A stretch of 10,982 nt of DNA from Chthoniobacterales bacterium (GTDB taxonomy: Bacteria > Verrucomicrobiota > Verrucomicrobiia > Chthoniobacterales > Chthoniobacteraceae). This document shows, one piece after another, positions 1 through 10,982 of the stretch; position 1 is the first letter of the stretch; the number at the start of each line of letters is the position of its first letter. A model generated the notes under the pieces. The model worked only from the letters and a program-made list of their open reading frames with translations, was not told the DNA's origin and ran no database searches. The DNA is taken from contig JBBQZX010000048.1 of the NCBI GenBank assembly GCA_038207335.1, forward strand, positions 1-10,982. Reading direction: 5' to 3'. A program made the translations under genes and the position numbers.

Positions 1-141
1 CTACCTCGACGAATTCGTCTTCCGCTTCAATCGGCGGCGCACGCCGCACGCGGCCTTCCGAACCCTACTGGGCGTCGCCGTCGCCATCATACCAGCGACC
101 TACAACATCCTGATCGCGCCGGAAGCAAAGGGATAAGCGAC
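1..141 (+). mobile_element. Right end of an IS1595-family insertion sequence, probably ISSod11 subgroup; terminal IR overlaps the stop codon
   Basis: The reverse complement of 131-141 is GTCGCTTATCC, fitting the nnnGcnTATC end pattern I recall for the ISSod11 group. The exact end (138-141) cannot be fixed without the left IR. Confidence 0.7.
2..136 (+). CDS. IS1595-family transposase, C-terminal fragment (runs off the left edge)
   Basis: Frame 2 reads YLDEFVFRFNRRRTPHAAFRTLLGVAVAIIPATYNILIAPEAKG*, with TAA at 134-136. YLDEF.FRFNRR is the characteristic C-terminal motif of DDE_Tnp_IS1595. Not in the ORF track because there is no start codon in the window. Confidence 0.92.
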   Translation, partial: YLDEFVFRFNRRRTPHAAFRTLLGVAVAIIPATYNILIAPEAKG

Positions 142-193
142 TCACAACATTCGCGATGCTACTAAGGTGTGCGGATGTCTTCATCGCCAAGCA

Positions 194-2374
194 TTAAATC
201 GCCTCAATCGACCACATAAGGTCGCTAATATCTGAAATGGTCGGCGCTGCTGCTGCTGCGGTGTTCTGGTCTATCGCAACGCAAATCTTGTCACCTCTCG
301 TTAGCGATGCCCACACTTCAACATTAAGAGTCTCAATACCCGAGCCTTGGCAGCGGAATTCAGCATGTCCGACGACCGAAGCTGAAGTGTGTGCATTCCT
401 CAAAAAGTACCATCGGACTCTAGTGCTCGCGGCAAACGTCACATGAACATGGCCCCACAATCGATGAAGGCCGGTTCGCTGTACGGTGTACTCGTAGATC
501 GCCGGGTCATGCGCTGAGCCCTTGTCATATATCTCAGTTGGGAATGCGACCTTGCACTTCGCAGTAGCAGCGCCGGCTATATTGAGGAAAGAGCGATCCT
601 TCGCTCCTGTCACGCCAGCCCCGCCGCCGTTCGTAGCCCCTGCGGTGCAGTTCGTTTCTACGGTGCAGACGAAGTTATTGGCATCGGTGACTGACGTGAC
701 GATGTGTCCCCGGTTGATCTGAGTGGCCGGGATGCCATCGACCGCTGCCGCTCCTTGAAGCACTACGACCTGATTTACCACAAGACCATGCCCGGTCGCG
801 GCAACGGTGAAGGTCGGTGTGCCAATGGCGCCGCTCGTGATCGGATTGTTGCCTATGGTGAGCGCGGTTCCTGCTGCCGAGCCTCGGAACACCCCGACGG
901 TTTTCACAAGGTCGTCAAGGATGATCTTGCCATCCAAGGAAATCAACGCCGCCGCGGAATTGGTGAACCCGGTGTAGAGGTCAGAATCGACAAAGCCGAA
1001 GCCTGCATTGTCGAGGATGTTCTGGTTGATCCTGACGTTGACGATGCCCCCGCTGCTGTTACCTTTAGTGAACACCCCCATGTCTGTCTTCGCACCGCCC
1101 GCTTGGATACGATTGATGACATTTATGGTTCCGCTCCTCACGGTCGGCGAGGTGCCACCGGCAAGGTCGATGACGACGCGCGGCCAGTAGCCACCACTAG
1201 GATTGAGAGAGCTGAAATTGTAGCGATGATTGAAACGGATTGCTGACGCACCAATAACGAAGTCGGTGGTGCGATTCAGGCGAATTCCGTTTTCTATATC
1301 GTCGAACTCGGCGCTGCCGAGTGTGAAACGTGTGGATGCTCCACCAGTGGCATTAAAGGTCAAGCCATCGTCTATTGCCCATCCCTTACACGAACCTGAC
1401 GAGATCGAGTCGATGACATTTGCCGCACCAGTCCCGTAGAACACACCACCTTCGCATTCTACAGCGCGCAGATACCTGATATGACAGCCGTTGAAGCCGA
1501 CATAATTTAGGTTGTTGAATGGGAGCCCCTTGCAGCGAACGGCCTCAACACCGTCGTATTCGCATCCAGTCACGGCATAGGGGTCCGGGTTTGCTCCTGC
1601 ATAGAGCGCTTGCGGGATATGAAACAGGTCGCCACGCAGATTGGTGCCCACCATCCAGCCAAATTTCGTTCCCCACATGCCAAGGTGTGATATTGCGTGC
1701 CTATTAGGGGCTACAGCCCCTGTCGCATCGACAAAATTGATGCCTCCGAGCGAACCGCCATTCCAGTATCTGCCTGCGGGGCCGGGGGCGACACCGTTGG
1801 AGAAGGTGATGATCGGAGCATCCACCGCAGTTGCAGGATCAACCTTGAAGATCACAAAAAAAGAACCGTCTGTTTCAATCTGAGGCCATGGCGTATTCAC
1901 GAAGCCATTATCGAACACGAGCACTCCCGGCGTTATTAGATATGTGCCAGCACTGATGTAACCTCCATTGCCGCTTTCTATGCAGTAATTAAAAAAAGCA
2001 AGGAGCTTCGATGAATCATTGGTGACGCCATCGCCCTTTGTTCCAAACCACTTCACATTCACCGCGCCGGAATAGACCCGCTTCCATCTCCCTGCTCCTG
2101 CAGTTGGAGCAATGACGGTGCCGCCATTATCCGTATCACTTGCCGCTTGGTCGTAGTAGAACTGCCCGCCTCCACCGTCTGCATGGGCGTAGTATCCACC
2201 CACCATGACCTGCATTTTGTCTGGGATATTTGAAACGTCGAGTGCCTTGAGGTCTGCAATGGTGGCAATGTCGAGACGCAGCTTTCCGTCTGCGGTGTGA
2301 GACTGCGAAAGGTAGTCATTGAGGACATCTCCCCAGTTACCTGCATCTGCTCCTACGGTTGGTAATCGTGACAT
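194..2374 (-). CDS. Tailspike/polysaccharide depolymerase-like protein (tailspike N-domain, Pectate_lyase_3-type beta-helix, C-terminal C1q-like domain)
   Basis: 726-aa ORF. It has the tailspike-type segment IATIADLKAL..V.GYYAHADGGGGQFYY..DNGGTVIAP..GRWKR and the beta-helix cap VNVKWFGTKGDGVTND. A long N/G/S-rich beta-strand region follows. The C-terminal KVAFPTEIYD...YTVQRTGLHRLWGHV...LTRGDKICV resembles C1q/TNF folds. Confidence 0.8.
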   Translation of the reverse strand: MSRLPTVGADAGNWGDVLNDYLSQSHTADGKLRLDIATIADLKALDVSNIPDKMQVMVGGYYAHADGGGGQFYYDQAASDTDNGGTVIAPTAGAGRWKRVYSGAVNVKWFGTKGDGVTNDSSKLLAFFNYCIESGNGGYISAGTYLITPGVLVFDNGFVNTPWPQIETDGSFFVIFKVDPATAVDAPIITFSNGVAPGPAGRYWNGGSLGGINFVDATGAVAPNRHAISHLGMWGTKFGWMVGTNLRGDLFHIPQALYAGANPDPYAVTGCEYDGVEAVRCKGLPFNNLNYVGFNGCHIRYLRAVECEGGVFYGTGAANVIDSISSGSCKGWAIDDGLTFNATGGASTRFTLGSAEFDDIENGIRLNRTTDFVIGASAIRFNHRYNFSSLNPSGGYWPRVVIDLAGGTSPTVRSGTINVINRIQAGGAKTDMGVFTKGNSSGGIVNVRINQNILDNAGFGFVDSDLYTGFTNSAAALISLDGKIILDDLVKTVGVFRGSAAGTALTIGNNPITSGAIGTPTFTVAATGHGLVVNQVVVLQGAAAVDGIPATQINRGHIVTSVTDANNFVCTVETNCTAGATNGGGAGVTGAKDRSFLNIAGAATAKCKVAFPTEIYDKGSAHDPAIYEYTVQRTGLHRLWGHVHVTFAASTRVRWYFLRNAHTSASVVGHAEFRCQGSGIETLNVEVWASLTRGDKICVAIDQNTAAAAAPTISDISDLMWSIEAI

Positions 2375-2615
2375 AGAGTAAGAAATAAGTTACCTGCTAA
2401 AAGATATTGGTAAGTATATATCAGTTACTTTTTAAATCCTAGGTAGTTATGCACAGCATGATGAGTTGGTTGGAATATGTATTGCGATCGTTTGCAATTC
2501 CGGTATTCCGATCTGCCTCCTCCCGGGTGGGTGGGGGCACTCCTCCCCCGCCCCGTCTTCTCCGCCCCGCACAAAAGCCCGCATCAATCCCGTCTGAATC
2601 CCGCTTCAGTCGAGG

Positions 2616-2660
2616 AGACAGGAGAAACCCCCGCCAATTGGGCGGGGGTTTCTCCTGTCT
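2616..2660 (-). terminator. Perfect 20-bp hairpin, probable (possibly bidirectional) intrinsic terminator
   Basis: AGACAGGAGAAACCCCCGCC-aattg-GGCGGGGGTTTCTCCTGTCT, overlapping the stop codon of the 67-aa ORF. Confidence 0.8.
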
Positions 2661-2862
2661 ATTTCGCCGGTCGCGGCGGTCGTCGTCGCCCTTGGGCGGA
2701 CGGCGGTGCTCCTCGGTCGCGCGCGGCCGCGCGGCCGTTGTTGTAGCTCTCGAGCACGATGTGCTTGACGTAGGCGATGATCTCTTCGCGGTCGCCCTCG
2801 GCGACACCGCGGGCGGCAAGGAGCGCGTCGAGCTTCTCGCCGAACAGGTGAATGTACCCCAT
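2659..2862 (-). CDS. Small hypothetical protein (67 aa, VKxxVLESYxNG motif)
   Basis: ATG start, GC3-rich codons, lies 30 bp downstream of the DUF3768 gene and is followed directly by the terminator hairpin. Confidence 0.7.
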   Translation of the reverse strand: MGYIHLFGEKLDALLAARGVAEGDREEIIAYVKHIVLESYNNGRAAARDRGAPPSAQGRRRPPRPAK

Positions 2863-2892
2863 AGGTTGCGTGATTAGCTGGTAACGGCGCGC

Positions 2893-3243
2893 CTAATACT
2901 CGTCGGCGAGCATGATCGTGAGGACGCGCTCGATCTCGTCGGGGTCGCTCGGCTCGTCGGCAAACTCGAGCGCGGGATCGTAGTAATCAATTTTCCAGAA
3001 GAGCGTCTGTCCCTCGAACTCGAAGGCGCCGAAATCATGTTCGCCATGGGGATCGTTCGCGGGGGTGAAGGCGTCAAAGGTGCGCACCGCGGCGAGTACC
3101 GTGATGACCTTCTCCGCGCCGAGGGCGCGCACACCGTGGGTAAGGAAGACGTGACCGCCTTCGCCCGTCCGCCGGAACGCGTCATTAAGACCGGCGATGG
3201 CCTCATCGTGCGGGTCGGGGAAGCTTGCAGAAGATGTGTCCAT
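2893..3243 (-). CDS. DUF3768 domain-containing protein
   Basis: Motifs IAGLNDAFRR, VRTFDAFTPANDPHGEHDFG, FWKIDYYD and RVLTIMLADEY are all typical of DUF3768. Confidence 0.93.
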   Translation of the reverse strand: MDTSSASFPDPHDEAIAGLNDAFRRTGEGGHVFLTHGVRALGAEKVITVLAAVRTFDAFTPANDPHGEHDFGAFEFEGQTLFWKIDYYDPALEFADEPSDPDEIERVLTIMLADEY

Positions 3244-3255
3244 GGTAATTGTGTG

Positions 3256-3861
3256 TTAGTCGCTACTAATCTCGACCTTTTGTGCGGGGCGTTCCGCGTC
3301 TCCGGGGCGGCGCGCTCGCTCTTCGCACGTGCTCGACACACCAGCCGAAGTCAAGAGAGCGGAGGCTTCCGGAGCGACCTTGACTCGATGCCTTTCACCA
3401 AGAGCCGCGCAAATAAATTCGCTTCCGTAGATCAAGTAGTGTGCAGCATATTTTATTAATGCTCGTTTATCTAGCACCACAAAGCAGCAACCTTCATCGA
3501 TATCGATTCCGGATGTAAGCGTAGAGATTTCGTTCTGCTCAACGAGCAGGCATGCTCTCTCCTTAAGCTCACATTTTCTGTGAATACGCAGACCTTCTCG
3601 GAAATACTCACCCGCGTCTGACGTTCTACAACCGTGAAATGTTCTTATTTTTGTCTGTGCGATGGCAACAGCGAGATCATTTATAGTTTCGTCGATCGAT
3701 AGATGTAATTGAGTAGCGAGCAATTCCAGCCATTCCGGGTCGTCGTCGCAGAAATCTTTGTAATCCGATTGGCGCAAAACACTAACTGCCCGCCGACGCA
3801 ATCGCGGATTGAGCCATGCTGACAAAAATGGCACCCAGGTTTCTGGTTTCTCCCACCACAT
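3256..3861 (-). pseudogene. Hypothetical protein with an ADP-ribosyltransferase-like H-G motif, probably 3'-truncated
   Basis: ATG at 3861 (MWWEKP..), or TTG at 3915 overlapping the upstream stop. Contains RTFHGCRTSDAGEYFREGL. The sequence is visibly AT-richer from about 3390 to 3910. The last ~43 codons run through the GC-rich structured leader of DUF3768 and do not look like a real protein tail. Confidence 0.5.
3349..3385 (-). promoter_or_regulatory. GTCAAG...CTTGAC stem-loop upstream of the DUF3768 unit (TTGACT -35-like hexamer in the stem)
   Basis: AGTCAAG (3349-3355) pairs with CTTGACT (3379-3385) around an inner CGGA-ggct-TCCG hairpin. No convincing -10 lies at canonical spacing. Confidence 0.4.
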
Positions 3862-3911
3862 CTCAGCACGAAAACTTTGCACTGTAACCAGCTCTACGGC
3901 GGCCGTTGTTC

Positions 3912-5087
3912 TCAAAACGGCTGAACGGCTTTGAAAATACCAGTCTTGGTCATTTCCCGCCTAATTTTAAAACGGGTGAACGACTCCACCACATCTATAT
4001 ATTGAAGTCCGTCGAAGTTGATGTCCTCCCAGCTGCTTCGTGGCACAACCACGGAGAAGAGGTATTCGTCTTTCTCCTCGCCTGTTGTCTTGCTTCTCCT
4101 CTGGGAATACCCGGACAGTGTAACTTCCTGAACCGTCGGCAACATTACGAAGGCTTCACCAAGCAAACGAAAGCCAATGGAATGAATGTGCGTGGCGTAC
4201 ATCTTCTGAATGTTAGTCGGCCCCAGTTCCCTGACTGACAATCGGTATCCCCGCAGAGGGACTGAGGCCGTCTTGATCGGCATGTCTTCCACCTCTGGTA
4301 GATCAACATCAAAGGCTAGGTGTGTTCCACCGTCCCGCACCTCGAAGGAAGCGATTGTTTCTCGGGGCCATACAATGTCCATCAAGACTTCCCCGAAGAA
4401 CGCTTCCATCGCGTCAGGATCACCAGAGACCGCCTTTGCCACGAGCTCATGTTTTTGTCTCTCGGCGTCCTCGAACCGTGCCTTCGCTGCCTCCCATTCC
4501 CGAAGCTCTGCCTCGAAATCGACTTGGGCGTTAGCATTCTCAGTTTTGATCTTCGCCGCGTTGCCCTTGAAGAAGTTGGCGAAAAACCCGAGTGCTTTGG
4601 GCGCCGGCTGAATCGGACGAGGAACATCAAAGCTCTGGGGCTGATAGGTTGGGGAGTCGTTCGGTGATGGTGCGTGAAGGTGCAATTCCCCCAGCGCCTC
4701 CACCTGTGCATTGATCTCGTCACACTTCTCCTGAATCAGTGCTCTGATAGCCGGCCCTTGCTGTTTCTTCGCGGTCTCAATCAGAGCCTCAGATACCGGA
4801 TTCCCGTCGGAGTCCTTGAAGGTAATCACTCCTTCGTCATCGACAGAGGCGCTGAGAAGTAAGGTCACGGTGGTTTTAGGCGGCCTCCTGGGGACACCGC
4901 CTCCGCCGCTCAGGGCTTGGCGGGAATACAAACCTGTTCCGGGTATGCCGGTATTAAGAAAATTTCCCCGTTTGCCGATCCCGACGGATGCACCACGAGG
5001 GCCAAGTGTCCAACTGGCACCACTCCCGCTCAGGTTCATCCTGATGCCGGGGGCCAGCTTGATGGATTTCCTGAAACGTAACGACAT
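3912..5087 (-). CDS. DUF4236 domain-containing protein
   Basis: The N-terminal MSLRFRKSIKLAPGIRMNLSGSG.S.TLG..G......G...NTGIPGTGLY is the DUF4236 signature. A coiled coil and an alpha/beta C-domain follow. ATG at 5087 is preferred over TTG at 5096. Confidence 0.9.
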   Translation of the reverse strand: MSLRFRKSIKLAPGIRMNLSGSGASWTLGPRGASVGIGKRGNFLNTGIPGTGLYSRQALSGGGGVPRRPPKTTVTLLLSASVDDEGVITFKDSDGNPVSEALIETAKKQQGPAIRALIQEKCDEINAQVEALGELHLHAPSPNDSPTYQPQSFDVPRPIQPAPKALGFFANFFKGNAAKIKTENANAQVDFEAELREWEAAKARFEDAERQKHELVAKAVSGDPDAMEAFFGEVLMDIVWPRETIASFEVRDGGTHLAFDVDLPEVEDMPIKTASVPLRGYRLSVRELGPTNIQKMYATHIHSIGFRLLGEAFVMLPTVQEVTLSGYSQRRSKTTGEEKDEYLFSVVVPRSSWEDINFDGLQYIDVVESFTRFKIRREMTKTGIFKAVQPF

Positions 5088-5095
5088 GCTACTCA

Positions 5096-5123
5096 ATAAT
5101 ACTTACAAAACTAATCTATGCAA
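5096..5123 (-). promoter_or_regulatory. Putative sigma70 promoter of the DUF4236 gene
   Basis: Minus strand TTGCAT-16 nt-TATTAT, ending 8 nt before the ATG, in an AT-rich intergenic region. Confidence 0.45.
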
Positions 5124-5145
5124 TCATAAGCTTTATTTCCGTTAA

Positions 5146-5754
5146 TTACCTCAACGAAAAGCTACCGAGGTAGGTGGGGTTGTCGCCGGAGGTGCAGGTG
5201 ACGAGGCCAACAAAATCCCAGCTGCCTTCCTTGTTCGTCAACGTTCCCGAGCAATTGCCGGAAGCGAACAGAATGGCGGTGCCGCTGATGCTCCCCTGTA
5301 AACTTCCTCTCCCCATAAACTTCCCCGTCTCATAGGCGTACGCCTTGATAGGCTCGCCGATCTGAAGAGCGAAAAACGTCAGCATTTCCCGCTGTTTCTG
5401 CGTGGCATTCTCCGGTGCCACCAAGTTAACCGAGAAGACGCCCACGGCCTTGAAGGCGGCACGAAAGGCGAGGGCGCGCATGGTTGGGTCGGCGCTCGCA
5501 TATGCCGTCGTGATGGCGAGCTCGGCATAGGCTGGGTTGCCGCTGTTCACCATGACGTTGAACGCGGCCACCCTCGTGCTCGTATCGGAGCTCTCGAGGG
5601 CCGCCTTGGGCGCGACCGAGGTGCCCTGCCCCGCTTGCGCGACCATGCCCGTGGCCGATCCGGCGGCATAGGTTTCGTGTGGTTGCGCGAACAGGACAAT
5701 TGCGCCCGCGGTCGCCGCCGCAATGACGGTACCGGCCAATCTCATCCGCATCAT
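5146..5754 (-). CDS. Secreted hypothetical protein (~202 aa)
   Basis: A G-rich SD precedes ATG 5754. The N-terminus MMRMRLAGTVIAAATAGAIVLFAQP..TYA resembles a signal peptide. A helical HEAT-like middle is followed by a beta-rich C-terminus with two Cys. The ORF-track extension to 5883 overlaps the relaxase gene and is unlikely. Confidence 0.7.
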   Translation of the reverse strand: MMRMRLAGTVIAAATAGAIVLFAQPHETYAAGSATGMVAQAGQGTSVAPKAALESSDTSTRVAAFNVMVNSGNPAYAELAITTAYASADPTMRALAFRAAFKAVGVFSVNLVAPENATQKQREMLTFFALQIGEPIKAYAYETGKFMGRGSLQGSISGTAILFASGNCSGTLTNKEGSWDFVGLVTCTSGDNPTYLGSFSLR

Positions 5755-5840
5755 TGTCCCCCCATCTGTAGCGGCAGCCCCGACGTGCCGCCCCGGATTT
5801 GATCGTGTTGTGCGGCCGAAACCCAACTCGGCCGATTCGG

Positions 5841-6827
5841 TTATAAATCCAAGATCCGCTCTTCTCCCCGCGCATTCTTCCACGGTGCGCGGAGGATGTC
5901 CTCGTGCGCCTCGATCGTTGCCAGATCGGTGGCCAGATAGAAGTTGGGCTGACGGTCACCGCTTGCCTGCTTCGCGGCTTCGACCATGCCGGCCACTCTC
6001 CCCTGCCCCTTCGCGGTCACGGTGAGCACGCGAAAGCCGCGGAAGCCGAAGCGCTGTGTCTGGATGGATTGGGCGTGGGTCGCCTGGTAGGCGAAGTACT
6101 TGTGGAAGAGCGTCGGCTTCCTGGTGTTCAGCAAGTTCTCCGGTGCAATCGTCTCGGAACCGCGATCGGCCTCGAGCATGAACCACAGCCGGTTCTTGCC
6201 CTCCGGCTCGTCGAGAAATTGCAGGCCGAACACCTTGTCCGGCACCACCGGCAAGCGGAGCTGGGTGCCCTCCCATGGCGCTTTAATCTGCCAGGTGAAC
6301 GGCGTCCTCGCCCGACGCACCTCTTCGGCCGCGCCGGCCAGGATCTCGCGCGGCGAGATGAGGCGGACGTTGCCGCGCCGTTTGCACATGCGCTCGAAGG
6401 CGAGCATGACGTCGGCGACGAGGAGCGTGTGTTCGACGTGACGACTGCCGACCTCGCGGTTCTTGTCGCGCCAGCGGGTGCGGCCGACGGCAATGCCGGC
6501 CTCTTCGGTGAGGAAGCGGGCACCCTTGTCGCCGAGCGCGTAGACCGTCGGCCGGGCGCCGGATGCCGAGCGGTACGCCCACTGCTCTTCGGGCCGGTCG
6601 AGGAATCCAATGTCGTAGAGCGCGCGCAGCCGGCGGAGGGTCTGCTGCTCGCTCCAACCATGGAGGAGCAACAGCGAGGTGATGTGCGAGGAGCGGAGGA
6701 AGCGGTATTCGGCAACGAGCCGCACGATCGCGGCGTCGCGTTCGGTAACCTCGACACGCTCGACCTCGCCGCGTGGCCGGCGCCTGAAGCGGGGAGCGCG
6801 GTGGGGTGTCTCGTTTGGTGCCTCCAT
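5841..6827 (-). CDS. Replication-relaxation (Replic_Relax, MOBC-like) relaxase, 328 aa
   Basis: N-terminal wHTH: TERDAAIVRLVAEYRFLRSSHI..RRLRALYDIGFLDRP..VYALGDKGA. It also has HTLLVAD and a PD-(D/E)xK-like nuclease motif VVPDKVF...FMLEADRGSE. Start placed at ATG 6827 (MEAPNE), where coding-like composition begins. Confidence 0.92.
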   Translation of the reverse strand: MEAPNETPHRAPRFRRRPRGEVERVEVTERDAAIVRLVAEYRFLRSSHITSLLLLHGWSEQQTLRRLRALYDIGFLDRPEEQWAYRSASGARPTVYALGDKGARFLTEEAGIAVGRTRWRDKNREVGSRHVEHTLLVADVMLAFERMCKRRGNVRLISPREILAGAAEEVRRARTPFTWQIKAPWEGTQLRLPVVPDKVFGLQFLDEPEGKNRLWFMLEADRGSETIAPENLLNTRKPTLFHKYFAYQATHAQSIQTQRFGFRGFRVLTVTAKGQGRVAGMVEAAKQASGDRQPNFYLATDLATIEAHEDILRAPWKNARGEERILDL

Positions 6828-6833
6828 GGGGTC

Positions 6834-6855
6834 AGTATAACAAACGCAAAGTATA
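6834..6855 (-). promoter_or_regulatory. Extended -10 promoter giving a leaderless relaxase mRNA
   Basis: Minus strand TGTTATACT-gacccc-ATG, with 6 nt between the -10 and the ATG and no SD. A second TATACT lies at 6850-6855. Confidence 0.6.
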
Positions 6856-7050
6856 GCGTGCAGGGCATGGAGGTCACGGCACGGCAATCTCCGGACTATG
6901 TGCGAACATGTTCCGTAATGGTGCGGTATGTGTGGGTATAGGCTAAAAGAAAAGATGGGGATACTAGAAACCCCTTCGCACCCAATGCGTATCTCCACAA
7001 TTACCCGGTGCCCATAAAAGGAGCCGATCGAGCTCATTCCGCTCGTGCCG

Positions 7051-8325
7051 TTACTTACCCGACCACCTTTCGATCTTCCCCTCGACCTCCGCCCGCGGCC
7101 GGCAGAAGTGCCGGCGGGAACGCGCGGCGGCGAGCTCCCGCCGGCCAACGTCTGTCTCGAGAGGTGGAAGCGTTCGCGCGAGAAAGGGCTCGCGCACTTC
7201 GCCACCGGTCATGAGTTTGACACACACCTCGAACCGCGACAATTCGAGCAAGGTCGTCGCCGGATAGGGAGCGAACTCACGCTCGAGCAAGGGCGCGTCC
7301 TGGGCGCCAAGGCGGAAGGCGATCATGGTGCCGACGTTGCCGAAGACGGCGGCGGCGATCTCGTCCGGAAGCTGGTCGAGGTACTGATGGGCCAGGGTCA
7401 GGTGAAGCCCGTACTTGCGGGCCTCGGAGAGCAGATCGGCGAAGCTCGTGGTGGTGAAGGCATGGAACTCGTCGACGACGAGGTGGAAGGGTTCGCGCAT
7501 CGCTTCCGGCATCTCGGCGCGGGCGAGCGCCGCGGTGGCGAAGCTCGAGACGATGAGCGAGCCGAGGAAGTTCGCCTCCTGCTCGCCGAGCGCGCCCTTG
7601 GCCAGGTTGGCGATCAGGATGCGGCGGTTGTCCATGGCGAAGCGCGGATCGAAGGCGCGCCGCGCCTGGCCGAGAATGGCGCGAAGGGCCGGATTGCCGA
7701 GGAGCGCGCCGACCTTGTTCTGCAGCGGCGCGATTGCTTCGGCGCGAAAGCGCTGATCCCAGCGGCCGAACTCGTCTTGCCAGAACGACCGCACCCGGAC
7801 GTCGTCGGCGTAGCCAACGACCCGCTCACGGTAGGCCTCGTCGGCGAGCATCCGCGACACACCGAGGAGCGACACCCCCATCCCCGGGGGACAGGAGAGC
7901 AGGGCGGCCAGGGTGTTGTAGGCGATGTACTCACTGCGCGGCCCCCAGCTGTCGGCGAACAGGTGGCGGAAGATCGCGGTCACGCTCGAGGCGACATACG
8001 GCCGCCGCTCCGGGGGCACATGGGCGAGCACGTTCCACGAGAAGGCGAAGTCCGGGTCGGCGGGATCGAGGTAGGCGACCTCATCGAGCCGGTGCGGTGG
8101 AATGCAGTCGAGCAGGGCCTCGGCCTCGTCGCCGTGCGGATCGATGAAGGCAAAGCCCCTGCCCGCCTCGATGTCCTGGACGAGGAGGTTATGGAGCAGG
8201 GTCGTCTTGCCCGAGCCCGAGCGGCCGATGATCCAGCAGTGGAGCGCCCGGTCGCGTTGGGAAAGACCGACGGGTATCTCCCCGTCCCAGAGCGGCCGCA
8301 TCGCAATGTAAGAAGGATTGTCCAT
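7051..8325 (-). CDS. Type IV secretion coupling-protein-like ATPase (TrwB/TraD/HerA-FtsK superfamily), no N-terminal TM anchor, ~424 aa
   Basis: Motifs H.WIIGRSGSGKT (Walker A), FIDPHGD, HLVVDEFH (Walker B), EARKYGLHLTLAHQY and FGNVGTMIAFRLG. Start placed at ATG 8325 (MDNPSY). Confidence 0.92.
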   Translation of the reverse strand: MDNPSYIAMRPLWDGEIPVGLSQRDRALHCWIIGRSGSGKTTLLHNLLVQDIEAGRGFAFIDPHGDEAEALLDCIPPHRLDEVAYLDPADPDFAFSWNVLAHVPPERRPYVASSVTAIFRHLFADSWGPRSEYIAYNTLAALLSCPPGMGVSLLGVSRMLADEAYRERVVGYADDVRVRSFWQDEFGRWDQRFRAEAIAPLQNKVGALLGNPALRAILGQARRAFDPRFAMDNRRILIANLAKGALGEQEANFLGSLIVSSFATAALARAEMPEAMREPFHLVVDEFHAFTTTSFADLLSEARKYGLHLTLAHQYLDQLPDEIAAAVFGNVGTMIAFRLGAQDAPLLEREFAPYPATTLLELSRFEVCVKLMTGGEVREPFLARTLPPLETDVGRRELAAARSRRHFCRPRAEVEGKIERWSGK

Positions 8326-8327
8326 AC

Positions 8328-8524
8328 CGCGAAGCCAGCCGCCGCGGCTAACCCGGGTATGAGCACCAAATGGGAAGCATGCTGATCCCCGAGTAACTCC
8401 GCTGCGTGTTCCCATTTGCGTGGCCGACGCCCGAGATTTGGGTGCTCTCGGCGACGGCCCGGAGTTCGCCGGCATGCGGTTCTTGGTGTGACCGGCCGGC
8501 GAGGTAGCGGAGGCTGGCTTCGCG
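8328..8524. other. Multibranch structured element in the coupling-protein 5' region
   Basis: Closing stem 8328-8345/8507-8524 (17 of 18 bp). Inner stems: 8367-8376/8409-8418 (10 of 10), 8424-8458, 8353-8357/8458-8462 and 8466-8473/8495-8502 (8 of 8). Confidence 0.7.
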
Positions 8525-8550
8525 AGACGATGAAGTTGTGTAGTTCCTCC

Positions 8551-8559
8551 ATTCTACCA
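8551..8559 (-). promoter_or_regulatory. Putative extended -10 promoter for the coupling-protein gene
   Basis: Minus strand TGGTAGAAT, just outside the structured element. Confidence 0.5.
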
Positions 8560-8599
8560 CGCCATCCCCCGCCCCCTTCTCTCTAACCAGTTGATAACT

Positions 8600-8627
8600 T
8601 TGACGAATTTCAGTCATTTGCTACTCT
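8600..8627 (+). promoter_or_regulatory. Putative sigma70 promoter of the primase gene
   Basis: TTGACG-16 nt-TACTCT with a TGn extension. An imperfect palindrome, TGACGAATTTCAGTCA (8601-8616), overlaps the -35. Confidence 0.55.
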
Positions 8628-8665
8628 CTTGTGTAGATTGTACATCCGCACAAGGAAGCAACCCC

Positions 8666-9694
8666 ATGGCGAACAAGAGCTGGTATGACTTCAGGGAGAT
8701 CAAACAGCACGGCGACTTCCTCGCCGTGCTCGCCCACTACGACATCGAGGCCACCGGCAAGGGCGCGCGGCGGAAAATCCTCTGCCCGTTCCACCCGGAG
8801 CGAAAGCCGTCGTGCACCATCAACCTCGAGCGCCGGCTGTTTCACTGCTTCGGCTGCGAGGCCGGCGGCGATCTGCTCGACTTCGTGATGCGCAAGGAGG
8901 CCTGCACGGCGGCCGACGCCGCCCGGATCGTGGCTGCGTGCTCGAACATCGCGCCGGTGGCGCGTGAGGGAGCGCGTCAGCGCGCAAAATCGCTCCCAGA
9001 AGCGCGACAAGAGCCGCGGCCAGACAAAACGTCGTCGAATGCGGAAAAACCGCTCCACGGGCCTCCTGTGCGCCCAGGCAAGGAGAAAGCCGAGAAGGAG
9101 GAGAACAAACCCCTCGCCTTCACCCTCAAGCTCGACCCGGCGCATCCGTACCTGGCCCTGCGCGGCGTGACGCCCGAGCTCGCCGCGACCTTCGGCCTTG
9201 GCGCTTGCGCCAAGGGCCTGCTGCAAGGGCGGATCTGCATTCCGATCCACAACGAGGCAGGCGCGCTCGTCGCCTACGCCGGCCGCTGGCCCGGCGACGA
9301 CGGCTGGCCCGTGGGCGAGGACAAGTACAAGCTCCCGGCCAACTTCAAGAAGAGCCATGTGCTGTTCAACCGGCACCGGGTCGAAGGGGCAACGCGCCTT
9401 GCCCTCGTCGAGGGCTACTGGTCGGTCTTCCGGCTCCATGCGCTCGGCATTCCCGCCGTGGCACTCATGGGCCGGTCGCTCTCCGCCGAGCAGGAAGAGC
9501 TTCTCTCCGATCACGGCGCCGATCGCCTCATCCTTCTCCTCGACGGCGATGCGCCGGGGCGGGCGGCCACGGCCGAGCTCCTCCCCCGCCTCGCCCGCCG
9601 GTTCTTTGTCCTTACCCCGTCATTGCCGGACGGCGCGGCACCGGATACGGTGGCCGCCGAGTTCTTCGATCCACCCAACTTTTTCGTGCGCTAG
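8666..9694 (+). CDS. Mobile-element DNA primase (zf-CHC2 + Toprim), DnaG-like, 342 aa
   Basis: Zinc finger CPFH..RKPS..FHCFGC..GGD, then GRICIPIHN..G.LVAYAGR, KY..P..FKKSHVLFN, and Toprim LVEG...VALMG...LLLDGDAPG. SD AAGGA precedes ATG 8666. There is no DnaB-binding C-domain, so this is not the chromosomal dnaG. Confidence 0.92.
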   Translation: MANKSWYDFREIKQHGDFLAVLAHYDIEATGKGARRKILCPFHPERKPSCTINLERRLFHCFGCEAGGDLLDFVMRKEACTAADAARIVAACSNIAPVAREGARQRAKSLPEARQEPRPDKTSSNAEKPLHGPPVRPGKEKAEKEENKPLAFTLKLDPAHPYLALRGVTPELAATFGLGACAKGLLQGRICIPIHNEAGALVAYAGRWPGDDGWPVGEDKYKLPANFKKSHVLFNRHRVEGATRLALVEGYWSVFRLHALGIPAVALMGRSLSAEQEELLSDHGADRLILLLDGDAPGRAATAELLPRLARRFFVLTPSLPDGAAPDTVAAEFFDPPNFFVR

Positions 9695-9700
9695 CACGAC

Positions 9701-9732
9701 CCCCCGCGCGCTTTGGCGTCGCGGGGGCTTTC
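9701..9732 (+). terminator. Probable intrinsic terminator after the primase gene
   Basis: CCCCCGCG-CGC-tttg-GCG-t-CGCGGGGG followed by CTTTC, 6 nt after the stop. The U-tract is weak. Confidence 0.55.
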
Positions 9733-9738
9733 TGATTC

Positions 9739-10509
9739 ACGGGGTGGTGGGCGGGGATGCGTCTCCTCCCCTGCATTCCTGCATTGTGGTGCGTGGGTGA
9801 CCACGCAACCCGGGTCGCCCTCCGGCGACACCCCGTTTCCGCGCGGGTCGTCGGGCCGGATTGCTCCACGAGACGCGCCTCGCGGCGAGTGGGAGCGCAG
9901 CGTAGCGGAGCGATAGCAATCCGGAAGCGCTAGCGCCCGACTTCGATGGTTTCGGTCGACGTCCACCGCCCGCCCAAGGGAGAGAGGACGGAGACCCGGA
10001 GCGCGCTACCGGACGCCTTTGCCCGGCAAAGGTGTTCGCTAGCGAGCGGAGCCGATGGTTCGAGCCGCCTATCGGACACTTTAGTGTTTGATAGCCGGCT
10101 GGAACCATCGGGAAAGCATCGAAGTCGGGCGGTAGCACGACGACCAGCGCGGAACCCGTACGGCTTGCAATCGCAAGCCTTTTGCGCCAATCGGCGCACC
10201 ACGAGCCCCTACATAGCTAGGATTGTAGGGGCTTTTGTCGGGGCAAAGGCCCCCGCTAGGGCGGCCTGCACCGACAATCCGTGAGCCTTCCCGCGAGCGT
10301 CAAGGACAACCGGACGGCTTCGCTGTTCGCTTGGACGCAGGCACGAGGCGGAAGGCTCACCCCTTCCCTTCGCGCCGTTGGCGCGAGAACCGGTTACGGA
10401 AAAAGGATCGGGGCGGCGGTCATGGACGGACGGCGACGACGCACAAGGCACGGCAACCGGACAGGTTCCCTGCTCCGCTTGCCGTGCTGTGGTGCAGTCG
10501 GTTCGATCC
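9739..10509 (+). other. Large, densely structured non-coding region (candidate single-strand origin or large ncRNA)
   Basis: Nested stems: 9739-46/9829-36, 9837-53/10138-54 (16 of 17), 9856-65/9915-24, 9929-53/10112-36 (23 of 25), 10013-35, 10052-10111, 10162-79, 10183-98, 10204-33, 10235-41/10271-77, 10281-91/10350-60, 10370-86, 10405-10/10504-09, 10437-10500. No credible ORF. Confidence 0.8.
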
Positions 10510-10772
10510 GTGGTTTGGTTAGCGCTTGGTGTTGTGTTCGTGCGGGTGCACGCCACGCGTCAGTGCCGCGGCCATGGTGTCCGCCACCAAACCAAAGGCC
10601 TTAGCCAACCCGAGATGGGCCGGCGACATCGGCTCATCGTAGAGCCCCTGATTGATCTCGAAAAAATCCCGTAGATCGACTTTGCTGAGCATGGATGTCT
10701 CCCGTAAAGCCGCATTTCGTCTACTCCGCACGCTAGATGGATCATGATTGCCGGCGCACAAGGCACGGCAAC
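10440..10772 (+). repeat. 18-bp perfect direct repeat CGCACAAGGCACGGCAAC, two copies
   Basis: Identical copies at 10440-10457 and 10755-10772. The core GGCACGGCAA also occurs at 6878-6887. Confidence 0.9.
10519..10692 (-). CDS. Putative small protein (57 aa, MLSKVDLRDFFEINQGLYDE...)
   Basis: SD-like GGGAG 7 nt before ATG 10692, TAA at 10519-10521. It occupies the one weakly structured gap in the right-hand region. No family recognised. Confidence 0.45.
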   Translation of the reverse strand: MLSKVDLRDFFEINQGLYDEPMSPAHLGLAKAFGLVADTMAAALTRGVHPHEHNTKR

Positions 10773-10799
10773 AGCCTGCGCCGGTGTGGTGTGGTCGGT
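10751..10799 (+). other. Candidate oriT/dso (hairpin plus nic-like sequence)
   Basis: The CCGGCGCA/TGCGCCGG stem (10751-58/10777-84) carries the repeat core in its loop and is followed by GTGTG|GTCGGT (10789-10799). Confidence 0.4.
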
Positions 10800-10982
10800 G
10801 GGATACTGTCGCGGACTTTCGGAGCGGCGGATTGGGGGAAAACGGATCGATCCTCGGGAAGGCGACCATCCCGGTGATCCGCCGGATGCTTTGCGGGGTT
10901 TCTTCACGGGTGGCGCCCCAAGTCGCGCCGCCATGCTTCACCAAGGCCGGGAGCGGCCGGGCTCTCCCTGCCGGATCAGAGC

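Follow-up and report, generated by a model that had tools for sequence, protein, structure and literature searches.

The locus examined here raises the question of where a mobilization module that brings its own relaxase, coupling ATPase and primase is nicked, and of what role is played by a folded tract next to the primase gene. The window, that is, the whole 10,982-nt stretch analyzed (contig JBBQZX010000048.1, positions 1–10,982 of the forward strand; assembly GCA_038207335.1, Chthoniobacterales bacterium), carries relaxase and ATPase genes on the – strand that diverge from a primase gene on the + strand, with the tract lying 3' of the primase gene. An earlier note on this DNA had taken the tract for a priming region of its own, followed by a nick near 10793. 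We consider it probable that the core at 9837–10245 instead serves as the transfer origin of a mobilization module of the CloDF13 (MOBC) type, with a predicted nick on the + strand at 10123/10124 within a nested inverted repeat.

Genes of the module

Pfam matches bore out the three genes named in the earlier note. The Replic_Relax (MOBC-type) relaxase (5841..6827, –; 328 amino acids) matched PF13814 above the cut-off (E 6e-21), and CONJscan, according to the available text of PMC5357655, reads this family as MobC. The protein consists of an NH2-terminal winged helix and a PD..ExD..K..Y domain, and residues H133, P196, D197, E219, D221, K243 and Y247 were invariant in all 32 aligned sequences. 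The winged helix that characterizes MOBC relaxases was present in the structure model (pLDDT 91.5), and a structure search with this model showed that residues 24–112 resemble the winged helices of MarR/PadR (Z up to 9.9, rmsd 2.3, 78 residues). The top Foldseek rows were the restriction enzymes FokI and PfoI at E values of 4e-3 to 5e-3, which exceed 0.001, and the wide search was dominated by the winged helix. The acidic motif is ExD rather than ExE, whereas the MOBC catalytic motif is described as DEE in the accessible part of PMC6736028.

The coupling ATPase (7051..8325, –; 424 amino acids) is VirD4/TrwB-like, with Pfam matches to TrwB_AAD_bind and TraG-D_C, and its closest solved relative is TrwB (E 1e-11). 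Anchoring by a membrane segment is the rule for VirD4/MobB coupling proteins. No membrane segment was present in the window protein, for which the best 19-residue hydropathy was 1.51, and none of the 25 aligned ATPases exceeded 1.74; the proteins are thus soluble, as had been claimed, and in this respect depart from the membrane-anchored coupling protein of MOBC systems. As in those systems, an own VirD4-like gene precedes the relaxase gene.

The primase (8666..9694, +; 342 amino acids) is a stand-alone DnaG-like protein with CHC2 zinc and Toprim domains identified by Pfam and without a helicase-binding tail; its match to TIGR01391 (E 3e-42) fell below the cut-off. The CHC2 domain, catalytic E and DxD of a catalytic primase were all found, with C40, H43, C61, C64, E249, D293 and D295 conserved in 52–53 of 53 sequences, and the second acidic position after E249 was Ser in 47 of the 53. 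The stop codon is followed by a terminator-like hairpin and short T-run (9700..9732, +), which the terminator scan did not call; relatives carry a comparable hairpin and T-run 3' of the primase stop.

The earlier note had also found no Rep, helicase or mating-pore gene in the window, and our scan of 11 window ORFs for these families likewise returned none. VirB4 had no match in the host genome (94.7% complete), and mating-pore genes were absent from the scanned flanks of relatives. The window contig stops before any integrase; relatives carry recombinases or tRNA 3' fragments without pore families, and a relaxed ARAGORN scan yielded noise.

The folded core and its conservation

The earlier note had described approximately 770 nt of + strand-biased structure. 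Folding of the tract (9739–10509) with DNA parameters gave z-scores relative to 20 shuffles each of –11.8 for the + strand and –11.0 for the – strand, with RNA parameters giving –13.9 and –9.6, respectively. The structure is therefore confirmed, and, given that the z-scores of both strands are close, the + bias over the whole tract is real but small. Only 38 of 1625 pairs were G-T, and GNYA tetraloops outnumbered GNRA tetraloops by 17 to 5; these DNA-type features support the prediction, already made in the earlier note, that the tract acts as folded single-stranded DNA.

The core at 9837–10154 (all elements on the + strand) is a conserved nested inverted repeat that recurs in relatives of several phyla. 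Its conserved outer stem is formed by arms at 9837..9856 and 10135..10154 (inverted repeat I17). The 5' arm is followed by a side branch (9857..9928) with clustered GCGNAGC/GCGNNAGC DNA mini-hairpins (9895, 9900, 9905, 9910 and 9927), a candidate priming signal in light of the available text of PMC13037366. The 5' arm of the inner stem (9929..9953, inverted repeat I3), the predicted splint, harbors on the – strand a second GTCGGGCG site that starts at 9941. Folding indicated a variable branched interior (9954..10111), with the arm-to-arm span ranging from 62 to 183 nt across 21 loci. The 3' arm of the inner stem (10112..10136) contains the nick predicted between A10123 and G10124 from GTCG conservation and CloDF13 geometry, as well as a junction mini-hairpin, GCGGTAGC, at 10129–10136. 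Three TGTMGGGG units, one inverted and two direct with a 12-bp period, lie 82–120 nt 3' of the predicted nick (10205..10245) and form a candidate relaxase binding site. The first unit was located at G+80 to +85 in 12 of 21 loci, within the 70–120 bp expected of such repeats in MOBC origins, and was also present in L177–L179. Given that these repeats occur in serine-recombinase elements too and at a fixed distance from GTCG, we rejected their interpretation as tyrosine-integrase arm sites. Outside the conserved core, a hairpin at 10434..10502 (+; z –4.6) shares a direct repeat of 20–21 nt (D20) with 10752–10772 and had no match in homologous loci.

For comparison of loci, each of which contains the primase by selection, we left out L007–L037 (31 of 37 from one search), these being partial or low-identity matches resembling ordinary DnaG. 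We excluded L164 (one match, E 0.012) from the motif set and the duplicates L001, L059, L063, L064, L070 and L077 from the motif/ATPase locus count. GTCG at 10124–10127 was invariant in 21 of 21 loci, and inner-stem positions –4 to +4, +6 and +7 formed Watson-Crick pairs in all 21 with several pair types. In 11 aligned loci, 95.1% of cells paired and 31 cells changed on both sides, a level reached by none of 500 shuffles, and slid controls gave 36–54%. The sequence 5' of the predicted nick (TCGAA in the window) varied together with its pairing partner, meaning that pairing is kept on both sides of the nick even as the bases on its 5' side are free to change.

The 25 loci with motif and ATPase gene all have the motif upstream of that gene and on the other strand, a placement seen in three gene orders and regardless of the primase; the loci are related, and these are therefore not 25 independent events. 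A blind test with newly fetched stretches containing the ATPase gene gave the same polarity in three of three. This polarity, together with CloDF13 geometry, supports the view of the earlier note that processing takes place on the + strand. For L065 and L084, both strands scored alike, and the strand was assigned from the short 3' junction. The motif was absent in 10 of 31 ATPase-bearing loci, four of which were too short, whereas L002, L067 and L068 had ample sequence; conversely, L088 has the motif and primase with no ATPase or relaxase within 8 kb upstream. Conservation of a structured tract downstream of the primase, together with a hairpin/nic motif, had been suggested as a check. The tract was indeed conserved, but it goes with the ATPase/relaxase operon (25/25) rather than with the primase, and the hairpin/nic motif was not conserved. 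In the co-directional arrangement, radC/ardC-type genes rather than the fold come after the primase. Searching 92 downstream regions by blastn and by k-mers yielded just two short matches to the window tract, with the top words being radC/ardC-type coding sequence, and a quick tree of the primase placed the motif in basal and derived groups alike. A strict pattern applied to 401 genomes of the phylum had a single match, in a genome that carries the element, and did not detect the window.

Comparison with CloDF13 and alternative readings

The mapped CloDF13 nick is GGGTG/GTCGGG (available text of PMC5935869). This nic lies at 9752–9762 (+), upstream of and opposite to the mob gene, within an inner stem enclosed by an outer stem of 14 bp, and a side hairpin is present. 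A structural descriptor built from the window-family loci ranked it first of 70 GTCG sites (16+14; next 24), and position 10124 of the window scored equally (17+13), whereas none of 7061 host-genome background sites passed. It is this shared two-stem geometry and polarity, together with the empty background, that leads us to the CloDF13-type reading. The 3' half of the nic, GTCGGG, is matched at 10124, and the 5' half is TCGAA. A sequence-only profile of the origin motif had no CloDF13 match at E ≤ 1, the relaxase profile matched no CloDF13 frame, and the ATPase profile reached E 0.017 against the mob frame; the link to CloDF13 is thus one of geometry plus eight bases, not of demonstrable sequence homology. 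The descriptor finds CloDF13-type origins where sequence search fails. CloDF13 origins themselves (837 plasmid records by blastn, nearly all 95–99% identical) were too close for covariation.

The oriT-mobB-mobC kind of arrangement, also found in pMET1, HPI-ECOR31 and ICEKp1, is already known: the origin lies upstream of the coupling-ATPase gene and then the relaxase gene, on the opposite strand, with GTCGGGCG as nick context in an inner stem, an outer stem around it and a side hairpin. The accessible text of bioRxiv 2024.01.30.577996 likewise places MOBC oriTs upstream of the coupling-protein gene, and the folds of new oriTs in its Figure S7 may include similar ones. For pMET1, a site on each strand is attributed to the inverted repeat (available text of PMC2262945), as also applies to the window (9941 –, 10124 +). 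What is new is the soluble coupling ATPase, the dedicated DnaG-like primase, and the occurrence on integrative elements and plasmid-like replicons, here of several phyla. Frames at the 5' end of CloDF13 mob contain hydrophobic segments (hydropathy about 2.0–2.2), in contrast to the window ATPase, and the window module further differs in its primase gene, larger interior and 12-bp repeats of other sequence. According to the review text available in PMC12857230, pAD1 TraX has an NH2-terminal winged helix and a restriction-enzyme-like domain and binds repeats 70–120 bp downstream of nic in oriT2; pAD1, known here from reviews, has five direct repeats and encodes its own pore, unlike the window module. 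Streptococcal IME class 8 shares a PF13814 relaxase, its own VirD4-like protein, a serine recombinase (type A relatives) and the absence of a mating pore, but the accessible portions of PMC5357655 and PMC5704250 report no primase and do not describe the origin; the window's own integrase lies beyond the contig.

The earlier note's central idea was that the element primase primes on the folded region. In this reading, the fold would act chiefly as a single-strand origin that depends on the primase; the triplet GTC would mark where the primase starts, the mini-hairpins would offer it landing sites free of SSB, and nicking would take place elsewhere. The mini-hairpins recall the G4/St-1/alpha3 and RSF1010 ssi signals, in which GCGNNAGC mini-hairpins occupy one strand and, in RSF1010, the primase is element-encoded; the window differs in its DnaG-like primase and in having no RepA/RepC-type helicase and initiator. 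GCGNTAGC occurred 22 times on the folded strand and three times on the opposite strand (0.7 expected), the St-1 and alpha3 DnaG origins contain GCGTTAGC (available text of PMC13037366), and L088 combines primase and motif with no relaxase nearby. We nevertheless regard this idea as unlikely: the fold and the junction mini-hairpin recur in CloDF13, for which no primase gene is annotated, GTCG is paired on both sides, seven of 21 loci lack a mini-hairpin 5' of the site, and no other conserved nick candidate was found. Slightly less likely still is a replicon in which the Replic_Relax protein is the initiator, the ATPase a translocase or helicase, and the inverted repeat an oriV of the RSF1010 type that offers one priming site per strand. 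Replic_Relax has indeed been assigned to the replication of plasmids in addition to relaxation, and it is found together with FtsK in plasmid prophages of Bacillus (available text of PMC3424549 and PMC11526630, respectively), GTCGGGCG is present on both strands, and the scanned flanks lack pore genes. However, a RepA-like gene and ParA/ParB of their own are present in several carriers, the majority occur as integrated elements next to serine or tyrosine recombinases, the primase had no match among 72,556 plasmids (PLSDB) at E ≤ 1e-30, and the geometry equals that of a mapped conjugative nick. The RepA-like matches, in L123, L159 and L096, were below the Pfam cut-off; given the separate RepA-like gene and ParA/ParB there, the fold need not be the replication origin of these loci. 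The transfer-origin reading would also accommodate rolling-circle replication that uses the predicted nick on an excised circle.

Transcription of a large, structured non-coding RNA downstream of the primase gene would account for the RNA z-score on the + strand and the strong covariation, but is very improbable: G-U pairs were few even with RNA parameters (6.1%, compared with 8.9% in coding controls), loops were GNYA rather than GNRA, the promoter scan revealed no promoter-like site, the position is tied to the ATPase start on the non-coding strand, and no Rfam 15 covariance model matched the tract at E ≤ 1. RNA-library contigs showed no tract-only pattern, with relaxase, ATPase, primase and tract covered alike; these contigs are neutral on the matter because expression cannot be ranked from them and DNA may be included. 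The nick near 10793 is the least credible reading of all. The sequence GTGGTCGG is present at 10791–10798, matching eight bases around the CloDF13 nick, and at least two relatives (X2 and X3), among the matches listed, cover 10697–10837. The hairpin at 10750..10799 (+), outside the conserved origin, was no better than chance (z –0.9), the descriptor score (12+9.5) was at background level, and GTGGTCGG was not found at the equivalent place in homologues. The match of L001 (3131 nt at 100% identity) ends at 10736, short of the hairpin; contigs X6 and X17 match only up to 10408; and X3, among the matches listed, has stem changes at 10754, 10755, 10758 and 10784.

Proposed mechanism and distribution

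In the transfer-origin reading, the relaxase winged-helix domain would bind the 12-bp repeats 80–120 nt 3' of the nick and the PD-(D/E)XK-type domain would cut before GTCG, with the soluble ATPase probably serving as relaxase partner and coupling factor. The + strand would leave through a mating pore borrowed from another element, the ATPase, relaxase and primase genes entering last. More speculatively, a cut at mid-stem might allow the two ends of the transferred strand, the parts moved first and last, to re-pair on the 5' arm and give a ligatable nick. Second-strand synthesis might be started by the element primase, possibly at mini-hairpins on the 5' side of the nick. Such mini-hairpins numbered 31 on the folded strand and five on the other, in 14 of 21 loci; a priming role on the fold is plausible. 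According to the available text of reviews (PMC12857230, PMC6736028), no covalent DNA intermediate has been seen for MOBC relaxases, and strand recruitment, transfer and religation are open. A mid-stem nick suggests self-splinted religation as a possible answer to strand recircularization. We tentatively extend this notion to MOBC origins generally: a nick in the middle of a perfect stem, the other arm of which is transferred last, may close into a ligase substrate without covalent relaxase, with the present family adding a soluble ATPase and a DnaG-like primase that would use mini-hairpins within that fold for priming, so that one hairpin would be nick site, splint and second-strand origin. 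A search of largely open-access literature listed no paper on this primase-ATPase-relaxase family or on splinted religation. The MOBC-like character of the module, as proposed in the earlier note, is upheld by PF13814, the own VirD4-like gene, the winged helix and the probable CloDF13-like origin.

The family was present in 19 of 401 genomes of the host's class and, by estimate, in about 2500 metagenome stretches. Given that it is common and yet its primase was unmatched in PLSDB and the viral collection, it is probably a path of gene flow among environmental bacteria that has attracted little notice. A DUF3768 gene (2893..3243, –; Pfam match), for which a literature search found nothing, was rejected as a core gene because it was present in six of 113 sequences analyzed, and belongs to the accessory part of the element; one relative joins 3384 directly to 5813. 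An ORF of 57 amino acids (10519..10692, –) that had no match in Pfam, NCBIfam or Atlas is directed toward the origin and lies on the side whose transfer is predicted to come first, and its segment 10630–10692 was matched by many other contigs among the matches listed.

Genes and conserved fold

The three genes described in an earlier note on this DNA were all found in place: a Replic_Relax relaxase gene (5841–6827, minus strand), a gene for a TrwB/TraG-like ATPase without a membrane segment (7051–8325, minus strand), and a CHC2-Toprim primase gene (8666–9694, plus strand). Invariant residues of the relaxase include D197, E219, D221, K243, and Y247, and the primase retains its zinc ligands and catalytic acids. 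The folded tract claimed at 9739–10509 also proved real, with DNA z scores of –11.8 (plus strand) and –11.0 (minus strand); it was the top folding signal of the window in a 200-nt scan, and a search of Rfam yielded no match for it. The window makes up the entire contig C48 of the 5.17-Mb, 53-contig host genome; when a second copy was sought, the window sequence was found there once.

The tract contains a nested inverted repeat (9837–10154, plus strand) with GTCG at 10124. In a starting set of 12 loci chosen by eye, all of type B (primase gene divergent from the ATPase and relaxase genes, as in the window), we observed a common outer stem, side branch, inner stem, and variable interior. A profile of the 3' junction recovered the same element upstream of the ATPase gene in type A loci (ATPase, relaxase, and primase genes co-directional, in that order), with no matches among reversed decoys, and 21 loci were retained. 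GTCG is invariant in all 21, and inner-stem positions –4 to +4, +6, and +7 are Watson-Crick paired in every locus, with at most four pair types. The motif strand was the better folder in 20 of the 21. For the 11 well-aligned loci, 95.1% of cells were paired and 31 double changes were counted, a level reached by 0 of 500 shuffles, with slid controls giving 36–54%; RNAalifold recovered the same stems. Twelve of the 21 loci have a CCCCTACA-type unit at G+80 to +85, and direct copies 12 bp apart are often present. The window outer stem has a single mismatch, A10146, which is replaced by a pairing C in contigs of three sequencing runs (X2, X3, and X7).

Judged from its sequence, the fold looks like DNA rather than RNA, given that only 38 of 1625 pairs are G-T, that GNYA loops outnumber GNRA loops (17 versus 5), and that GCGNTAGC occurs 22 times on the folded strand versus 3 times on the opposite strand. 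Such mini-hairpins are described in one report as far more stable as DNA (PMC13037366). In two homologous loci (L115:515–1500 and L088:9110–9560), the stretch from the primase stop codon to the proposed origin also contains many hairpins, repeated in long arrays and accompanied by T-runs.

Linkage to the ATPase gene and likeness to CloDF13

The motif was present in 21 of 31 loci with an ATPase gene before the primase (17, 2, and 2 over three rounds) and not seen in the other 10, of which 4 were too short and 3 (L002, L067, and L068) had ample sequence. In a blind test on newly fetched stretches, the motif was found in all three that contained a whole ATPase gene, and the 11 other new stretches gave no match below E 0.5. 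Counting the 21, L107, and the 3 of the blind test, all 25 loci have the motif on the strand opposite to the ATPase gene and upstream of it, and its orientation relative to the primase gene flipped between loci. The earlier expectation of a conserved structured tract downstream of the primase was borne out for the fold, which recurs, but not for its placement, which follows the ATPase. One exception, L088, has the motif and primase with no ATPase or relaxase within 8 kb.

The published nick of the plasmid CloDF13, GGGTG/GTCGGG (PMC5935869), maps to NC_002119 9752–9762, upstream of the mob gene on the opposite strand. The 3' arm of an inner repeat, 19 nt long, contains this nick; the inner repeat is enclosed by an outer one that is perfect over 14 bp, and a side hairpin is present on the 5' side. 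The nick context is GTCGGGCGTGAG in CloDF13 versus GTCGGGCGGTAG at window position 10124. A two-stem descriptor built on our own loci was then applied to CloDF13, the window, and host sites. The CloDF13 nick scored 16+14, the top of 70 GTCG sites, and position 10124 scored 17+13; none of 7061 sampled host sites passed. Sequence profiles of the origin and relaxase did not match CloDF13, and the ATPase profile matched it only at E 0.017.

The earlier note had instead placed the nick near 10793, in a terminal hairpin at 10750–10799. That position is disfavored, given that GTGGTCGG, located at 10791, was absent from the equivalent place in homologues, that L001, a contig identical to the window over 3131 nt, diverges at 10736, and that the site scored only 12+9.5 with the descriptor. 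Folding of the hairpin was not above chance. A possible source run takes the same branch as L001 at 10736, the match of X6 and X17 contigs to the window ends at 10408, and X2 and X3 cover the hairpin region with several changes in the stem.

A nic inside an inverted repeat, one per strand, has already been described for the pMET1/HPI-ECOR31 group (PMC2262945). For TraX, the MOBC relaxase of pAD1, repeats 70–120 bp downstream and a winged-helix domain have been described (PMC12857230); the structure model of the window relaxase likewise contains a predicted winged-helix domain. The module is likely a CloDF13-type oriT-ATPase-relaxase module in which the ATPase is soluble and a dedicated DnaG-like primase is included, and these two features are novel relative to the known CloDF13-type kind.

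Proposed transfer and priming

Alongside the observed fold, covariation, polarity, and geometric likeness to a mapped nick, we propose that the relaxase would bind at the repeats and nick at 10123/10124, and that the plus strand would be transferred by way of a mating pore borrowed from another element, the module genes being the last to pass. More speculatively, after a cut in mid-stem the first 40 nt may re-pair with the last-transferred arm, leaving a nick for ligase. The computed gain from re-pairing was 25.7 kcal/mol for the window, 13.9–31.3 over the 21 loci, and 11.5 for CloDF13. Religation by MOBC relaxases without a covalent intermediate is described as an open question (PMC12857230, PMC6736028), which self-splinting, if true, would answer.

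The primase would serve second-strand synthesis, a role ascribed to plasmid primases in conjugation (PMC4595007). Mini-hairpins 5' of the predicted nick numbered 31, compared with 5 on the other strand and approximately 10 expected. Seven of the 21 loci lack these mini-hairpins, however, and CloDF13 has the junction copy with no primase gene annotated, so that priming on the fold is no more than possible. Jointly, self-splinting and priming seem to us doubtful.

Carriers, cargo, and host

The module is common in environmental bacteria. At least 947 relatives of the primase were identified. Of 401 genomes belonging to the host's class, 19 carry it, and it occurs in an estimated 2500 metagenome stretches, 80 of which were fetched; searches of PLSDB (E ≤ 1e-30) and of a viral collection gave no match. 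In total, 113 sequences were analysed, window included. By assembly name, one carrier (L004) is an alphaproteobacterial genome, and Acidobacteriota are also represented among the assemblies. The scanned ORFs of relatives contained no mating-pore families. Some type B loci (L004, L110, and L130) end in a tRNA 3' fragment soon after the fold, L097 has a tyrosine integrase, and L107 is the single case of convergent order.

In type A elements the module is followed by radC, ardC, and methylase genes and then by genes for a VirD4-like protein of 1000 aa and for a large serine recombinase. In addition to the module's own ATPase, a second VirD4-like ATPase of approximately 1040 aa, likewise without a membrane segment, was seen in such elements (L078:13680–16808, L076:1899–5018, and L082:14145–17252); a small membrane protein comes before it and the recombinase after it. 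In one type A element the serine recombinase adjoins a piece of a comM-like (Mg-chelatase ChlI) gene (L166:15718–16902 with L076:53–1555), possibly the integration target, and another recombinase lies on the other side of that element (L167:7987–9633). RepA-like genes with ParA/ParB were found in L123, L159, and L096, the RepA-like genes giving weak Pfam matches. In L123, about five iteron-like direct repeats (9560–9760) precede a 447-aa RepA-like gene, which had no Pfam match and is 39% identical to L159:11792–13207, and then ParB/ParA; the two loci are possibly an unrecognised plasmid replicon family. Defence-type cargo (SIR2-STALD, TIR-inositol monophosphatase, and OLD-like nuclease) lies in or beside elements at L079:4207–7428 and L083:17453–19000.

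L001:1–3131 is 100% identical to window 7606–10736 and belongs to an assembly named Thermoanaerobaculia (Acidobacteriota). Class relatives of the host genome carry DUF1549/DUF1553 genes, which we take to be PVC-group markers. The L001 copy reflects either a very recent cross-phylum transfer or a mis-binned short contig, and the true host is uncertain.

Elsewhere in the window, positions 1–136 are presumably, by motif, the 3' end of an IS1595-type transposase, a 44-aa piece of which had no Pfam match. A 726-aa pectate-lyase-like protein (194–2374, minus strand), whose GC content is below that of the module, has an NH2-terminus that resembles a leader of Patescibacteria proteins. Positions 3384–5813 hold variable cargo, including a DUF4236 gene; an X17 contig joins 3384 to 5813, and other contigs join ~6032 to ~2516–2543. 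A 21-nt direct repeat (10437–10457 and 10752–10772), each copy opening a hairpin, surrounds a 57-aa ORF (10519–10692), the 5' part of which matches many unrelated contigs, and the whole looks like a repeat-bounded cassette. A perfect 20-bp inverted repeat, terminator-like, lies at 2616–2660, where the DUF3768 region has its distal end.

Follow-up and report, generated by a model that had tools for sequence, protein, structure and literature searches.

What is the densely folded stretch that lies directly behind a small primase gene in this genome, and does it act as RNA or as single-stranded DNA? The window analysed here, 10,982 nt long, is the entire contig C48 of the source genome G000, and its features are collected in Table 1. 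An earlier note had described positions 9739-10509 as a single array of about 770 nt whose stems cover most of the bases, and had left the choice between an ssDNA origin (ssi) and a large ncRNA.

Table 1. Features of the window discussed in the text
Feature	Coordinates	Strand	Evidence or remarks
MOB_C-type relaxase gene (Replic_Relax, PF13814)	5841..6827	-	Pfam E 6e-21
VirD4/TrwB-like coupling ATPase gene, start codon uncertain	7051..8325	-	Pfam TrwB_AAD_bind above cut-off
Long-range inverted repeat, candidate oriT or leader	8328..8524		18-nt arms, 94% complementary; local z -5.4
Stand-alone DnaG-type primase, 342 aa	8666..9694	+	CHC2 zinc ribbon, flexible linker, Toprim (Pfam)
G+C-rich hairpin with short T-rich tail, right after the primase stop	9698..9737	+	terminator-like by eye
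Variable 5' array of short hairpins with C-rich loops	9744..9836	+	folds; many variants and indels in close relatives
Conserved core	9837..10154	+	homology to L198/L203, covariation, few variants
Overlapping GCGNAGC / GCGNNAGC mini-hairpin motifs	9895..9917	+	one further at 10046
3' hairpins with inverted plus direct TGTA(C/G)-type repeat (10203-10244)	10162..10277	+	order kept in L198, L203
Further hairpins, to the divergence point of several close relatives	10281..10408	+	relatives' contigs
Rod from the earlier note, outside the conserved module	10437..10500		partial direct repeat at 10752-10804

A conserved core within variable hairpin arrays

The stretch 9739-10509 folds beyond chance. Measured against dinucleotide shuffles, none of 20 being as stable in any of the four comparisons, the + strand reached -455 kcal/mol as RNA (z -13.9) and the - strand -423 kcal/mol (z -9.6), and as DNA the z values were -11.8 for + and -11.0 for -. 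The strongest local fold of the window is found at 9934-10383 (local z -11.5), and a 150-nt scan agrees. Stems do cover most of the stretch, as had been claimed: the MFE structure has 24 helices of at least 5 bp and 74% of its bases are paired. Every stem, wobble and mismatch that had been named was recovered, the stems including the two proposed to close a multibranch domain of about 320 nt (9837-53/10138-54 and 9929-53/10112-36), the rod 10052-10111 and the pairing 10447-61/10474-88. The mismatches said to interrupt the rods are also present (C.C at 10068/10095 and 10457/10478, G.G at 10062/10101), but the G.G, like a G.A at 9845/10146, is not conserved and is replaced by a pair in close relatives. 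Similarly, the G.T pairs on which a strand asymmetry had been based exist (at 10013, 10015, 10074, 10075, 10313, 10316 and 10447/10488), but the excess is small, with 6 confident G.T pairs on + and 1 on -. Rfam 15 gave no match to 9739-10509 even at E<=5, in agreement with the lack of a recognised family, and no significant match to cores from 8 sources or 14 loci. No Pfam match was obtained for ORFs overlapping the fold.

The stretch is not one unit, being a conserved core of about 320 nt with variable hairpin arrays around it; the module spans about 9736-10408. The array is thus real, but its right boundary had been drawn too wide, as relatives' contigs in runs X7, X9 and X19 stop matching at 10408, with the rod replaced, whereas X10 and X20 continue with the rod. 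Since several relatives diverge at this point, the rod falls outside the conserved module, and variants in the rod region (10431-10509) have no strand preference. Within the core, the stem P1 (9837-53/10138-54) encloses a junction from which P2 (9856-9924) and P3 (9929-53/10112-36) branch, and P3 closes three arms of its own (9954-96, 10001-47 and 10052-10111). Tandem G.A/A.G pairs occur in P2 and in the first arm. The 5' hairpin arrays are longer in L198, L203, L205, L207, L209 and L214 than in the window, and the TGTA(C/G)-type repeats on the 3' side are possible protein-binding repeats. Hairpins resembling the one after the primase stop are found at the same place in L013, L015, L203, L205, L207 and L209; in the window this hairpin is absent from the terminator-scan output. 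Beyond the module, a degenerate direct repeat (10437-10507 / 10752-10804) flanks a - strand ORF of 56-57 aa (10519-10689), for which NCBIfam gave no match.

The + strand is the folded strand

Because MAFFT misaligned the variable arms, base pairs were counted on motif-anchored helices, with anchors that we chose from the sequences. L203, which has no G.A pair in inner P2, was left out of the table for that helix, and L203 and L207 were left out of the first-arm table. Counted in this way the homologs covary, 15 of the 51 columns of window-type helices being compensatory and 169 of 186 cells Watson-Crick. Fourteen of the 17 remaining cells are tandem G.A/A.G and none is G.T. The tandem G.A is kept in P2 in five of six loci, and it is kept in the first arm as well.

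Natural variants were obtained from close relatives in public runs (40 of 57 rows, and 2 further rows). Of 40 listed variable positions, 22 are unpaired against a background in which 73% of positions are paired (p 1.4e-4), and 9 fall in the 318-nt core compared with 31 in the surrounding 423 nt. The 18 listed substitutions at paired sites comprise nine that give G.T on +, one A.C, one Watson-Crick pair and seven that break the pair. Since variants avoid paired positions and yield G.T on + nine times against a single A.C, + is the folded strand, which bears out the suggestion of the earlier note; indeed, whichever energy set is used, + is the better-folding strand in all six whole cores. A possible alternative source of the C>T excess on + is deamination of an exposed + strand, and either origin points to +. 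The structure is real, conserved, strand-specific and uncatalogued.

Given these results, a REP/MITE-like repeat cluster or G+C-rich DNA that folds by chance and serves no single function, a reading to which the flanking arrays lend something by varying in number and holding repeated hairpin units, is very improbable and already largely refuted by the compensatory changes, by the strand-specific tolerance of variants, by the single copy of the fold in G000 and by a core with neither terminal inverted repeats nor repeated units.

The primase and its mobile-element context

In the primase, the zinc ligands C40/H43/C61/C64 and the acidic residues E249, D293, D295 and D327 are conserved in 55-57 of 57 aligned rows, and the structure model has a pLDDT of 88, the linker being of low confidence. 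In both sequence and fold it comes closest to 2au3, an Aquifex DnaG fragment that comprises the zinc-binding and polymerase parts. The protein ends where this fragment ends and is without a helicase-binding domain; its catalytic residues are intact. Among 8000 candidates scored, 921 relatives were found at E<=1e-30 and none of 600-2000 aa at E<=1e-70, the latter being weak evidence. A -10-like hexamer lies upstream of all six primase genes inspected. Among unpaired triplets, the candidate start sites of the primase, on the + strand of 8 elements, CCC is the commonest (38) and CTG occurs 3 times, with only 1 CCC in the three Rhodobacteraceae elements. Primase-relative contigs at 9183-9356 have a very high summed depth in X7, one activated-sludge RNA library, although contigs cannot show expression.

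The VirD4/TrwB-like ATPase and PF13814 relaxase genes run divergent from the primase gene. The ATPase also has weak NCBIfam TraD/VirD4-like matches below cut-off, and PF13814 denotes MobC, the MOB_C relaxases (PMC5357655). Among primase loci from named genomes, the 24 closest were inspected: 17 have a VirD4-like and/or MobC gene within 5 kb, and 10 have both. With a PF13814 relaxase and a VirD4-like coupling protein together in the window, the element would be MOB_C mobilizable and would pass through ssDNA, to judge from the known roles of these gene families. Neither an integrase nor att ends nor a replicon was found on the 11-kb contig; the related locus L243 carries a tyrosine recombinase, and a tRNA 3' fragment, marking an element end, lies about 200-300 nt from the core in L015 and L219. 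The long-range inverted repeat of Table 1 is located in the divergent virD4/primase region, and arms resembling its own occur in L207 and L209. In these same two loci the divergent region also holds short direct repeats at 11-nt spacing. Related XerD-like recombinases occur near Rhodobacteraceae-type cores, as a remnant at L241:3013-3318 and whole at L243:6718-7698, and L243 has a second VirD4-like gene and restriction/SIR2-like defence cargo.

The alternative posed at the outset, an ssDNA origin or a large ncRNA, was a sound one as far as strand, absence of an Rfam family and covariation are concerned, but it made no use of the neighbouring mobility genes. The adjacent primase, VirD4-like protein and MOB_C relaxase tilt the choice to ssDNA.

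Related loci and the frequency of the core

A metagenome scan with the primase motif led to 20 loci. In five metagenomic loci a homologous core follows the same primase, whole in L198 and L203 and as a 5' part running to the contig end in L205, L207 and L209; the contig of L214 ends just before the core position. The window can be aligned collinearly to both L198 (z 5.2) and L203 (z 5.5), beginning at P1 and including the 3' hairpins, with scores that none of 200 shuffles and none of 200 GC-matched genome segments reached. In contigs of runs X3 and X6 an L203-like P1 arm leads into window sequence that starts at 9849, and these contigs bridge the window type and the L203 type. Independent profile searches gave weaker results: a covariance model that excluded the window hit its core in the right register, but only at E 0.13 and rank 2 of 44, and an HMM that likewise excluded it missed the core.

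A second core type with the same basic junction is found in Rhodobacteraceae, behind the primase in L013 and L015 and without it in L219. These cores covary internally (8 of 34 columns; 21 of 74 pairs), and the sequence likeness of the window to the three of them is not significant (z 0.8-2.3).

Overall, within the DNA available for each locus, a core was found at 7 of 75 primase loci (subsets 2/24, 5/20, 0/25, 0/5 and 0/1), a count in which subsets may overlap and to which the contigs of L208 and L214 contribute although they end too early to show a core. The distant primases of Verrucomicrobiota and Acidobacteriota have no core nearby. Core and primase therefore do not co-occur constantly, and the core of L219/L241 has no primase within the 2 kb remaining on the contig. 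In 7 of the 8 other core loci, the core comes after this primase gene too, with the orientation unchanged. One clade (support 0.96) unites the metagenomic primases that have a core; L199 falls inside it without a core, and the window primase falls outside it at a weakly supported position.

DNA homologs of the fold were found neither in PLSDB plasmids (where one match covered the tRNA part only) nor in phages, nor in 60 relatives, nor by pattern in 250 genomes of the phylum. Viral pattern scans returned 0, 0 and 0 matches, 50 matches with no homolog and 2 matches with no homolog. Among 18 other genomes matched, only G952 (L219) held a homolog; L220 was inspected and rejected, and the rest were matches of 21-37 nt. 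A pattern match in G1408 was discarded as a chance match in a probable coding stretch, and L034 as a false match beside chromosomal dnaG. At L028:5968-6490, behind a frameshifted primase, lies a highly structured block of repeated hairpins, which is different and was not accepted as a homolog. Other arrangements follow the primase stop elsewhere: in L197, L201, L204, L206, L210-L213 and L216, which form another primase group, the place of the core is taken by a hairpin together with a small conserved ORF (about 80 aa), and then by a conserved inverted-repeat block, and in the acidobacterial L297 and L298 an ssb-like ORF (by eye) comes right after it, which fits an ssDNA-handling module.

DNA or RNA

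Separating ssDNA from RNA motifs by computation is described as hard (PMC5737381), and the clues that we have lean to DNA. Only 28 of 1017 confident pairs (2.8%) in 8 elements are G.T, compared with 37 of 694 (5.3%) in the 45 genes for tRNA and tmRNA that G000 has; in random windows the share is 8.9%. In addition, GCGNAGC is enriched on the + strand only: 10 elements together have 15 copies on +, where 5.2 are expected (0 of 500 shuffles reached 15), and 5 copies on -, where 3.5 are expected, and in the window region 9736-10410 it occurs 4 times on + against 0.7. Three related loci account for nine of the 15, and the three Rhodobacteraceae cores have none. Such mini-hairpins form in DNA only with GNA triloops, the RNA counterpart is far less stable (39 vs 76.5 C), and they are present at the G4 origin and at ssiA (PMC13037366). 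One upstream hairpin carries a GCA, GAA or GGA triloop in L209, L205 and L207. The third clue is the missing -10-like hexamer, none being found between the primase stop and P1 in 7 of 10 loci.

This last observation also counts against the reading of the core as a new + strand ncRNA of about 320 nt with a multibranch fold, which would arise by transcription running on past the primase gene or starting at a promoter that escaped recognition, possibly with small RNAs bearing C-rich loops upstream. We consider this somewhat unlikely. Nested junctions, of which there are two here, are usual in RNA, as are tandem G.A pairs and linkers rich in purines (A or G makes up 244 of 356 unpaired bases); G.T variants are tolerated; and over the whole stretch + is favoured more by RNA than by DNA energies. 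The C-rich loops may resemble the anti-Shine-Dalgarno loops of small RNAs. In L198 and L214, moreover, the first hairpin is followed by a stretch rich in A+T that contains a -10-like hexamer. Set against this, a hairpin that looks by eye like a terminator stands between the primase mRNA and the core, no long U-tract closes the core, no G.U occurs in 288 cells of the conserved helices, loops of 3 nt make up 15 of 60 confident hairpins, and an Rfam match is lacking. If the core were an RNA nonetheless, it would be an uncatalogued large multibranch ncRNA. In the RNA libraries X7, X10, X19 and X20, contigs run over core, primase and flanks at similar depth (X7: 27.9 vs 30-36), which is no evidence either way because contigs cannot show expression and such libraries may contain DNA.

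A proposed initiation site for second-strand synthesis

The reading that we prefer, and which we hold to be about evenly balanced between right and wrong, is that the core is an ssDNA initiation site of a mobilizable element, primed by the element's own primase. More tentatively, a family of MOB_C elements may carry a cognate pair, in which a shortened DnaG primase devoid of the helicase-binding domain works with a branched ssDNA fold of 200-320 nt that directly follows its gene and replaces the helicase as loading platform. In such a scheme, the relaxase would nick the element and the + strand would be displaced or transferred. The core would then adopt a stable shape, containing tandem G.A pairs and GNA mini-hairpins and resistant to melting by SSB, and would recruit the primase in place of a DnaB helicase. 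The primase would lay an RNA primer at the core for second-strand synthesis, which a host polymerase would extend toward lower coordinates. Element-encoded primases are described as one of three routes to second-strand synthesis (PMC4595007). Were oriT to lie in the divergent region 8326-8665, which is a guess, the primase gene and core would enter first; in ICEBs1, sso1 is located downstream of oriT (PMC4595007).

A different possibility is that the core is an ssDNA signal for host enzymes, such as RNA polymerase as at Frpo/sso or a PriA-type primosome, or a part of the MOB_C oriT, and that its adjacency to the primase reflects element layout only. In its favour, most primase relatives lack a core and the L219 core lacks a primase, and the core lies close to the tRNA 3' fragment in L015 and L219. 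Moreover, short repeats at 11-12 nt spacing after the core in the window, L198 and L203 recall the bind site of TraX, a MOB_C protein that binds direct repeats 70-120 bp from nic (PMC12857230). We nevertheless judge it unlikely, given the constant position and orientation of the core behind the same primase in all but one of the other core loci. A scan for a sigma-70 hexamer pair found 0 sites at 9 of 12 in 8300-10982, but it is insensitive and also misses the primase promoter. Nor did it show -35/-10 hexamers inside a folded stem, as they lie at Frpo.

Comparison with known systems

The complementary-strand origins of G4, St-1 and alpha3 are likewise folded ssDNA with mini-hairpins used by a DnaG-type primase (PMC13037366). 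There, however, the enzyme is host DnaG and the hairpins are few and small, whereas here a short element-encoded primase is found beside two nested junctions over 320 nt, with priming only proposed. RSF1010/R1162, with RepB' and ssiA/ssiB, offers a second likeness, a mobile element that has its own primase and its own folded ssDNA site (PMC13037366, PMC4595007). Its ssiA measures 40 nt against the 320-nt core, and no plasmid in PLSDB showed similarity at the DNA level. RepB' is not known to be a DnaG/Toprim enzyme, and the cognate pair, if true, would be a DnaG counterpart of RepB'/ssi. By analogy, the core would work like a G4- or RSF1010-type ssi, yet it is not assignable as a member of either because priming is only predicted and co-occurrence with the primase is patchy.

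ICEBs1 sso1 and the sso of rolling-circle plasmids share a strand-specific multi-hairpin region and an ssDNA phase after relaxase nicking (PMC4595007), but they recruit host RNA polymerase or primase, whereas here an element primase adjoins, and no sequence likeness was found. The Frpo/ssi single-stranded promoters similarly comprise a few hundred bases folded on one strand in a conjugation context (PMC11541004). In contrast to these, we found no -35/-10 pair and identified no gene placed for transcription from the core. The plasmid motifs ARRPOF, GEBRO and PAGEV and the ROOL and GOLLD RNAs are described as covarying motifs of 223-349 nt that may be ssDNA, and as large multi-junction folds (PMC5737381); their gene context differs from that of the core, which has no Rfam match at E<=5. 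Lastly, the MOB_C modules of CloDF13, pAD1 TraX and the streptococcal IME_Class_8 likewise combine a PF13814 relaxase with a VirD4-like coupling protein, and the passages that describe them make no mention of a stand-alone DnaG primase or a branched fold (PMC12857230, PMC5357655).

We found no description of a primase-plus-fold module in the text of open-licence papers. It is understood for only a handful of plasmids and ICEs how a transferred single strand gets primed once in a new host. Packed into about 1.5 kb, a small primase with its site would give a little-studied class of MOB_C elements a priming module that is open to direct test and possibly independent of the host. If the cognate pair is true, the core would also be unusually complex for a natural DNA fold, with non-canonical pairs that are conserved, and it would rank among the rare ssDNA structures that exceed a hairpin in complexity.

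A second structured stretch of the window, at 2376-2803 beside a DUF3768 gene, has a local z of -7.4 and contains a near-perfect inverted repeat (2616-2660), which is probably a terminator.
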